A stretch of DNA of 64,000 nucleotides, from NCBI GenBank assembly GCA_964372215.1, contig CAYJQC010000024.1:2779-66778 (forward strand). Direction: 5' to 3'. Each line of letters starts with the position of its first letter. Position 1 is the stretch's first letter. The translations under genes were made by a program, and so were the position numbers. The notes under the pieces are model-generated. The model saw only the letters and a program-made list of their open reading frames with translations. It did no database searches and was not told the DNA's origin. Source of the stretch: an uncultured Rhodospirillaceae bacterium. Its GTDB lineage: Bacteria > Pseudomonadota > Alphaproteobacteria > Dongiales > Dongiaceae. Positions 1 through 64,000 of the stretch are shown here, piece after piece.

Positions 1-230
1 AGGTCCGGGCCGCGGCGCTGTGGCTGGTCCATGGCGCCTCGCTGGCGCGCCTGCTGACCGCCCATGGCCGCGGCGAGCATGCCGAGCACCTGCGGGCGGC
101 GCTCGACGAGGCCGCGAAGATCCTGGCCGCCGATCTCGACCCCGGCACCTTCTCGGAAGCGATGTGCTGGGCCGCCGACCAGGTCTGGCATTCCGACAGC
201 TCGGCGAACGCCTCGCGCCTGAAGCAGTAG
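1..230 (+). CDS. C-terminal end of an unidentified protein (gene starts upstream of window)
   Basis: Frame open from base 3 to TAG 228-230. Almost every codon ends in G/C, the codon signature of real genes in this DNA. Converges on pheT. No motif recognised. Confidence 0.45.
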   Translation, partial: VRAAALWLVHGASLARLLTAHGRGEHAEHLRAALDEAAKILAADLDPGTFSEAMCWAADQVWHSDSSANASRLKQ

Positions 231-243
231 GCCGGCGCCGCGC

Positions 244-2652
244 TCAGCTCCGCAGCGTTCCGCCAGTCGCCTTCACCACCGCCGCGACGATCTTGTTGCA
301 GGCCGCCTCGATCTCCTGATCGGTCAGGGTGCGCTCGGTCGGCTGCAGAGTGACGCTGATCGCCAGCGACTTCTTCCCCGCGCCCAGGTTGGCGCCTTCA
401 TAGACGTCGAACAGCCCGACCGTGGCGACCAGGGTCTTGTCGGCGCCCTTCGCGGCGCGGACCAGCTTCTCCGCCGGCACGCTCACGTCGACCACGAAGG
501 CGAAGTCGCGCTCCACCGCCTGGAACGGCGAGGCGGCGAGCGGCGGCCGCGCCGCGCCGCCATCCTTCTTCGCCTTTGGCTGCGGCACCCGGTCGAGGAA
601 CAGCTCGAAGGCCACCGCCGGGCCCTTGACGTCGAGCCGCCGCAAGACGCCCGGATGCAGCTCGCCGAACTGGGCGATGACGTTGGGGCCGAGGCGAAGC
701 ACGCCGGAACGACCCGGGTGGAACCAGGCCGGCGCGTCCGCCGTGACCTGGAGATTGTCGACCGGCGCGCCGAGGGCGGCGAGCAGCGCCAGCGCGTCGC
801 CCTTGGCGTCGAAGGCGTCGAGCGGCCGCGGCCGTGTCGACCAGTGGCGCGGGCCGCTCTGGCCGGTGCGGAGCCCCGTCGCCATCAGCGACTGGCCCGC
901 GGCGGTATCGTCGGCGTATTGCGGCCCGACCTCGAACAGTCCCTGGTCGGCGAAGCCGCGGTCGGCATTGCGCCCCGCCGCCGCCAGCAGGTTGGGCAGG
1001 ATCGAGGGCCGCATCACGTCGAGCTCGGCGCTGATCGGATTGGCCAGGGCGAGGCGGCCGTTGCCGCCGCCGAACAGCCCGGCGACGCGGCCGTCGGTGA
1101 AGGAATAGGTGACGGCCTCCAGAAGCCCGCGCGACGCCAGCAGGCGCTTCGCCGTTCCCGCGCGGCGCTGCGCCGGGGTGATCGCCGGTTCGGGCAAGGC
1201 GGACATCGGCGGCAGCGGGACGGCCGGCACGTTGTCGTAGCCGGCGACCCGCACCACCTCCTCCACCAGGTCGGGCTCGCCCTCGACATCGGCGCGCCAG
1301 GACGGCACGTGAACGTCGAGGCGGCCGTCGACGTTGTCGACGGTGAAGCCGAGCGCGGCGAGGATCCGCGCGGAGTCGGCGGTCGGCAGGTCGAGTCCGC
1401 CCAGGCCCATCACCCGCTCGGGCCTGAGGGTGAGCTTGCGCTCCCAGCCCGGCAGCTCGCCAGCCATCACGATGTTGCTCGCCGCGCCGCCGCACAATTC
1501 CAGCACCAGGCGCGCCGCCACCTCGGCGCCCCACAGGGCCGAGGTCGGGTCGAGCCCGCGCTCGAAGCGGTAGCGCGCATCGCTCTCGATGCCGAGCTTG
1601 CGGCCCGTGGTGGCGACCCGGATCGGATCGAACAGCGCGACCTCGAGGAACATGTTGGTGGTACCGGCGGTGCAGCCGCTGAGCTCGCCGCCCATGATGC
1701 CGCCGATGCCCTGGGGGCTGGCCTCGTCGGCGATCACCACCATGGACGGATCGAGGCGGTAGCTCTTGCCGTCGAGCGCCAGAATCTCCTCGCCGTCACG
1801 CGCGAAGCGCATGGTCAAATCGCCCCTGAGTTTGTCGGCGTCGAACACGTGCAAGGGGCGGCCGAGGTCGTAGGTGACGTAGTTGGTGATGTCGACCAGC
1901 GCCGAGATCGGCCTGAGGCCGATGGCGACCAGGCGCTCCTGAAGCCATTTCGGGCTCGCCCCGTTCTTCAGGCCGCGGAAATAGCGGCCGACCACCAGCG
2001 GACAGGCGTGCGAGTCCGCCTCGGGCAGGTCGCGGCGCCACTTGACCGGGCTGTCGAACGTGCCGGCGACCGGGTCCAGCTTGGCCGGCTTCAGCGTGCC
2101 GACGCCGGCCGCCGCCAGGTCGCGCGCCACCCCGCGCACGCCGAGGCAATCGGCACGGTCGGGGGTGATGGCGATGTCGATCACGGGATCGTCGAGTCCC
2201 ATCAGCTTGGCGAAGCTTTCGCCGACGGTTGCATCCTCGGGCAGCTCGATGATGCCCTCATGCTCGTCGCTCAATCCCATCTCGCGCGCCGAGCACAGCA
2301 TGCCCATCGATTCGACGCCGCGGATGACGCCCTTCTTGAGGTCGAGGGCGGTGCCGGGGATGTGGCTGCCCACGGGGGCGAACACGCCCTTCATGCCGGT
2401 GCGCGCGTTGGGCGCGCCGCACACCACCTGCAGCTTCTCGCTGCCGGTATCGACGGTGCAGACCCGCAGGCGATCGGCGTTGGGATGCGGCTTGGCCTCG
2501 ACCACGTAGCCGACGACGAACGGCGCCAGCTTCTGTGCCGGGTCGGCGATGCCTTCGACCTCGAGGCCGAGGGCGGTCAGCCGCACGGCGATCTCGCCGA
2601 CGCTGGCATCGGTCTCCAGATGGTCCTTCAGCCAGGACAGGGTGAACTTCAT
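244..2652 (-). CDS. pheT: phenylalanine--tRNA ligase beta subunit
   Basis: 802-aa frame from ATG 2652 ([15 protein letters not shown]...), with full-length PheT-like sequence. ATGA overlap with the pheS stop. The 1283-aa track ORF is this gene plus upstream read-through. Confidence 0.95.
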
Positions 2653-3788
2653 CGGGTCAACCCTCCCGTCATGCTCGGCATGTCCAGGGGCAGGAAGCCG
2701 TAGTGGTGCAGCCAGCGCAGGTCGGCTTCGAAGAAGGTCCTGAGATCGGGGATGCCGTATTTCAGCATGGCGATGCGCTCGATCCCCATGCCGAAGGCGA
2801 AGCCCTGGTAGCGCGCGGGATCGATGTCGCACATGGCGAGCACCTTCGGATGCACCATGCCGCAGCCCAGGATCTCCAGCCAGTCGCCGCCGGCGCCGAT
2901 CTTCAATTCGCCGCCCTTGCGGGAACAGCCGATATCGACTTCCGCCGACGGTTCGGTGAACGGGAAGAAGCTCGGGCGGAAGCGCACCGGCAGGTCGGCG
3001 ACGCCGAAGAAGGCGCGGCAGAACTCGATCAGGCAGCCCTTGAGATGCCCCATATGGGTGGCCTCGTCGATCACCAGCCCCTCGACCTGGTGGAACATGG
3101 GCGTGTGCGTCATGTCGAAATCGCAGCGATAGGTGCGGCCCGGCGCGATGATGCGCAGCGGCGGGCGCGATTTCTGCATGGCGCGGATCTGCACCGGCGA
3201 AGTGTGGGTCCTCAGCAGCTTGCCGACCCTTGCTCCGGCGGAACCGCCGGCCGCCCCTCCAACCCCGGCGATTCCGCCGGATTGGAGTTCGCCGTCGCCC
3301 CCGGCGGCCAGATAGAACGTGTCGTGCATCTGCCGCGCCGGATGCTCGGGCGGAATGTTGAGGGCCGTGAAGTTGTGGAAGTCGTCCTCGATGTCGGGGC
3401 CCTCGGCGACCTTGAAGCCCATCTCGCCGAAGATCGCGACGATCTCGTCGACAGTCTGGCTGATCGGGTGCAGCCGCCCTTGCGCCTCGGGCCGCGCCGG
3501 CAGGGTCACGTCGACCCGCTCGGTGGCGAGCTTCCGCTCCAGCTCGGCCTCGGCCAGCGCGCCCTTGCGCGCCTCGATCGCCGCGGCGACTGCGTCCTTG
3601 ACCTCGTTCATGCGGGCGCCCTGCTCGCGCCGCTCGTCGGGGGAAAGCGCCCCCAGGCCCTTCATGAGCTGGGAGATCTCGCCCTTCTTGCCGAGCGCCT
3701 CGACCCGCACCTGCTCGAGCGCGGCGATGTCGCCGGACGCGGCGGTGGCGTCGAGCCACTTGGCCTTGATGCTGTTCAGATCCTGCAT
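2649..3788 (-). CDS. pheS: phenylalanine--tRNA ligase alpha subunit
   Basis: 379 aa with class II aaRS core ([34 protein letters not shown]). Directly upstream of, and overlapping, pheT. Confidence 0.95.
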
Positions 3789-3834
3789 GTCCTGGTCCGC
3801 CGGAAAGATCGAAAGGGGGATCGTCGAAACGCGA

Positions 3835-3861
3835 AAGGGGCCGATCCGCCGTCGGCCCCTT
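3835..3861 (-). terminator. GC-rich hairpin between the lipoprotein gene and pheS (possible terminator or attenuator)
   Basis: AAGGGGCCGA, 7-nt loop, TCGGCCCCTT gives a perfect 10-bp stem. On the minus strand it is followed by TCGCGTTTCG, only a weak U-tract. Confidence 0.35.
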
Positions 3862-4199
3862 CCTGTCCTGGTCCCGTCCGGCGCGGCTAGATGCGCGCCT
3901 GGGCGGGCAATCGCTGGAAAGCGTGCCGCGGCGAGATGTCGGACCCGCTGCTAAATCGAAGGTCGGCGCGATCGTCCATGGAAACGGCTGGGCCCCTCGG
4001 AAAATGCGCGGCGGAGTATAGGAGCGGCCCGGCGAAACGGTCAACGGGCTGCCTGAGCAGGAGGCTACCGAGCTTTTCCTCGAAGTCACGGTCACCAGTA
4101 TCCCGTAGGAGACCGGCGGTTAGTACTCAGGCGGCCCGCAATGCCCATGCCAGGAGAATGCAAGTCCTGGGGGACGTTGCCTGCAGCAGGAAACGGCCG

Positions 4200-4595
4200 C
4201 TACTCCAGCTGCATCAGCAGCAGGTTGAGCATGCCGGAGACCAGGCCCTGGGGCTCGCCGTCGACCAGCACGCGCTCGAGCGCCACCTTCCTGGTCTGGC
4301 GGTTGTTGAGATATTCCAGCACCACGACGCGCTTGGCGCCGGCGCCGGTGGTCTTCTCGATGGTCGCGGTGACCAGCACGATGTCCGGATTGTCCTTGTA
4401 GGCGTCCGCCTTGCCGGCGCTCCATTCCACCTTGCCGCGGGCGCCCGCGAGCTGGTTGGCGAACGCCTCGTTGCTGCCGCCGGGCGTGGTCTCGGCCGCC
4501 TTCACCGCGGCAATGTCGTCCTCGTAGCTGTCGCAGGCAGCCAGAAATCCGGCCGCCAGGAGCACGATCGTCAGAACGCTGAACAAGCGGCGCAT
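4200..4595 (-). CDS. small lipoprotein, unknown function
   Basis: Internal ATG 4595 gives MRRLFSVLTIVLLAAGFLAAC, a signal peptide plus lipobox (LAAC). The longer track ORF (to 4775) runs through a repeat element. Confidence 0.7.
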   Translation of the reverse strand: MRRLFSVLTIVLLAAGFLAACDSYEDDIAAVKAAETTPGGSNEAFANQLAGARGKVEWSAGKADAYKDNPDIVLVTATIEKTTGAGAKRVVVLEYLNNRQTRKVALERVLVDGEPQGLVSGMLNLLLMQLE

Positions 4596-4645
4596 CGTTG
4601 GTCCTCTATCTTCTTGCTGCGGCCAGGGCATTGGACGAGCGTCCT

Positions 4646-4760
4646 GCGTGCTTCGAGACGGGCGCTGACGCGCCCTCCTCAGCATGAGGCCGTTCTGTAT
4701 GCCACAAAGATTCGACCTCATCCTGAGGAGCACGCCGAAGGCGTGCGTCTCGAAGAACGC
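4646..4760. repeat. nested palindromic (REP/MITE-like) intergenic element
   Basis: Outer arms are CTTCGAGACG (4651-4660) and CGTCTCGAAG (4746-4755). Inner arms are CTCCTCAGCATGAGG (4675-4689) and CCTCATCCTGAGGAG (4716-4730), matching 14/15. Two small internal hairpins are present: GGCGC-tgac-GCGCC and CACGCC-gaa-GGCGTG. Confidence 0.7.
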
Positions 4761-4861
4761 ACCATCGTCGTGCAACGTGTTCTCGAAACGCCGCGAGGCG
4801 GCGTGGAATGCACGCCGCCTCGGCTAAACAGGCTCGACAGACCAAATCCGCAGGAGCGACC

Positions 4862-5224
4862 TCAGCCCTTGGCCAGGGCGCCCTTCACCTGCTCGCAGAT
4901 GGCCTTGAAGGCCGCCGGCTCGCGGGCGGCGATGTCGGCCAGGACCTTGCGGTCCATCTCGATGCCGGCCCGCTTCATGCCGCCGATGAACTGCGAATAG
5001 GTAAGGCCGTGCAGGCGCACGCCGGCATTGATGCGCTGGATCCACAGGCCGCGGAACTCGCGCTTCTTGTTGCGGCGGTCGCGATAGGCATATTGCAGCC
5101 CCTTCTCGACCCGCTCGACGGCGATGCGGAAATTGGTCGAGGCCCGGCCGCGGTAGCCGGCGGCCATGTCGACGATCTTCTTGTGACGGGCGTGGGTGGT
5201 GACGCCCCGCTTGACGCGTGCCAT
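4862..5224 (-). CDS. rplT: 50S ribosomal protein L20
   Basis: 120 aa, [18 protein letters not shown]...[13 protein letters not shown], unmistakable L20. Confidence 0.97.
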
Positions 5225-5236
5225 GGGGTGCCTCCT

Positions 5237-5440
5237 CTAGAGCCCGTTGGGAAGGAAGAACTTCTTGACGATCTTGGAGTCGGCCTCGGCCATGATCTCC
5301 ATGCCGCGGGCCTGGCGCTTCATCTTCTGGGGCCGGTTGATGAGGCCGTGGTTCTTGCGCGACGGCTTCATCTTGACCTTGCCCGAAGCGGTCAGGCGGA
5401 ATCGCTTCTTGGCCCCGCTCTTGGTCTTCATCTTGGGCAT
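5237..5440 (-). CDS. rpmI: 50S ribosomal protein L35
   Basis: 67 aa, [23 protein letters not shown]..., typical L35. Lies 12 nt upstream of rplT. Confidence 0.96.
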
Positions 5441-5530
5441 TTTCTGGTTTCCTTAGAAGGGGTTGGCTTTCGCCTGACGGAGCGGTTGGGCATGCCCTTG
5501 TATGGCCGTGGCCGCTCGATTGGAGCGCGG
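5441..5530 (-). promoter_or_regulatory. structured 5' leader of rpmI-rplT (candidate L20 autoregulatory leader)
   Basis: In mRNA sense, two copies of CGCTCC (plus-strand GGAGCG at 5522-5527 and 5479-5484) flank one GAGCGG (plus-strand CCGCTC 5512-5517). This allows mutually exclusive hairpins. GGGCATGCCC palindrome at 5488-5497. Confidence 0.3.
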
Positions 5531-5559
5531 TTTATACAGAGGGCATGGGCGAAACGCAA
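5531..5559 (-). promoter_or_regulatory. sigma70-type promoter for rpmI-rplT
   Basis: Minus strand reads TTGCGT (5559-5554), a 17-nt spacer, then TATAAA (5536-5531). It sits about 90 nt upstream of the rpmI ATG. Confidence 0.45.
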
Positions 5560-5602
5560 GCCGGCCCAGGGCGTTGGCCGCGCCGCGCCCGACGCGCCCG
5601 AT

Positions 5603-6007
5603 CTAGAACCAGGACCAGACCCAGGACCACAGCCAAGCGAGGCCGATCAGGACCCAGAACGCCGGCGAGATCGCCAAGGCTACCAGGCCCGAGATGCCGC
5701 CGATGGCGGCCAGGCCGAACTGGCCGCGGAACAGCGCGGCGAGGCCGAACAGCAGCCCGAGCGGCCCCAGCACCAAGGGGTCCGTGAACAGCGCCGCGAC
5801 CCCGAACACCGCGGCCAGGCCGCCGAGGACCGGGATCCCGCGAGCCCGCGTCCCCAGGGCCTCGACGCCGAGGCTGAGGTTGAACCCCGCGTCCGCCGCC
5901 GGGACGGGGGGTGCGGATGCGGCCTCCGCCGGCGGCAACTGCGCTGCCACCGGCGGCAGGGCCGGAAGGCTGTCGGTTCGGGACGGGACCTCGGTCATGA
6001 CGGGCAT
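5603..6007 (-). CDS. small membrane protein with Trp-rich C-terminus, unknown function
   Basis: 134 aa with strong GC3 bias. Pro/Ala-rich N-terminus, then hydrophobic segments, ending LAWLWSWVWSWF. Lies between infC and rpmI. Confidence 0.6.
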   Translation of the reverse strand: MPVMTEVPSRTDSLPALPPVAAQLPPAEAASAPPVPAADAGFNLSLGVEALGTRARGIPVLGGLAAVFGVAALFTDPLVLGPLGLLFGLAALFRGQFGLAAIGGISGLVALAISPAFWVLIGLAWLWSWVWSWF

Positions 6008-6104
6008 CCTTCCGTCGATTCTCGCCGATTGGCGACCGGCCCCATCCCTGCCGGCCTGCGTGTCTCGATCGCTCAGCCCGGGTCGCCCGAGCCCGGGGCC
6101 GGCG

Positions 6105-6641
6105 CTATTTCGGCGCCAGCACCATGATCATCTGGCGGCCTTCGAGGCGCGGCATCTGCTCGACCTTGGCGAGCTCCTCGAGCTCGTCGCGCACCCGCTC
6201 CAGCACCTTGAGGCCGAGTTCCTGGTGGACCATCTCGCGGCCGCGGAAGCGCATGGTGACCTTGACCTTGTCGCCTTCCTCGAGGAAGCGGTGCACCGCG
6301 CGCATCTTCACATCGTAGTCGTGCTCGTCGATGCTCGGGCGCAGCTTGATCTCCTTGACCTCGATCACCTTCTGCTTCTTGCGCGCCTCGTTCTTCTTTT
6401 TCTGGATCTCGTACTTGTACTTCCCGAAATCGAGAATCTTGCAGACCGGCGGCTCGGCGTTGGGCGAGATCTCGACCAGGTCGAGCCCGACCTCGACGGC
6501 CCGGTTCAGTGCTTCTCGAATGGAAAGGACCCCGAGCATCTCGCCGTTCTCGTCGACGACGCGCACGCTCGGTACGTTGATCTGGCTGTTGACCCGCGGC
6601 CCGTCGCGTGACGGGGCGGCATCCATCGGTGGCCTGGCTAT
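6105..6641 (-). CDS. infC: translation initiation factor IF-3 (non-canonical ATA start proposed)
   Basis: IF-3 sequence ([18 protein letters not shown]...[11 protein letters not shown]). AGGAG (6654-6650) lies 8 nt upstream of an in-frame ATA (6641-6639) and 23 nt from the first ATG (6626). In-frame TAA at 6665-6663. Confidence 0.9.
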
Positions 6642-6729
6642 AGAACAGTCTCCTGTCTCTGGTTATACGTCATGGTGAGGCGCCCGCGCGCCGGTCCGAC
6701 TATGCGGACGCCGGCACAAACGAGCCCTC

Positions 6730-8676
6730 TCAGCTCGCCGGCGGGGCTGCCTCCCGGCGAAGTCTAGTAACTGCCTCATCCAGCGCAAGGACTTCTTGGT
6801 CCTTGCCGCCCAGGCGGCGCAGGGCGACGCTGCGGGTTTCGGCCTCGCGCTTGCCGATGACCAGCATGGCCGGCACCTTGGCGTGGCTGTGCTCGCGCAC
6901 CTTGTAGTTGATCTTCTCGTTCCTGAGGTCGATCTCCGCGCGCAGGCCGGCGGCGTCGAGTGCGGCCTTGACCTCGGCCGCGAAGCCGTCGCCGTCGCTG
7001 GTGATGGTGGCGACCACCACCTGGACCGGCGCCAGCCAGAGCGGGAAGCGGCCGGCGTAATGCTCGATCAGCACCGCGATGAAGCGTTCCATGGAGCCGA
7101 AGATCGCCCGGTGCAGCATGACCGGGCGGTGCTTGGCCCCGTCCTCGCCGATATATGAGGCGTCGAGCCGCTCGGGCAGCACGAAATCGACCTGCAGCGT
7201 GCCGCATTGCCAGTCCCGGCCGATGGCGTCGCGCAGCACGAACTCGAGCTTCGGACCGTAGAACGCGCCCTCGCCGGGATTGAGGGTCACATCGAGGCCG
7301 GCCGCGGCCACCGCGTCCTTGAGCGACGCCTCGGCCTTGTCCCAGATCGCGTCGCTGCCGGCCCGCGTCGCCGGCCGGTCGGAGAACTTCACGATCACCT
7401 GGTCGAAGCCGAAATCCCGGTAGATCGCCAGCAGCAGGTCGCAGAACGCCGTGCTCTCCGCGGTGATCTGTTCCTCGGTGCAGAAGATATGGGCGTCGTC
7501 CTGGGTGAAGGCGCGCACCCGCATGATGCCGTGCAGCGCGCCGCCCGGCTCGAAGCGGTGGCACGACCCGAACTCGGCCATCCGGAGCGGCAGGTCGCGG
7601 TAGCTCTTGAGCCCCTGGTTGAAGATCTGCACGTGGCACGGGCAGTTCATCGGCTTCAGCGCGAAGATCCGGCTGTCGGGCGCGGCGACGTAGTCGCGCA
7701 GGCCCTGCTCGTTCTCCGCGATGTACATGTTCTCGCGGAACTTCTCCCAGTGGCCGGAGGCTTCCCACAGCTTGCGGTCGACCAGCTGCGGCGTCTTCAC
7801 CTCGACATAGCCGGCGCGGTCGAGCCGGCCGCGCAGATAGCTCTCCAGGGTGCGGTAGAGGGTCCAGCCCTTGGGGTGCCAGAACACCATGCCGGCGGCC
7901 TCGTCCTGCTGATGGAACAGGTCCATCTCGCGGCCGAGCCGGCGGTGGTCGCGCTTCTCGGCCTCCTCCAGCATCTGCAGGTAGGCCTTGAGCTCCTTGT
8001 CGTTCGCCCAGGCGGTGCCGTAGATCCGCTGCAGCATCTCGTTGCGCGAATCGCCGCGCCAATAGGCGCCGGCCAGCTTCATCAGCTTGAAGGCGTGGCC
8101 GAGCTTGCGGGTCGAGGGCAGGTGGGGGCCCCGGCACAGATCGATGAAGCCGCCCTGGCGGTACAGCCCGATCGGTTCGCCGACCGGGATCGCCTCGATG
8201 ATCTCGGCCTTGTAGTGCTCGCCCTGCCGCTTGAAGAACTCGATCGCCGCGGTCCGCTCCCACACCTCGCGGGTGATCGCCTCGTCGCGGTCGACGATCT
8301 CGTGCATGCGCTGCTCGATCTTCTGGAGATCGTCGGGCGTGAACGGCGTGGCGCGCGAGAAGTCGTAGTAGAAGCCGTTCTCGATCGCCGGGCCGATGGT
8401 GACCTGGGTCTCGGGATAGAGCTCCTTGACCGCCTCGGCCATCACATGCGCGGCGTCGTGCCGCAGCAGCTCGAGCGCGTCGGCATGGGTCGGGGTGACG
8501 ATCTCGACCCGGGCGTCGCGCTCGATGACCGCGGCGAGGTCCCTGACCGCACCGTCGACCTTGACGGCGAGGGCGGCCTTGGCGAGGCCGGGGCCGATGG
8601 CGGCGGCAATGTCAGCCCCACTGACGGGGCCGTCGAACTGGCGCTGATTGCCGTCCGGCAGCGTGATCGCGACCAT
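6730..8676 (-). CDS. thrS: threonine--tRNA ligase
   Basis: 648 aa from ATG 8676 ([19 protein letters not shown] domain), with class II core and anticodon-binding end. The upstream 31 codons of the track ORF look like read-through. Confidence 0.95.
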
Positions 8677-8819
8677 GAGACTCCGGCAGAATTGCAGTGG
8701 ATTGCCCGGCGGGCCGGCGCGCGCACGAGGCGCGCACCCATCCGGTGCGGGCACTCTAGAGCGCCTCAAGAAGGTGTCAAGGCAAGGTTACCGCAGGGTT
8801 TACGGGGCCGGAAGCCGGT

Positions 8820-9959
8820 TCAGCCCCCGACCAGCTCGCGGTAGACCAGCAGGGTGCGCTGGCACATCGAGTCCTTGGCGAAGCGGGTCCGGACGTTGGC
8901 GATCGCCGAGGGCGCCAGCAGCTCGCGCTCGGCGACCGGCAGGCTGAGCGCCTCGTCGATCGCCTGGGCCAGCGCCGCGGCGCTGCCGAGCGGGGTCAGC
9001 CAGGCCATGCGCCCGCCGGAGAGCTGCTCGCGGGCGCCGCCGTGATCGGTCGCCACCACCGGCCGGCCGAGCGCCTGGGCCTCGGCGATGACCCGGCCGA
9101 ACGCTTCCGGGGTCGACGAGGCGGCGACCACCACATCGGCCAGCTTGTAGGCCGCCGGCATGTCCCGGCAGTCCCCGGTGAACTGCACCCGGCCCTCGAC
9201 GCCGAGCCGCCGGGCCAGCGCCTCGACCTCGCGGCGGAAGGTGCCGCGGCCTTCCTCGGGCCCGACCATCAGGCAGCGCAGCTCGCGGTGCTTGAGCAGG
9301 GCGATCGCCTCGATCAGCAGGTCGTGGCCCTTTCGCCGGGTCACCCGGCCGGGCAGCATCACGACCGGCACGCCGTCCGGAATGCGCCACTGGCGCGAGA
9401 GCTGGATCACCCGTTCCGCCGAGACCCGGTCGGGATCGAAGCGGCTGAGATCGACGCCGCGATGGATCACCCGCAGCCGCGCCTCGTCGATGCCGTAATT
9501 CTCGCGGATATGGGCGGCGATGAAGTCGGAGATGGCGATCACCCGCTCGCCCTTGGTCATCACCGCGTTGTAGCGCCGCTTCAGCCCGTTCTGCAGGCGA
9601 TAGGTGCTGTGGAACGTGGTGACGAAATGGACACCGGTGCGGCGTGCCGCGATCATCGCGCTCCACGCCGGCGCGCGGCTGCGGGCATGGACGATCTGCA
9701 CGCCGTGGCGCCGGATCAGCTTCTCGAGGCGGCCGATATTGGCGTAGACGGTATAGGGATTCTTGCTGTCGAGCGGCAGGACCTCGTGGATCGCACCGAG
9801 CCGCGTCAGCTCATGCACCAGCGATCCGCCGGCCGACGCGACGATCGCCGTGCCGCCGGCCGCCACCACCGCGCCGGCGACGTCGATGGCGCCGCGCTCG
9901 GCGCCGCCCGCGCCGAGGCGCGGCAACACCTGCAGCACCACCGGCCGGCCGGCTTTCAC
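8820..9959 (-). CDS. glycosyltransferase family 4/group 1
   Basis: N-terminal VLQVLPRLGAGGAERG and C-terminal EAFGRVIAEAQALGRPVVATDHGG motifs. I prefer GTG 9959 (GGAGA 5 nt upstream) over the track start at 10019 or ATG 10016, which would leave almost no intergenic DNA. Confidence 0.8.
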   Translation of the reverse strand: MKAGRPVVLQVLPRLGAGGAERGAIDVAGAVVAAGGTAIVASAGGSLVHELTRLGAIHEVLPLDSKNPYTVYANIGRLEKLIRRHGVQIVHARSRAPAWSAMIAARRTGVHFVTTFHSTYRLQNGLKRRYNAVMTKGERVIAISDFIAAHIRENYGIDEARLRVIHRGVDLSRFDPDRVSAERVIQLSRQWRIPDGVPVVMLPGRVTRRKGHDLLIEAIALLKHRELRCLMVGPEEGRGTFRREVEALARRLGVEGRVQFTGDCRDMPAAYKLADVVVAASSTPEAFGRVIAEAQALGRPVVATDHGGAREQLSGGRMAWLTPLGSAAALAQAIDEALSLPVAERELLAPSAIANVRTRFAKDSMCQRTLLVYRELVGG

Positions 9960-10034
9960 CGGCGTCTCCGCAATGCTAGTGCTTGCGGCGACCGCCTCAG
10001 CGACTTCGACGGCCATCACCGCGGATCCCGACCC

Positions 10035-10850
10035 ATGACCACTACGGACAGCCTCCCGCCCGCCTTTCCCGAGATACTAGCACGCGACGACGGGTCGACA
10101 ATCGCGTACCGCCGGCGGTCGGCGGCCGGCGACGGCGCCGGGTGGCCGGGGATCGTCTTCCTGGGCGGCTTCGCCTCGGACATGGGCGGCACCAAGGCCG
10201 AGGCGATCGATCGGTTCTGCCGCGATCGCGGCCAGGCGTTCCTGCGGTTCGACTATCTCGGCCACGGCCAGTCCTCCGGCAGCTTCGCCGAGGGCACCAT
10301 CGGACGCTGGACCGAGGATGCGATCGCGGTGCTCGACACGCTCGCCCGCGGCCCGCAGATCCTGGTCGGATCGTCGATGGGCGGCTGGATCGCGCTCAAC
10401 CTGGCGCTGGCGCGGCCCGCGCGCATCGCCGCGCTGGTCGGCATCGCCGCCGCGCCTGACTTCACCGAGGAGATCTGGCGCGGGCTCGGCGCCCAGGGCC
10501 AGGCGCGGCTGCTGCAGGACGGGCAGGTGTTCCTGCCGTCCGACTACAGCGCCGCGCCCTATCCGATCACCCGGGCGTTGATCGAGGACGGCCGCAAGCA
10601 TCTGCGGCTCCAGGCGCCGCTGCCGATCGCCTGCCCGGTGCGGCTGGTCCAGGGCATGGCCGACACCGAGGTGCCGTGGCGGACCGCGCTCGGGGTCGTC
10701 GAGGCGATCGCGGGCGGCGACGTGCAGCTGACCCTGATCAAGGACGGCGACCATCGGCTGTCGCGCGATCAGGACCTCGACCTGATGTTCAGGATCCTGG
10801 CCCGGCTTTCAGGCAAGCTACGAGACCGCTGCGATAGTCGGGATGGCTGA
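10035..10850 (+). CDS. alpha/beta hydrolase
   Basis: 271 aa from ATG 10035. GSSMGG nucleophile elbow and a late DGDHRL His motif. The rest of the 602-aa track ORF is antisense shadow of the glycosyltransferase. Confidence 0.8.
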   Translation: MTTTDSLPPAFPEILARDDGSTIAYRRRSAAGDGAGWPGIVFLGGFASDMGGTKAEAIDRFCRDRGQAFLRFDYLGHGQSSGSFAEGTIGRWTEDAIAVLDTLARGPQILVGSSMGGWIALNLALARPARIAALVGIAAAPDFTEEIWRGLGAQGQARLLQDGQVFLPSDYSAAPYPITRALIEDGRKHLRLQAPLPIACPVRLVQGMADTEVPWRTALGVVEAIAGGDVQLTLIKDGDHRLSRDQDLDLMFRILARLSGKLRDRCDSRDG

Positions 10851-11679
10851 GGGCGACGCCGAGCTCGGACTTGATGCGGTCGTTGCGCACCCGCTTGCTG
10901 TCGGCGTAGAAGCTGCGCGCCATCGGCGACAGCGCCGCCTGATCGAGCGGCTGCGCCGGCGGCGGCGCCATGCCGATCAGGCCGGCGGCGTACTCGATGA
11001 CCTCGGCCGGGGACGCCGGCGCATCGTCGCAGACATTGTAGACGGCACCCGGATTGGGCCGCGCCATCGAGGCGCGCAGCACCGCGACGATGTCGTCGAC
11101 ATGGATGCGGCTGAACACCTGGCCGGGCTTGACCACCCGCTTCGCGGTGCCGGCGCGCAGGCTGTCGATCGCGCTGCGGCCGGGGCCGTAGATCCCGGCC
11201 AGGCGGAAGACCTGCACCGCCAGGCCGTAGCGATGCCAGACGTCGAGCCAGGCGTCCTCGGCGGCGGCGCGGCGCAAACCGCGTTCGCTGGTCGGCGTGA
11301 GCTCGCTGTTCTCGTCGACCCAGTCGCCGCGGCGGTCGCCATAGACGCCGGTGGTCGAGAGATAGCCGATCCAGTCGACGCTCTCGATCGCCGCGATGGC
11401 GTCCTCGTGCCGCGCCAGCACGACATCGCCGGCTTCGCCCGGCGGCACCGAGACCAGCAGATGGGTGGTGCCGGCGAGCGCCGCCGCCGGATCGGCGAGC
11501 GGCCGGCCGTCGTCGAAGGGATGGGCCTCGATGCCGCGCGCGGCGAGCGCCGCCGCCTTGTCCGGCCCGCGGCAGGTTCCGGCGACGCGCCAGCCATCGG
11601 CCTGCAGGGCGGCGGCCAGATGCAGCGCGCAATAGCCGAGGCCGAAGCAGAACAGGCGCGGAGCGGGAGCAGCGGTCAT
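10789..11679 (-). CDS. NAD(P)-dependent SDR/epimerase-family oxidoreductase
   Basis: 296 aa from ATG 11679. Rossmann-like N-terminus (LFCFGLGYCALHLA) and YLSTTGVYG motif. Its 3' end overlaps the convergent hydrolase gene by 62 nt. Confidence 0.75.
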   Translation of the reverse strand: MTAAPAPRLFCFGLGYCALHLAAALQADGWRVAGTCRGPDKAAALAARGIEAHPFDDGRPLADPAAALAGTTHLLVSVPPGEAGDVVLARHEDAIAAIESVDWIGYLSTTGVYGDRRGDWVDENSELTPTSERGLRRAAAEDAWLDVWHRYGLAVQVFRLAGIYGPGRSAIDSLRAGTAKRVVKPGQVFSRIHVDDIVAVLRASMARPNPGAVYNVCDDAPASPAEVIEYAAGLIGMAPPPAQPLDQAALSPMARSFYADSKRVRNDRIKSELGVALSHPDYRSGLVACLKAGPGS

Positions 11680-11777
11680 CGGCTTGATTTCGCGGCGGGG
11701 GGTGGCTTGCAATTCCGGGCCGGAGAGACGAGCTTGGGAACGCGAACATAGGCATCCCCGACGCCTCCGGCAAGCAC

Positions 11778-12581
11778 ATGCGTTACAACCGTTTCCCGCA
11801 TTTCCTCGGCCTCTGCGCCGCGCTCGCCGCGGCGGCGGCGTCCGGCAGCGCGCCGGCGCAGCAGGCCGGCAGCAGCGACGCCGAGCGCACGGCGGAATAT
11901 GCGAATGCCCAGGAATATGCCGACTGCATGGCGCTGGCGATGCGCGTGCCGGAGGACGCGCTGAGCAGCGCCGAGGCGTGGGAGCAGCGCGGCGGCGGCG
12001 ACCCGGCGCGGCATTGCATCGCGGTCGCGCTGATCGGCATGGGCCAGTTCGCCGAGGCGGCGGAGCGCATGGAGCGGCTGGCGGCGTCGATGCCGGCCGA
12101 CAACGCCGCGCTCGCCGCCCAGGCCCTGGTCCAGGCCGGCGTCGCCTGGCAGAGCATCGACATGTACGAGCGCGCGCTGGCGGCGCAGACCGCGGCGCTG
12201 CGGCTCGCGCCCGACGATGTCGGCATCTTCGTCGACCGCAGCGCCAGCCAGTTCGGACTCGGGCACTGCTGGGAAGCGATCGACGATCTCAACGAGGCGC
12301 ACCAGCGGGCGCCCGAACGGGTCGACGTGCTGGTGCTGCGCTCCAGCGCCTATCGCTGCGTCGAGGCCTTCGATCTGGCCGACGACGACATCGCGCGCGC
12401 GCTGCTGCTGAAGCCCGACGATTCGGAGGCGCTGCTCGAGCGCGGGTCGATCCGCTATGCCACCGGCGACCCGGGCGGCGCGCGCGCCGACTGGCTGCAG
12501 GTCGCCCGGCAGGCCGCCGGCACGCCGGCAGCCGACGTGGCGCAAATGAATCTCGAACGCCTCGACCTCAACAGCCAGTAG
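11778..12581 (+). CDS. secreted TPR-repeat protein
   Basis: 267 aa. Signal-like N-terminus (LGLCAALAAAAASGSAPA) followed by helical Ala/Leu-rich TPR-like repeats. Confidence 0.65.
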   Translation: MRYNRFPHFLGLCAALAAAAASGSAPAQQAGSSDAERTAEYANAQEYADCMALAMRVPEDALSSAEAWEQRGGGDPARHCIAVALIGMGQFAEAAERMERLAASMPADNAALAAQALVQAGVAWQSIDMYERALAAQTAALRLAPDDVGIFVDRSASQFGLGHCWEAIDDLNEAHQRAPERVDVLVLRSSAYRCVEAFDLADDDIARALLLKPDDSEALLERGSIRYATGDPGGARADWLQVARQAAGTPAADVAQMNLERLDLNSQ

Positions 12582-12599
12582 CGCCGGCCGCCAGACCGC

Positions 12600-12932
12600 T
12601 CAGGAGCGGAACATGCCCTTGCTGCGGGCGCGACCGCACAGGCTGCCGAGCGCCAGCAGCGCGATGCCGGGCAGCACGAAGGCCAGCCAGGCCGGCGCCT
12701 CCAGAATCGTCGTCATCACCGGGTCCCACAGGAACGGCGAGACGTGGCGTTCCAGCGCCGGCTGGATCAGCAGCAGGCTGTCCTTGTGAAGATCGAACCA
12801 GACCTGGCCCAAGGGAACGCTTTCCCAGGCGCCGGCGTCGAGCCAGGCGAGGCCGTCGCGCACCGTGACCGCGACGGCAGCCAGAATCAGCAGCCAGGCG
12901 ATCGCCCGGATCAGCCAGCACAGGGCCCGCAT
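12600..12932 (-). CDS. small membrane protein, unknown function
   Basis: 110 aa from ATG 12932 (MRALCWLIRAIAWLLILAAVAV...) with two hydrophobic segments and good GC3. Confidence 0.5.
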   Translation of the reverse strand: MRALCWLIRAIAWLLILAAVAVTVRDGLAWLDAGAWESVPLGQVWFDLHKDSLLLIQPALERHVSPFLWDPVMTTILEAPAWLAFVLPGIALLALGSLCGRARSKGMFRS

Positions 12933-13144
12933 GGCGCTCTCCTGCCCTCCAACCGCGCCCGGCCCCCCGGCCCGGCGCGCGGCGCGACCACAATAGCGCG
13001 TGATGGATGCCGCGCAACCGGGCACTGGGCCGCCTGCGGCAATGCGCGCCGCCGCCCTGCCCTATTGCTGCCGCAGTGGCGGAATAAGGACAGTTGAAAA
13101 TTGTTGTTGGTGACGTGACATAGAATTCGAAGGGAGACCACTTC

Positions 13145-13594
13145 ATGCCTCTGCCCGTCAGCCCGGTCGGCTGCCCGATGGATTCGCTGCTGCGGCTGCT
13201 GATGGGGCCGTGGACCACCTACATCCTGTGGGTCCTGCGCGGCAACGGCCCGACCCGCTTCGGCGAATTGAAGCGGCGGGTGGCCGGCGTGTCGGCCAAG
13301 ATGCTGACCGAGCGGCTCCGCATGCTGGAGGATGCCGGCGTGGTGTTCCGCGACTATCAGCCGACGGTGCCGCCCCAGGTGACCTACGGCCTGACCGCCC
13401 GGGGCGAGGAACTGCGCCAGGTGCTGGACGACCTGTCCGGCCTGGCGCGGCGCTGGCAAACGGCCGATGGCGCCGCCATCGCGGTCATGCCGTCCGGCAC
13501 CGGGCGGGATCGGGGGCGGGACCGCACCGCCCCGGAACGCCGGCCGGACGACCGGGCCGGCGCCGGACGACCGCTGGCCCCGGCGGCCGAATAG
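13145..13594 (+). CDS. HxlR-family winged-helix transcriptional regulator
   Basis: CPMDSLLRLLMGPWTTYILWVLRGNGPTRFGELKRRVAGVSAKMLTERLRMLEDAGVV is the HxlR signature. Disordered Arg/Asp-rich tail. Confidence 0.85.
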   Translation: MPLPVSPVGCPMDSLLRLLMGPWTTYILWVLRGNGPTRFGELKRRVAGVSAKMLTERLRMLEDAGVVFRDYQPTVPPQVTYGLTARGEELRQVLDDLSGLARRWQTADGAAIAVMPSGTGRDRGRDRTAPERRPDDRAGAGRPLAPAAE

Positions 13595-13712
13595 GCGGCC
13601 GGCCCGGCTGCGCGCCGGGCCGTGTTGCATCGATCCATCGCCCGCGATAGTTTTCCCGCCCCCGGCCAGCCACCGGGGGACCGGCCCGGCGGGCCGGCCT
13701 GCCGGTGCGCCT

Positions 13713-13802
13713 GGAGGGGTGGCCGAGTGGCTTAAGGCACACGCTTGGAAAGCGTGCATACGGTAAAACGTATCGCGGGTTCGAATCCCGCCCCCTCCGC
13801 CA
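13713..13802 (+). tRNA. tRNA-Ser (anticodon GGA)
   Basis: 90 nt. Acceptor GGAGGGG/CCCCTCC, anticodon stem CACGC/GCGTG with loop TTGGAAA (GGA at 13747-13749). Long variable arm ATACG-GTAAAA-CGTAT, T-arm GCGGG-TTCGAAT-CCCGC, encoded CCA. Confidence 0.95.
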
Positions 13803-13838
13803 CGACACAACGGGGCCCGCCGGGCCCCGTTGTGTCGT
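13802..13838 (+). terminator. perfect 17-bp hairpin directly after the tRNA
   Basis: ACGACACAACGGGGCCC, loop gcc, GGGCCCCGTTGTGTCGT. No U-tract follows. Confidence 0.5.
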
Positions 13839-14220
13839 GCGCCATGGCCCGAGACCGCCGAGCGCCTGCGCCGGAGTCGTCCGCAGGGAAGGTGTTCTGC
13901 GGCGCACCTCTTGCTCCTCCGTTCCAACCAAGTACATCCGCGCGACGTCACAGCCGCGAACGCGGATGCTGTCCGGTTCGATCGTTCCCCATTGCGTGGT
14001 GTAAGAGCTGCGATGATGTCGCGCTCTCCGACGGGTCCGCGGGACATGCCTATAAGTACCTCATGTCCACCCAATACCAATTGCCCTCACTCCCTATACT
14101 TTTGCGTCTCGCCAAATTCAGTCCGCTAAACAGCCCTTTTATCTTCTGGCTTGATACTCAGTATCATTCTGCGTCCCTGAAGCTCGGGTATCGCGATGGA
14201 TCTCGGCATGAGAATCGGAA

Positions 14221-16851
14221 ATGGCAAGTCGTCAAAACAATAAAACTCCGTATCTAAAGCGAAATTGCGGATCTCTATGTCGCTTGCGTCTGGAAAGCAT
14301 TGCGATATTCCTTGTGTTCGCGGGCTCCATTATTGTATTCGAGATATCCGGCATTAGAAATCGTCTCGAGGGCGATCTCCATCAGAACGTGATTCATGGT
14401 TCGTATATCGAACCGTCTCTTTTTCCGATCCTGGCCGCGCTGTTCGGCGCCCTGCTCGTCAACTTGCTCTACATGTATCGCGCCGCCGGACACAGCGAGG
14501 CGCGGCGCGACGACGCCGAGAATGCCGCCGAACAGCACAAGCGGCGCCTGGAGGATTTCGCCCAGAGCACCAGCGAATGGCTGTGGGAGACCGACGTCGA
14601 CGGGCGATTCATCTACGTCTCCGCCAAGTTCGAAGAGGTCACGGGCATTTCCCAGGACCAGGTGATCGGCCGCTTCCGCGACGACTTCTCCTGTTTGCCC
14701 GGCGAGTCGAGCTGGCAGATCGAGCGCATCAACGACGCGATGAAGGCCCGCCAGCCCTTCCAGGACGCGACCTATCAGGTCGCGACGCCGGCCGGGCGGA
14801 ACCTGTGGGTCCGGACCAGCGGCTTGCCGCAGTTCGACGACGCCGGCGAGTTCGTCGGCTATCGCGGCACCGCCTCGGACGCGACCTCCGAGCACGAACT
14901 GCGCCGGTCGAGCGAGGAATCGCACGCACACTTCCTGGCGGCGCTCGATGCGCTGCCCGCATCGGTGCTGCTCTACGACACCGAAGGCAAGCTGCGGTCG
15001 TGGAACGCGGCGGTCGGCGCCTATTTCCGCGATGTCGCCGATCAGATCGTCTCGGGCAGCACGTTCCAGGCGTTCGCAGCAACCGCCTGCGAACGACAGG
15101 CGTTCCTGTTCACGGATGCCGAGGAATGGGTCGCCGCGCGGGTCCGGGCCTATGAAGAGGGCAGGCAGGACGAGATCGTTCAGCTCCGGGACGGGCGCTG
15201 GCTTCAGGCCAGTCACTCCCGAACCACCTTCGGGGGCGCGGTCACCATCTGGGTCGACGTGACGGCGCTGGTCGAGCGCGAGCAGGCGCTGTCGCGCAAG
15301 ACGGCGCTGCTCGATGCGATCATGGAAAACATGCACCAGGCGGTCTGCGTCTATGACGAGAATCGGCGCCTGGCGCTGTGGAATACCAGGTTCTGCGAGC
15401 TTCTGAAGCTGCCGGAGGAGCACGCCGCGGTCGGGCAGCCGATGCTCGACATCGTCAAGCACGTCTTCTCCAAGCAGATGGCGGACCCGGACGCGGCCGA
15501 TCGGCTTGCCAACGACATCGTCCAGAACGGCCTGGAAGATGTCGTCGAACGCGCCATGCCGGATGGCAGCACGGTCGAGATTCGGACCGGCACCATGCCC
15601 GATGGCGGCCAGATCAAGACCTTCACGGACGTCACCCGGCGCAAGGCCGCGGAGCTGCAGCTTCGCCAGTCGCAGAAGATGGATGCGATCGGCCAGCTGG
15701 CGGGCGGCATGGCCCACGAGTTCAACAATCTTCTGACCGCCATCGGCGGTTTCGCGCGCATGGCCCAGCGCAAGGTCGAACAGCCGGTGTTCGTGGCGGA
15801 TTGCCTGTGCGAGGTGGTCACGGCGGCCGATCACGCCGCCGAACTGACGGGCCAGATGCTGGCGTACAGCCGCAAGCAGGTGTCGGAAACCAGGGTCGTC
15901 GACGTCGATCATGCCGTCGGCGGGCTGGCGAAGCTGCTGCAGCCGCTGCTGGGCGAGCGGGTCGAGCTCGAGTTCGCCCTGGCCGGCGACGGGGCCCACG
16001 CGCGCGTCGATCCCGGACAGATAACGCAATCGATCATCAACCTGGCCATCAATGCCCGCGACGCCATGCCCGAGGGCGGGCGCCTGGTGATCGGTACCGG
16101 GCTGGTGACGCTGCCCGACGATTTCAGCGCGACCCATCTCGGCCAGAGCGGCGGCGCGTATTGCAGCATGTACGTCAAGGACACCGGAACCGGCATCAAC
16201 GAGGACCATCTGTCGCGCATTTTCGAGCCGTTCTTCACCACCAAGGAACAGGGTCAGGGCACCGGCCTCGGCCTTGCCGTCGTCTACGGCCTGATGGAAC
16301 AGGCCGGCGGAATGATCGATGTGCGCTCGACGGTCGGCGTCGGAACCATCTTCACGCTGTATCTGCCCGCGGTGTTCGAGGACGTGTCGGAGCGCGCGAT
16401 GCCCAATCCCGACAGCGACGAGCTGGCGCCAAAGCGCGCCACCGTTCTGCTGGTCGAGGACGACGATGCGGTGCGCCGCTATGTCCGGATGGAGCTGGAA
16501 AGCGTGGGCTACGACGTGATCACGGCGGTCAACGGCAAGAACGCGATCGACGAGGCCCGGAGCCTTGGCGACCGCTCGATCGACATCCTTCTGTCGGACG
16601 TCGTGATGCCGGTCATGGGCGGAGTCGCCGCCGCCCGCGTCCTGACCGCCGAGCGCCCCGACCTGAAGGTGGTCTACATGACCGGCTATCCGCAGCGTGG
16701 CGCCGCCGCGATGGACGACTTCGAGGACGGCGCCACGATTCTCTACAAGCCAGTGACCCGGAACGATCTCGCGCACACCCTCGCGGCGGTGCTGTCGGGA
16801 TCGGCCGGGCCATGCCCAATCGGTGACGAAGGAGTGCTGGTCGATGTCTGA
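14221..16851 (+). CDS. hybrid sensor histidine kinase/response regulator with PAS domains
   Basis: 876 aa. Two N-terminal TM segments, PAS-like repeats, H-box (GMAHEFNNLLTAIGG), HATPase (GTGLGLAVVYG) and a C-terminal receiver (VLLVEDDD...LLSDVVMPVMGG). The start is uncertain because the first ~60 codons lie in AT-richer DNA. Confidence 0.85.
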   Translation: MASRQNNKTPYLKRNCGSLCRLRLESIAIFLVFAGSIIVFEISGIRNRLEGDLHQNVIHGSYIEPSLFPILAALFGALLVNLLYMYRAAGHSEARRDDAENAAEQHKRRLEDFAQSTSEWLWETDVDGRFIYVSAKFEEVTGISQDQVIGRFRDDFSCLPGESSWQIERINDAMKARQPFQDATYQVATPAGRNLWVRTSGLPQFDDAGEFVGYRGTASDATSEHELRRSSEESHAHFLAALDALPASVLLYDTEGKLRSWNAAVGAYFRDVADQIVSGSTFQAFAATACERQAFLFTDAEEWVAARVRAYEEGRQDEIVQLRDGRWLQASHSRTTFGGAVTIWVDVTALVEREQALSRKTALLDAIMENMHQAVCVYDENRRLALWNTRFCELLKLPEEHAAVGQPMLDIVKHVFSKQMADPDAADRLANDIVQNGLEDVVERAMPDGSTVEIRTGTMPDGGQIKTFTDVTRRKAAELQLRQSQKMDAIGQLAGGMAHEFNNLLTAIGGFARMAQRKVEQPVFVADCLCEVVTAADHAAELTGQMLAYSRKQVSETRVVDVDHAVGGLAKLLQPLLGERVELEFALAGDGAHARVDPGQITQSIINLAINARDAMPEGGRLVIGTGLVTLPDDFSATHLGQSGGAYCSMYVKDTGTGINEDHLSRIFEPFFTTKEQGQGTGLGLAVVYGLMEQAGGMIDVRSTVGVGTIFTLYLPAVFEDVSERAMPNPDSDELAPKRATVLLVEDDDAVRRYVRMELESVGYDVITAVNGKNAIDEARSLGDRSIDILLSDVVMPVMGGVAAARVLTAERPDLKVVYMTGYPQRGAAAMDDFEDGATILYKPVTRNDLAHTLAAVLSGSAGPCPIGDEGVLVDV

Positions 16852-17266
16852 AGCTCTGCTGGATGTTCAAAAGATCAGGTTGCTGGTGGTCGACGACAAC
16901 CCTCAGGCCCTGCGGCTCGTGCGCATGCTGCTGCACGACATCGGCTGCACGCAGGTCTATACGGCCAAGGACGGGCGCGAGGCGCTGGATTTCCTCGGCT
17001 CGTGCGACGAGCTGGTCGACGCCGTGATCTCCGACTGGAACATGCCGCGGATGGCGGGAATCGAGCTGCTGAAGCAGATCCGCACCGTCTTCCCGGACAT
17101 GCCGTTCCTGATGCTCACCGGCCGCGCGACGATCGAAGCCGTCAAGGAGGCGCGCACCCACGGCGTCACCGCCTATCTGGCAAAGCCGTTCTCGCCGGAT
17201 CAGCTACAACAGAAGATCCTGCACCTGATTCGCAACCTGCAGCAGGTCCCGGTCGGCATGATGTGA
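16844..17266 (+). CDS. single-domain CheY-like response regulator
   Basis: 140 aa from ATG 16844 (GAAGGAG upstream). ATGTCTGA overlaps the kinase stop. Receiver motifs LLVVDDN, ISDWNMPRMAG, AYLAKPF. Confidence 0.85.
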   Translation: MSEALLDVQKIRLLVVDDNPQALRLVRMLLHDIGCTQVYTAKDGREALDFLGSCDELVDAVISDWNMPRMAGIELLKQIRTVFPDMPFLMLTGRATIEAVKEARTHGVTAYLAKPFSPDQLQQKILHLIRNLQQVPVGMM

Positions 17267-17393
17267 GGACGCCGGGGCGCCGGGGTGAGGCCGGCCGCCG
17301 ACCACCATGTCTGCCTGGACCGCTCGGGCCAAGCGCGGATAGGATATAGGTCTCGCCGCATTTCCGACCGGTTTCACGGCTAGAACCGGCGCC

Positions 17394-18089
17394 ATGAGTG
17401 GACGGCGATGGCGCGGATATCTGGCGGCGGCGGCTGTCGCAGTGGTGCTGCTGTGGATCGGACTGCCGCAGATTCCGCCGCGCTGGAATCCCTGGGCGCC
17501 GATCCGGCTTGCCGAGGCGCCCGGCTTCCTCACCAGCTTCAAGCTTCAAAATCTGCGGGACGATCCGGCCGCATGCCGCGCCATTCTCGACGCCGCCGGG
17601 TTCGTCTACCGGGACTTGCCGGACCAGGTCACCGGTCCGGGCTGCGGGTTCCATGACGCCGTCCGGATCGAGCGATCTGCCGTCGCCTATGGCGGCGGCT
17701 TCGCCGCGACCTGCCCGCTGGCGGCCGGCCTCGCGTTGTTCGAGCGCCACGTTCTGCAACCGGCGGCGCAGGCCGCGTTCGGCGAGTCGGTGGTGGCGGT
17801 CGACCATCTCGGCAGCTATGCCTGCCGCAACATGAACAACCGCAACGCCGGGCGGCGCAGCCAGCACGCGACCGCGAACGCCCTCGACATCGCCGGCGTC
17901 GTGCTGGCGGATGGCGCGCGGGTGACGTTGACCCAGGACTGGGACGGCGGCGGCGCGAAGGCCGCGTTCCTGCACCGGCTGCACGACGACGGCTGTGCGA
18001 TCTTCAGCGTGGTGCTGGGCCCCGATCACGACGCCGCCCATCGCAGCCATCTGCATGTCGATCTCGGCGGCTTGACCTATTGCCGCTGA
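17394..18089 (+). CDS. extensin-like C-terminal domain family protein
   Basis: 231 aa. N-terminal TM/signal, conserved Cys pattern and SQHATANALDIAGVVLADG motif characteristic of the bacterial extensin-like family. Confidence 0.75.
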   Translation: MSGRRWRGYLAAAAVAVVLLWIGLPQIPPRWNPWAPIRLAEAPGFLTSFKLQNLRDDPAACRAILDAAGFVYRDLPDQVTGPGCGFHDAVRIERSAVAYGGGFAATCPLAAGLALFERHVLQPAAQAAFGESVVAVDHLGSYACRNMNNRNAGRRSQHATANALDIAGVVLADGARVTLTQDWDGGGAKAAFLHRLHDDGCAIFSVVLGPDHDAAHRSHLHVDLGGLTYCR

Positions 18090-18108
18090 GGGCGGCTGAC
18101 GCGGAGTC

Positions 18109-19965
<1,857 letters not shown>

Positions 19966-20175
19966 GACAGCGCCTCGAGCTGCGGCGTCGACGGGAAGGG
20001 TTCGCGAATCGGGTGGGACCGGAGAACGAAGCTAGTCCCGATGGCGGCGCGACGCAATGCGGCCGGACGATCCGCTGCGCTGCAGTCGCCTGTTGCCGAT
20101 CGGCTGGCTTTGCGCGGCTGGCATGGCCGCCGGGAATCCGCGAGAATGGCGCTCATCGCGACACGGGAGCGAGCC

Positions 20176-20652
20176 ATGCGACTCGACGGTTCATGCCATT
20201 GCGGCGCGGTGCGATTCTCGGTCGAGGCCTATGCGCCGGTGCCTTTCCTGCGCTGCTACTGCTCGATCTGCCGCAAGACGGCGGGCGGCGGCGGCTACGC
20301 CATCAACCTCGGCGCCCGGGCCGACACGCTGCACGTCACCGGCCGCAAGCACATCGCCATGTTCCACGCTGTGATCGACGGCGCGGAGAGCGAAGGCGAA
20401 CGGCGCTTCTGCAAGCGTTGCGGCGCGGCGCTCTGGGTCTCCGACCCGCGCTGGCCGGAGCTGGTGCATCCCTTCGTCAGCGCCATCGACACGGCTCTGC
20501 CCGAGGCGCCCGAGCAGGTCCACATGATGCTGGGATCGAAGGCGAACTGGGTGCGGGTCGACGCCAAGCGCGGGGAAGCGCGGTTCGACGACTATCCCGA
20601 GCAGTCGCTCGAGGACTGGCACCGCGCCCACGGCCTGCTCGACGAGAGCTGA
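20176..20652 (+). CDS. GFA/CENP-V family protein
   Basis: Cys motifs GSCHCGAVRF, CYCSICRK, FCKRCG. ATG 20176 has GGGAG upstream. An alternative ATG lies at 20146. Confidence 0.8.
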   Translation: MRLDGSCHCGAVRFSVEAYAPVPFLRCYCSICRKTAGGGGYAINLGARADTLHVTGRKHIAMFHAVIDGAESEGERRFCKRCGAALWVSDPRWPELVHPFVSAIDTALPEAPEQVHMMLGSKANWVRVDAKRGEARFDDYPEQSLEDWHRAHGLLDES

Positions 20653-20675
20653 CCCGCGCCGGCCCGGCCTCGGGC

Positions 20676-20861
20676 TCAGTCGCCCTTGTGCTCGGGCAGC
20701 CCCTTGCGCCTGGTCGCGGCGAATTCCTCGAGCTGCGCCTCGCTCATCGAGTCGTACATTTCCTTCGACGCGCCCTTGAGCTCGGAGACCTCGATCTCGC
20801 CGCGCTTGGCGGCCAGCGCCGCGCCCGCGGCCATCTGCTGCGCCTTCGATCGCGCCGGCAT
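20676..20861 (-). CDS. DUF3008-family small protein
   Basis: 61 aa, MPARSKAQQMAAGAALAAKRGE...LKGASKEMYDSMSEAQLEEFA, matching my memory of DUF3008. The start lies 1 nt after the stop of the EEP gene. Confidence 0.7.
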   Translation of the reverse strand: MPARSKAQQMAAGAALAAKRGEIEVSELKGASKEMYDSMSEAQLEEFAATRRKGLPEHKGD

Positions 20862-20862
20862 G

Positions 20863-21900
20863 TCACACCTTCAGCCGCACGAACATCGGCCGGTGATCGG
20901 AGATCGCGAACTTGGCCCAGGCCTTGAACTGGGCCAGGCTGCGGGTGCCGGCCTCGATCTCGCTCCAGAGATCGCGGAACACGAAGTTGTCGTAGTCGAC
21001 GACGATCGCGGTCTGGCCCTTGATCTCCTTCACCTTCAGCTTCTTGTTGGTGAATACGACCTGATCGTAGGTGTTGAATTCCTGGATCGTCGTGCCGGCC
21101 TCGGTCGAGTAGCGGCTCGGCTGCAGGCCGCGGCGCAGCAGGGCCCGGTAGACCGGATTGCGGCTCTCCATCTTGGGGATGTTCATGTCGCCGAGCAGGA
21201 TCACATTGGTCTCGTAGGCATTCTTCATGCGCGCGCCCTGCTGCCGGCGCGCCCACTCCGCCAGGAAGTACACCTCGGCGACCCGATTGCCGAACTCCGG
21301 CGATTCCTCCTTCTCCTGGCCGTAATAGATGTGGACGTTGGCCAGCAGGAAGGTGGTGCTGCGGCCGACCACCTGCCAGGTGCTGAGGAACGGGTTGCGG
21401 TTGAAACCGTAGAACACGGTCTGGACCGACTTGCCGTCCATGGTGAACTTCTGGGTCTTCGGCGCGATCACGTACTTGCCCTTGATCACCTTGCCCGACG
21501 GGTTGTAGTCGAGCTCGCCCAGGAGCTGGCGCGGCTGCACCACGTCCTTGCGGTAGACCACGACGAGGCGCTCCTGATTGCCCGCCGGATCGGTCATCAC
21601 CATGTCGTAGCCGGAAGGCGCCAGTTCCTGCATCACGCTGGTGAAATGCTCGAGATTGGCGTTCACCTCCTGGACCGCGATGATGTCGAACTTGGACAGG
21701 ACATGGGCGATCAGCAGCAGGTCTTTTTCGCGCCGCTTCTGCACGCCGAGATTGGCGATGTTCCAACTCGCCAGGTCGATCTCGTTCGCTCCCTTGGCCG
21801 GAATCGCGCGCGCGGGATCAGTGAAGAACCCGTCGAAGCGCGTCTTCTCCGTGGCCAGATCGTAGTCGTAATCGAATCTCGGCTTGGCGAACCCGACCAT
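20863..21900 (-). CDS. endonuclease/exonuclease/phosphatase (EEP, DNase I-like) family protein
   Basis: 345 aa with EEP motifs SWNIANLG, DIIAVQEV, LLGDMN, ISDHRPMF. No signal peptide. Hand-counted GC of sampled lines is ~52-62%, against ~65-70% nearby. Confidence 0.8.
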   Translation of the reverse strand: MVGFAKPRFDYDYDLATEKTRFDGFFTDPARAIPAKGANEIDLASWNIANLGVQKRREKDLLLIAHVLSKFDIIAVQEVNANLEHFTSVMQELAPSGYDMVMTDPAGNQERLVVVYRKDVVQPRQLLGELDYNPSGKVIKGKYVIAPKTQKFTMDGKSVQTVFYGFNRNPFLSTWQVVGRSTTFLLANVHIYYGQEKEESPEFGNRVAEVYFLAEWARRQQGARMKNAYETNVILLGDMNIPKMESRNPVYRALLRRGLQPSRYSTEAGTTIQEFNTYDQVVFTNKKLKVKEIKGQTAIVVDYDNFVFRDLWSEIEAGTRSLAQFKAWAKFAISDHRPMFVRLKV

Positions 21901-21906
21901 GGCACC

Positions 21907-22452
21907 TCACCCCGCCGCGACGAAATAGCCGCGCAGGATCAGGTGCTGTACCCCGGAGGGCGGGCCGGCCGGCCCCCCCATGGTGTCGAAGCAGAGCTGC
22001 GCCGCCGCGGTCATGGCGAAGCCCGAGGTCATCGCTTCGCTGGTGCCGCCCTCGCCCTCGGGGTTGAGCAGGATGGTCGACTCCACCATTCGCTCCTGGC
22101 GGTCGGGATCGGCGAGATTCTGGATCAGCAGGCGCAGCACGACCCGGGTTCCCGCGGCCGCCGCGCCATCGGGATGGTGATACAGCCAATCCATGTCGGT
22201 GATCACCAGCGCGCGCTCCGCCGGCATCGCGAACGGCTGCAGGGCGCCGGTGCCGTCCTGGAAAACCCGCCGGAAGCTGTGGCCGGCGGCGCCGAAGCCG
22301 CAGCCGGTATCGCCGGTCGCGGAATGCAGCACCACCTGCTCGCCCGGCGCCTGGCCCAGATGGGTCCGCGGCGCGCAAGCCGCCAGCGCGATGGCGACAA
22401 GGCCCAGGCATGCCGCCCCGCCAGCTCCGCGCACAAGGTTGACCCGGCCCAC
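21907..22452 (-). CDS. lipoprotein, unknown function
   Basis: 181 aa. Signal peptide plus lipobox (LVAIALAACAP). Its stop is 6 nt upstream of the EEP start (TGAGGTGCCATG). Confidence 0.6.
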   Translation of the reverse strand: MGRVNLVRGAGGAACLGLVAIALAACAPRTHLGQAPGEQVVLHSATGDTGCGFGAAGHSFRRVFQDGTGALQPFAMPAERALVITDMDWLYHHPDGAAAAGTRVVLRLLIQNLADPDRQERMVESTILLNPEGEGGTSEAMTSGFAMTAAAQLCFDTMGGPAGPPSGVQHLILRGYFVAAG

Positions 22453-22470
22453 TGGAGTCCCCCCGTCGGT

Positions 22471-22495
22471 GATTCCCGCCCCGCCGCGGCGACAC
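22471..22495 (+). repeat. imperfect direct copy of the tRNA-Ser 3' end and flank
   Basis: GATTCCCGCCCC..CGACAC compared with tRNA/flank GAATCCCGCCCC..CGACAC (13783-13808). The blocks match 11/12 and 6/6, with a 7-nt versus 8-nt linker. Confidence 0.25.
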
Positions 22496-22565
22496 GTGAT
22501 CGCCCATTGCGGTCTTGGCGCCGGACCAGACTACGCCGACTCTGCCGCCGGGGAAACCCGGCCTC

Positions 22566-22778
22566 TCAGGCAAATCGGATGCCGATGCCGTCGACGCCCA
22601 CGCCGGACAGGCGCATGTGCCAGGTCTCGCCGGGCGCCGCCGGAAACGCCCGGGTCAGGGTTCCCGTGGTGACGATCTCGCCGGCTGCGAGCGGCGGGTT
22701 CGCCGGATCGCGTGCCAGCAGGTCGACACACGCACGGGCGATATCGTCGACGGCGACCACGGGCGGCAGGTCCTGCAC
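22566..22778 (-). pseudogene. C-terminal remnant of a 2-keto-4-pentenoate hydratase/FAH-fold enzyme
   Basis: 70-aa ORF ending LAAGEIVTTGTLTRAFPAAPGETWHMRLSGVGVDGIGIRFA, resembling the last ~65 residues of ~260-aa MhpD-type hydratases. The upstream space is occupied by the MBL gene. Confidence 0.45.
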
Positions 22779-22811
22779 CGGCTCCCCTCCGCTTCGTTCC
22801 GCCGCGGCGCC

Positions 22812-23546
22812 TCAGGCGGCGAGCAGCTGCGATTCGAGCCTGGCGGCATAGTAGTCGGCCAGGCGGTTCAGGGCGGACTGGCAGTCACCGACATAGGAAG
22901 TGCCATGCATGACGGCGAGGGTGCGCGGATTCAGCGCGGCGAGCCTCCTGATCGTCGGCGCGGTCGCCGGCGTCACGGCGGATGCCTGGAACATGTCCTC
23001 GGCCGCGATCGCCTTCTGGACGATGTCCGCGTCGGTCAGGGCCTGGCCGTTGCCGAGATGGGTCATCAGGTCGCCGCACAGCAGCGTGGCGGTATCCTCC
23101 TCGAACAGCAGCCCCGCTTCCCAGCCATGCGGCACGTGGGGCGTATCGATGTAGCGCACGCGCCGCCCGCCGAGGTCGACGACCGTGCCGTCGGCGAGCG
23201 CCCTGGGCGTCCGATCGGCGAGATCGTTCAGGGAAACCGCGCAGGCGGTCATGCCGTGCGCCACCTGCGCGCGCGGCGCCGCGGCCAGCCAGGCGTTCAT
23301 CGCGCCGCACTCGTCGGCTTCGACATGGCCGAAGCTGATCCAGCGGAGTTTCTCGACCGGCATGATCCGGGCGACGGCAGCCGACACGGACTCGAACATC
23401 GCCCGCGGGCCGCAGTGAAACAGCAGCGGCTCTTCCGCGTCCACCAGGAACTGGTTGAAGGTGAATCCGGCCGGCGGGGCGATGTCCGGCACAAAGGTCG
23501 AGAGCCGATAGATGCGATCGGCGATCTCCGCGATTTCGGTAGTCAT
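22812..23546 (-). CDS. MBL-fold metallo-hydrolase-like protein
   Basis: 244 aa with variant metal motif FGHVEADECG and a later TPHVPHG. ATGA overlap with the upstream TetR gene. Confidence 0.7.
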   Translation of the reverse strand: MTTEIAEIADRIYRLSTFVPDIAPPAGFTFNQFLVDAEEPLLFHCGPRAMFESVSAAVARIMPVEKLRWISFGHVEADECGAMNAWLAAAPRAQVAHGMTACAVSLNDLADRTPRALADGTVVDLGGRRVRYIDTPHVPHGWEAGLLFEEDTATLLCGDLMTHLGNGQALTDADIVQKAIAAEDMFQASAVTPATAPTIRRLAALNPRTLAVMHGTSYVGDCQSALNRLADYYAARLESQLLAA

Positions 23547-24184
23547 GTTCGAGAACTCCTGCGTTTGCGTCGAGTCGACTTGCGCTCGTCCTGCGGCTGC
23601 ATGAGCCAGGCGACGAGCACGCCAGCGATGCGCTCGGCGGCGTCGGCCGTCGCGATTCCGTGTTCGGCAAGACGGCGATAGACCTCGTAGTCGAGCAGGG
23701 CCGCGACCACCACGGCGCTGCCAGCCGACCTCCCGAGCGGGCGCAATGTCGCCGCCACCAGCGCGTCGAGCGTTTGGTCCAGCTCGGCCATCGCGTCCCG
23801 CAGCGCCTGGATCCGCTGCCGATCGGCCCGCGCCTTGGACAGTCCCGGGCAGCGCTCGTAGAACTCGAACAGCGACCGGACGAGGCGATCGACCCGGTCC
23901 GGCACGTCCACCGCCCCTTCGAGCACGTCCGCCGCCGGTGGCGGAGCGAGTTCGAAGGTGTAGGCGCCGCAGGCCCGAACGGCGTCGTCATAGGTCGGGA
24001 AGTGGTGATACACGGTGCCCAGCCCGACATCGGCGCGTTCGGCGATCTGCTTCATGGTTGTTTCGGCGATCCCCTGCTCCGCGTGCAGCGCGAAGGTTGC
24101 CTCGACGATCCGTTGCCGCGTCTCGGCTGCGGCGCGGGCACGCTTGCCCATCTGGTAGCGTCTCGGGGCCATGCCGCCCTCCAT
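23543..24184 (-). CDS. TetR-family transcriptional regulator
   Basis: N-terminal HTH (IVEATFALHAEQGIAETTMKQIAERADVGLGTVYHHF). The exact start is ambiguous among three Met codons. Confidence 0.85.
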   Translation of the reverse strand: MEGGMAPRRYQMGKRARAAAETRQRIVEATFALHAEQGIAETTMKQIAERADVGLGTVYHHFPTYDDAVRACGAYTFELAPPPAADVLEGAVDVPDRVDRLVRSLFEFYERCPGLSKARADRQRIQALRDAMAELDQTLDALVAATLRPLGRSAGSAVVVAALLDYEVYRRLAEHGIATADAAERIAGVLVAWLMQPQDERKSTRRKRRSSRT

Positions 24185-24199
24185 GGTGCGTAATATTTA

Positions 24200-24221
24200 A
24201 TTGATAGACTATTCGATCAAT
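24200..24221. promoter_or_regulatory. inverted repeat, candidate TetR operator
   Basis: ATTGAT, 10-nt spacer, ATCAAT in a locally AT-rich stretch 16-37 nt upstream of the TetR start. Confidence 0.4.
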
Positions 24222-24285
24222 ATAAGATTCGTCAAGCGGAGAGGCACGCCGCCTTCCCGGCCCGACATCGCCCCGGGAAGGCGGC

Positions 24286-25101
24286 CTAAGGCGGTGGACG
24301 ATCCGTCGCCGCCCACGCGTCGATGATTCCGCTGATCGCGTCGAGCCCGTCGGTCAACGCCGCCGGGCCGGGCTGCAGGATGAGCGGCGCCTTGATTTCG
24401 TGGAGCTCGCCGTTCGCCACGGCGGGGATCGCCGACCAGCCCGGCCGCGCCGCCAGCTTGTCCGGCCGGAACTTCTTGCCGCACCTCGAGGCGATGACGA
24501 TGTCCGGCGCGCGCGCCACCACCTCGGCCGGGTCGGCGACGATGCGCTCGCGCGCCGCCGCGCGGGACGCCAGCTCGGGGAAGCAGTCGTCGCCGCCGGC
24601 GATGCCGATCAGCTCCGAGACCCAGCCGATGCCGGAAATCATCGGATCGTCCCACTCCTCGAAATAGACAAGCGGGCGGCGCGGGCGGCGCGCGGCCTGC
24701 GCGCACACGTCGTCGAGCCGGCCGCGATAGGCGCCGACCAGCGCGGTCGCCCTCGGTTCCGCGCCCACCATGCGGCCGAGCAGCAGGATCATCTCGAGGA
24801 TCCCGCCGACGCTGCGCTGGTTGAAGACATGCACCGCCAGACCGGCCTTGATCAGGCGCGCCGCCACATCGGCCTGGATGTCGGAGAATCCCAGCACCAG
24901 GTCGGGCGCGAGCGCCAGGATCCTGTCGACATTGGCGCTGGTGAAGGCGGCAACCCGCGGCTTCTCGCGGCGCGCCCGGGCCGGCCGCACGGTGAACCCG
25001 GAGATGCCGACGACGCGGTCCTGCTCGCCCAGGAGATACAGCGTCTCCACCGTCTCCTCGGTCAGGCAGACGATGCGACGCGGACCGCCGATCGCCGCCA
25101 T
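24286..25101 (-). CDS. cobalamin/siderophore-type periplasmic-binding-fold protein (no signal peptide)
   Basis: 271 aa from ATG 25101. RIVCLTEETVETLYLLGEQDRVVGISGF...ILALAPDLVLGF is typical of the class III binding-protein fold. No permease or ATPase gene is adjacent. Confidence 0.7.
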   Translation of the reverse strand: MAAIGGPRRIVCLTEETVETLYLLGEQDRVVGISGFTVRPARARREKPRVAAFTSANVDRILALAPDLVLGFSDIQADVAARLIKAGLAVHVFNQRSVGGILEMILLLGRMVGAEPRATALVGAYRGRLDDVCAQAARRPRRPLVYFEEWDDPMISGIGWVSELIGIAGGDDCFPELASRAAARERIVADPAEVVARAPDIVIASRCGKKFRPDKLAARPGWSAIPAVANGELHEIKAPLILQPGPAALTDGLDAISGIIDAWAATDRPPP

Positions 25102-25310
25102 CCGCCGCTTCCCTTCGTTGCTATCCGTGAAGCCGGGTCTTGATCCCGCCAACGATACCCCGACACGCGACATCGCCGAACAGTCCACTCATCCCATCCC
25201 CCGCCGGCCGGCGACCCGGGCGTCGGACGCGCGCCGGGCGGGGCCGATTGCTGCCGGGAACCCCCGGCGCCGCCGCCCGTTATCCCCCGGCAAACAAACC
25301 GGAGGCGGCA

Positions 25311-25469
25311 ATGACCATCGGCGGCATCCTGCTGATCGTTCTCATCCTGATCCTGATCGGCGCCCTGCCGACCTGGCCGTACAGCCGCGGCTGGGGCTAC
25401 TACCCCACCGGCGGCCTGGGGCTGGTCGTCATCGTGCTACTGATCCTGGTGCTGCTCGGCCACATCTGA
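25311..25469 (+). CDS. DUF3309-family small membrane protein
   Basis: 52 aa, MTIGGILLIVLILILIGALPTWPYSRGWGYYPTGGLGLVVIVLLILVLLGHI. GGAGG lies 5 nt upstream. Confidence 0.75.
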   Translation: MTIGGILLIVLILILIGALPTWPYSRGWGYYPTGGLGLVVIVLLILVLLGHI

Positions 25470-25695
25470 CGCGAGCGCGACCGCCGGCCGCGACGTCGGT
25501 ACGGCGAGACTTGACCCCATGGATTCAACGGGCTAGCAGCCGTCGACCGAGCGGCCCGGGCGGCCGCCGGAATCGCCGGGCCGCGCCGGCTGTCCGCCAT
25601 GCGCATGGCTGACCGGCCGCGGCGGCGCATCGCCAGGACGGGGATGCCGCGCTATGATCCGTCGCGCAACGGAACAGCGGGCGGAGCGACGCTTC

Positions 25696-26295
25696 ATGAA
25701 GATCGTGGTCATCGGCGGCACCGGCACAATCGGCAAGGCGGTGGTGGCGGCGCTGCAGGACCGGCACGAGATCGTCAAGGTCGGCAGCAAGAGCGGCGAC
25801 CATCAGGTCGACATGTCGGACAGCGGCTCGATCCGCCGGCTGTTCGACAAGCTGGGAAAGTTCGACGCGCTGATCTCGACCGCCGGCAAGGTGCATTTCG
25901 GCGCGCTCGCCGAGATGACCGAGAAGGACATGGCGATCGGCCTCGGCAACAAGCTGATGGGCCAGGTCAACCTGGTGCTGCTCGGCCGCGACCACCTGAA
26001 CGACGGCGGCTCCTTCACCCTGACCAGCGGCGTGCTCAGCCACGACCCGATCCGCTTCGGCGCCTCGGCTGCCCTGGTCAACGGCGCGCTCGACGCCTTC
26101 GTCAAGGCCGCCGCCATCGAGCTCGACCGGGCCCAACGCATCAACATCGTCAGCCCCGGCGTGCTCGTGGAATCCCTGCCGGTCTTCGGCGATTATTTCC
26201 ACGGCCACGAAGCCGTGCCGGGGGCGCGCGTCGCCAATGCCTATGTGAAATCGGTCGAGGGCCTGCTGACCGGCCAGGTCTTCCATGTCCTCTGA
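25696..26295 (+). CDS. short-chain dehydrogenase/reductase
   Basis: 199 aa from ATG 25696 (MKIVVIGGTGTIGKAV, Rossmann motif). Confidence 0.8.
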   Translation: MKIVVIGGTGTIGKAVVAALQDRHEIVKVGSKSGDHQVDMSDSGSIRRLFDKLGKFDALISTAGKVHFGALAEMTEKDMAIGLGNKLMGQVNLVLLGRDHLNDGGSFTLTSGVLSHDPIRFGASAALVNGALDAFVKAAAIELDRAQRINIVSPGVLVESLPVFGDYFHGHEAVPGARVANAYVKSVEGLLTGQVFHVL

Positions 26296-27106
26296 GCCGA
26301 AGCGCACCATCCAGGAGAACGATCCCGTGAGCACGCCCGCGATCACCCGCTTCGAGCCGCACGGCCCCGGCAGCCAGGGCCTCGACCGCTGGGAAGACAT
26401 CCCGGCCGACCAGCTCACCGCCGGCACGCCGGTGCAGCGCGGCCATGGCTATCTCGACGCCAAGGAGCTGGGCCTGAGCGCGGGGGTGTGGGACTGCACG
26501 GCGATGACGACCAAGATGGCGCCCTATCCCGTGAACGAGTTCATGCTCGTGCTGGAAGGCGCGGTCACCATCGTCGAGGCGAACGGCCGCGCCACCACGG
26601 TCGAGGCCGGCCGGAGCTTCATCCTGCCCAAGGGCCTGCCCTGCGTCTGGCAGCAGACCGGGTACCTGCGGAAGTTCTACGTGATCTTCGACGACCCGTC
26701 CGGCCTGGTGCCGGCGAATCCCGGCGCGCTGTCGGTGATCCTGCCCGACGTCGCGGCGCCGCTGGCCCCGCTGGCGGTCGACCCGGCGCCGATCGTGGGC
26801 CAACTGCCGGTGCAGCACAGCCGCAGCTGGTTCACCGACCTGACCGGCCAGTGGACGGTCGGGGTGTGGGACGCGACGCCCTATGAGCGCAAGGTCTCGC
26901 CGTCCGGGCGCTACGAGCTGATGCACCTGCTCGAGGGCTCGGTAACCCTCACCGACGGCCAGGGCGGCAGCCAGAGCTTCAAGGCCGGCGACAGCTTCCT
27001 GGTGCCGCTGGGCGCGCCCAATGGCTGGCGCAGCACCGAATACGTCCGCAAGATCTACTGCATCTTCCAGCCCAAGACAGCCGCCGCCGCCGCCAAGCGC
27101 GCCTGA
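26285..27106 (+). CDS. bicupin protein (two DUF861/cupin_3-like domains)
   Basis: 273 aa with two internally similar halves: GVWDCT...EFMLVLEGAVTI...ILPKG...VRKFYVIF and GVWDAT...ELMHLLEGSVTL...LVPLG...VRKIYCIF. Overlaps the SDR stop by 11 nt. Confidence 0.75.
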   Translation: MSSEPKRTIQENDPVSTPAITRFEPHGPGSQGLDRWEDIPADQLTAGTPVQRGHGYLDAKELGLSAGVWDCTAMTTKMAPYPVNEFMLVLEGAVTIVEANGRATTVEAGRSFILPKGLPCVWQQTGYLRKFYVIFDDPSGLVPANPGALSVILPDVAAPLAPLAVDPAPIVGQLPVQHSRSWFTDLTGQWTVGVWDATPYERKVSPSGRYELMHLLEGSVTLTDGQGGSQSFKAGDSFLVPLGAPNGWRSTEYVRKIYCIFQPKTAAAAAKRA

Positions 27107-27187
27107 ACCGCCGCGCCGAATCCGATCGAAGCGGGTCGGCACCGCACGGCGCCGCCCTTCCCATGTCTTGCAGAGGACCCGACGTCC

Positions 27188-28378
27188 ATGACCGTCGCCA
27201 ACGGCCGCGCCTTCCTGAGCATCCCCGGCCCCACCACCGTGCCGGACGAGGTGCTGGCCGCGATGCACCGGCCCGCGGTCGACATCTATACCGGGCCGCT
27301 GATCGACACCACCATGAGCTGCCTCGAGGACATGCGGCGCCTGTTCCGCACCGAAGGGCGGTCCTATGTCTATGCCGCCAACGGCCACGGCGCGTGGGAG
27401 GCGGCGCTCAGCAACGTGCTGTCGCGCGGCGAGACCGTGCTGGTGCTGGAGAGCGGCCGCTTCGCGCTCGGCTGGGGCGAGATGGCCAAGATGCTGGGCA
27501 TCGAGGTCGAGGTGCTGCCGGGCGACTGGCGCCGCGCGGTCGACCCGGCGGCGCTCGAGGCAAGGCTCAAGGCCGACACCAGCGGCCGGATCAAGGCGGT
27601 CATGGTGGTGCAGATCGACACCGCGTCGAGCGTGGTCAACGACATTCCCGCCCTCCGCAAGGCGATCGACGCGGCCGGGCATAGCGCGCTGTTCATGGTC
27701 GACACCATCGCCTCGCTCGCCACCATGCCGTTCGAGATGGACGACTGGGGCATCGACGTCGCGGTCACCGGCTCGCAGAAGGGGCTGATGACGCCGCCGG
27801 GTCTCGGCTTCGTCGCCGCCGGCCAGCGCGCGGTGGCGGCCCATGCGCAGGCCGACCTGCGCACGCGCTATTGGGACTGGACCCAGCGCGAAGGCCCCGA
27901 ACACTACCAGAAATACTGCGGCACCCCGCCGGAGCATCTGATGTTCGGCCTGCGCCAGGCGCTCGACATGATCTTCGCCGAGGGGCTTGAGGCGGTGTTC
28001 CGCCGCCACCGGCTGCTGGCCGAGGCGGTGCGCGCGGCCGTCGAGGTCTGGCGCCAGGGCGGCGTGCTCGACTTCAACATCCTGGCGGAGTCGGCGCGCG
28101 CCGATTCGGTGACTACGGTGCTGGTGAACCGCGAGGGCAGCGCCGGCGCGCTGGTCGACTATCTGCGCCGGCATTGCGGCGTCACCATCGGCATCGGCAT
28201 CGGCGAGCTCGGCGGCAAGGCGATCCGCATCGCCCATATGGGCCATGTCAACGCGCCGATGATCCTCGGCACCCTCGGCGCGATCGAGATGGCGCTGATC
28301 GCGCTCCGCATCCCGTCCGGCAACGGCAGCGGCGTCGCCGCCGCCGCCGAGCGCCTGGGCAGGGCGGTCGCCGCCTGA
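27188..28378 (+). CDS. class V pyridoxal-phosphate aminotransferase (serine/alanine--glyoxylate type)
   Basis: 396 aa. PGPTTVPDEVL N-terminus and PLP-lysine context VTGSQKGLMTPPGLG. Confidence 0.85.
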   Translation: MTVANGRAFLSIPGPTTVPDEVLAAMHRPAVDIYTGPLIDTTMSCLEDMRRLFRTEGRSYVYAANGHGAWEAALSNVLSRGETVLVLESGRFALGWGEMAKMLGIEVEVLPGDWRRAVDPAALEARLKADTSGRIKAVMVVQIDTASSVVNDIPALRKAIDAAGHSALFMVDTIASLATMPFEMDDWGIDVAVTGSQKGLMTPPGLGFVAAGQRAVAAHAQADLRTRYWDWTQREGPEHYQKYCGTPPEHLMFGLRQALDMIFAEGLEAVFRRHRLLAEAVRAAVEVWRQGGVLDFNILAESARADSVTTVLVNREGSAGALVDYLRRHCGVTIGIGIGELGGKAIRIAHMGHVNAPMILGTLGAIEMALIALRIPSGNGSGVAAAAERLGRAVAA

Positions 28379-28544
28379 ACCGCCGCTTCGGGCAGCGTTG
28401 GAGTCCGACGGCGGACCCGGCGCGGGCGGTCGAGCGCGCCTTGTAGCCACCGACCGGTTGGGGCAAGACTGAAGGGCTCCGGGGGCCGGGGCCGGAGCCG
28501 CCGGCCCGGGGGGCCGCATCCGGGTCAGCATCGGCGGTCGGACC

Positions 28545-31313
28545 ATGGAAGCGTTCTTCGTCCTGCTGGGACTGGTCGTCGTCTTCGGCCCGATCGCCCT
28601 GGCAATCGTCGCGCTGGTGCGCTCGAGCGCGGCGACGGCCGAGCTTGCGGTGCTGCGCACGCGCATCGCAGATCTGGAGAGCCAGCTCGTCCCGCCGGCG
28701 GCAGGCGGCAAGCCGGCGACCGCGCCGCTCTGGACGGCGGCAGCGTATGCGAGCGCTCCGGAAGCGCCGGCACCGGCCGAACCGCCAGAGGCCGAGACGG
28801 AATCCGCGGGCGAAGCCGCTCCGCCGCCGCTGGACGCGCCAGCGATGGCGCCGGCTGCGATCGCGGCGCCGCCCGCGGCGCCTGCGGAATCCATTTCCAG
28901 GGGCGGCTTCGAGAAGAGCTTCGCGTCGAAATGGCTGGTCTGGCTGGGCGCCGCCACCCTGGCGCTCGGCGGCACCTTCCTGGTCAAGCACTCGATCGAG
29001 CATGGCTGGCTCGGGCCGGCGGTGCGCGAGCTGGTCGGGCTGGCCTTCGGCCTGGCGCTGCTCGTCGGCGGCGAATGGCTGCGCCGGCGCCCGCTGGAGC
29101 GGGCGATCGCCGCGGTCCAGCCGGACTACGTGCCGCCGGCCCTGAGCGCCGCCGGTTTGTTCACGCTGTTCGCCTGCGCCTACACGTCCTACGCGCTGTA
29201 CGGCCTGATCGGGCCGCTGGTCGCCTTCGCCGCGCTGGCGGCGACCGCCTTCATCGCGGTCGGCCTGTCGCTGCTGCAGGGCCCGCCGGCGGCCCTGCTC
29301 GGCGTGGTCGGCGGCTTCGTGACCCCGATGCTGGTGGCCAGCACCGAACCGTCGGCCTGGACCCTGTTCCCCTATCTGCTGGCGCTCAGCGCCGCCGGCC
29401 TCGCGGTGCTGCGCTATCGCGCCTGGTGGTGGCTGGGCTACGCCGTGCTGGCCGGCGCCGCGTTCTGGCCGCTGATCTGGTTCGCCGAGGCGTGGGCGCC
29501 GGCCGACGCGCTGCCGCTCGGCCTCTATCTGCTCGCCCTCGCCGCCGGGTTCTGCCATTTCACCCGCGGCTTCAGCTTCGCCGGCCGGCCGTGGCAGGGC
29601 GCCGGCGACAAACTGTCCATCAACCATCCCGACGCGCTCACCTGGGCGACCGCGGGCGTCACCCTGTTGCTGTTCTTCGCCTATGTCCGCACCGGCGGCT
29701 ACGACCCGATCTCGCTGATCGCGCTGGGCGCGCTCTGCCTGCTCTACCTGTATGTCGGGCGGCGCCAGCCGGGGCTCGACGCCCTGGCGCCGGCGGCCGC
29801 GGTCCTGGTGCTGGCGCTGGCCGCGACCTGGCATCTGCCGAGCGTGCTGCAGCAGTTCGCGCCGGCCCATGCGTTGCGCCCGCCGCTGCTGCCGCCCGAG
29901 CTGGTCGACTTCGCCGTGGCGGCGGCCGGGTTCGGCGCCCTGTTCGGCGCCGCCGGCTTCGTGGCGTTGTGGGGCGCGCGGCGGCCCGGCCTGTGGGCCG
30001 GGGTTTCCGCCGGCACGCCGACGCTGCTGTTCACCATCGCCTATTGGCGCTTCGTCGATTTCGGCCTCGACCTCGGCTGGGCGGCGGCCGCATTGGCCCT
30101 GGCGGTCGTCACCATCCTCGCCGCGTCCCGCGTCGCGCGCTATCGCGGCCCGCCGGAACTCGAGATTCCCCTCGGGCTCTATGCCGCGGCGGTCACCGCC
30201 TTCGTGGCGCTCGGCGCCGCCATGACCCTGCAGCAGGCCTGGCTCACCGTCGCCTATGCCGCCCAGCTTCTGGCGCTGGCGCTGATCTACCAGCGCGTCA
30301 CGGTCGAGCCGCTGCGCTGGGTCGCGCTCGCCACCGCCGCGGTCGTGCTGGCCCGGCTGGTGCTCAACTGGAACGTCCTCGGCTATGACGGCGGCAGCCC
30401 GCCGGTGTTCGGCTGGGTGCTGTACGGCTATGGCCTGCCGGCGCTGATGTTCTTCGAGGCGGCGCGGCGCTTCCGCCGCCACGGCGACGACCTGCTGGTG
30501 GCGGTGCTCGAGGCCGGCTGGATCGCCTTCACCGTGCTGCTGGCCAGTCTCGAGATCCGCGTGCTGGTCAACGAGTCCGTGACCAGCCTGGACTACGAGC
30601 TGCTGGAGCAGAGCCTGCAGACCGCCGCCTGGCTCGCCATCGCCCATGCCCTGATGCAGGCCCATGCGCGGGCGCCGCGGCCGGTGACGCTGTGGGCCGC
30701 CCGCGCCCTGCTGTGCCTCTCGGCGCTGCAGGTGCTGCTGCTGCAGCTCGTGATCTTCAATCCGTTCTACGTGCACGTCTTCGTCGGCAGCTATCCCGTC
30801 CTCAACCTGCTGTTCCTGGCCTATGCGGTGCCGGCGATCTTCGCCTTCCTGAGCGTGCCGCTGCTGCGGCGCCAGGGCGCCGGCGGCGCCGCGCCAGTCG
30901 CCGCCGGGATCGGCTTCCTGCTGACCTTCGTCTATCTGTCGCTCGAGGTGCGGCGCGCCTTCCAGGGGCCGATGCTGTACTGGACGACGCCGTCCGACGC
31001 CGAACTCTACGCCTACTCCGCCGCCTGGCTGATCTACGCGCTGGTGCTGCTCGGACTCGCCATCCGGCTGCGCCGCGCCAGCCTGCGCTACGCGTCGCTG
31101 ATCGCCCTGTCGATCACCGTGCTCAAGGTGTTCCTGGTCGACACCGCCGATTTGACCGGGCTCTACCGGGTCGCCTCGTTCCTCGGCCTCGGCCTCTGCC
31201 TGATCGCCATCGGCTACATCTACCAGCGCTTCGTGTTCCCGGTCGGGCCGGGCCGCGCCGGACCGCCGCCGGCAACCGCCGCCGCCGCGGCGCCGACTCA
31301 GGAACAGGGATAG
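28545..31313 (+). CDS. DUF2339-type large polytopic membrane protein
   Basis: 922 aa. N-terminal TM, short coiled segment (LRTRIADLESQL), Pro/Ala-rich linker, then more than 20 hydrophobic segments. Confidence 0.75.
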   Translation: MEAFFVLLGLVVVFGPIALAIVALVRSSAATAELAVLRTRIADLESQLVPPAAGGKPATAPLWTAAAYASAPEAPAPAEPPEAETESAGEAAPPPLDAPAMAPAAIAAPPAAPAESISRGGFEKSFASKWLVWLGAATLALGGTFLVKHSIEHGWLGPAVRELVGLAFGLALLVGGEWLRRRPLERAIAAVQPDYVPPALSAAGLFTLFACAYTSYALYGLIGPLVAFAALAATAFIAVGLSLLQGPPAALLGVVGGFVTPMLVASTEPSAWTLFPYLLALSAAGLAVLRYRAWWWLGYAVLAGAAFWPLIWFAEAWAPADALPLGLYLLALAAGFCHFTRGFSFAGRPWQGAGDKLSINHPDALTWATAGVTLLLFFAYVRTGGYDPISLIALGALCLLYLYVGRRQPGLDALAPAAAVLVLALAATWHLPSVLQQFAPAHALRPPLLPPELVDFAVAAAGFGALFGAAGFVALWGARRPGLWAGVSAGTPTLLFTIAYWRFVDFGLDLGWAAAALALAVVTILAASRVARYRGPPELEIPLGLYAAAVTAFVALGAAMTLQQAWLTVAYAAQLLALALIYQRVTVEPLRWVALATAAVVLARLVLNWNVLGYDGGSPPVFGWVLYGYGLPALMFFEAARRFRRHGDDLLVAVLEAGWIAFTVLLASLEIRVLVNESVTSLDYELLEQSLQTAAWLAIAHALMQAHARAPRPVTLWAARALLCLSALQVLLLQLVIFNPFYVHVFVGSYPVLNLLFLAYAVPAIFAFLSVPLLRRQGAGGAAPVAAGIGFLLTFVYLSLEVRRAFQGPMLYWTTPSDAELYAYSAAWLIYALVLLGLAIRLRRASLRYASLIALSITVLKVFLVDTADLTGLYRVASFLGLGLCLIAIGYIYQRFVFPVGPGRAGPPPATAAAAAPTQEQG

Positions 31314-31678
31314 AGCGTCACCGGATCGGCATCGCGGCCGAGCAGGTCGCCGAGCGCCGCGCATGGCGCGCCGGCGGCGCAGAACTGCCAGTCGCCGATG
31401 ACGCCGTCGGGATCGGCGGCGCGCCGCAGCACGATGCGCGCGCGCGTGTCGCCCGCCGGCCGCCAGACATACCAGCCGTCGACCAGCCGGGCCTCCACCG
31501 GCGGCTCCATCCCGGCGCCGCTGCCCTTGACCCGCACCTCGTCGAGCACCAGCCGGCCGGACTCGACCCGCCAGTGCTCCTGCCAGGGCAGATGCTCGAC
31601 GCTGTGGCTCCAGGCCAAGGTGAACGAGGTGACCGCGAGCTGCAGGGTCAGCGTCCCCGCCGCGAGACAGAGTGACAT
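31298..31678 (-). CDS. DUF1850 domain protein (TAXI-TRAP associated)
   Basis: 126 aa from ATG 31678, containing WSHSVEHLPWQEHW...GSGAGMEPP. TGATG junction gives a 1-nt overlap with the TRAP permease stop. Confidence 0.7.
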   Translation of the reverse strand: MSLCLAAGTLTLQLAVTSFTLAWSHSVEHLPWQEHWRVESGRLVLDEVRVKGSGAGMEPPVEARLVDGWYVWRPAGDTRARIVLRRAADPDGVIGDWQFCAAGAPCAALGDLLGRDADPVTLYPCS

Positions 31679-33789
31679 CAGGCGACCGCTGCCTTTCGGG
31701 TGCGCCACCAGGTCCAGACGATGAAGGCGAGGCAGGCGGCGAGGCCGATCTCGTCGGTCATCGGCAGCGCCACGATCAGGCAGGCGGCGGCGGCGAAGGC
31801 CCAGATGCGCTCCCACGCGGCGAGCCGCACCCCCAGGAAGCCGATCCCCGCGGCGCCCCACAGACAGATGGCGAGCAGCGCCTTGCCGACGATGTAGGCG
31901 ACCGCGGGCCAGAAGCCGATGGCGTCGGCCAGCGGTCCGCCCGGCTGCAGCATCAGCGTCGGGGTGTAGACCGCCATGTACGGCACGACGAATCCGGCGA
32001 TCGCGACGCGGACCGCCTGCACGCCGATCTTCATGCCGCTTTCCTTGGCGATCGGCGCGGCGGCGAAGGCGGCGAGCGCCACCGGCGGCGTCAGGTCCGC
32101 CATGATGCCGAAATAGAACACGAACATATGGCTGACGATGAGCGGCACGCCGAGCGTCAGCAGCGCCGGCCCGGCGATCGACGAGGTGATGATGTAGTTC
32201 GGGATGGTCGGGATGCCCATGCCGAGGATCAGGCAGGTCACCATGGTGAGCACGAGCGACAGGAACAGCGAGTCCTCGCCGATGGTGACGATGAAGCGGG
32301 CGAAGGTGGTGGCCGAGCCGGTCAACGCCAGCACGCCAATGATGACGCCGACGAGGGCGCAGGCGATGCCGACGGGCAGCGCGTTCTTGGCGCCGTCCGC
32401 TAGGCTGTCCACCGTGAGGCGCAAGGTGGCGCGGCCGCCCTTGGCGGTGAGGTTGATCGCCACCAGCGCCGCGACCAGCACCAGGATCGCGTCGATGCCG
32501 TATTCGAAGAACAGTCCGGAGAGCAGGCCGAGCGCCACCCAGAACAGCACGCGCAGCGCGACCGGGCCGACCCGCGCCACCACCGCCACGCCGAGGATGA
32601 TGAGCACGGTGAGCGCCAGGCCGAGGGTGCCGGCGAACAGCGGCGTGTAGCCGGAGAACAGGAGATACACCAGCGCCGCCAGCGGCAGGATCAGGTACCA
32701 GCGCTTGCGCAGGGCGCCGATGGCGCTCGGCAGCTCGTCGCGCGGCAGGCCGGCGAGGCCGAGACGCCCGGACTCGAGATGCACCATCCAGAACACCGTC
32801 GCGAAATAGAGCAGCGCCGGCACGATGGCGGCGCGCACCACCTCGACATAGGGCACGTCGATGGTCTCGGCCATGATGAAGGCGACGGCGCCCATGACCG
32901 GCGGCATGATCTGGCCGCCCATGGAGGCGGTCGCCTCGACCCCGCCGGCGAAGGCCGGCTTGAAGCCGAAGCTCTTCATCAGGGGAATGGTGAACTGGCC
33001 CGTGGTCACCACGTTGGCGACGCCCGAGCCATTGATCGTGCCCATCAGCCCCGACGACATGACCGCGACCTTGGCCGGCCCGCCCTTGGTATGGCCGACC
33101 GTGCCCATGGCGAGGTCGGTGAACAGGCGGATCATGCCGGCGTGCTCGAGGAACGAGCCGAACAGGATGAACAGGAAGATGTAGCTCGACGACACGTAGA
33201 TCGGGGTGCCGTAGATGCCCTCGGTGCCGAGGAACAGGATCTCGACGATCTGGCTGTAGTCGTAGGGCCGGTGGGCGAACGGCGCCGGCAAGTGCTCGCC
33301 GAACAGCGCGTAGAGCAGGAAGGTGCCGCAGATGACCGGCAAGGCCGGCCCCATCATCATGTAGCCGGCGACGAAGACCAGGGCGACGGCGATGGTGCCG
33401 ACCACGAGGTCGGTCAGGTTGGGCGCGCCGGCCCGCACGATCACGATGTCGACGTAGAAGATCCAGTGATAGAGGCCGATCAGGAAGCCGACGATGCCGA
33501 GGCCGATCAGCAGCGCGAAGCGGATCTTGCGCTGCGGCGTGGCGTTGGCCAGGAAGCCGAACAGCAGCAGCATGAGGAAGCCGACATGGACCGCGCGCAC
33601 CACCTGGCTCGCCAGCGGCGCGTAGGTGGCGGTCCAGAGCTGGAAGGTGGAGAAGGCGATGGCGATCGCCATCAGCGCCACGGCGACGGGGCCGATGCCC
33701 CAGCCGAGATGCAGATGGCCGGAGTCGTCGGGCTCGGCCGGCGCGGAATCGGCGGCAGCGGACCCGCCCGCCGGGGCCGCAGCGTTCAT
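31678..33789 (-). CDS. TRAP transporter fused permease (TAXI type)
   Basis: 703 aa, polytopic throughout. Adjacent to a TAXI binding protein and DUF1850. Confidence 0.88.
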   Translation of the reverse strand: MNAAAPAGGSAAADSAPAEPDDSGHLHLGWGIGPVAVALMAIAIAFSTFQLWTATYAPLASQVVRAVHVGFLMLLLFGFLANATPQRKIRFALLIGLGIVGFLIGLYHWIFYVDIVIVRAGAPNLTDLVVGTIAVALVFVAGYMMMGPALPVICGTFLLYALFGEHLPAPFAHRPYDYSQIVEILFLGTEGIYGTPIYVSSSYIFLFILFGSFLEHAGMIRLFTDLAMGTVGHTKGGPAKVAVMSSGLMGTINGSGVANVVTTGQFTIPLMKSFGFKPAFAGGVEATASMGGQIMPPVMGAVAFIMAETIDVPYVEVVRAAIVPALLYFATVFWMVHLESGRLGLAGLPRDELPSAIGALRKRWYLILPLAALVYLLFSGYTPLFAGTLGLALTVLIILGVAVVARVGPVALRVLFWVALGLLSGLFFEYGIDAILVLVAALVAINLTAKGGRATLRLTVDSLADGAKNALPVGIACALVGVIIGVLALTGSATTFARFIVTIGEDSLFLSLVLTMVTCLILGMGIPTIPNYIITSSIAGPALLTLGVPLIVSHMFVFYFGIMADLTPPVALAAFAAAPIAKESGMKIGVQAVRVAIAGFVVPYMAVYTPTLMLQPGGPLADAIGFWPAVAYIVGKALLAICLWGAAGIGFLGVRLAAWERIWAFAAAACLIVALPMTDEIGLAACLAFIVWTWWRTRKAAVA

Positions 33790-33894
33790 CGTCGTCTCAC
33801 CTGGGGGCGCCTCACCTGCAAGGAGTCATCCGCGGAACAAGGCTGGTCGGCGCGAGGGACGGGGGTTGTCCCGCCGCCGCGCCGGCCGTGCGGG

Positions 33895-34848
33895 CTACAT
33901 GACGCCCTTTTCCTTGAAATACTTCTCGGCGCCGGGATGAAGCGGGATCGGCAGATTGGTCACCGCCCCCTCGATCGTGATCCGCTTGGCGGCGGCGTGG
34001 GCCGCGACCAGGGAATCGAGATGGTCGAAGATCGCCTTGGTCATGGCGTAGACGAGATCGTCCGACAGGTCGGCGCGCGTCACCAGGAAGTTCGGCACCG
34101 CGGCGGTGGCGACGTCGGCGTCCTGGCCCTGATAGGTGCCGGCGGGAATGGTCGCGGCGAAGTAGGGCGCGCCCACCTTCGCGACCACGTCCGCCGGCAC
34201 GTTCACCACCACGATGTCGACCGACGAGGCCAGGTCGCGGATCGAGGCGACGCCGAGGCCGGCCGACTGCAGGGTGGCATCGAGCTGGCGGTTCTTGATG
34301 AGCTCGACCGATTCGGCGAAGGGCAGGTACTCGACCTTGTCGAGGTCGTCATAGGTCAGCCCGGCGGCGGCCAGCACGGCGCGCGCGTTGAGCTCGGTGC
34401 CCGAGCGCGGCGCGCCGACCGACAGGCGCTTGCCCCTAAGGTCGGCGAGCGTGGTGATGCCCGAGTCCTTGGAGGCGACGATCTGCACGAAGTTCGGATA
34501 GATCGCGGCGACGGCGCGCAGCTTGTCGAGCTTCGCCTTGAAGCCGGCTTCCTCGTTGCCTTCCCAGGCGAAGGCGACGGAATCGCCGAGCGCGAAGGCC
34601 AGCTCGCCCTTGCCGTCCTGCAGCAGGTTCAGGTTCTCGACCGACGCCTTGGTCGACTGGGTCGACGGGGTGGCGTCGGGAACGTACTCCGCCACCAGCG
34701 TCTCGATGGCGACGCCGAGCGGGTAGTACACGCCCGACTGGCCGCCGGTCAGGATGTTGATGAAGTCGGCCGCGCCGGCGGCGACCGGCGCCGTCAGCAG
34801 CACAGCCAGCGCCGCGGCGGCGGCGAAGGGGCGTCTCTTCGAACCCAT
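33895..34848 (-). CDS. TAXI-family TRAP solute-binding protein
   Basis: 317 aa from ATG 34848. Signal peptide (AAAALAVLLTAPVAAGAA) and the TGGQSGVYYPLG motif. Confidence 0.88.
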   Translation of the reverse strand: MGSKRRPFAAAAALAVLLTAPVAAGAADFINILTGGQSGVYYPLGVAIETLVAEYVPDATPSTQSTKASVENLNLLQDGKGELAFALGDSVAFAWEGNEEAGFKAKLDKLRAVAAIYPNFVQIVASKDSGITTLADLRGKRLSVGAPRSGTELNARAVLAAAGLTYDDLDKVEYLPFAESVELIKNRQLDATLQSAGLGVASIRDLASSVDIVVVNVPADVVAKVGAPYFAATIPAGTYQGQDADVATAAVPNFLVTRADLSDDLVYAMTKAIFDHLDSLVAAHAAAKRITIEGAVTNLPIPLHPGAEKYFKEKGVM

Positions 34849-34960
34849 GCGCTTTCTCCCTGTCTCGGCAGCGCCCGGCCCGGTCGATGAACCGTCCGGC
34901 CGACTGCCCGCGAGGCGCAAGTATAGCCAATACCGGGCCGGGGAAAACCCGCGGCGCAGG

Positions 34961-35977
34961 CTAGCCCAGGCGCTGCACGAACTCGGGATGGAAGCGGTGC
35001 AGCCGGTCGGTCGAGTAGTTGCTGCGAAACTCCCGCGGCGACTGGCCGAAATGGGAACGGAAGGTGCGCGAGAACACCTCGGCGCCGGAGAAGCCGCAGC
35101 CGAGCGCGATGTTCTGGATCGGCACGTCGCTGTAGAAAAGCAGGTTGCGGGCCGCCTGCAGGCGGATCTTCAGGTAGTAGCGCATCGGCGAATCGTTCAG
35201 CTTGCGACGGAACAGCCGTTCCAGCCGCCGCGCCGTCAGGCCGACCGCCTCGGCGATCTCCTCGGGCGGCAGCGGCTGCTCGAGATTGTCCTCCATCAGC
35301 CGGATCGCCTGGATCACCACCGGATCGAGCGACCCCATGGGCGAATCGAGCATCGCACGCTGCGGGTCGGTGCCGTGGCGGATGCGCTCGTGCACCATGC
35401 CGTTGGCGACGATCTGCGCCAGCATGGTGCCGTGATCGATGGCGATCAGATGCAGCATCATGTCGATCGCCGCGGTGCCGCCGGCGCAGGTGATGCGGCT
35501 GCGGTCAAACACGAAGATCTGCTCGACCACGTCGAGCTCCGGATAATGCTCGTGGAACACCGGCATCGCCTCCCAATGCAGGGTCATCCGGTAGCCGTCC
35601 ATCAGGCCGGCGGCGGCCAGCGCGAACAGCCCGGTATCGAGCGCCCCCAGCCGCACCCCGTGGCGGTCGAGCCGGCGCAGCCAGTTGAGCAGCCGGCGGT
35701 CGACATACTGGGTCGGCTGGTTGCCGGCGCAGACGATCAGCGTCGAGAAATCGGGCCGGCCCTCGGCCGGCGCGATCGGGCTGTCCGGCGTCACCATCAT
35801 GCCGTTGCCGGCCCGCACCGGCGCGCCGTCGACCGAGATCAGCCGCCAGTCGAACAGCCGGCTGCCGCTGTTCTGGTTGGCGATCCGCAGCGCCTCGGTC
35901 GCCGGGATCAGCGCGTAGATCGGAAACTCGGGGATCAGGAAGAAGCCGATCCGAGTCGGCGCCGGCGCGTCGGACAT
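34961..35977 (-). CDS. GlxA-family (DJ-1/PfpI + AraC HTH) transcriptional regulator
   Basis: 338 aa from ATG 35977 (GGAGGGGGAA upstream). N-terminal DJ-1-like domain, C-terminal AraC HTH (IALGCGFSGAEVFSRTFRSHFGQSP). Confidence 0.88.
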   Translation of the reverse strand: MSDAPAPTRIGFFLIPEFPIYALIPATEALRIANQNSGSRLFDWRLISVDGAPVRAGNGMMVTPDSPIAPAEGRPDFSTLIVCAGNQPTQYVDRRLLNWLRRLDRHGVRLGALDTGLFALAAAGLMDGYRMTLHWEAMPVFHEHYPELDVVEQIFVFDRSRITCAGGTAAIDMMLHLIAIDHGTMLAQIVANGMVHERIRHGTDPQRAMLDSPMGSLDPVVIQAIRLMEDNLEQPLPPEEIAEAVGLTARRLERLFRRKLNDSPMRYYLKIRLQAARNLLFYSDVPIQNIALGCGFSGAEVFSRTFRSHFGQSPREFRSNYSTDRLHRFHPEFVQRLG

Positions 35978-36300
35978 TTCCCCCTCCATTTCCGGTCGGC
36001 GGCGGGACCGGCCGCGCGCGGCGCCGCTGATTCCACCGCGCATCGTCCCCCATCATCAAAAATCTGTCGGCAAACGTCAAGTCATTGGCGACAAGCTCGC
36101 CGATAATTATTTCGCTCAGGGAGAGCTCTTTTTCGACGATGTCGGGAAAGCCCAAAGAATCGATAAGACGAGGGTGGCGGCACCCTAGAGCAGCACGCTT
36201 GGCGATTTGAGAACTATTCAGGCCACCGAAGTAATGGGCTTCGGGGCAACGGGGGCGCGCGGTCGCAGGCGGCCGACGGGTCCCGAACACGGGATCGCGC

Positions 36301-37357
36301 ATGGACTGGGACGGACTGCGGCGTCGGCTCGAGGGCTGCTACATCACGGTGCCGACCATGTTCGGGGACCCGGACCTGGCGCTCGACCTGGCGGCGATCC
36401 GGCGCCATGTCGGCTGGCTGCGGAGCCGCGGCATCGCCGCGGGCAACGCGGTGCTGCTGGGCGCCGGCGTCGCCCGCGGCGTATCGGCCCAGAGGGTGGG
36501 GGGGGGGGGGCCGGGGCTCGCGGGGGGGCACGGGGGTGCGGCGGCCGGGGGGCGCCGCGGGCGACTTCTCGGCCATGAGCTTCGAGGAGCGGGCGCAGGT
36601 GGCCGAGGCGGTGGTGGCGGCGGCCGACGGCGCGGTGCCGGTGGCGATGGGGGCGCAGACCACCAGCACGCGCGAGCTGGCGCGCCTGGCGCGGACCGCG
36701 CACGAGCTGGGCTGCAGCTTCATCCAGGTGTCCTGCCCGTTCTACTTCAGCCACACCGAGGGCGATTTCTACGACTACGTGGTGGCCGCGGCCGAGGCCG
36801 CGCCGATCGGCATCATCGTCTACAACACCTTCTGGACCTCGTCCGGCATCTCGCTCGCCATGGTCGACCGGCTGGCCGAGATCCCCAACGTGGTCGGGCT
36901 GAAATGGGCGACACCCCGGACCGACGCCATGGAGTTCGAGGATGTGGTCTCGCACTTCGCCGGGCGGCTCACCATCATCGACAACAACCTCCTGTTCGTG
37001 ATGAGCCACCTGATGGGGGCGCGCGGCTTCGAGGTGCATCTGTGCAACTACTGGCCGGAATGGGGCCTCAAGCTGCTCGATCGGCTGGCGGCCGGCGACT
37101 ATGCCGAGGTCCAGCGCATGATGGTCGCCGAGGCGATGCCCTTCTACAAGCTGTGGGTCGAGATCGAGAAGACCTACACCTCGGGCGACGGCTATCTCGA
37201 CAAGCTCTGCATGGAGCTGGTCGGGCTCGACTCCTCGCGCTGCCGGCCGCCGACCCGCGACGTGCGCGAACTCTACCGCGACAAGGCCAGAGAGATGCTC
37301 GTCAAGACCGGCGTGCCGGGCGTCATCGGCGCCGAGCGAGGCCTGCGCACCGGCTGA
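36301..37357 (+). pseudogene. NAL/DHDPS-family lyase gene interrupted by a frameshifting insertion
   Basis: The N-terminal 55 codons (MDWDGLRRRLEGCYITVPTMF...AVLLGA) are in frame 1. The remainder (GDFSAMSFEERAQV...VVGLKWAT...) is in frame 2. The break coincides with the G-tract insert at 36466-36556. Confidence 0.75.
36459..36557 (+). repeat. G-tract-rich insertion bounded by 8-bp direct repeats
   Basis: GGGCGCCG occurs at 36459-36466 and 36550-36557, 91 nt apart. The interior contains G13 (36498-36510) plus G4, G7, G5 and G6 runs. Confidence 0.7.
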
Positions 37358-37449
37358 CAGACGACCACGGCGACGGCGCCGCACGAAGCTTCGGGAGAAA
37401 CCGGAGTGAGATCTCGGATCCAGGGAGTCGTTTTCAAGGAGGAGACATC

Positions 37450-38793
37450 ATGAGCAAGCGACAGCGTACCAGCGGAGCCGGAACGGTCAGCCGGCGCAAG
37501 TTCCTGAAGGCGGCCAGCGCCACCGCGGCCTTCGCCGCCGCCACGCCCACGATCCTGCCGCGCAGCGTGTGGGCGGCCAGCGACATCGAGATCGTGCACT
37601 GGAGCTGGCTCGCCGCCTCGGACGGCGAAGTCTGGCAGAAGATGATCGACTCCTTCAACGAGGCCCACAAGGGCAAGGGCATGCAGATCCGCATGGAGCT
37701 GATCCCCGAGGAGCAGTACGTCACCAAGGTGCTCGCGGCGGTCGCCACCGGCCAGGCGCCGGATTTCGGCTGGGGCACCGCCGGCAAGGCCGCGCAGCTC
37801 GCCCGCGACGAGGTGCTGGTGCCGCTCGACGACGTCGCCGCCCAGGTCGGACTCGACGTCGCCGATTTCAGCGCCTACTCGATCAAGGCGTCGCGCTATC
37901 CGAAGTACGACAACAAGATGTTCATGGTCCCGATGGACCTGATGAGCCTGCAGCCGGAGATCAACCTCGACCACGTGGTCGAGGCCGGCCTCGACCCGGC
38001 GAGCCCGCCGAAGAACGGCGACGACCTGCTGGCCTGGGCCCAGGCCATGACCAAGCGCGACGGCGACACCGTCACCCGCTCGGGCATCATGATGACCGGC
38101 TCCGGCGTGCAGCCGACCGTCACCTGGGGCATCGTCGCCGAGCAGATGGGCTTCCAGCGGGCGAGCGACGACCTGAAGACCGCCTGCGTCAATCCCGACG
38201 CCGGCAAGGCGGCCATGCAATGGGTGCTCGACCTGTTCGACAAGCACAAGGTCTCGACCCGCGACGTGACCGACCGCTACAAGGCCTTCGGCACCGGCCA
38301 GGGCTCGATCTTCTGGACCGGGCCGTGGACCCTGAACGGCTATGTCAACCAGGGCCTCAACTTCGAGACCGCGATGTTCCCGAACATCGGCGGCAAGCAT
38401 GTCACCTATTTCGAGATGGGCGGGCTCGAGCTGTACCAGCAGCAGGATCAGGGCCGCTACGAAGCCACCATGCAGGCGGTGAAGTGGCTGTCCGACAACA
38501 GCTTCCTGTGGACCACCGTCGGCCGCGGCGCGTCGCCCCGGCAGTCGATCCTGGCACGCGACGACTACAAGACCGCCGGCAATCCGTGGAAGGTGCGCGG
38601 CGCCTTCATCGACGGCATGGAGTTCGCCACCGTCGGCGAGATTCCGGTGGTCAACGGCCCGAACTTCACCATCTATTCCGGCGGCAATTTCCTGGCCAAG
38701 ACGCTCGAAGGCGTGTGGGCCAAGCAGGTCTCGATCGACGACGCCATGACGATGCTGCAGCAGCAGTGGCAGGCCGATCTCGACGAAGGCTGA
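37450..38793 (+). CDS. ABC transporter substrate-binding protein (carbohydrate-type, family 1)
   Basis: 447 aa from ATG 37450 (AAGGAGGAG upstream). Tat-type signal SRRKFLKAASATAAFAAA. Confidence 0.88.
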   Translation: MSKRQRTSGAGTVSRRKFLKAASATAAFAAATPTILPRSVWAASDIEIVHWSWLAASDGEVWQKMIDSFNEAHKGKGMQIRMELIPEEQYVTKVLAAVATGQAPDFGWGTAGKAAQLARDEVLVPLDDVAAQVGLDVADFSAYSIKASRYPKYDNKMFMVPMDLMSLQPEINLDHVVEAGLDPASPPKNGDDLLAWAQAMTKRDGDTVTRSGIMMTGSGVQPTVTWGIVAEQMGFQRASDDLKTACVNPDAGKAAMQWVLDLFDKHKVSTRDVTDRYKAFGTGQGSIFWTGPWTLNGYVNQGLNFETAMFPNIGGKHVTYFEMGGLELYQQQDQGRYEATMQAVKWLSDNSFLWTTVGRGASPRQSILARDDYKTAGNPWKVRGAFIDGMEFATVGEIPVVNGPNFTIYSGGNFLAKTLEGVWAKQVSIDDAMTMLQQQWQADLDEG

Positions 38794-38896
38794 ACCTCGA
38801 CCGGACGGCGCGGCGCGTGCTGCTCCCTGGCATGCGTCGTGCCGTCCGACATTTCCAGGCAGGACGAAAGACGCCGCACCGGCGAGTCATGAACCG

Positions 38897-39817
38897 ATGA
38901 GCACGACCGCCATCCCGGGAAACGGCACGCCGGCCCGCCACGCCGCGCGGGCCGGCGAGGTCCGCGGCGTCGACCGCGTCGGCTACGTGTTCGTCGCCTT
39001 CTTCACCGTGCCGTTCTTCCTGTTCAACATCCTGCCGGTCCTGTTCGGCGCCTATGTCGCCTTCACCAAGTGGAGCATCATCGGCGCGCCCAAGTGGATC
39101 GGCTTCAAGAATTTCAGCGACGCCTTCGCCGACCACTGGGTCGCGATCGCCTTCAAGAACGTGCTGTTCTACGGCACCATCATCGTGCCGGGAGTCACCA
39201 TCCTGGGCCTGATGTTCGCCCTGTTCGTCAACCAGCGCTATCCGCTCTCCGGACTCGCGCGCACCCTGTTCTTCGCCCCCAACGTGGTCTCGGCGACGGT
39301 GATCGGCATGGTCTGGGTGTGGCTGCTCGACACCCAGTTCGGCCTGATCAACCACTATCTCGGCTTCATCGGGCTGGGGCCGTTCCCGTGGCTGACCTCG
39401 GCCGACTGGTCGCTGATCGGCGTCAGCATCGCCTCGATCTGGTGGGATCTGGGCCTCGCCTTCGTGCTGTTCCTGGCGGCGCTGCAGGACATCCCGGCCG
39501 AGGTCAAGGAAGCGGCGACGGTCGACGGCGCCAACCGGCTGCAGCGCTTCTGGTTCGTGACCCTGCCCCATCTGCGCCCGGTCATCAGCATGGTGGTGAC
39601 GCTGCAGCTCATTTCGACGCTCAGGATCTTCAGCCAGGTCTATGTGATGACCAATGGCGGGCCGGCCAGCGCATCGTCCTCGCCGATCTTCTACATCTAC
39701 AGCGTCGCCATCATCCGCTATCTCTACGGCTACGCCTCGGCGATCGGCATGATGCTGTTCGTGGTGATCCTGGCGGTCACCGTGGTGCAGCGCCTGATCA
39801 TCCGGGAGCGCGGCTGA
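38897..39817 (+). CDS. carbohydrate ABC transporter permease (MalF-like)
   Basis: 306 aa, six TM segments, EAA-loop region (AALQDIPAEVKEAATVDGAN). Confidence 0.88.
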   Translation: MSTTAIPGNGTPARHAARAGEVRGVDRVGYVFVAFFTVPFFLFNILPVLFGAYVAFTKWSIIGAPKWIGFKNFSDAFADHWVAIAFKNVLFYGTIIVPGVTILGLMFALFVNQRYPLSGLARTLFFAPNVVSATVIGMVWVWLLDTQFGLINHYLGFIGLGPFPWLTSADWSLIGVSIASIWWDLGLAFVLFLAALQDIPAEVKEAATVDGANRLQRFWFVTLPHLRPVISMVVTLQLISTLRIFSQVYVMTNGGPASASSSPIFYIYSVAIIRYLYGYASAIGMMLFVVILAVTVVQRLIIRERG

Positions 39818-40701
39818 TGTCAATGCCGGCCATGATGCTGGAACGCCTGCGCGGCGCGCTCGAGGCGCGCCGCATGGAACCGATCGACGTGCCGATCTGG
39901 CTGATCGGCATGGGCATCGCCGTGCTGTGGGCGCTGCCGTTCGTCTGGATGGTCTCGACGTCCTTCAAGTTTCCGGAAGACGTGATGACCGCCGACATCG
40001 AGTGGCTGCCGCACCGCGTCACCCTGGCGAACTACGCCAAGGTGTTCGAGTACCCGGTGCTGCGCTGGGGGCTCAACAGCATCATCCAGGCGACCGCGTC
40101 GACCGGGCTCTGCGTGCTGTTCGGGGCGATGGCGGGCTACGCCCTTGCCCGGCTGCAGTTCCCGGGCCGCGCCGCGCTGTTCGGCATCTTCCTGGCGTCG
40201 CTGATGATCCCGACCGAGGTCTCGGTCATCCCCATGCTGCTCGGGTTCATCAAGATCGGCTGGGCCAGCAGCTACCAGGCGCTGATCCTGCCGACCATCG
40301 GCAACGTGTTCAGCGTCTACATCTTCCGCCAGTTCTTCCTGAGCTTCCCGCCGGAGCTCGAGGAGGCCGCGAAGATGGACGGCGCCGGGCCATTCCGCCT
40401 GTTCTTCCTGATCGCGCTGCCGCTGGCGCGCGCGCCGATGATCGCCGCCACGGTCATCATCTTCACGCTCAACTGGAACAACTTCCTGTGGCCGCTGCTG
40501 GTCACCTTCGACGAGCGCATGAAGACCCTGCCCGTCGGCATCGCCGCCTTCACGCCGGTGGTCGGGACCCACACCCAGCTCGAGGGCTACAGCGTCGCCA
40601 TGGCCGGCATCACCGTGCTGTCGGTGCCGAGCCTGGTGCTGTTCTTCCTGCTGCAGCGCTATTTCATCCACGGCATCTCCCAGGGAAGCGTCAAGCAGTG
40701 A
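39817..40701 (+). CDS. carbohydrate ABC transporter permease (MalG-like)
   Basis: 294 aa. ATG overlaps the preceding TGA by 1 nt. EAA loop FPPELEEAAKMDGAGPF. Confidence 0.88.
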   Translation: MSMPAMMLERLRGALEARRMEPIDVPIWLIGMGIAVLWALPFVWMVSTSFKFPEDVMTADIEWLPHRVTLANYAKVFEYPVLRWGLNSIIQATASTGLCVLFGAMAGYALARLQFPGRAALFGIFLASLMIPTEVSVIPMLLGFIKIGWASSYQALILPTIGNVFSVYIFRQFFLSFPPELEEAAKMDGAGPFRLFFLIALPLARAPMIAATVIIFTLNWNNFLWPLLVTFDERMKTLPVGIAAFTPVVGTHTQLEGYSVAMAGITVLSVPSLVLFFLLQRYFIHGISQGSVKQ

Positions 40702-42167
40702 GCGCATCGACCACCAAGGCAAGCGGCGCCGAGCTCGGCATTCCCGAGGGGCTGTTCATCGGCAACGAGTTCCGCCCGGCGGCCGACGGCCGGGTGTTCG
40801 AGACCATCGACCCCAGCAGCGTGACGCCGTTCGCCGAGGTGGCGCGCGGCGGCGCGACCGACGTCGACGCGGCGGTACGGGCGGCGCAGGCCGCCATGCA
40901 CGGGCCCTGGCGCGAGCTGGCCCCGGCGGAGCGCGGCCGGCTGCTGTTCCGCCTGGCCGATGCGATCGAGGCGAAATGCGACGCCATCGCCCGGGTCGAG
41001 ACCCTGGACGTGGGCAAGCCGCTCAAGGAGTCGAGGGGCGATGTCGGCGGGGTGTGCGCCACCATCCGCTACAACGCCGGCGCCGCCGACAAGATGGAAG
41101 GCGCCACCGTGCCGCTCGGGCGCGGCGTCGTCGACTACACGGTGCTGGAGCCGCTCGGCGTCACCGCGCATATTGTTCCCTGGAACTATCCCCTCGGCAT
41201 GGTGGCGCGCTCGGTCGCGCCGGCGCTCACCGCCGGCTGCACGGTCGTGATCAAGCCGGCCGAGCAGTCGCCGCTGACCGCGCTGATGTTCGCCGATACA
41301 TGCCGCGAGGTCGGTTTCCCCCCGGGCGTGGTCAACGTGGTGACCGGCTTCGGCGAGGAGGCGGGGGCGGCGCTGACCGCCCATCCGCTGGTGCGCGGCA
41401 TCACCTTCACCGGCTCGGTCGAGACCGGGCGCAAGGTCTACCTGTCGGCCGCCCAGGGCATCAAGCCGACCGTGCTCGAGCTCGGCGGCAAGAACCCGAT
41501 GATCGTTCTGAAGGACGCCGATCTCGACCGCGCCGCCTTCGACGCCGTCGACGGCGCCTTCGGCAACAGCGGCCAGGTCTGCTCGTCCTCCTCGCGCCTG
41601 CTGCTGCACCGCGCGATCCGCGACGCGTTCCTGGAGCGCTTCGCCGCCCACGCGCGCAAGCTGACGGTCGGCCCCGGCATCGACGACCGCGATCTCGGCC
41701 CGCTGGTCTCCGACGAGCAGTACGGCAAGGTGATGGGTTATCTCGAGGCCGGCCGCGCCGCGGGCGCGCGGGTGCGGCTCGGCGGCGGCCGGCCCGAGGG
41801 GCTGAACCGCGGCTACTTCGTCGCGCCGACCATCTTCGACCGGGTCGACCCGGCGAGCAGCATCGCGCGCGAGGAGATCTTCGGCCCGGTCGCGGTCGCC
41901 ATCGACTTCGACGACGAGAGCGAGGCGGTCGCCATGGCCAACGGCCTCGGCTATGGCCTGGTCGCCGGGGTCTACAGCCAGGACATCTCGCGGGCGCTCG
42001 GCCTCGCCCGCGAGATCGAGGCCGGATCGGTCTGGGTCAACGGCTGGTTCATCGGCGGCGTGCAGGCGCCGACCGGCGGCATCAAGGACAGCGGCATCGG
42101 GCGCGAGCGCGGCCTGCCCGGCATCCGCAACTACCTGAGCATCAAGAACGTCGGAATTCGCCTGTGA
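40698..42167 (+). CDS. NAD(P)-dependent aldehyde dehydrogenase
   Basis: 489 aa from GTG 40698 (GTGA overlap with the permease stop). Catalytic motifs ELGGKNP and GQVCSSSSR. Confidence 0.9.
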   Translation: MSASTTKASGAELGIPEGLFIGNEFRPAADGRVFETIDPSSVTPFAEVARGGATDVDAAVRAAQAAMHGPWRELAPAERGRLLFRLADAIEAKCDAIARVETLDVGKPLKESRGDVGGVCATIRYNAGAADKMEGATVPLGRGVVDYTVLEPLGVTAHIVPWNYPLGMVARSVAPALTAGCTVVIKPAEQSPLTALMFADTCREVGFPPGVVNVVTGFGEEAGAALTAHPLVRGITFTGSVETGRKVYLSAAQGIKPTVLELGGKNPMIVLKDADLDRAAFDAVDGAFGNSGQVCSSSSRLLLHRAIRDAFLERFAAHARKLTVGPGIDDRDLGPLVSDEQYGKVMGYLEAGRAAGARVRLGGGRPEGLNRGYFVAPTIFDRVDPASSIAREEIFGPVAVAIDFDDESEAVAMANGLGYGLVAGVYSQDISRALGLAREIEAGSVWVNGWFIGGVQAPTGGIKDSGIGRERGLPGIRNYLSIKNVGIRL

Positions 42168-42231
42168 CCCGTCGCCCGGTTCACGGGTGCGAACTCGCCG
42201 GCGGCCACTGCTGAGAGGAAAGAAGCTGAGC

Positions 42232-43440
42232 ATGTCGATCATCAAGAACGTCGAGCACTTCACCATCTTCAAGCATCCCGAGCATTGCGTGAACCAGATC
42301 GCGACGCGTTGCCTGAAGAATGGCGACCTGGTCGCCGTGTTCAACGAGGAGCGGTTCCCCTATCACCACGACAGCGGCCAGACCCTGATGGTGCGCTCCA
42401 AGGACGGCGGCAAGACATGGAGCGCCCCCAAGATCGTGCTGCCCTGGAGCCAGACCCAGGGCAACTGGGACTGCGGCATCTGCGAGCTGAGCGACGGCAC
42501 GCTGATCGTCAATCTCACCATCACCGGCTTCTTCAAGCGCGGCATCAAGCCGGCGCAGCCGTCCTGGAGCAGCCATCCCATGACCAAGGAATGGGGCGAC
42601 TGGACCTGGGCCTACAAGACCCAGGGCTGGCTCGGCACCTATGTGGTGAAGTCGAAGGACGGCGGCGAGACCTGGTCGGAGCCGATCCCGGTCAATGTCC
42701 GGCCGCTCAAGCATGGCGGTTGCCGGCTCGGCTGCTGGGAGCTGCCGAACGGCTCGATCCTGATGGGCCTCTACGGCCGCATCCACGGCTACGAGGAGGA
42801 GGGCGAGGGCGAGAGCACCCGCTCGGCGCTGATGCGCTCCGACGACGGCGGTGACAACTGGGAGTACTACTCGACCCTGGCCTACGATCCCGCCAGCATC
42901 ATCGACTACGAGGAGCCCGGGCTGGTCCGCCTGAAGGACGGGCGGCTGGTCTGCTTCATGCGCACCCATGTGAACCCGAGCAGCGACGCCAGGAACATGG
43001 TGATGGTGGTGTCCGAGGATGACGGGTTCTCCTGGACGCCGCCGAAATGGACCAACATCTGGGGCTATCCGCCGGAGCTGATCGCGCTGCAGGACGGCCG
43101 CTACCTGATGATCTACGGCTATCGCCGGCCGCCCTACGGCACCCGCGGCATCATCTCGGAGGACGGCGTCACCTGGGACGTGAAGAACGAGTTCGTGATC
43201 CGCGAGGGCGGCGTTCCCGGCAAGACCGTGACCGACACGCCCGGTTCGAGCCGCATGACGCCGGAATCGGGCAAGGTCGCCGGCGGCGGCGTCAACTGGC
43301 ACCATCCCGGCGTCTACCAGCATATCGGCTATCCCAGCGTCGCCCAGATGCCCGACGGCACCGTCGTCGGCTCGTACCACGAATGGAGCGACGATCCGAA
43401 GCCGCTGCAATACGTGCTCTGCACAAGGTTCCGGGTCTGA
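42232..43440 (+). CDS. BNR/Asp-box repeat, sialidase-fold protein (no signal peptide)
   Basis: 402 aa from ATG 42232. Five Asp-boxes: SKDGGKTW, SKDGGETW, SDDGGDNW, SEDDGFSW, SEDGVTW. Confidence 0.85.
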   Translation: MSIIKNVEHFTIFKHPEHCVNQIATRCLKNGDLVAVFNEERFPYHHDSGQTLMVRSKDGGKTWSAPKIVLPWSQTQGNWDCGICELSDGTLIVNLTITGFFKRGIKPAQPSWSSHPMTKEWGDWTWAYKTQGWLGTYVVKSKDGGETWSEPIPVNVRPLKHGGCRLGCWELPNGSILMGLYGRIHGYEEEGEGESTRSALMRSDDGGDNWEYYSTLAYDPASIIDYEEPGLVRLKDGRLVCFMRTHVNPSSDARNMVMVVSEDDGFSWTPPKWTNIWGYPPELIALQDGRYLMIYGYRRPPYGTRGIISEDGVTWDVKNEFVIREGGVPGKTVTDTPGSSRMTPESGKVAGGGVNWHHPGVYQHIGYPSVAQMPDGTVVGSYHEWSDDPKPLQYVLCTRFRV

Positions 43441-43467
43441 GGCGCAGGGTCGGGGAGCGCAACGGGG

Positions 43468-44613
43468 ATGGGCGTGATCGGGCAGGCGCGGCCGGCCGAG
43501 ATGCTGGAGCATCGCGTGCTGTACCGCGACGATCACGCCTATTGCGCCCATCCGCACCTGGCGGTCAGCGCCGCCGGCACCTGGCTGATGGTGTTCAACC
43601 GCACGGTCCGGCGCGATGTCATCATCCATCCGCCGCAGGATCCCGAGTACCGCAACCTGCTGATGCGCTCCGACGACGAGGGCCGCAGCTGGGGGCCGGC
43701 CGCGGTGGTGCCGGGCTATGGCTGGGGCGGCGTCGAATGCGCCGGGCTGACGCCCCTGAGGTCCGGCCGGGTGCTGCTGAACCAGTGGCGCTTCCGCTGG
43801 TATCCGCTGCCGCTGGCCGAGAAGATGGGACCGGGCGCGGAGCTGGTCGGGCCCGAGCGGCTGATGGGCAAGGCCGCCATGGCGCGCGAGCTCGGGCCCT
43901 GGGCGCCGGGCCCGGCGGAGATCGCCGCGCGGTTTCCCTGGGCGCGCGGCGACGGCGAGACCTGGGTGCATCTGTCCGACGACGACGGCTACAGCTTTCC
44001 CCAGTCGCGCCGCATCGACACCGCGCCGTTCAGCGGCGGCTACGGCATGCGCGGCGCGATCGAGCTCGGCGACGGCACGCTCCTGCTGCCGCTCTCCGAC
44101 GTGCCGAACTACCGGACGGTGTTCGTCCTGCGCTCGACCGACGGCGGCGAGAGCTGGTCGCCGGCGACGCCGATCGCCGCGGGCCCGGGCCACGAGTTCG
44201 AGGAGCCGGCGCCGCTCCTGCTGCCGTCGGGCCGCATCCTCGTGATGCTGCGCGACAACGGCACCCGCATCCTGCACCAGGTCCATTCCGACGACGGCGG
44301 CACGAACTGGAGTACGCCCCGCCCGACCGGGATCGCGGAATACCCGGCCGATCTCCTGAGGCTCGCCGACAGCCGCCTCGCCTGCGTCGCCGGGCGGCGC
44401 CAGAAGCCCTTCGGCATCCGCATCATCCTGTCCGAGGACGGCGGCGAGACCTGGGATACCGAACATCCGGTGGTGGTGCGCGACGATCTGCCGAACCAGG
44501 ACCTGGGGTATCCTGCGGCGGCCTGCCGCGCCGATGGCAGCCTGCTGGTCGCCTATTACGGCCAGGACCGGGACGGCGTCACCGCGATCCAGTCGAGCGT
44601 GGTACGGCTGTGA
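43468..44613 (+). CDS. BNR/Asp-box repeat, sialidase-fold protein, second paralogue (no signal peptide)
   Basis: 381 aa. Asp-boxes SDDEGRSW, SDDDGYSF, STDGGESW, SDDGGTNW, SEDGGETW. Confidence 0.85.
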   Translation: MGVIGQARPAEMLEHRVLYRDDHAYCAHPHLAVSAAGTWLMVFNRTVRRDVIIHPPQDPEYRNLLMRSDDEGRSWGPAAVVPGYGWGGVECAGLTPLRSGRVLLNQWRFRWYPLPLAEKMGPGAELVGPERLMGKAAMARELGPWAPGPAEIAARFPWARGDGETWVHLSDDDGYSFPQSRRIDTAPFSGGYGMRGAIELGDGTLLLPLSDVPNYRTVFVLRSTDGGESWSPATPIAAGPGHEFEEPAPLLLPSGRILVMLRDNGTRILHQVHSDDGGTNWSTPRPTGIAEYPADLLRLADSRLACVAGRRQKPFGIRIILSEDGGETWDTEHPVVVRDDLPNQDLGYPAAACRADGSLLVAYYGQDRDGVTAIQSSVVRL

Positions 44614-44665
44614 GCGTGGCGAAGGAAACGCCGATGAAGCCGATGCAAACGACAGGGACCGGTGG

Positions 44666-45766
<1,101 letters not shown>

Positions 45767-45794
45767 CGCTACGCGCTCGCCGCCGGCCGCCCGG

Positions 45795-47240
45795 CTATTC
45801 CGCGACGCGCTGCCCGTGCGGGGTCGGCACGATGTTGTGATTCAGCCGAAACAGATTGCCGGGATCGTGGCGCCGCTTGATCTCTGCCAGCCGCGCGTGA
45901 TTCGGCCCATACACCGCGGCCACCCGATCGGGTTCATCATCCGGCATGAAGTTGATATAGGCGCTGCCCGTCGCGAAGGGCGCGGCGTTCTTGAACAATT
46001 CCCGCGCCCAGGCCTTGCCCGCAGCGTCCTCGGCCGGTTCACGCCAGCGCCCATGGGCGTTCATGATGAAATGCGACTTGCGCTGCGGATAGGCGGTCGC
46101 CGCCACCGGAATCCGGCTCATCGCCCCGCCGACATGGGCGATGAAGATTTCGCACTCGGGCGACGGCAGTGCGCGCACTGACGCCAGCATGGCGTCGATG
46201 GCGCCGTCGGAGAGCTCGATGAAGTCATGGCTCTTCCAGTAGTTGCGCGCCCCCGCCGTCAGCAGCGGATCGAAAGCCGTCTGCCAGCCGGTGAAGGGAT
46301 GGGGCGACACCACGTCGGCGATCGGCTTGCCCAGGGCGCGCAGTTCGGCCACCGCCAGCTCGCCTTGCGTCATGTCACCGCACCAGCACAGCGCGAACAC
46401 CAGCACCTCCCGCCCATGCCATTCGGGCGGGATGAAGGGCAAGGGCGGCGCCTTGCGCATGACCACCCAGCAGGTGAGCTCGTCCGACGCCGCCGCGACA
46501 ATCCGCCGGTAGTCGCGCAGCAGCTCCCTTGCGTTGTCCAGCGGATGGACCACGAGGCCGGACAGCACCGTCGGGTCGAGGCGGTTGAGCCGGAACTCGA
46601 ACGAGGTCGCCACCCCGAAATTGCCGCCGCCGCCGCGAATCGCCCAGAACAGATCGCTGTTCCGGGCGGCACTGAGATGCAGCAGCTCGCCCTCGGCCGT
46701 CACCAGATCGGCGGAAAGCAGATTATCGATGGTCATGCCGAACTTGCGCGTGGTCCAGCCGAAGCCGCCGCCGAGCGTGAGGCCGGCGATTCCGGTCGTG
46801 GAGTTGATGCCCGACGGCACCACGTAGCCGAAGGACTGGGTCTCCTTGTCCATGTCGGCCAGGGTGGCCCCGGGCTCGATCCGCAGGCGCTGGTTGGCCG
46901 TGTCGACACGAACCGAGCGCATGAGCGAGAGATCGAGCATGACCCCACCGTCGCACACCGCGCTCCCGGCGATGTTGTGGCCGCCGCCGCGCACGGCGAG
47001 CAGGGCGCCGTGCATGCGGGCGAAGCGGACGGTGCAGACCACGTCCGCCGGGCCGGCGGCGCGAACGACCAAACCGGGACGACGATCGATCATCGCGTTC
47101 CAGATGCGGCGCGCGTCATCATAGCCGGGCGCGCCGGCCAGGCACAGCGGCCCGCGCAGCGCCTGACGCAAGCCGTCGACCGCGTCGTCGGAAATCGTCA
47201 CGCTGCGCCCGTCGAGTCCCGTCAACTTGATCCCAGTCAT
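45795..47240 (-). CDS. FAD-linked oxidase (PCMH/berberine-bridge-enzyme-like)
   Basis: 481 aa from ATG 47240 (GAAGGAGAG upstream). VRGGGHNIAG FAD-binding motif and a BBE-like C-terminus (DPGNLFRLNHNI). Confidence 0.85.
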   Translation of the reverse strand: MTGIKLTGLDGRSVTISDDAVDGLRQALRGPLCLAGAPGYDDARRIWNAMIDRRPGLVVRAAGPADVVCTVRFARMHGALLAVRGGGHNIAGSAVCDGGVMLDLSLMRSVRVDTANQRLRIEPGATLADMDKETQSFGYVVPSGINSTTGIAGLTLGGGFGWTTRKFGMTIDNLLSADLVTAEGELLHLSAARNSDLFWAIRGGGGNFGVATSFEFRLNRLDPTVLSGLVVHPLDNARELLRDYRRIVAAASDELTCWVVMRKAPPLPFIPPEWHGREVLVFALCWCGDMTQGELAVAELRALGKPIADVVSPHPFTGWQTAFDPLLTAGARNYWKSHDFIELSDGAIDAMLASVRALPSPECEIFIAHVGGAMSRIPVAATAYPQRKSHFIMNAHGRWREPAEDAAGKAWARELFKNAAPFATGSAYINFMPDDEPDRVAAVYGPNHARLAEIKRRHDPGNLFRLNHNIVPTPHGQRVAE

Positions 47241-47566
47241 CGCGCTCTCCTTCAGGTTCGTCGCGGATTGCGACGCGTGGCGGTGATGCTTGCGGCGTTC
47301 TGGCGGAGCCGACAAGTTCAGGATCTGAACCGGCCAACGCCGCGATCCGACGCCGGCGCCAAGCCAACCCGACCTGAGGCGCCGCGATCCTGGAGCGGGC
47401 CGGCCATGGGCCGGATGCACGATTTCGGCTCTGGCGCCGACCCCGTGCCGGCGGCGCAGGAATCCGCGGCAAACTGCCGCTTCAGTTTCTGAACTGGCGC
47501 GGACGGCCTCGCGGCAATAGCATCTGGGCAGTCTGGCGATGCGGTTCGGCCATCAGGGAGGCGTTC

Positions 47567-48256
47567 ATGGCCCAGTCCGGTGGGTACCACCAGTTCTGCC
47601 CGGTTGCCATGGCAGCGGAGATCGTTTGCACGCGGTGGACCGTCCTGCTCCTGCGCGAGCTGGTGGCCGGCAGCACGCAGTTCAATGAACTGCGGCGCGG
47701 CGTGCCGCGCATGTCCCCGGCGCTGCTCTCGACGCGGCTGAAGAAGTTGCAGGAGGCGGGCGTCGTCGAGCGCCGCGCGACCGACGACGGACCGAGTTAT
47801 CACCTGACCCGCGCGGGGGAGGACCTACAAGCCGTGGTGATGGCTCTCGGCATCTGGGGTCAGCGCTGGGTCGAGTCCCGGGTCTCGCTCAAGAATCTCG
47901 ACCCGTCGCTGCTGATGTGGGACATGCGTCGGAATCTCGACCCGACGCCGATGCCAAAGCGGCGCTGCACCATCCATTTCCTCTATTCCGACCTGCCGGC
48001 GCCGCGGCAGAACTGGTGGCTGGTGATCGATGGAGGCGTCGATCTGTGCTCGGTCGATCCCGGGTTCGACATCGATCTCTACGTCGACACCGGTCTGCGC
48101 ACCATGACCGCGATCTGGATGGGCTTGACCACCGTCGAAGCCGAGTTGGCGGCCGACAGATTGCAACTCACCGGCGACGGCGGATTGCAGCGCTCCATGC
48201 AACAATGGCTCGGCCTGAGCCCGTTCGCGAAGGAACGCAAGCGCGTCGCGGCCTGA
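47567..48256 (+). CDS. HxlR-type transcriptional regulator with C-terminal extension
   Basis: 229 aa. FCPVAMAAEIVCTRWTVLLLRELVAGSTQFNELRRGVPRMSPALLSTRLKKLQEAGVV, plus a ~120-aa C-terminal domain. Divergent from the FAD oxidase gene. Confidence 0.85.
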   Translation: MAQSGGYHQFCPVAMAAEIVCTRWTVLLLRELVAGSTQFNELRRGVPRMSPALLSTRLKKLQEAGVVERRATDDGPSYHLTRAGEDLQAVVMALGIWGQRWVESRVSLKNLDPSLLMWDMRRNLDPTPMPKRRCTIHFLYSDLPAPRQNWWLVIDGGVDLCSVDPGFDIDLYVDTGLRTMTAIWMGLTTVEAELAADRLQLTGDGGLQRSMQQWLGLSPFAKERKRVAA

Positions 48257-48331
48257 GGCGCGCAAGAAGCGGATAGAGCGGGCGCCGCGTTCCGCCCAGA
48301 CTCCCCCGGCATTCGCTCCGTGGAGGGTTTC

Positions 48332-48799
48332 ATGTCGTTCCGGGTTTCCGCGCTTCCGGTCGCGCCGTTCCAGCCGCTGTTCGCGCTCGGCGACGCGGCG
48401 CTCCTGGCCCGGGGCGCGCGCCGCTGCGTCGCCGACGAGCAGCCGGGCTTCCCCTGCCGGGTCAGCCTGGCGGACGCGGCCCCCGGCGAGCGCCTGATCC
48501 TGCTGAACTTCGAGCACCAGCCGGCTCGCTCGCCCTACCGCGCCTCGGGGCCGATCTTCGTGCGCGAGGCGGCGCGCCAGGCGGCGCCGGCGATCGGCGA
48601 GGTGCCGGAAAGCCTTCGGCTGCGCCTGCTGTCGGTCCGGGCCTACGACGCCGAGGACCTGATCGCCGAGGCCGAGGTCGCCGAGGGCCGCGACCTCGAC
48701 GCGCTGATCGGCCGGCTGTTCGCGAACGATGCCGTCGCCTATCTCCACGTCCACTACGCAAGGCGCGGCTGCTACGCCGCGCGCATCGACCGGGCGTGA
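48332..48799 (+). CDS. DUF1203 domain protein
   Basis: 155 aa from ATG 48332 (GGAGGG 4 nt upstream). PGFPCRVSL...SPYRASGPIFVRE matches the DUF1203 pattern as I remember it. Confidence 0.7.
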   Translation: MSFRVSALPVAPFQPLFALGDAALLARGARRCVADEQPGFPCRVSLADAAPGERLILLNFEHQPARSPYRASGPIFVREAARQAAPAIGEVPESLRLRLLSVRAYDAEDLIAEAEVAEGRDLDALIGRLFANDAVAYLHVHYARRGCYAARIDRA

Positions 48800-48957
48800 G
48801 CGGCGCCGTCGACCGGGCGTGCCCGAATCGGGATACCCCTAGAAGTTCTTCGCGCACGACTCGGCCTTGCGCCATGATGGCGACGCACGGGCGAGGCTAC
48901 TCACGGGCGCGTCGCCGCCGCGTGCTGCGCGGCCATGAATGCAACGAGGAAAACCCG

Positions 48958-49761
48958 ATGACGCAGATGAGCCGCATCCGGTTGTCGACCGGAATCGACA
49001 TGGAGCTGGCCCAAAGCGAGCCGGCCGGGGCGGGCGGCGGCCGGCCGGTGCTGTTCCTGCACGGCTACACCGATTCCTGGTACTCCCATAACGGGGTGCT
49101 GCAGGCGCTGCCGCCGGGCGTGCACGCCATCGCGCCGTCCCAGCGCGGCCATGGCGGCACCGACAAGCCGGCCGGCAGGTTCGCCATGGCCGACTTCGCC
49201 GCCGACGCGATCGCCCTGATGGATGGCCTGGGCGTCGCGCGCGCCGCCATCGTCGGACATTCCATGGGCAGCCTGATCGCCCAGGAGCTGGCGCTCACCC
49301 ATCCCGACCGGGTCTCGGCGGTGGTGCTCAACGGCTCCGCCACCACGGCGGACAACGACGCGCTGCGCGGCATGCTGCCGGAGGCCCGCCGGCTCGCCGA
49401 TCCGCTCGATCGCGGCTTCGTGTCCGCGTTCCAGTCGGGCACCTGCGTCGGGCCGCTGGGGCCGGGGATGGATCTGGAGCACGCCATCGACGAGAGCATG
49501 AAGATGCCGGCCCATGCCTGGGTCGGCGTGCTCGAGGGCCTGATCGCCTGGCACCCGCCGAAGCCGCTCGGAGAGATCGCCTGCCCGGTACTGGTCACCT
49601 GGGGCGACCGGGACGAGATCTTCCTGCGGCCCGAGCAGGACAGGCTGGTGGCGGCGATCCCCCAGGCCCGGCTGTCGGTCTATGAGGGCGTCGGCCACGC
49701 GCCCCATTGGGAGCAGCCGGCGCGCTTCACCGCCGAGATGATGGCGTTCCTGGACGAATGA
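48958..49761 (+). CDS. alpha/beta hydrolase
   Basis: 267 aa from ATG 48958. HGYTDSW, nucleophile elbow GHSMGS, late GHAPHWE His motif. Confidence 0.85.
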   Translation: MTQMSRIRLSTGIDMELAQSEPAGAGGGRPVLFLHGYTDSWYSHNGVLQALPPGVHAIAPSQRGHGGTDKPAGRFAMADFAADAIALMDGLGVARAAIVGHSMGSLIAQELALTHPDRVSAVVLNGSATTADNDALRGMLPEARRLADPLDRGFVSAFQSGTCVGPLGPGMDLEHAIDESMKMPAHAWVGVLEGLIAWHPPKPLGEIACPVLVTWGDRDEIFLRPEQDRLVAAIPQARLSVYEGVGHAPHWEQPARFTAEMMAFLDE

Positions 49762-49782
49762 CCGGCGGCGCGCGGTCGCCGT

Positions 49783-50745
49783 TCAGGCGAAATAGCCGGC
49801 GCGCACGGCGGCGCCGATCAGATTGAACGCCAGCCGGCCGGCAGTGATGCAGGTGATGGCGTTCAGGTCCCGCTTCGGCGTGATCTCGACGATGTCCATG
49901 CCGAGCAGCCGGCCCTTGGCGGTGAGGCCGCGAATCAGCTTCACCGCCTGGTAGTAGGTGACGCCGCCCGGCGCCGGCGCGTCGACCGCCGGCATCACCG
50001 CCGGGTCGATGCCGTCGGCGTCGATGGTGAGATAGTAGCGCGCGCCGTCGGGGATGCGGGCCAGCACGGCGTCCATGCCGATTTCGTGCAGCGTCTCGGC
50101 GGTGACGATGTCGGCGCCATAGGCGCGCGCGGCCGCCACTTCCTCGGCCCGCGCGCTGCCCTGGCCGCGGATGCCGATCTGGAAGATGCGGTCGATATGC
50201 GCCATTTCAGAGGCGCGCCGGATCGGGCTCGAATAGCCCTCGCGCACGCCGTCCATTTCGTCGCGCCAGTCGAGATGGGCGTCGATATGCACGAGATGCA
50301 CCGGCCCGTGGCCGTCCAGCGCACGGAACACCGGGATCGGCACGCCGTGGTCGCCGCCGAAGACGATCGGCAGGGCGCCCGCCGCCAGGATGCGGCGGAC
50401 CGCCGCCTCGGCCCGGGCGTAATGCACCCTGGGATCCCTGGCGTCGCCCGGCACGTCGCCGCAATCGACGACCCGGATGTCCTTGCCGTCGAACAGCGTG
50501 CCGCCGACGTCGAAGTCCCAGCGGTCGAGGCCGAAGGCGACCCGGTCGGAGGCGCGGCGGATCGCCGTGGGTGCATTGGTCTGGTCGTTGGCGACCTCGT
50601 CGACCGAATAGGGATCGCCATAGGGCAGCCCCAGGATCGCCACATGCGGGCGCTGCGCGGCCAGGGCGTCGAGGTCGGTCGCCACGGGAAAATCGAGGAA
50701 GCTGCGCATCCCCCGACAGGGCGGCACGGTGAGCGGCGCGGTCAT
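49783..50745 (-). CDS. agmatinase/arginase-family ureohydrolase (guanidino-compound hydrolase)
   Basis: 320 aa with Mn-binding motifs FGGDHGV, HIDAHLDW, TIDADGIDP. Confidence 0.88.
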   Translation of the reverse strand: MTAPLTVPPCRGMRSFLDFPVATDLDALAAQRPHVAILGLPYGDPYSVDEVANDQTNAPTAIRRASDRVAFGLDRWDFDVGGTLFDGKDIRVVDCGDVPGDARDPRVHYARAEAAVRRILAAGALPIVFGGDHGVPIPVFRALDGHGPVHLVHIDAHLDWRDEMDGVREGYSSPIRRASEMAHIDRIFQIGIRGQGSARAEEVAAARAYGADIVTAETLHEIGMDAVLARIPDGARYYLTIDADGIDPAVMPAVDAPAPGGVTYYQAVKLIRGLTAKGRLLGMDIVEITPKRDLNAITCITAGRLAFNLIGAAVRAGYFA

Positions 50746-50754
50746 GGGCCTGTC

Positions 50755-52755
50755 CTACAGCGTCATCGCCAGCTTGCGGCCCTCGTAGAACGCCATCGAG
50801 GCGGTGCGGGCGGAGACCGCGTCGCCGATCGAGTGGACCTCGATCCCGCTGCTCGCCAGGGCCTTGGTCAGGCCGTCCTCCGGCGTGTTGGTGAGGGCGA
50901 GGACCAGGCTGTCGAACTCGCGCTCCTCGCGGTCCAGGGTGTAGAGGTTGAGCAGGGTGGCGGTGTTGCCCGACCACTTCTCGACCGCCGTCGCCAGCAC
51001 CACCTCGACGCCGTATTTCGCCAGGCGCTCGCGGGTGGTCTCGCCGGTGTGGGAGAGGTCGAGGGCGGCCGCCGCCTTTTCCGCCGGGGTCACCACCGTC
51101 ACCTGGTGGCGCTGCTGCGCCAGGTGCAGGGCGGTGCCGGTCGCCGGCCACCAGCCGTTGAGATCGTCGAGCAGCAGCACCCGGGTGCCCGGCACGATCC
51201 TGCCGTCGAGCACGTCGTGGACGGTGCAGACATTGTCCTGGTCGGCGCCGGGCAGTCGATCGAGATGGGGAAAGCTGCGCTGGAAGCCGCTGCGGGTCGG
51301 CGCCGAGCCGGTGCACAGCACCACCGCGTCGGCGCCGGATTTCTTCACGTCCTCGGCGGTCAGCTCGGTGCGCAGCTTGACCTGGACCTGCAGCTTCTCG
51401 AGCTGGCCCTGGTACCAGGTCAGCAGTCCGCCGATCTCGCCGCGCTCGGGCTGGCCGGCGGCGAGGCGGAACTGGCCGCCCAGCTCGCCCTGGCGCTCCA
51501 CCAGGGTGACCCGGTGGCCGCGCGCCGCCGCCAGCCGCGCGGTCTCGAGCCCGGCGGGACCGGCGCCGACCACCAGCACGTGGCGCGGCGTCTTGGCCGC
51601 CGGCGCGGAATCGCCGTCCCATTCATGCTCGCGCGCGACCGACGGATTGACCAGGCAGGACACCCAGTAGTCGCGGAAACGCCGGCCGATGCAGAGCTGG
51701 TTGCAGGAGATGCAGGGTCGCACGTCCTCCGCCCGGCCTTCCCGCGCCTTGTTGGCGAGATGGGGGTCGGCGATCTGGCCGCGCACGATCGAGACCAGGT
51801 CGGCCATGCCCTCGCTCAGCACCTTCTCGGCGTTGGCCGGGGTCTTGACCCGGGCCTCGGTGGTGACCTTGGCGTGGCGCACCACCTCCTTGAACTTGGC
51901 CGCGTCGGCGGCGCCGAACAGCATGCCGAAATGGAAGGACGGCACGATCTTGAAGGACTGGTTGAGATAGCTGCCGGTGCCGCAGGAGAAGTAGTCGACC
52001 AGGCCGTTCCCGTCCAAGGCGGCGATGATATCCTGCTTGTCCTCGATCTTGAGCCCGCCGGGATAGGGCTCGGCGCCCGAGATGGTCATGCCGACGACGA
52101 AGTTCTCGCCGGCCATGGCGCGGATGCGCCGGCAGATTTCCACCGCGAAGCGGGTGCGGTTCTCCAGGCTGCCGCCCCAACGGTCGTCGCGCTTGTTGGT
52201 GAGCGGCGACCAGAACTGGTCGACCAGGCAGCCATAGCCGGCGAAAATGTCGACGCCGTCGAAACCGGCTTCCTTGTCGCGCCGCGCCGCCTGGACGAAA
52301 CCCTCGATCAGCTCCTCGATCTCGGCCTCGGTGACCGCATGGCTGCCCCACTGGTCATGCAGCGACGGCAGGCCCGAGGGCGACCAGTACGGCTCCCAGG
52401 AGTTGTCCTGATCGCCGTGCTGCCCGACATGGTAGATCTGGTGGATCATCGCGGTGCCGTGTTTGTGGCACTCGTCGGTGATGCGGCGGAAATGCGGGAT
52501 GACCGCGTCGTTCTCCGCCAGGAAGTTGCCGCGGATCAGCACGCCGGTGCGGTGCGCCGGCGCCGGCTCGACCACGATCATCGCGGCACCCCCGCGGGCG
52601 CGCTCGCGGTAATAGCCGAAATGCCGGTCTCCCGGCAGGCCCTCGTAGCTCATGTTGACGGTGTGGGCGCCGAACACGATGCGGTTCTTGAGCTCGAGAT
52701 GGCGCAGCTTCAAGGGCGTGAACAGTGTCGGAAACTGAGCGGACATGGCGGGCAT
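50755..52755 (-). CDS. FMN/[4Fe-4S]/FAD-NAD(P) three-domain flavoprotein (TMADH, N-methylproline demethylase, 2,4-dienoyl-CoA reductase architecture)
   Basis: 666 aa. OYE-like N-terminal barrel (NRIVFGAHT...), Cys cluster CISCNQLCIGRRFRDYWVSC, then dinucleotide fold VLVVGAGPAGLE. Lies 9 nt upstream of the agmatinase-family gene. Confidence 0.85.
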   Translation of the reverse strand: MPAMSAQFPTLFTPLKLRHLELKNRIVFGAHTVNMSYEGLPGDRHFGYYRERARGGAAMIVVEPAPAHRTGVLIRGNFLAENDAVIPHFRRITDECHKHGTAMIHQIYHVGQHGDQDNSWEPYWSPSGLPSLHDQWGSHAVTEAEIEELIEGFVQAARRDKEAGFDGVDIFAGYGCLVDQFWSPLTNKRDDRWGGSLENRTRFAVEICRRIRAMAGENFVVGMTISGAEPYPGGLKIEDKQDIIAALDGNGLVDYFSCGTGSYLNQSFKIVPSFHFGMLFGAADAAKFKEVVRHAKVTTEARVKTPANAEKVLSEGMADLVSIVRGQIADPHLANKAREGRAEDVRPCISCNQLCIGRRFRDYWVSCLVNPSVAREHEWDGDSAPAAKTPRHVLVVGAGPAGLETARLAAARGHRVTLVERQGELGGQFRLAAGQPERGEIGGLLTWYQGQLEKLQVQVKLRTELTAEDVKKSGADAVVLCTGSAPTRSGFQRSFPHLDRLPGADQDNVCTVHDVLDGRIVPGTRVLLLDDLNGWWPATGTALHLAQQRHQVTVVTPAEKAAAALDLSHTGETTRERLAKYGVEVVLATAVEKWSGNTATLLNLYTLDREEREFDSLVLALTNTPEDGLTKALASSGIEVHSIGDAVSARTASMAFYEGRKLAMTL

Positions 52756-52892
52756 TCTCCCTAGGGCGATGCCGGGCGCCGCCTGCCACGGGCGGCGCTT
52801 CTCGGCGCGAAGTGAGGCTATCGAGTCTGGAAGTCAGTTGTCGATGATGTTCCGTTCGGCGCCGCCGGCCCCTCGTTCCCAAATGCGCCCCG

Positions 52893-53540
52893 TCAGGAGA
52901 TCGAAGGCGCGGGCGCGTCCGGAGCCTCGAAGGGAAAGGCCATGGACAGGGTCCCGACCGTCACCAGGTAGCTGAATAGCGCCGGGGCGACGATCAGCAG
53001 ACCCGCGGAATCCTCGTTCATGTCGGGAAAGATTGATACGACGAGAATCGACGCCACCGCGAAGAAGACCGCAGCCGCCAGCAACGCCGCGCCCGAGACC
53101 GCCAGGACGCGGAGCCAGCGCAGCCGCAGCCTGTTCTCCCGCGCATATATTATCGTCGCGCGAATACCCCGCCAGCCGACCACGACCATGACGCCCGCGA
53201 GCGCGATGTTGCGACCGCCGGGCGTGACGCCGATCAGCGCGGCAGTGGTCACGGCCAGGACGAGGAGTGCGTAGACGAACAGGAGCACCGCAAGCACGCG
53301 GCTCTTCCGGCGCCGAAGGAAGTAGCCGCCGACCACGCAAAGGACAGGGTCCATCAGGTCCGCGCTCGGTTGTGCGCCGCCGAGGATCTGGATTCCGATG
53401 ACGAGGCTCTGCAGCGCCGCCAGCACGTACCAAGCGGTGGACAGCGTGGCGAGGGTTGCGTCCACCGCCTCAGGATCGATCCTGCCGAACAGCCGGCGCG
53501 CCTGCGACCGGGCGTCGGTGTTCCCCGCAACCAACTTCAC
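52893..53540 (-). CDS. membrane protein, unknown function
   Basis: 215 aa, about five hydrophobic segments, acceptable GC3. No motif recognised. Confidence 0.55.
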   Translation of the reverse strand: MKLVAGNTDARSQARRLFGRIDPEAVDATLATLSTAWYVLAALQSLVIGIQILGGAQPSADLMDPVLCVVGGYFLRRRKSRVLAVLLFVYALLVLAVTTAALIGVTPGGRNIALAGVMVVVGWRGIRATIIYARENRLRLRWLRVLAVSGAALLAAAVFFAVASILVVSIFPDMNEDSAGLLIVAPALFSYLVTVGTLSMAFPFEAPDAPAPSIS

Positions 53541-53752
53541 CCCCGCGATTCCACTGCGGCATCATGCCCTTGGTCCGGCTTGGCGAGAAGTGAGTGCCGC
53601 AGCATTCAGGTGCGGCGGCCCACTGACCGGGTCCACAGCCGTGGCGCTTCTCGGCGAGGCGTTCAAGCTAAGCGGAAAACGGCCGGTCGTCGAGACGGCG
53701 GCACGCTGCGGGAGACCGCCAATGGCGGCCCCGATTGCGGCCCCTGGATGGA

Positions 53753-53793
53753 TTGACGGCCGGGCTTGTTTAACGTTATATACTTTAACGTTA
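53753..53793 (+). promoter_or_regulatory. sigma70-like promoter with tandem palindromic operators
   Basis: TTGACG (53753-53758), 17-nt spacer, TTATAT (53776-53781). TTTAACGTTA occurs at 53769-53778 and again at 53784-53793, each containing the palindrome TAACGTTA with a central CG. Confidence 0.5.
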
Positions 53794-53849
53794 CATAAGC
53801 CGACGCGCGGGCTGAACCTGCGGAAGCGACGAACCAGGGAGGGGGCGGC

Positions 53850-54773
53850 GTGACGACAGCCAAGGCCGGCAGCCAGGCGATTTCCGGCGTCTATCCCATG
53901 CTGTTCGCGTTCTTCGACGCCGCCGAGCGGCTCGACCGCGGCGCCATGCGGCGCCAGGTCGATGCGCTGGTCGCCGCCGGCGTCCACGGCATCGCCGCGC
54001 TCGGCCTCGCCACCGAGTGCAACAAGCTCAGCGTCAACGAGAAGCGCCTGCTGCTCGACTGGGTGGCCGAGGATCTTGGCGGCCGCCTGCCGCTCAGCGT
54101 GACCGTCTCGGAACCCGACGTCACCGGCCAGATCGAGTTCGTCAAGGCCGCCGCCGGCGCCGGCGCCGGCTGGGTGGTGCTGCAGCCGCCGCCGGTCAAG
54201 GGCGCGCCCGAGTCCGAGCTGCTGCGCTTCTTCGGCGCGGTCGCCGACGCGGCATCTGTCCCGGTCGGATTGCAGATCGCGCCGGAGTATCTCGGAATCG
54301 GACTGTCCGCCGCGACCCTGAAGGAGCTCGGCCGCCGCCATCCGAACGTGCGGATCCTCAAGGTGGAGATGGCGCCGATCGACGTCGCCGAGCTGATCGA
54401 GGCGACCGACGGAGCCTTCGAGGTGTTCAACGGGCGCGCCGGGCTGGAGCTGCCGGACTGCGTGCGCGCCGGCTGCGTCGGCATGATTCCCGGTGCCGAA
54501 TGCGCCGACGTGCTGACTTCCGTCTTCAACGGCATGCGCGCCGGCAGCGCCGAGGCGGTCGCCCGGGCGGAGCGCGACTATCTCGGTGTCGCGCCCCTCA
54601 TCACCTTCTCCATTTCGTCGATGGACTGCTTTCTGCTCTACGCGAAGCGGGTGGCGGCCCGCCGGTTCGGCATTGCCGCCGAGCTGGCCCTGCCGCGCCG
54701 GCCGTTCACGCCGGCCAGCGGTTTCGGCCTGTCGCTCGCGGAACGGCATTCGGCGACCCTCGGACCGCTCTAG
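53850..54773 (+). CDS. dihydrodipicolinate synthase/NAL-family protein
   Basis: 307 aa from GTG 53850 (GGGAGGGGG upstream). Family-like LGLATECNKLSVNEKR and Lys context VRILKVEM. Confidence 0.8.
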   Translation: MTTAKAGSQAISGVYPMLFAFFDAAERLDRGAMRRQVDALVAAGVHGIAALGLATECNKLSVNEKRLLLDWVAEDLGGRLPLSVTVSEPDVTGQIEFVKAAAGAGAGWVVLQPPPVKGAPESELLRFFGAVADAASVPVGLQIAPEYLGIGLSAATLKELGRRHPNVRILKVEMAPIDVAELIEATDGAFEVFNGRAGLELPDCVRAGCVGMIPGAECADVLTSVFNGMRAGSAEAVARAERDYLGVAPLITFSISSMDCFLLYAKRVAARRFGIAAELALPRRPFTPASGFGLSLAERHSATLGPL

Positions 54774-54857
54774 AGGGACAAGGGGGTCAGCGTCCTGGGC
54801 CGCGGCCGCCCCTGGCGCATCGACACAACAGGCCGCGACAACGCAGAGGAGGTCGTG

Positions 54858-55712
54858 ATGAATCGCTCGAAGCTCGACATCAGCCGACGGACGTTCCTGG
54901 CGGCATCGGCGGGCACCGCCGCCCTTGCCCTCGGCAGCCGGCGCGGCAGCGCGGCGGATCTTCTCGAGGAGATCAAGTCGCGCGGCTACATGCGCGTCGG
55001 CACCTTCAGCATTCCGCCCGAGTGCTGGATCGAAATCGGCAGCGGCGAATGGCTCGGCATCGACGCCGACTTCACCAAGGCGATCGCCAAGGCGATCGGG
55101 GTCGAGGTCGATCCGGTGGTGATCACCCATGCCGCGCTGGCGCCGGCGCTGCAGTCGGGCCGCCTCGACACCATCGCCGGCCTGTACCGCACGCCCGAGC
55201 GCGAGAAAATCATGGCCTATAACGAGATTCCGTTCTGGTACGGGGTCGACGTGCTGCTTACCCAGAAAGGCCAGGATGCCATCAAGAGCTTTTCCGACAT
55301 GAAGGACCGGACGCTGGGCACCGTGCGCGGCTCCGCCCAGGAGCTCGAGGCCACCGAGCTGCAAAAGAACTTTGGCGTCGGCGAGATCCGCAAGTACGAA
55401 TCGGCCGATCCGATGCTGCTCGACCTCAAGGCCGGCCGAATCGACGCGGCGATCTGGTGGGGGTTCACCTTCGACTACGCGGTGCAGCAGAACCCCGACT
55501 ACGACCTCAAGGTCGTCGAGTACATGCCGCCGCAATATCTCGGCAGCGACATGCTGCCCGGCACTCACTACGTCTTCCGCAAGGACGGCGCGGCCTCGCT
55601 GATTGCCGCATTCGACGCCGAGATCAGGCGGCTGCTCGACAGCGGCGAGGGCAAGGCGATCATGGAGAAGTACGGTCTCGCCAGCCCTGCATATCTCACC
55701 GGCAAGATGTAG
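54858..55712 (+). CDS. amino-acid ABC transporter substrate-binding protein (family 3)
   Basis: 284 aa. Tat-type signal [18 protein letters not shown]. Polar amino-acid-binding fold. Confidence 0.85.
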
Positions 55713-55784
55713 GATTCCGGCGAACCGAACCCCTGGATGGAGCGGCCGGCGGTCGCTCCATCCTGTGCCGCCGGACCGAATCGG

Positions 55785-56438
55785 ATGCTCGACTTCCTGG
55801 AGTTCGCCCTCGAGTACCTGCCCTACGTCGCGCGCGGTGCGATCGTCACGATCGAGCTGACGGCGGCGGCGCTCGTGCTCGGCGCCGTGCTCGGCCTGAT
55901 GGGCGCCTTGGCCAAGCAGTCCGGGCGGCAGCCGCTGGTCTTTCTCGCCAATGTCTATGTCGAGGTGATTCGCGGCACGCCGGCGCTGCTGCAGATCTTC
56001 GTCATGTATTTCGGTCTCGCCACCTACGGGCTGCGGCTCGACCCGCTGACCGCCGCGGCGCTGACCCTCGGCATCATCGGCGGCGCCTACATCACCGAGA
56101 TCATCCGCGCCGGCATCGAGGCGGTCGATCGCGGCCAGGTCGAGGCCGCCACCAGCCTCGGCATGGCGCCCACCGCGATCATGCGGCGCATCGTCCTGCC
56201 GCAGGCTATCGTGCTGATGGTGCCGCCGTTCACCAACTTCCTGATCGCCCTCATCAAGGACACCTCCCTCGCCCTGACCATCTCGGTGCCGGAGATCATG
56301 TACCGGTCCTACGACGTGGCGAGCCAGACCTATCGCAGCATGGAGATCTACGCCGTCGCCGGCATCATCTACCTGGCCATGTGCTACCCGCTGTCGCGCC
56401 TGGCGCGGCGGCTGGAGCGGCGGGTCGCGCGACGATGA
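55785..56438 (+). CDS. amino-acid ABC transporter permease
   Basis: 217 aa from ATG 55785. His/Glu/Gln/Arg/opine-family signature ([14 protein letters not shown]). Confidence 0.88.
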
Positions 56439-57190
56439 CCGAGCTGCTGCGGGTCGTCGGCCTCGCCAAGGAGTTCGGACCGCTGCGCGCCCTCGATGGC
56501 GTCGACCTTTCGGTGGCGCGCGGCGAGCGAGTCGCGCTGATCGGCCCCAGCGGCTCCGGCAAGAGCACCCTGTTGCGCTGCATCAACCGCCTCGAGGAGC
56601 CGACCGGCGGCAGCGTCTTCTTCGAAGGCGTCGAGATGCGGCCCGGGCCGGAGCTGCGCGCGATGCGCGCCAGCATGGGCATGGTGTTCCAGCACTTCAA
56701 CCTGTTCACCCACATGACCGTGCTCGCCAACGTCATCGAGGCACCGATCCAGGTGTTGAAACTCGATCGCGCGGCGGCGGTGGCGCGCGCCGGAGCCTTG
56801 CTCGAGCGGGTCGGGCTGTCGAGCAAGGCGGACGCCTATCCGGCCCAGCTCTCGGGCGGCCAGAAGCAGCGCGTCGCCATTGCCCGTTGCCTGGCGATGG
56901 AGCCCAAGCTGCTGCTGCTCGACGAGATCACGTCGGCGCTCGATCCCGAGCTGGTCGGCGAGGTGCTCCAGGTGATCCGCGATCTGGCTCGACAGGGCAT
57001 GACCATGCTAGTGGTCACCCACGAGATGGCGTTCGCCCGCGAGGTGGCGAGCCGGGTCATTTTCATGGACCAGGGACGGATGGTCGAAGAAGGCGCGCCC
57101 GAGCAGATCTTTGCGCGGCCGACCCATGAGCGGCTACGCCGCTTCCTGCACGCGGTGCTCGATCGCGCGCCGATCGACGCCAATGGCTGA
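56435..57190 (+). CDS. amino-acid ABC transporter ATP-binding protein
   Basis: 251 aa with ATGA overlap to the permease stop. [28 protein letters not shown]. Confidence 0.9.
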
Positions 57191-58259
57191 CCCTCGGACC
57201 GGACGCGCCAAGCCCCGGACTCGCCGCAACTCCGCCGTTGCCCGCCGCGTTACCGTGGTCGACGTCGCCCGCGAGGCCGGCGTGTCGCCGATGACGGTGT
57301 CGAACGTGGTCAACGGGCGACACCGGTTGATGAGCGAACCGACGCGGCGACAGGTCGAAGCGACGATCGAGCGACTTGGCTATCGACCGCACGTCACCGG
57401 CCGCTCGTTGCGGCTCGATCGGCGCTTCGCCATCGGCATCGTGATCGTCGATGAATCGCCGACCTTTCTCGCCGATCCCTTCATCACCCAGCTCGTCGCC
57501 GGCCTCGGCAACTATCTGAGCGAGCAGGGCTATGGGCTGGTGGTGCAAGGGATGGCGGCGGACCGCCTGGCCGACGCGCCGCTGATCCAGCGCCACGAGA
57601 CCGACGGGCTGTGCGTGCTGCTGTCCGGCACGGCGAAGCAGCGGCACCGCATGCTGTCGCTGTTCGGCCGGCTGGATCAGCCGCTGGTGCTGTTTCAGGA
57701 GCCGGTGCCGGCGGCGATCGACGATGCCATCTCGATTCGTCAGGACGACTACGGCGGAGCGCTGGCGCTGGCCCGCCGGCTCCTGGCCGAGGGCGTGCGC
57801 GACATCCTGTTCCTCAAACCCGCGCTGGACTGGCCGGCGATCGACGAGCGCGAGCGCGGCATCCGGGCCGCAATCGCCCGCCGCCGTTCGCGCGTGCGGC
57901 TGGTCGCCAGCGCCTGCGGTGCCGATGCCTTCGACGCGGTCCAGGTGACCCTTGCCACCCATGTCGAGAGCCATGGCCTGCCCGGCGCAGTGATGGGCGG
58001 CAACGACCAGATCGGGATCGCCGCGCTCAAGTGGCTGCGCGACCGCGGCGTGTCGGTTCCGGGCGACCTGCGGGTCACCGGGTTCAACGCCTTCGATGCC
58101 TGGCGCTATAGCGAACCAGTGCTCACCACCGTCGTCTCTCCGGCCTACGAAATGGGACGGCGCGGCGGCGAGGTCATCCTCGCCAGGCTGCAGGGCACGA
58201 GCTTCGCCGAGCGCGGCATCCTGCTGCCGGTCACATTGCAGCCCGGCGCATCGGCCTGA
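57183..58259 (+). CDS. LacI-family transcriptional regulator
   Basis: 358 aa from ATG 57183 (8-nt overlap with the ATPase gene). [26 protein letters not shown] plus a periplasmic-binding-like effector domain. Confidence 0.88.
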
Positions 58260-58276
58260 AGGGGGCCGGCCCGAGA

Positions 58277-59236
58277 CTAGGCACGATGCCGTCCCAGCGG
58301 CCGGGTCCACAGCCGCGGCGCGGCCAGGCCGGCGAGCACGATGGCGAGCGCCGCCAGGGCATGCGGGCTCGGCGCTTCGGCCAGCAGCAGCACGCCCCAG
58401 ACCACGCCGACCGGCGGCACCAGGAAGTTGTTGAAGGCGGCGAACCCGGCGCCGGCGCGGGCGACCACGGCGAACAGCAGGACATAGCCGAGCGCGGTCG
58501 AGACCACGCCCAGCAGCAGCACGGCGAGCAGCGAGAGCCAGGAGGGATCGAGCGCCCAGGGCCGGTCGACGGCGAGCGCCGCCGGCACCGCGATCGCCGC
58601 CGCCGACAGCAGCATGCCGATCGAGACCGCGTCGGGCGCGAGGCCGCCGAGGCGGCGCGCCAGCAGGGTGTTGCCGGCGTAGCACAAGGCGGCGGCCAGC
58701 ACCGCGAGCTGGGCAATGAGCTGATGGCCGAGCCCGGCGAGCGCGCTCGGCCCGACCAGCACCACGATGCCGACGGCGCCGAGCCCGACCCCGACGATCT
58801 TGCCCGGGGTCAGCGGCTCGTCATGCTGGACCAGATGGGCCATGACCAGCGTGCCGATCGGCACGAACGACATGAGGATGGCGGCGAGCCCGCTGTCGAT
58901 CCGGGTCTCGCCCCAGGAGATCAGCGCGAACGGCAGCACGGTGCCGATCGCGCCCATCAGCGCGAGCTTGGCCCAGCTGCGCCGGTCGGTCGGCAGCTTC
59001 GTGCCGCGCAGGGCGGCGATCGCCCCGAGCACGACGAGGCCAACCACGATGCGCCCGGCCACCACCGAGAGCGGCGGGATGGAGGCCACCGCCATCTTGA
59101 TCAGCAGGAACGAGGCACCCCAGGTCAGCCCAAGCGCCACCAGCAGCAGATAGTCGCCGCGATTGGGCCGCGCGGCGCGGATGGCGGCGGCCGGCGAGGA
59201 TGCGGTGGTGGCCATGGGCGTCGCGTTGTCATCCAT
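58277..59236 (-). CDS. DMT-superfamily (EamA-type) transporter
   Basis: About 312-319 aa, starting at ATG 59236 or 59215. Ten hydrophobic segments. The 648-aa track ORF is read-through into the upstream gene's shadow. Confidence 0.82.
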   Translation of the reverse strand: MDDNATPMATTASSPAAAIRAARPNRGDYLLLVALGLTWGASFLLIKMAVASIPPLSVVAGRIVVGLVVLGAIAALRGTKLPTDRRSWAKLALMGAIGTVLPFALISWGETRIDSGLAAILMSFVPIGTLVMAHLVQHDEPLTPGKIVGVGLGAVGIVVLVGPSALAGLGHQLIAQLAVLAAALCYAGNTLLARRLGGLAPDAVSIGMLLSAAAIAVPAALAVDRPWALDPSWLSLLAVLLLGVVSTALGYVLLFAVVARAGAGFAAFNNFLVPPVGVVWGVLLLAEAPSPHALAALAIVLAGLAAPRLWTRPLGRHRA

Positions 59237-59382
59237 GAATCGGGGCGGCGTGCCTGCTTCAAGCGATGCGGCATCCTGCGCAGAACGCGGCTCGCCGGCA
59301 AATGCCGGCCGAACATGGATGCCATGTCGCTGGAGTCGAGCGCGCGCTGTTTCGGCATGTCGCCACCGCGCTAGTCCCTCCC

Positions 59383-60702
59383 CTACCTCTCCCGGCGCGC
59401 CCGCCACAGCTCCCAGGCCATGCGGGTCCGTACGCCGATGTCGAGGAACGGGCGTGGCGGCAACGGATCCGGCGTCCCCAGGCTTTCCATGTCCGATATC
59501 AGCGGGTTGTCGACGCCGCAGGCCAGGTCGGCGGCGAGCAGGCCGCCGATGGTGCCCTTGGTGACGCCGACCGCGTTCTGGCAGACCGCCGCCCAGACAT
59601 TGGGGGCGATCCGGCCGAAGCCCGGCGCGTGATTGCGCGACAGGCAGAGATAGCCGGTCCAGGTATGCTCGAGCGCGACGTCCGGCAGCATGGGAAAGCG
59701 CCGCTGGAACAGGCGCTGGTGGTGGGCGCGGTTGGCGGCGCGTTCGCTCGCGCCTTGCCGCAGGCCGGGGCAGTAGTGGATGTTCTGGCGGATCAGGATG
59801 CGGTGGTCGCGGGTGAACCGCATGGTGATACCGGCATAGGCGTTGGCCGGCGTCAAACCCCAGTCCTCGCCGCCGCCGAGCGCCGCGCGCTCGGACGCGC
59901 TCAGCCGCCGCGTCAGGCTGGCATGGGCGGCGAGCCGCAGCAGCCGGCCGCGATAGGCGCCGAACTGCTCGGCCCAGGCGTTGACCGTCAGGATCATCTT
60001 CGGCGCGAACACGCTGCCCCCGGGGGTGGTCAGGCGGATGCCGTTGGCGCTCTCCATGCCGGTGACCGGGGTGCGCTCGTGGAGCGTGACGTTGCCCGGC
60101 AGGCTGTCTGCCAGGCCGCGGGTCAGCGCCGCCGGGTTCATCAGACCGCAGCCCGGCGTGTGCACCGCCGCCCGGTAGTAGGGCGTGCCGATCTCGGCGG
60201 CGAGGGCCGCGCCCTCGACCCAACGCCAGGGCTCGCCGAGCGCGTCGAGCTCCTTGACCACCGGCTCGAGCACCTGGCGCACGCCCCGGTCCGACACCGC
60301 GGCGTGGTACTTGCCGCGCCGGCCCCAGTCGCAGGCGATGCCGTGGGCCGCGACCATCGCCTCGAGGTGGTCGATGGCGGCGCGCGACAGCCTGATGAAG
60401 CGCTGCGGGCCGTCGAGTTCCTCGAGCGAGCTGCCGACATTGTGCGGCACGTCGATGGCGAAGCCGGAGTTGCGGCCCGAGGCGCCCTCGCCCGCCGCCT
60501 CGGCCTCGAGCAGCACGACATGATCGTCCGGCCGGTTCTCGGCCAGGCGCCGCGCCGCCGCCAGCCCGGCGAAGCCGGCGCCGACCACCACCCAGTCGGC
60601 GCGCACATCGCCCGCCAGCGCCGGCCGTTCGGCGCGCGGCGGCAGGATCGCGCTCCAGCCGTTCGCGGTGTCGTCCGCCGGCAGGTTGCGGATGTGCTGC
60701 AT
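59383..60702 (-). CDS. FAD-dependent oxidoreductase (DAO family)
   Basis: 439 aa from ATG 60702 (GAGG upstream). Dinucleotide fold DWVVVGAGFAGLAAARRL. The track start at 60738 falls inside a perfect palindrome. Confidence 0.82.
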   Translation of the reverse strand: MQHIRNLPADDTANGWSAILPPRAERPALAGDVRADWVVVGAGFAGLAAARRLAENRPDDHVVLLEAEAAGEGASGRNSGFAIDVPHNVGSSLEELDGPQRFIRLSRAAIDHLEAMVAAHGIACDWGRRGKYHAAVSDRGVRQVLEPVVKELDALGEPWRWVEGAALAAEIGTPYYRAAVHTPGCGLMNPAALTRGLADSLPGNVTLHERTPVTGMESANGIRLTTPGGSVFAPKMILTVNAWAEQFGAYRGRLLRLAAHASLTRRLSASERAALGGGEDWGLTPANAYAGITMRFTRDHRILIRQNIHYCPGLRQGASERAANRAHHQRLFQRRFPMLPDVALEHTWTGYLCLSRNHAPGFGRIAPNVWAAVCQNAVGVTKGTIGGLLAADLACGVDNPLISDMESLGTPDPLPPRPFLDIGVRTRMAWELWRARRER

Positions 60703-60734
60703 CGTGCGCGCCTCACTGGAAGCCGAAGACGTTA

Positions 60735-60752
60735 CCATACAGTTCTGTATGG
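60735..60752. promoter_or_regulatory. perfect 8-2-8 palindrome, candidate TetR operator
   Basis: CCATACAG-TT-CTGTATGG, centred in the divergent region between the DAO-type oxidase gene and the TetR gene. Confidence 0.5.
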
Positions 60753-60785
60753 CCAGGTGACAAGGATGTACGCTAGGCTGGGTTC

Positions 60786-61493
60786 GTGAAAACGGGAGGC
60801 GGCACCGGGATGGACGCGGGATCGACCCGGAGCGTGACGGAAGCGACGGCGCCGGGCGGCGCGGCGCTCGGCCGTCGCGACTGGATCGCCGCCGCCCGCC
60901 GGCTGCTGGTCGCCGAGGGCCTCGAGGCGGTGAAGATCACCCGGCTGGCCGAGGCGCTCGGCGTCACCCGCGGCAGCTTCTACTGGCATTTCACCGACCG
61001 CGCCGACCTGCTCGACGCGCTGCTGGCGCTGTGGGAACGGCAGAACACCCGCGCGGTGGTCGAGGCGGCGGAGAGCGCGCTCGACCTGACATCCGGCGTC
61101 CTCGCCCTGTTCGACGTCTGGGTCGACGCGGCGCGCTTCGATCCGGCACTCGACGGCGCGGTGCGCGAATGGGCGCGGCGCGCGGCCAGGGTGCGCAAGG
61201 CGGTGCAGCGGGCGGACGACGCGCGGGTCGCCGCCATCGCCGACCTGTTCGCGCGCAGCGGCTACGACGCCGGCGAGGCGTTCATCCGCGCCCGCATCAT
61301 CTATTTCACCCAGACCGGCTACTACGCCCTCGGCATCGCCGAGACGCTGATGGAACGCATGCGCTACCTCGAAGGCTATTTCGAGGGCTTCACCGGGCGG
61401 GTGCTGCCCTCCGGCGTTGCCGAAGCCTATCGCGCCCGCCAGAGTCGCCTGGAGGCCGGACGGCCGCGCCGTCCGGCCCGCCGGCGGCGCTAG
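60786..61493 (+). CDS. TetR-family transcriptional regulator
   Basis: HTH AVKITRLAEALGVTRGSFYWHF. Start is GTG 60786 or ATG 60810. Arg-rich tail. Confidence 0.85.
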   Translation: MKTGGGTGMDAGSTRSVTEATAPGGAALGRRDWIAAARRLLVAEGLEAVKITRLAEALGVTRGSFYWHFTDRADLLDALLALWERQNTRAVVEAAESALDLTSGVLALFDVWVDAARFDPALDGAVREWARRAARVRKAVQRADDARVAAIADLFARSGYDAGEAFIRARIIYFTQTGYYALGIAETLMERMRYLEGYFEGFTGRVLPSGVAEAYRARQSRLEAGRPRRPARRRR

Positions 61494-61600
61494 AGTCGGG
61501 GTGGCAGCCTTGGACAGTCTTCCCGCCCGGGCCTATCATTGCGCCATCCGGCCCGCGCCCGTTAAGGCTGCGGCCGATTCTCCATCGCCAGGGTGTCCCA

Positions 61601-62365
61601 ATGAGCCTGCACAGCGTCCCCAATCGCGACTCCGAGACGCGCGATCCCTTTCGGCAGCAGCGCGTCGACCTGGCCGCGGCGTTCCGCTGGACCGCGCGGC
61701 TCGGCATGCACGAATCGGTCGCCAACCATTTCAGCCTGGCGGTGAACGACGAGGGCACCCGGTTCCTGATCAACCCGAACGGCCGGCATTTCTCGCGCAT
61801 CCGGGCCAGCGAGCTGCTGCTGCTCGACGCCAACGATCCGCAGACCATGGATCGTCAGGACGCGCCCGACGCGACCGCCTGGGCGATCCACGGTGCGCTG
61901 CACCGCCGGCTGCGCCACGCGCGCTGCGTGCTGCACGCGCATCCGAAGCACGCGACCGTGCTGGCCAGCCTCGAGGACAGCCGGATCCTGCCGATCGACC
62001 AGAACACCATGCGCTTCTTCGGGCGCGTCGCGATCGACGACGGCTTCGACGGGATGGGGCTGGGCGACGAGGCCGAGCGGATGGTCGGCGGGCTCGGCGA
62101 CAAGGCCGTGATGATCATGGGCAATCACGGCGTGCTGGTGGTCGCGCACTCGGTGGCCCAGGCGTTCGACGAGCTGTACTACCTCGAGCGCGCCTGCGAG
62201 ACCCTGGTCACCGCCTACATGACGGGCCGGAAGCTGCGCGTCGCATCGGACGCGGTGGCAGCGAAGACCGCGCGGCAATGGCTCGACTATCCCGCCTTCG
62301 CCGCCAATCATTTCCGCGAGCTGAAGGCGATCCTCGACGCGGAAGCGCCCGACTACCAGCATTGA
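61601..62365 (+). CDS. class II aldolase/adducin-family protein
   Basis: 254 aa from ATG 61601. Zn-binding His context VLHAHPKH and MGNHGVLVV. Confidence 0.85.
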   Translation: MSLHSVPNRDSETRDPFRQQRVDLAAAFRWTARLGMHESVANHFSLAVNDEGTRFLINPNGRHFSRIRASELLLLDANDPQTMDRQDAPDATAWAIHGALHRRLRHARCVLHAHPKHATVLASLEDSRILPIDQNTMRFFGRVAIDDGFDGMGLGDEAERMVGGLGDKAVMIMGNHGVLVVAHSVAQAFDELYYLERACETLVTAYMTGRKLRVASDAVAAKTARQWLDYPAFAANHFRELKAILDAEAPDYQH

Positions 62366-62409
62366 CCCGTCCGGGCCGGCGCGCCGCGACGGCAGGACGG
62401 AGCTAGGCC

Positions 62410-63972
62410 ATGGCAGCGACCCGCGAGGACAGCCTGGGCGAACGCCGCCAGCGGCGGCGGCGCGCCGAACCTTCCGGCATGACGCGGCGACCGCAAGGCG
62501 AAGCGGCGCCGTGGCAGATGCGCAACCCGTTCCGCCCGATCGAGCTGTTCCCGGAGGATCGCATCGAGGCGATCCACGACACCTCGATGACCATTCTCGA
62601 GGAGATCGGCCTCAAGATCCTGCATCCCGAGTCCCGGCGGCTGCTCAAGGCCGCCGGCGCCGCGGTCGACGAGGGCGAGATGCGGGTGCGCCTCGACCGC
62701 GCGCTGGTGATGGCGGCGGTGGCCAAGGCGCCGGCGGTCGTCACCCTGCACGCCCGCAATCCGGCGCACCACGTCGAGGTCGGCGGCAACGCGGTCGCGG
62801 TCAAGATGGTCGGCGGCCCGCCGAACTGCTCCGACCTCGACGGCGGACGCCGGCCGGGCAGCCTGGCGGACTATGAGAACTTCCTGCGCCTGGCCCAGGC
62901 CTTCGACGTGATCAACCTGCCGAGCTCGTCGGTCGAGCCGCTCGACGTCGAGCTGCGGTTCCGCCACCTGGAGATGACGCGCTCGCAGATCCTGCTGACC
63001 GACAAGGTGCCGTTCGCCTATAGCCGCGGTCGCGGCCAGGTCGCCGACGCGCTCGAACTGGTCCGCATCTCGCGCGGCGTGTCGCGCGCGCAGTTCGAGC
63101 AGGAGCCGTCCTGCCACACCGTGGTCAACGCCAACTCGCCGCTGCTGCTCGACCAGATCATGTGCCAGGGCATCCTCGACTTCGCCCGCGCCGGCCAGCT
63201 CGTCATCCTGACGCCCTTCACCCTCGCCGGCGCGATGGCGCCGGTCACCATCGCCGGGGCGCTGGCGCAGCAGAACGCCGAGGCGCTGGCCGGGATCGCG
63301 CTGGCCCAGATCGCCCGGCCCGGCGCCGCGGTCGCCTATGGCGGCTTTACCTCGAACGTCGACATGAAGAGCGGCGCGCCGGCCTTCGGCACCCCGGAAT
63401 ACGTCCAGGCCTGCTTCGCCACCGGCCAGCTGGCGCGGCGCTATCGCCTGCCGTGGCGCTCGTCCAACGTCAACGCCTCGAACGCGCCGGACGCCCAGGC
63501 GACCTATGAATCCCAGATGTCGCTGTGGGGCGCGCTGATGGGCGGCTGCAACGTCCTGATCCATGCCGCCGGCTGGCTCGAAGGCGGCCTCACCGCCAGC
63601 TTCGAGAAGATGATCATCGACGTCGAAATGCTGCGCATGTTCCGCGCGCTGTTCCAGCCGGTCGCCTGCGACGAGGCGGCGCTGGCGCTCGACGCGGTGC
63701 GCGAGGTCGGCCCCGGCGGGCATTACTTCGGCGCGGCCCACACCCTGGCGCGCTACCAGAATGCGTTCTACGCGCCGATGCTGTCCGACTGGCGCAACTA
63801 CGAGACCTGGAAGGCCGACGGCGCGCTCGACGCGACCCAGCGCGCCCACCGCATCTACAAGCGGACCCTGGCCGAGTTCGAGGCTCCGCCGCTCGACGAG
63901 GGCGTGCGCGACGAACTCGACGAGTTCGTCGCCCGCCGCCGTCGAGAGGGCGGCGCGACCCCGACCGACTGA
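62410..63972 (+). CDS. trimethylamine methyltransferase (MttB) superfamily protein, non-pyrrolysine type
   Basis: 520 aa, an uninterrupted ORF with no in-frame TAG. Arg-rich N-terminus followed by the MttB-like TIM-barrel sequence (IHDTSMTILEEIGL...GGHYFG). Confidence 0.85.
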   Translation: MAATREDSLGERRQRRRRAEPSGMTRRPQGEAAPWQMRNPFRPIELFPEDRIEAIHDTSMTILEEIGLKILHPESRRLLKAAGAAVDEGEMRVRLDRALVMAAVAKAPAVVTLHARNPAHHVEVGGNAVAVKMVGGPPNCSDLDGGRRPGSLADYENFLRLAQAFDVINLPSSSVEPLDVELRFRHLEMTRSQILLTDKVPFAYSRGRGQVADALELVRISRGVSRAQFEQEPSCHTVVNANSPLLLDQIMCQGILDFARAGQLVILTPFTLAGAMAPVTIAGALAQQNAEALAGIALAQIARPGAAVAYGGFTSNVDMKSGAPAFGTPEYVQACFATGQLARRYRLPWRSSNVNASNAPDAQATYESQMSLWGALMGGCNVLIHAAGWLEGGLTASFEKMIIDVEMLRMFRALFQPVACDEAALALDAVREVGPGGHYFGAAHTLARYQNAFYAPMLSDWRNYETWKADGALDATQRAHRIYKRTLAEFEAPPLDEGVRDELDEFVARRRREGGATPTD

Positions 63973-64000
63973 CCTCCGTCGCCCGGTTCGTCCGGACTCC

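Follow-up and report, generated by a model that had tools for sequence, protein, structure and literature searches.

The 85 surplus bases found at approximately 36461–36545 of the window, the whole 64-kb stretch of DNA analyzed here, are almost certainly a false tandem duplication generated by short-read assembly, with no biological insertion behind it. The G-rich "insertion" recorded at this site is not a real feature. It interrupts a gene of the DHDPS/NAL family on the forward strand, to which all coordinates given below refer. The insert is missing elsewhere in the same organism, it consists of two degraded copies of the native sequence, its layout recurs with an N-gap in a sister assembly, and error clusters recur at the same place in other contigs. 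The matter is one of data quality and not of biology, as a public contig carries a false frameshift.

In the window, an exact 8-bp direct repeat, GGGCGCCG, is located at 36459–36466 and again at 36550–36557, and the segment between the two copies is ordered G3-T-G13-CC-G4-CTCGC-G7-CAC-G5..G6. This segment contains 6 G-tracts of at least 3 bases, among which G13 (36498–36510) and G7 (36522–36528) are the sole G runs of 7 or more bases in the 64 kb. The GC content is 69.4% for the whole window and locally reaches 0.89 in the segment region, with a GC skew of +0.43. The gene that starts from the ATG at 36301 drops out of frame at the segment and resumes one frame over, continuing to a stop at 37357. 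The repeats, the order of the G-tracts, and the change of frame are all as described in the sequence-only reading that first drew attention to this locus. Outside the segment, two genuine parts of the gene were delimited. The 5′ part (36301–36460) comprises codons 1–53, ending in NAVLL, and the first G of the next codon; it agrees base for base with L003 and L010, two clean sister contigs, and its translation fits the orthologue consensus. The 3′ part (36566–37357) extends from DFSAMSFEER to the stop, includes the Schiff-base lysine context VVGLKWAT, and is identical in all sister contigs.

The native sequence of this site was obtained from sister assemblies. At least 10 sister assemblies of this organism, all from one ENA series, together contribute 20 clean contigs (SPAdes-style names, stated coverage 11–53×) on which an intact 323-aa protein (P0121) is encoded. 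To the left and to the right of the segment, these contigs have the same DNA as the window. In the native DNA, CTGCTGG is followed by CCGGCGGCGCCGCCGGCGAC, which is translated into LLAGGAAGDF, and the sequence across the site reads GGTGCTGCTGG CCGGCGGCGCCGCCGGCGACTTC. This native DNA indicates that the surplus in the window is 85 nt (approximately 36461–36545) and not the 91 nt proposed earlier, whose excision drops two conserved codons, and that the native protein has 323 aa. The best protein match, P0001, is encoded on a contig that also lacks the segment, on which CTGG is followed by CCGGCGGCGCCGC at the junction. The flanking DNA of this contig is identical to that of the window, so it was recognized as a sister assembly of the same organism; immediately upstream of the junction, it has 17 clustered substitutions of its own. 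Contig L001 matched the window over 21 kb save for three short error clusters, and a look-up of the neighboring solute-binding protein gave 14 contigs of the same organism.

Searching with the restored protein as query retrieved thousands of relatives of approximately 316–323 aa. In an alignment of 17 sequences, xLAGGAAGDF was present in all 16 aligned orthologues, and the positions from the second Leu through the Phe were invariant or nearly so across the alignment, where present. The same motif was detected with constant spacing in at least 70 of 80 genome loci. The best orthologue in this genome scan showed 83% protein identity and came from a MAG contig with the label Candidatus Binatia, closely followed by Dongiaceae MAGs. 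The closest genomes were mostly Dongiaceae and other alphaproteobacterial MAGs, at 66–83% protein identity. No same-species genome was found in the scan, and it was therefore used solely to show that the orthologues are without the insertion.

By its sequence, the native gene is an ordinary, intact 323-aa member of the DHDPS/NAL (PF00701) class I aldolase family. The 321-aa product obtained by deleting 91 nt matched PF00701 with E = 2.7e-28 and 99 bits (cut-off 22.1) over profile positions 14–286 of 289, and 115 solved DHDPS/NAL chains were retrieved at E < 1e-5. The native stretch vllaGGaaGDfsamsfEE aligned gap-free to sivaVGttGEastlsmEE of the solved DHDPS 3pud, and nvvGlKwat aligned to nivGiKdat of the same chain, with the lysine being invariant in 17 sequences. 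The profile, the orthologues, and the 3pud alignment are all in agreement with the family, the place of the motif, and the lysine context (VVGLKWAT) assigned earlier. The restored 321-aa protein is likewise a continuous PF00701 member as had been claimed, whereas its loop spacing is not normal, since LLGAAGDF is shorter by 2 residues than the native LLAGGAAGDF. The GxxG(D/E) loop, the YN motif, and the Schiff-base lysine are common to this protein and the PF00701 class I aldolases. Unlike the family, it has GAAGD in place of GTTGE, an Asp for a Glu, and belongs to an uncharacterised subfamily with 66–83% identity among alphaproteobacterial MAGs.

It may be considered that the segment encodes a real lineage-specific loop of 30 residues rich in Gly and Arg, in which one surplus G of G13 is a homopolymer error. 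Indeed, a run of G12 opens a 351-aa frame that matches PF00701 with E = 9.6e-27. The Pfam match of this product, however, begins only after the insert (residues 83–333), and the loop would split the GxxGD motif. Extra residues at the junction were present in 0 of 72 motif-bearing genome loci (80 loci in total), 0 of 16 orthologues, and 0 of 20 same-organism contigs, so that the in-frame segment once envisaged for the orthologues was not found in any of them. The probability of such a loop is regarded as negligible.

The false duplication was then traced to its two sources in the native flanks. The left half (36461–36505) is a degraded duplicate of window 36546–36590, corresponding to an error-laden read-through of the native CCGGCGGCGCCGCCGGCGACTTCTCGGCCATGAGC that truly follows 36460. 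When window 36461–36511 was compared with the native continuation, 35 of 51 positions were identical, ungapped and in register; this was the top value among the approximately 128,000 offsets scanned over the two strands, where the runner-up had 31 matches (mean 16.3, sd 3.4). In this half, 10 of the 16 errors are changes to G. The right half (36506–36545) reproduces, in degraded form, the native upstream window 36421–36460 (CGGAGCCGCGGCATCGCCGCGGGCAACGCGGTGCTGCTGG), as revealed by a match at a shift of 85 nt. When window 36506–36565 was compared at this shift with the native sequence from window 36421 onwards, 41 of 60 positions agreed; 14 of the 19 errors are changes to G, and 18 of the 19 equal the next native base. 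In a gapped test of this half, an equally good score was reached by only 4 of 3974 random chunks (p ~0.001). Both degraded copies differ from the native sequence at 31–32% of positions. The G13 run (36498–36510) is a smear located at the meeting point of the two degraded contig ends, where A and C of the native GAGGAGCGGGCG are changed to G, and it is missing in 20 sister contigs. The relationship to the flanks became visible only through ungapped offset scans combined with the native sister-contig sequence. When insert and flanks were compared by strict local alignment (match 2, mismatch −3), nothing was detected (score 24 versus a shuffle mean of 25.7), and a G-overwrite test, in which the non-G bases of the insert were matched against the window, gave no signal.

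At 36545–36562, the window carries its copy of a perfect 18-nt palindrome composed only of G and C, GCCGGCGGCGCCGCCGGC, which was found in the native-corrected window and encodes the AGGAAG portion of the GxxGD motif. The copy in the window retains residual miscalls at 36545, 36547, 36550, and 36559, and at this position reads GCCGCGGGC, in contrast to GCCGCCGGC in L003 and L004. The layout recurs on a sister scaffold (L002), in which the degraded downstream copy, a stretch of 10 N, and the degraded upstream copy follow one another at the same place. Judging from its sequence, this scaffold appears to be the unclosed form of the mis-join present in the window. The 8-bp "direct repeat" is accounted for as a by-product of the false duplication, being a remnant of the GGCGCCG region that was duplicated.

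These observations bear directly on the proposal that the gene was inactivated by a small mobile insertion (a MITE or IS remnant with an 8-bp target-site duplication) or by a G-quadruplex regulatory insert. The exact 8-bp flanking repeat, the restoration of the frame upon removal of 3n+1 nt, and the 6 G-tracts of at least 3 bases fit this proposal. Yet the 36-nt core of the segment had no second copy in the 64-kb window when up to 3 mismatches were allowed (0 expected), the segment had no copy among the JGI metagenome contigs searched, and further copies of the interior, which the earlier reading had suggested seeking, were thus not obtained from either source. The empty site predicted by this proposal is LLGAAGDF, as opposed to the real LLAGGAAGDF, and the interior was derived from degraded flanks and not from foreign DNA. 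A mobile element was excluded on account of these three points: no other copies, the wrong empty site, and a flank-derived interior. The segment is also missing in 20 contigs of the same organism, and comparable G-tracts do not occur in the native sequence. The G-quadruplex reading was rejected as well; we put the chance of either kind of insert at next to nil. A repeat-mediated duplication scar, which had been offered as another origin, was not supported either, since the segment is missing in the same 20 contigs and is made up of two error-ridden copies of adjacent native sequence. In contrast, the assembly artefact that had been named as a serious alternative was borne out, with its boundaries corrected and its mechanism made more specific.

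The false duplication in the window is one example of a reproducible failure at the palindrome. Contigs L004 and L005 stop within approximately 60 nt of it, and L006 stops approximately 150 nt downstream. The 90% cluster of P0001 contains ten protein variants, and their differences from the clean L003 translation are confined to residues 22–78, with residues 79–323 being invariant across 11 variants. Nine further protein variants occur on one contig each, as compared with 20 contigs for the clean form. At the DNA level, the error clusters share one start point and spread away from it: those running upstream cover gene positions 79–174 (L001, L100, and L101), while those running downstream cover positions 166–227 (L098 and L099). 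Their origin is the palindrome itself, at gene positions 160–177. In total, at least 12 sister-assembly contigs exhibited breaks, N-gaps, or error clusters, all within approximately 150 nt of the palindrome, and the other 245 residues of the protein were invariant.

A diversity-generating retroelement was tried as a source of the variation in residues 22–78 and was rejected, as the changes are not adenine-specific, invariant residues of the catalytic loop are hit, each variant is present on one contig, and contig breaks and N-gaps accompany them. Coverage was also examined as a sole cause. The error variants were found at a stated coverage of 7.7–13.6× and also at 37× (L101), and the clean contigs range over 10.9–52.7×. 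The error cluster in L101 at 37× indicates that low coverage alone is insufficient for these failures, and coverage as the sole cause was rejected.

A second failure hotspot was identified at 37965–38047, in the gene of the solute-binding protein, which contains three perfect palindromes of 18–20 nt. The window is clean there, and junk sequence is present in sister assemblies: in nine of them (L007–L009 and L011–L016), junk or frameshifts start at the palindrome, and the damage takes the form of poly-C, poly-G, and poly-T smears, frameshifts, and split genes. The native-corrected 64-kb window contains six perfect palindromes of at least 18 nt, one at the first site and three at this hotspot. 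Four of the six longest palindromes of the window coincide with failure sites in the sister assemblies; the other long GC palindromes are located at 18904–18921 and 54153–54170. The first site has 82% GC over 100 nt, which is the 99th percentile, and its GGC/GCC density lies at the 98.5th percentile. For the 100 native nt of this site, the single-strand fold was predicted at −30.9 kcal/mol, a high stability in absolute terms, yet with z = −0.03 against shuffles of the same composition; the predicted fold of the second hotspot was more stable than its shuffles (z = −2.86). As the fold at the first site is no more stable than those of the shuffles, the hairpin argument rests on the palindrome itself.

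We infer the platform, the phasing mechanism, and the exact assembler step of the join as follows. Reads crossing the 18-nt palindrome, which lies in a GGC-rich stretch of approximately 82% GC, would lose phase, and approximately 40–90 bases past the palindrome would be miscalled as a G/C-saturated, homopolymer-like sequence. The left contig would be extended beyond the site by such bad reads, giving the degraded downstream copy, and the right contig would likewise be extended leftwards beyond the site, giving the degraded upstream copy. The two ends, no longer resembling each other, would then not be overlapped but joined end to end in the poly-G smear common to both. The outcome would be a frameshifted pseudo-insertion in the contig, with the gene remaining intact in the organism.

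This scheme was compared with the sequence-specific errors of Illumina sequencing (Nakamura et al. 2011, PMC3141275). The reported triggers of such errors are inverted repeats and GGC, and the errors appear as consecutive miscalls from a fixed position (PMC3141275). Here, similarly, a palindrome and dense GGC are located at the exact origin of all error clusters, and in independent assemblies the miscalls set in at the same place in the genome. In high-GC genomes, G↔C and A/T to G/C conversions dominate the errors (PMC3141275, Table 6), and the error spectrum at the present site is also mostly G↔C and A/T to G/C. Miscalls have been described to echo the previous base owing to phasing lag (PMC3141275), and the miscalls in the present contigs tend to copy a neighboring base, the preferred side switching from one side of the site to the other. 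The counts of echoes of the previous and the next base were 18 and 8 for the downstream pieces and 15 and 40 for the upstream pieces (Fisher p = 6e-4), a signal taken as supportive only, since chance alone would produce part of these echoes in GC-rich DNA. Gaps in assemblies and contigs that seem to branch were also reported to follow from these errors (PMC3141275), similar to the gaps and the apparent branching of contigs found at the palindrome. Unlike the published cases, the errors here escaped filtering and are built into consensus contigs, where they give a false 85-nt duplication, and the error stretches extend to approximately 90 nt, whereas 40-nt regions were analyzed in that paper. 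The end product also resembles the pseudo-duplications known from scaffold gaps and gap closure, in which overlapping contig ends are laid end to end and the native segment appears twice. The sister scaffold with 10 N between the ends (L002) corresponds to the intermediate state of such a scaffold gap, while the join in the window differs from it in having no N, the ends merging in a poly-G run.

The two-color (NextSeq/NovaSeq) chemistry offers another route to a G-rich artefact, in which "dark cycle" calls of G produce poly-G tails that are then assembled. The window shares G-enrichment and a long G run with such tails: 24 of its 35 miscalls are changes to G, in addition to the G13 run, and the upstream clusters of L100 and L101 are nearly all C>G or T>G. 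On the other hand, the failures start at one genomic position in many independent assemblies and spread both ways. Tails without signal would start at a read position and not at a genome position, so that the fixed origin counts against this route. Moreover, both hotspots lie on long palindromes, and the sister contigs L002, L014, and L015 show poly-C, poly-T, and poly-A smears together with G>C swaps, unlike pure poly-G tails; the junk is anchored to a genomic palindrome in both directions, with C, T, and A smears. Dark cycles as the main cause instead of dephasing at the palindrome are hence considered unlikely, with a minor though appreciable chance. Dark-cycle calls and palindrome dephasing are not mutually exclusive, and the former may contribute. 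The artefact part of the dark-cycle explanation raised in the sequence-only reading was upheld. Its part as the main cause fits less well: poly-C, poly-T, and poly-G smears and G↔C swaps flank the palindrome on either side in the sister assemblies, a pattern closer to sequence-specific phasing failure than to calls of G from mere loss of signal.

Long perfect palindromes can show instability in vivo. From this general knowledge, together with the many recorded variants of residues 22–78, one could argue that the sampled strain truly carries the segment, either as a palindrome-driven tandem duplication or as a truly hypervariable stretch. Against this, the two copies are diverged from the native sequence by 31–32%, while 21 kb of flanks are essentially identical between samples, a pattern for which there is no realistic mutation process. 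Each variant is present on a single contig versus 20 for the clean form, the variants wreck residues that are invariant in the family, including GDF, and the same layout occurs with an N-gap in a sister scaffold, with contig ends at the same place. Identical behavior was observed at the second palindrome in a different gene, which points to the method and not to the gene. A real segment in this strain is accordingly judged very improbable. It is also hardly credible that the GC palindrome is unstable in cells through hairpin or cruciform slippage to the extent that rare real alleles, including a duplication like that of the window, are partly behind the heterogeneity.

The assembly error has a practical consequence for annotation. 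With this frameshift in place, the gene, which heads a catabolic operon of the sugar-acid type, would be annotated as a pseudogene or as a truncated product of 260 aa or 316 aa; a look-up of the exact 316-aa product gave no record. The combination of a long GC-only palindrome, a G/C smear on either side, and a pseudo-duplication of the flanks provides a signature by which "exotic G-rich insertions" of this kind could be discarded automatically in a genome scan. The operon further encodes a solute-binding protein, two permeases, an aldehyde dehydrogenase, two BNR_2 proteins, and an ABC ATPase, and a gene for an AraC/DJ-1-type regulator is located upstream of the operon on the opposite strand. 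The ABC transporter of this operon is of the sugar type.

A second sequencing-failure hotspot was located at 37965–38047 in the solute-binding-protein gene. This interval contains three perfect palindromes of 18–20 nt (CCTCGACCACGTGGTCGAGG, GGTCGAGGCCGGCCTCGACC, and TGGCCTGGGCCCAGGCCA). The window sequence itself is clean here, and contigs from nine sister assemblies of the same organism (L007–L009 and L011–L016) carry junk with homopolymer smears, frameshifts, or split genes, the onset of which coincides with a palindrome.

In the aldolase palindrome, the window and L001, the sister contig that otherwise matches it closely, read GCCGCGGGC at position 36559, versus GCCGCCGGC in L003 and L004, two contigs that are clean at this site. 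This C>G change is synonymous (Ala) and breaks the native palindrome. It is most likely a residual miscall rather than a single-nucleotide polymorphism. L001 departs from the window at seven clustered positions and one single position (28774–28861 and 37982), which are probably miscalls of L001 itself, since in seven of the eight cases the L001 base is G or C.

Perfect palindromes made of G and C only, each 18 nt long, also occur at 18904–18921 (CGGCCGGGCGCCCGGCCG) and 54153–54170 (GCCGGCGCCGGCGCCGGC); these two are candidates for the type of sequencing failure seen at the hotspots. Both are spanned by long ORFs, and no obvious junk was seen at either position in the window sequence. Another palindrome, GGGCCGGCCGGCCC, lies at 21962–21979 within a minus-strand ORF, in which it is followed by the sole C7 run of the window; the window sequence gave no sign of a frame break at this palindrome or run.

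The gene content of the surrounding locus (34961–47300) was taken from the L001 gene table. An AraC/DJ-1-PfpI regulator gene is located upstream of the aldolase gene on the opposite strand. Next come the genes for the DHDPS-family aldolase and an SBP_bac_8 binding protein, then those for two permeases and an aldehyde dehydrogenase, and finally those for two BNR_2 (sialidase-fold) proteins and an ABC ATPase. This arrangement looks like an uncharacterised operon for the uptake and catabolism of a sugar acid or a sialic-acid-like compound.

The organism of the window was absent among the species-representative genomes of the genome collection. The best orthologue of the aldolase in that collection, with 83% protein identity, came from a metagenome-assembled genome (MAG) labelled Candidatus Binatia, and orthologues in Dongiaceae MAGs exhibited 79–82% identity. 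The truncated 260-aa product of the frameshifted aldolase gene (P0125) is also carried by an NCBI/ENA contig.
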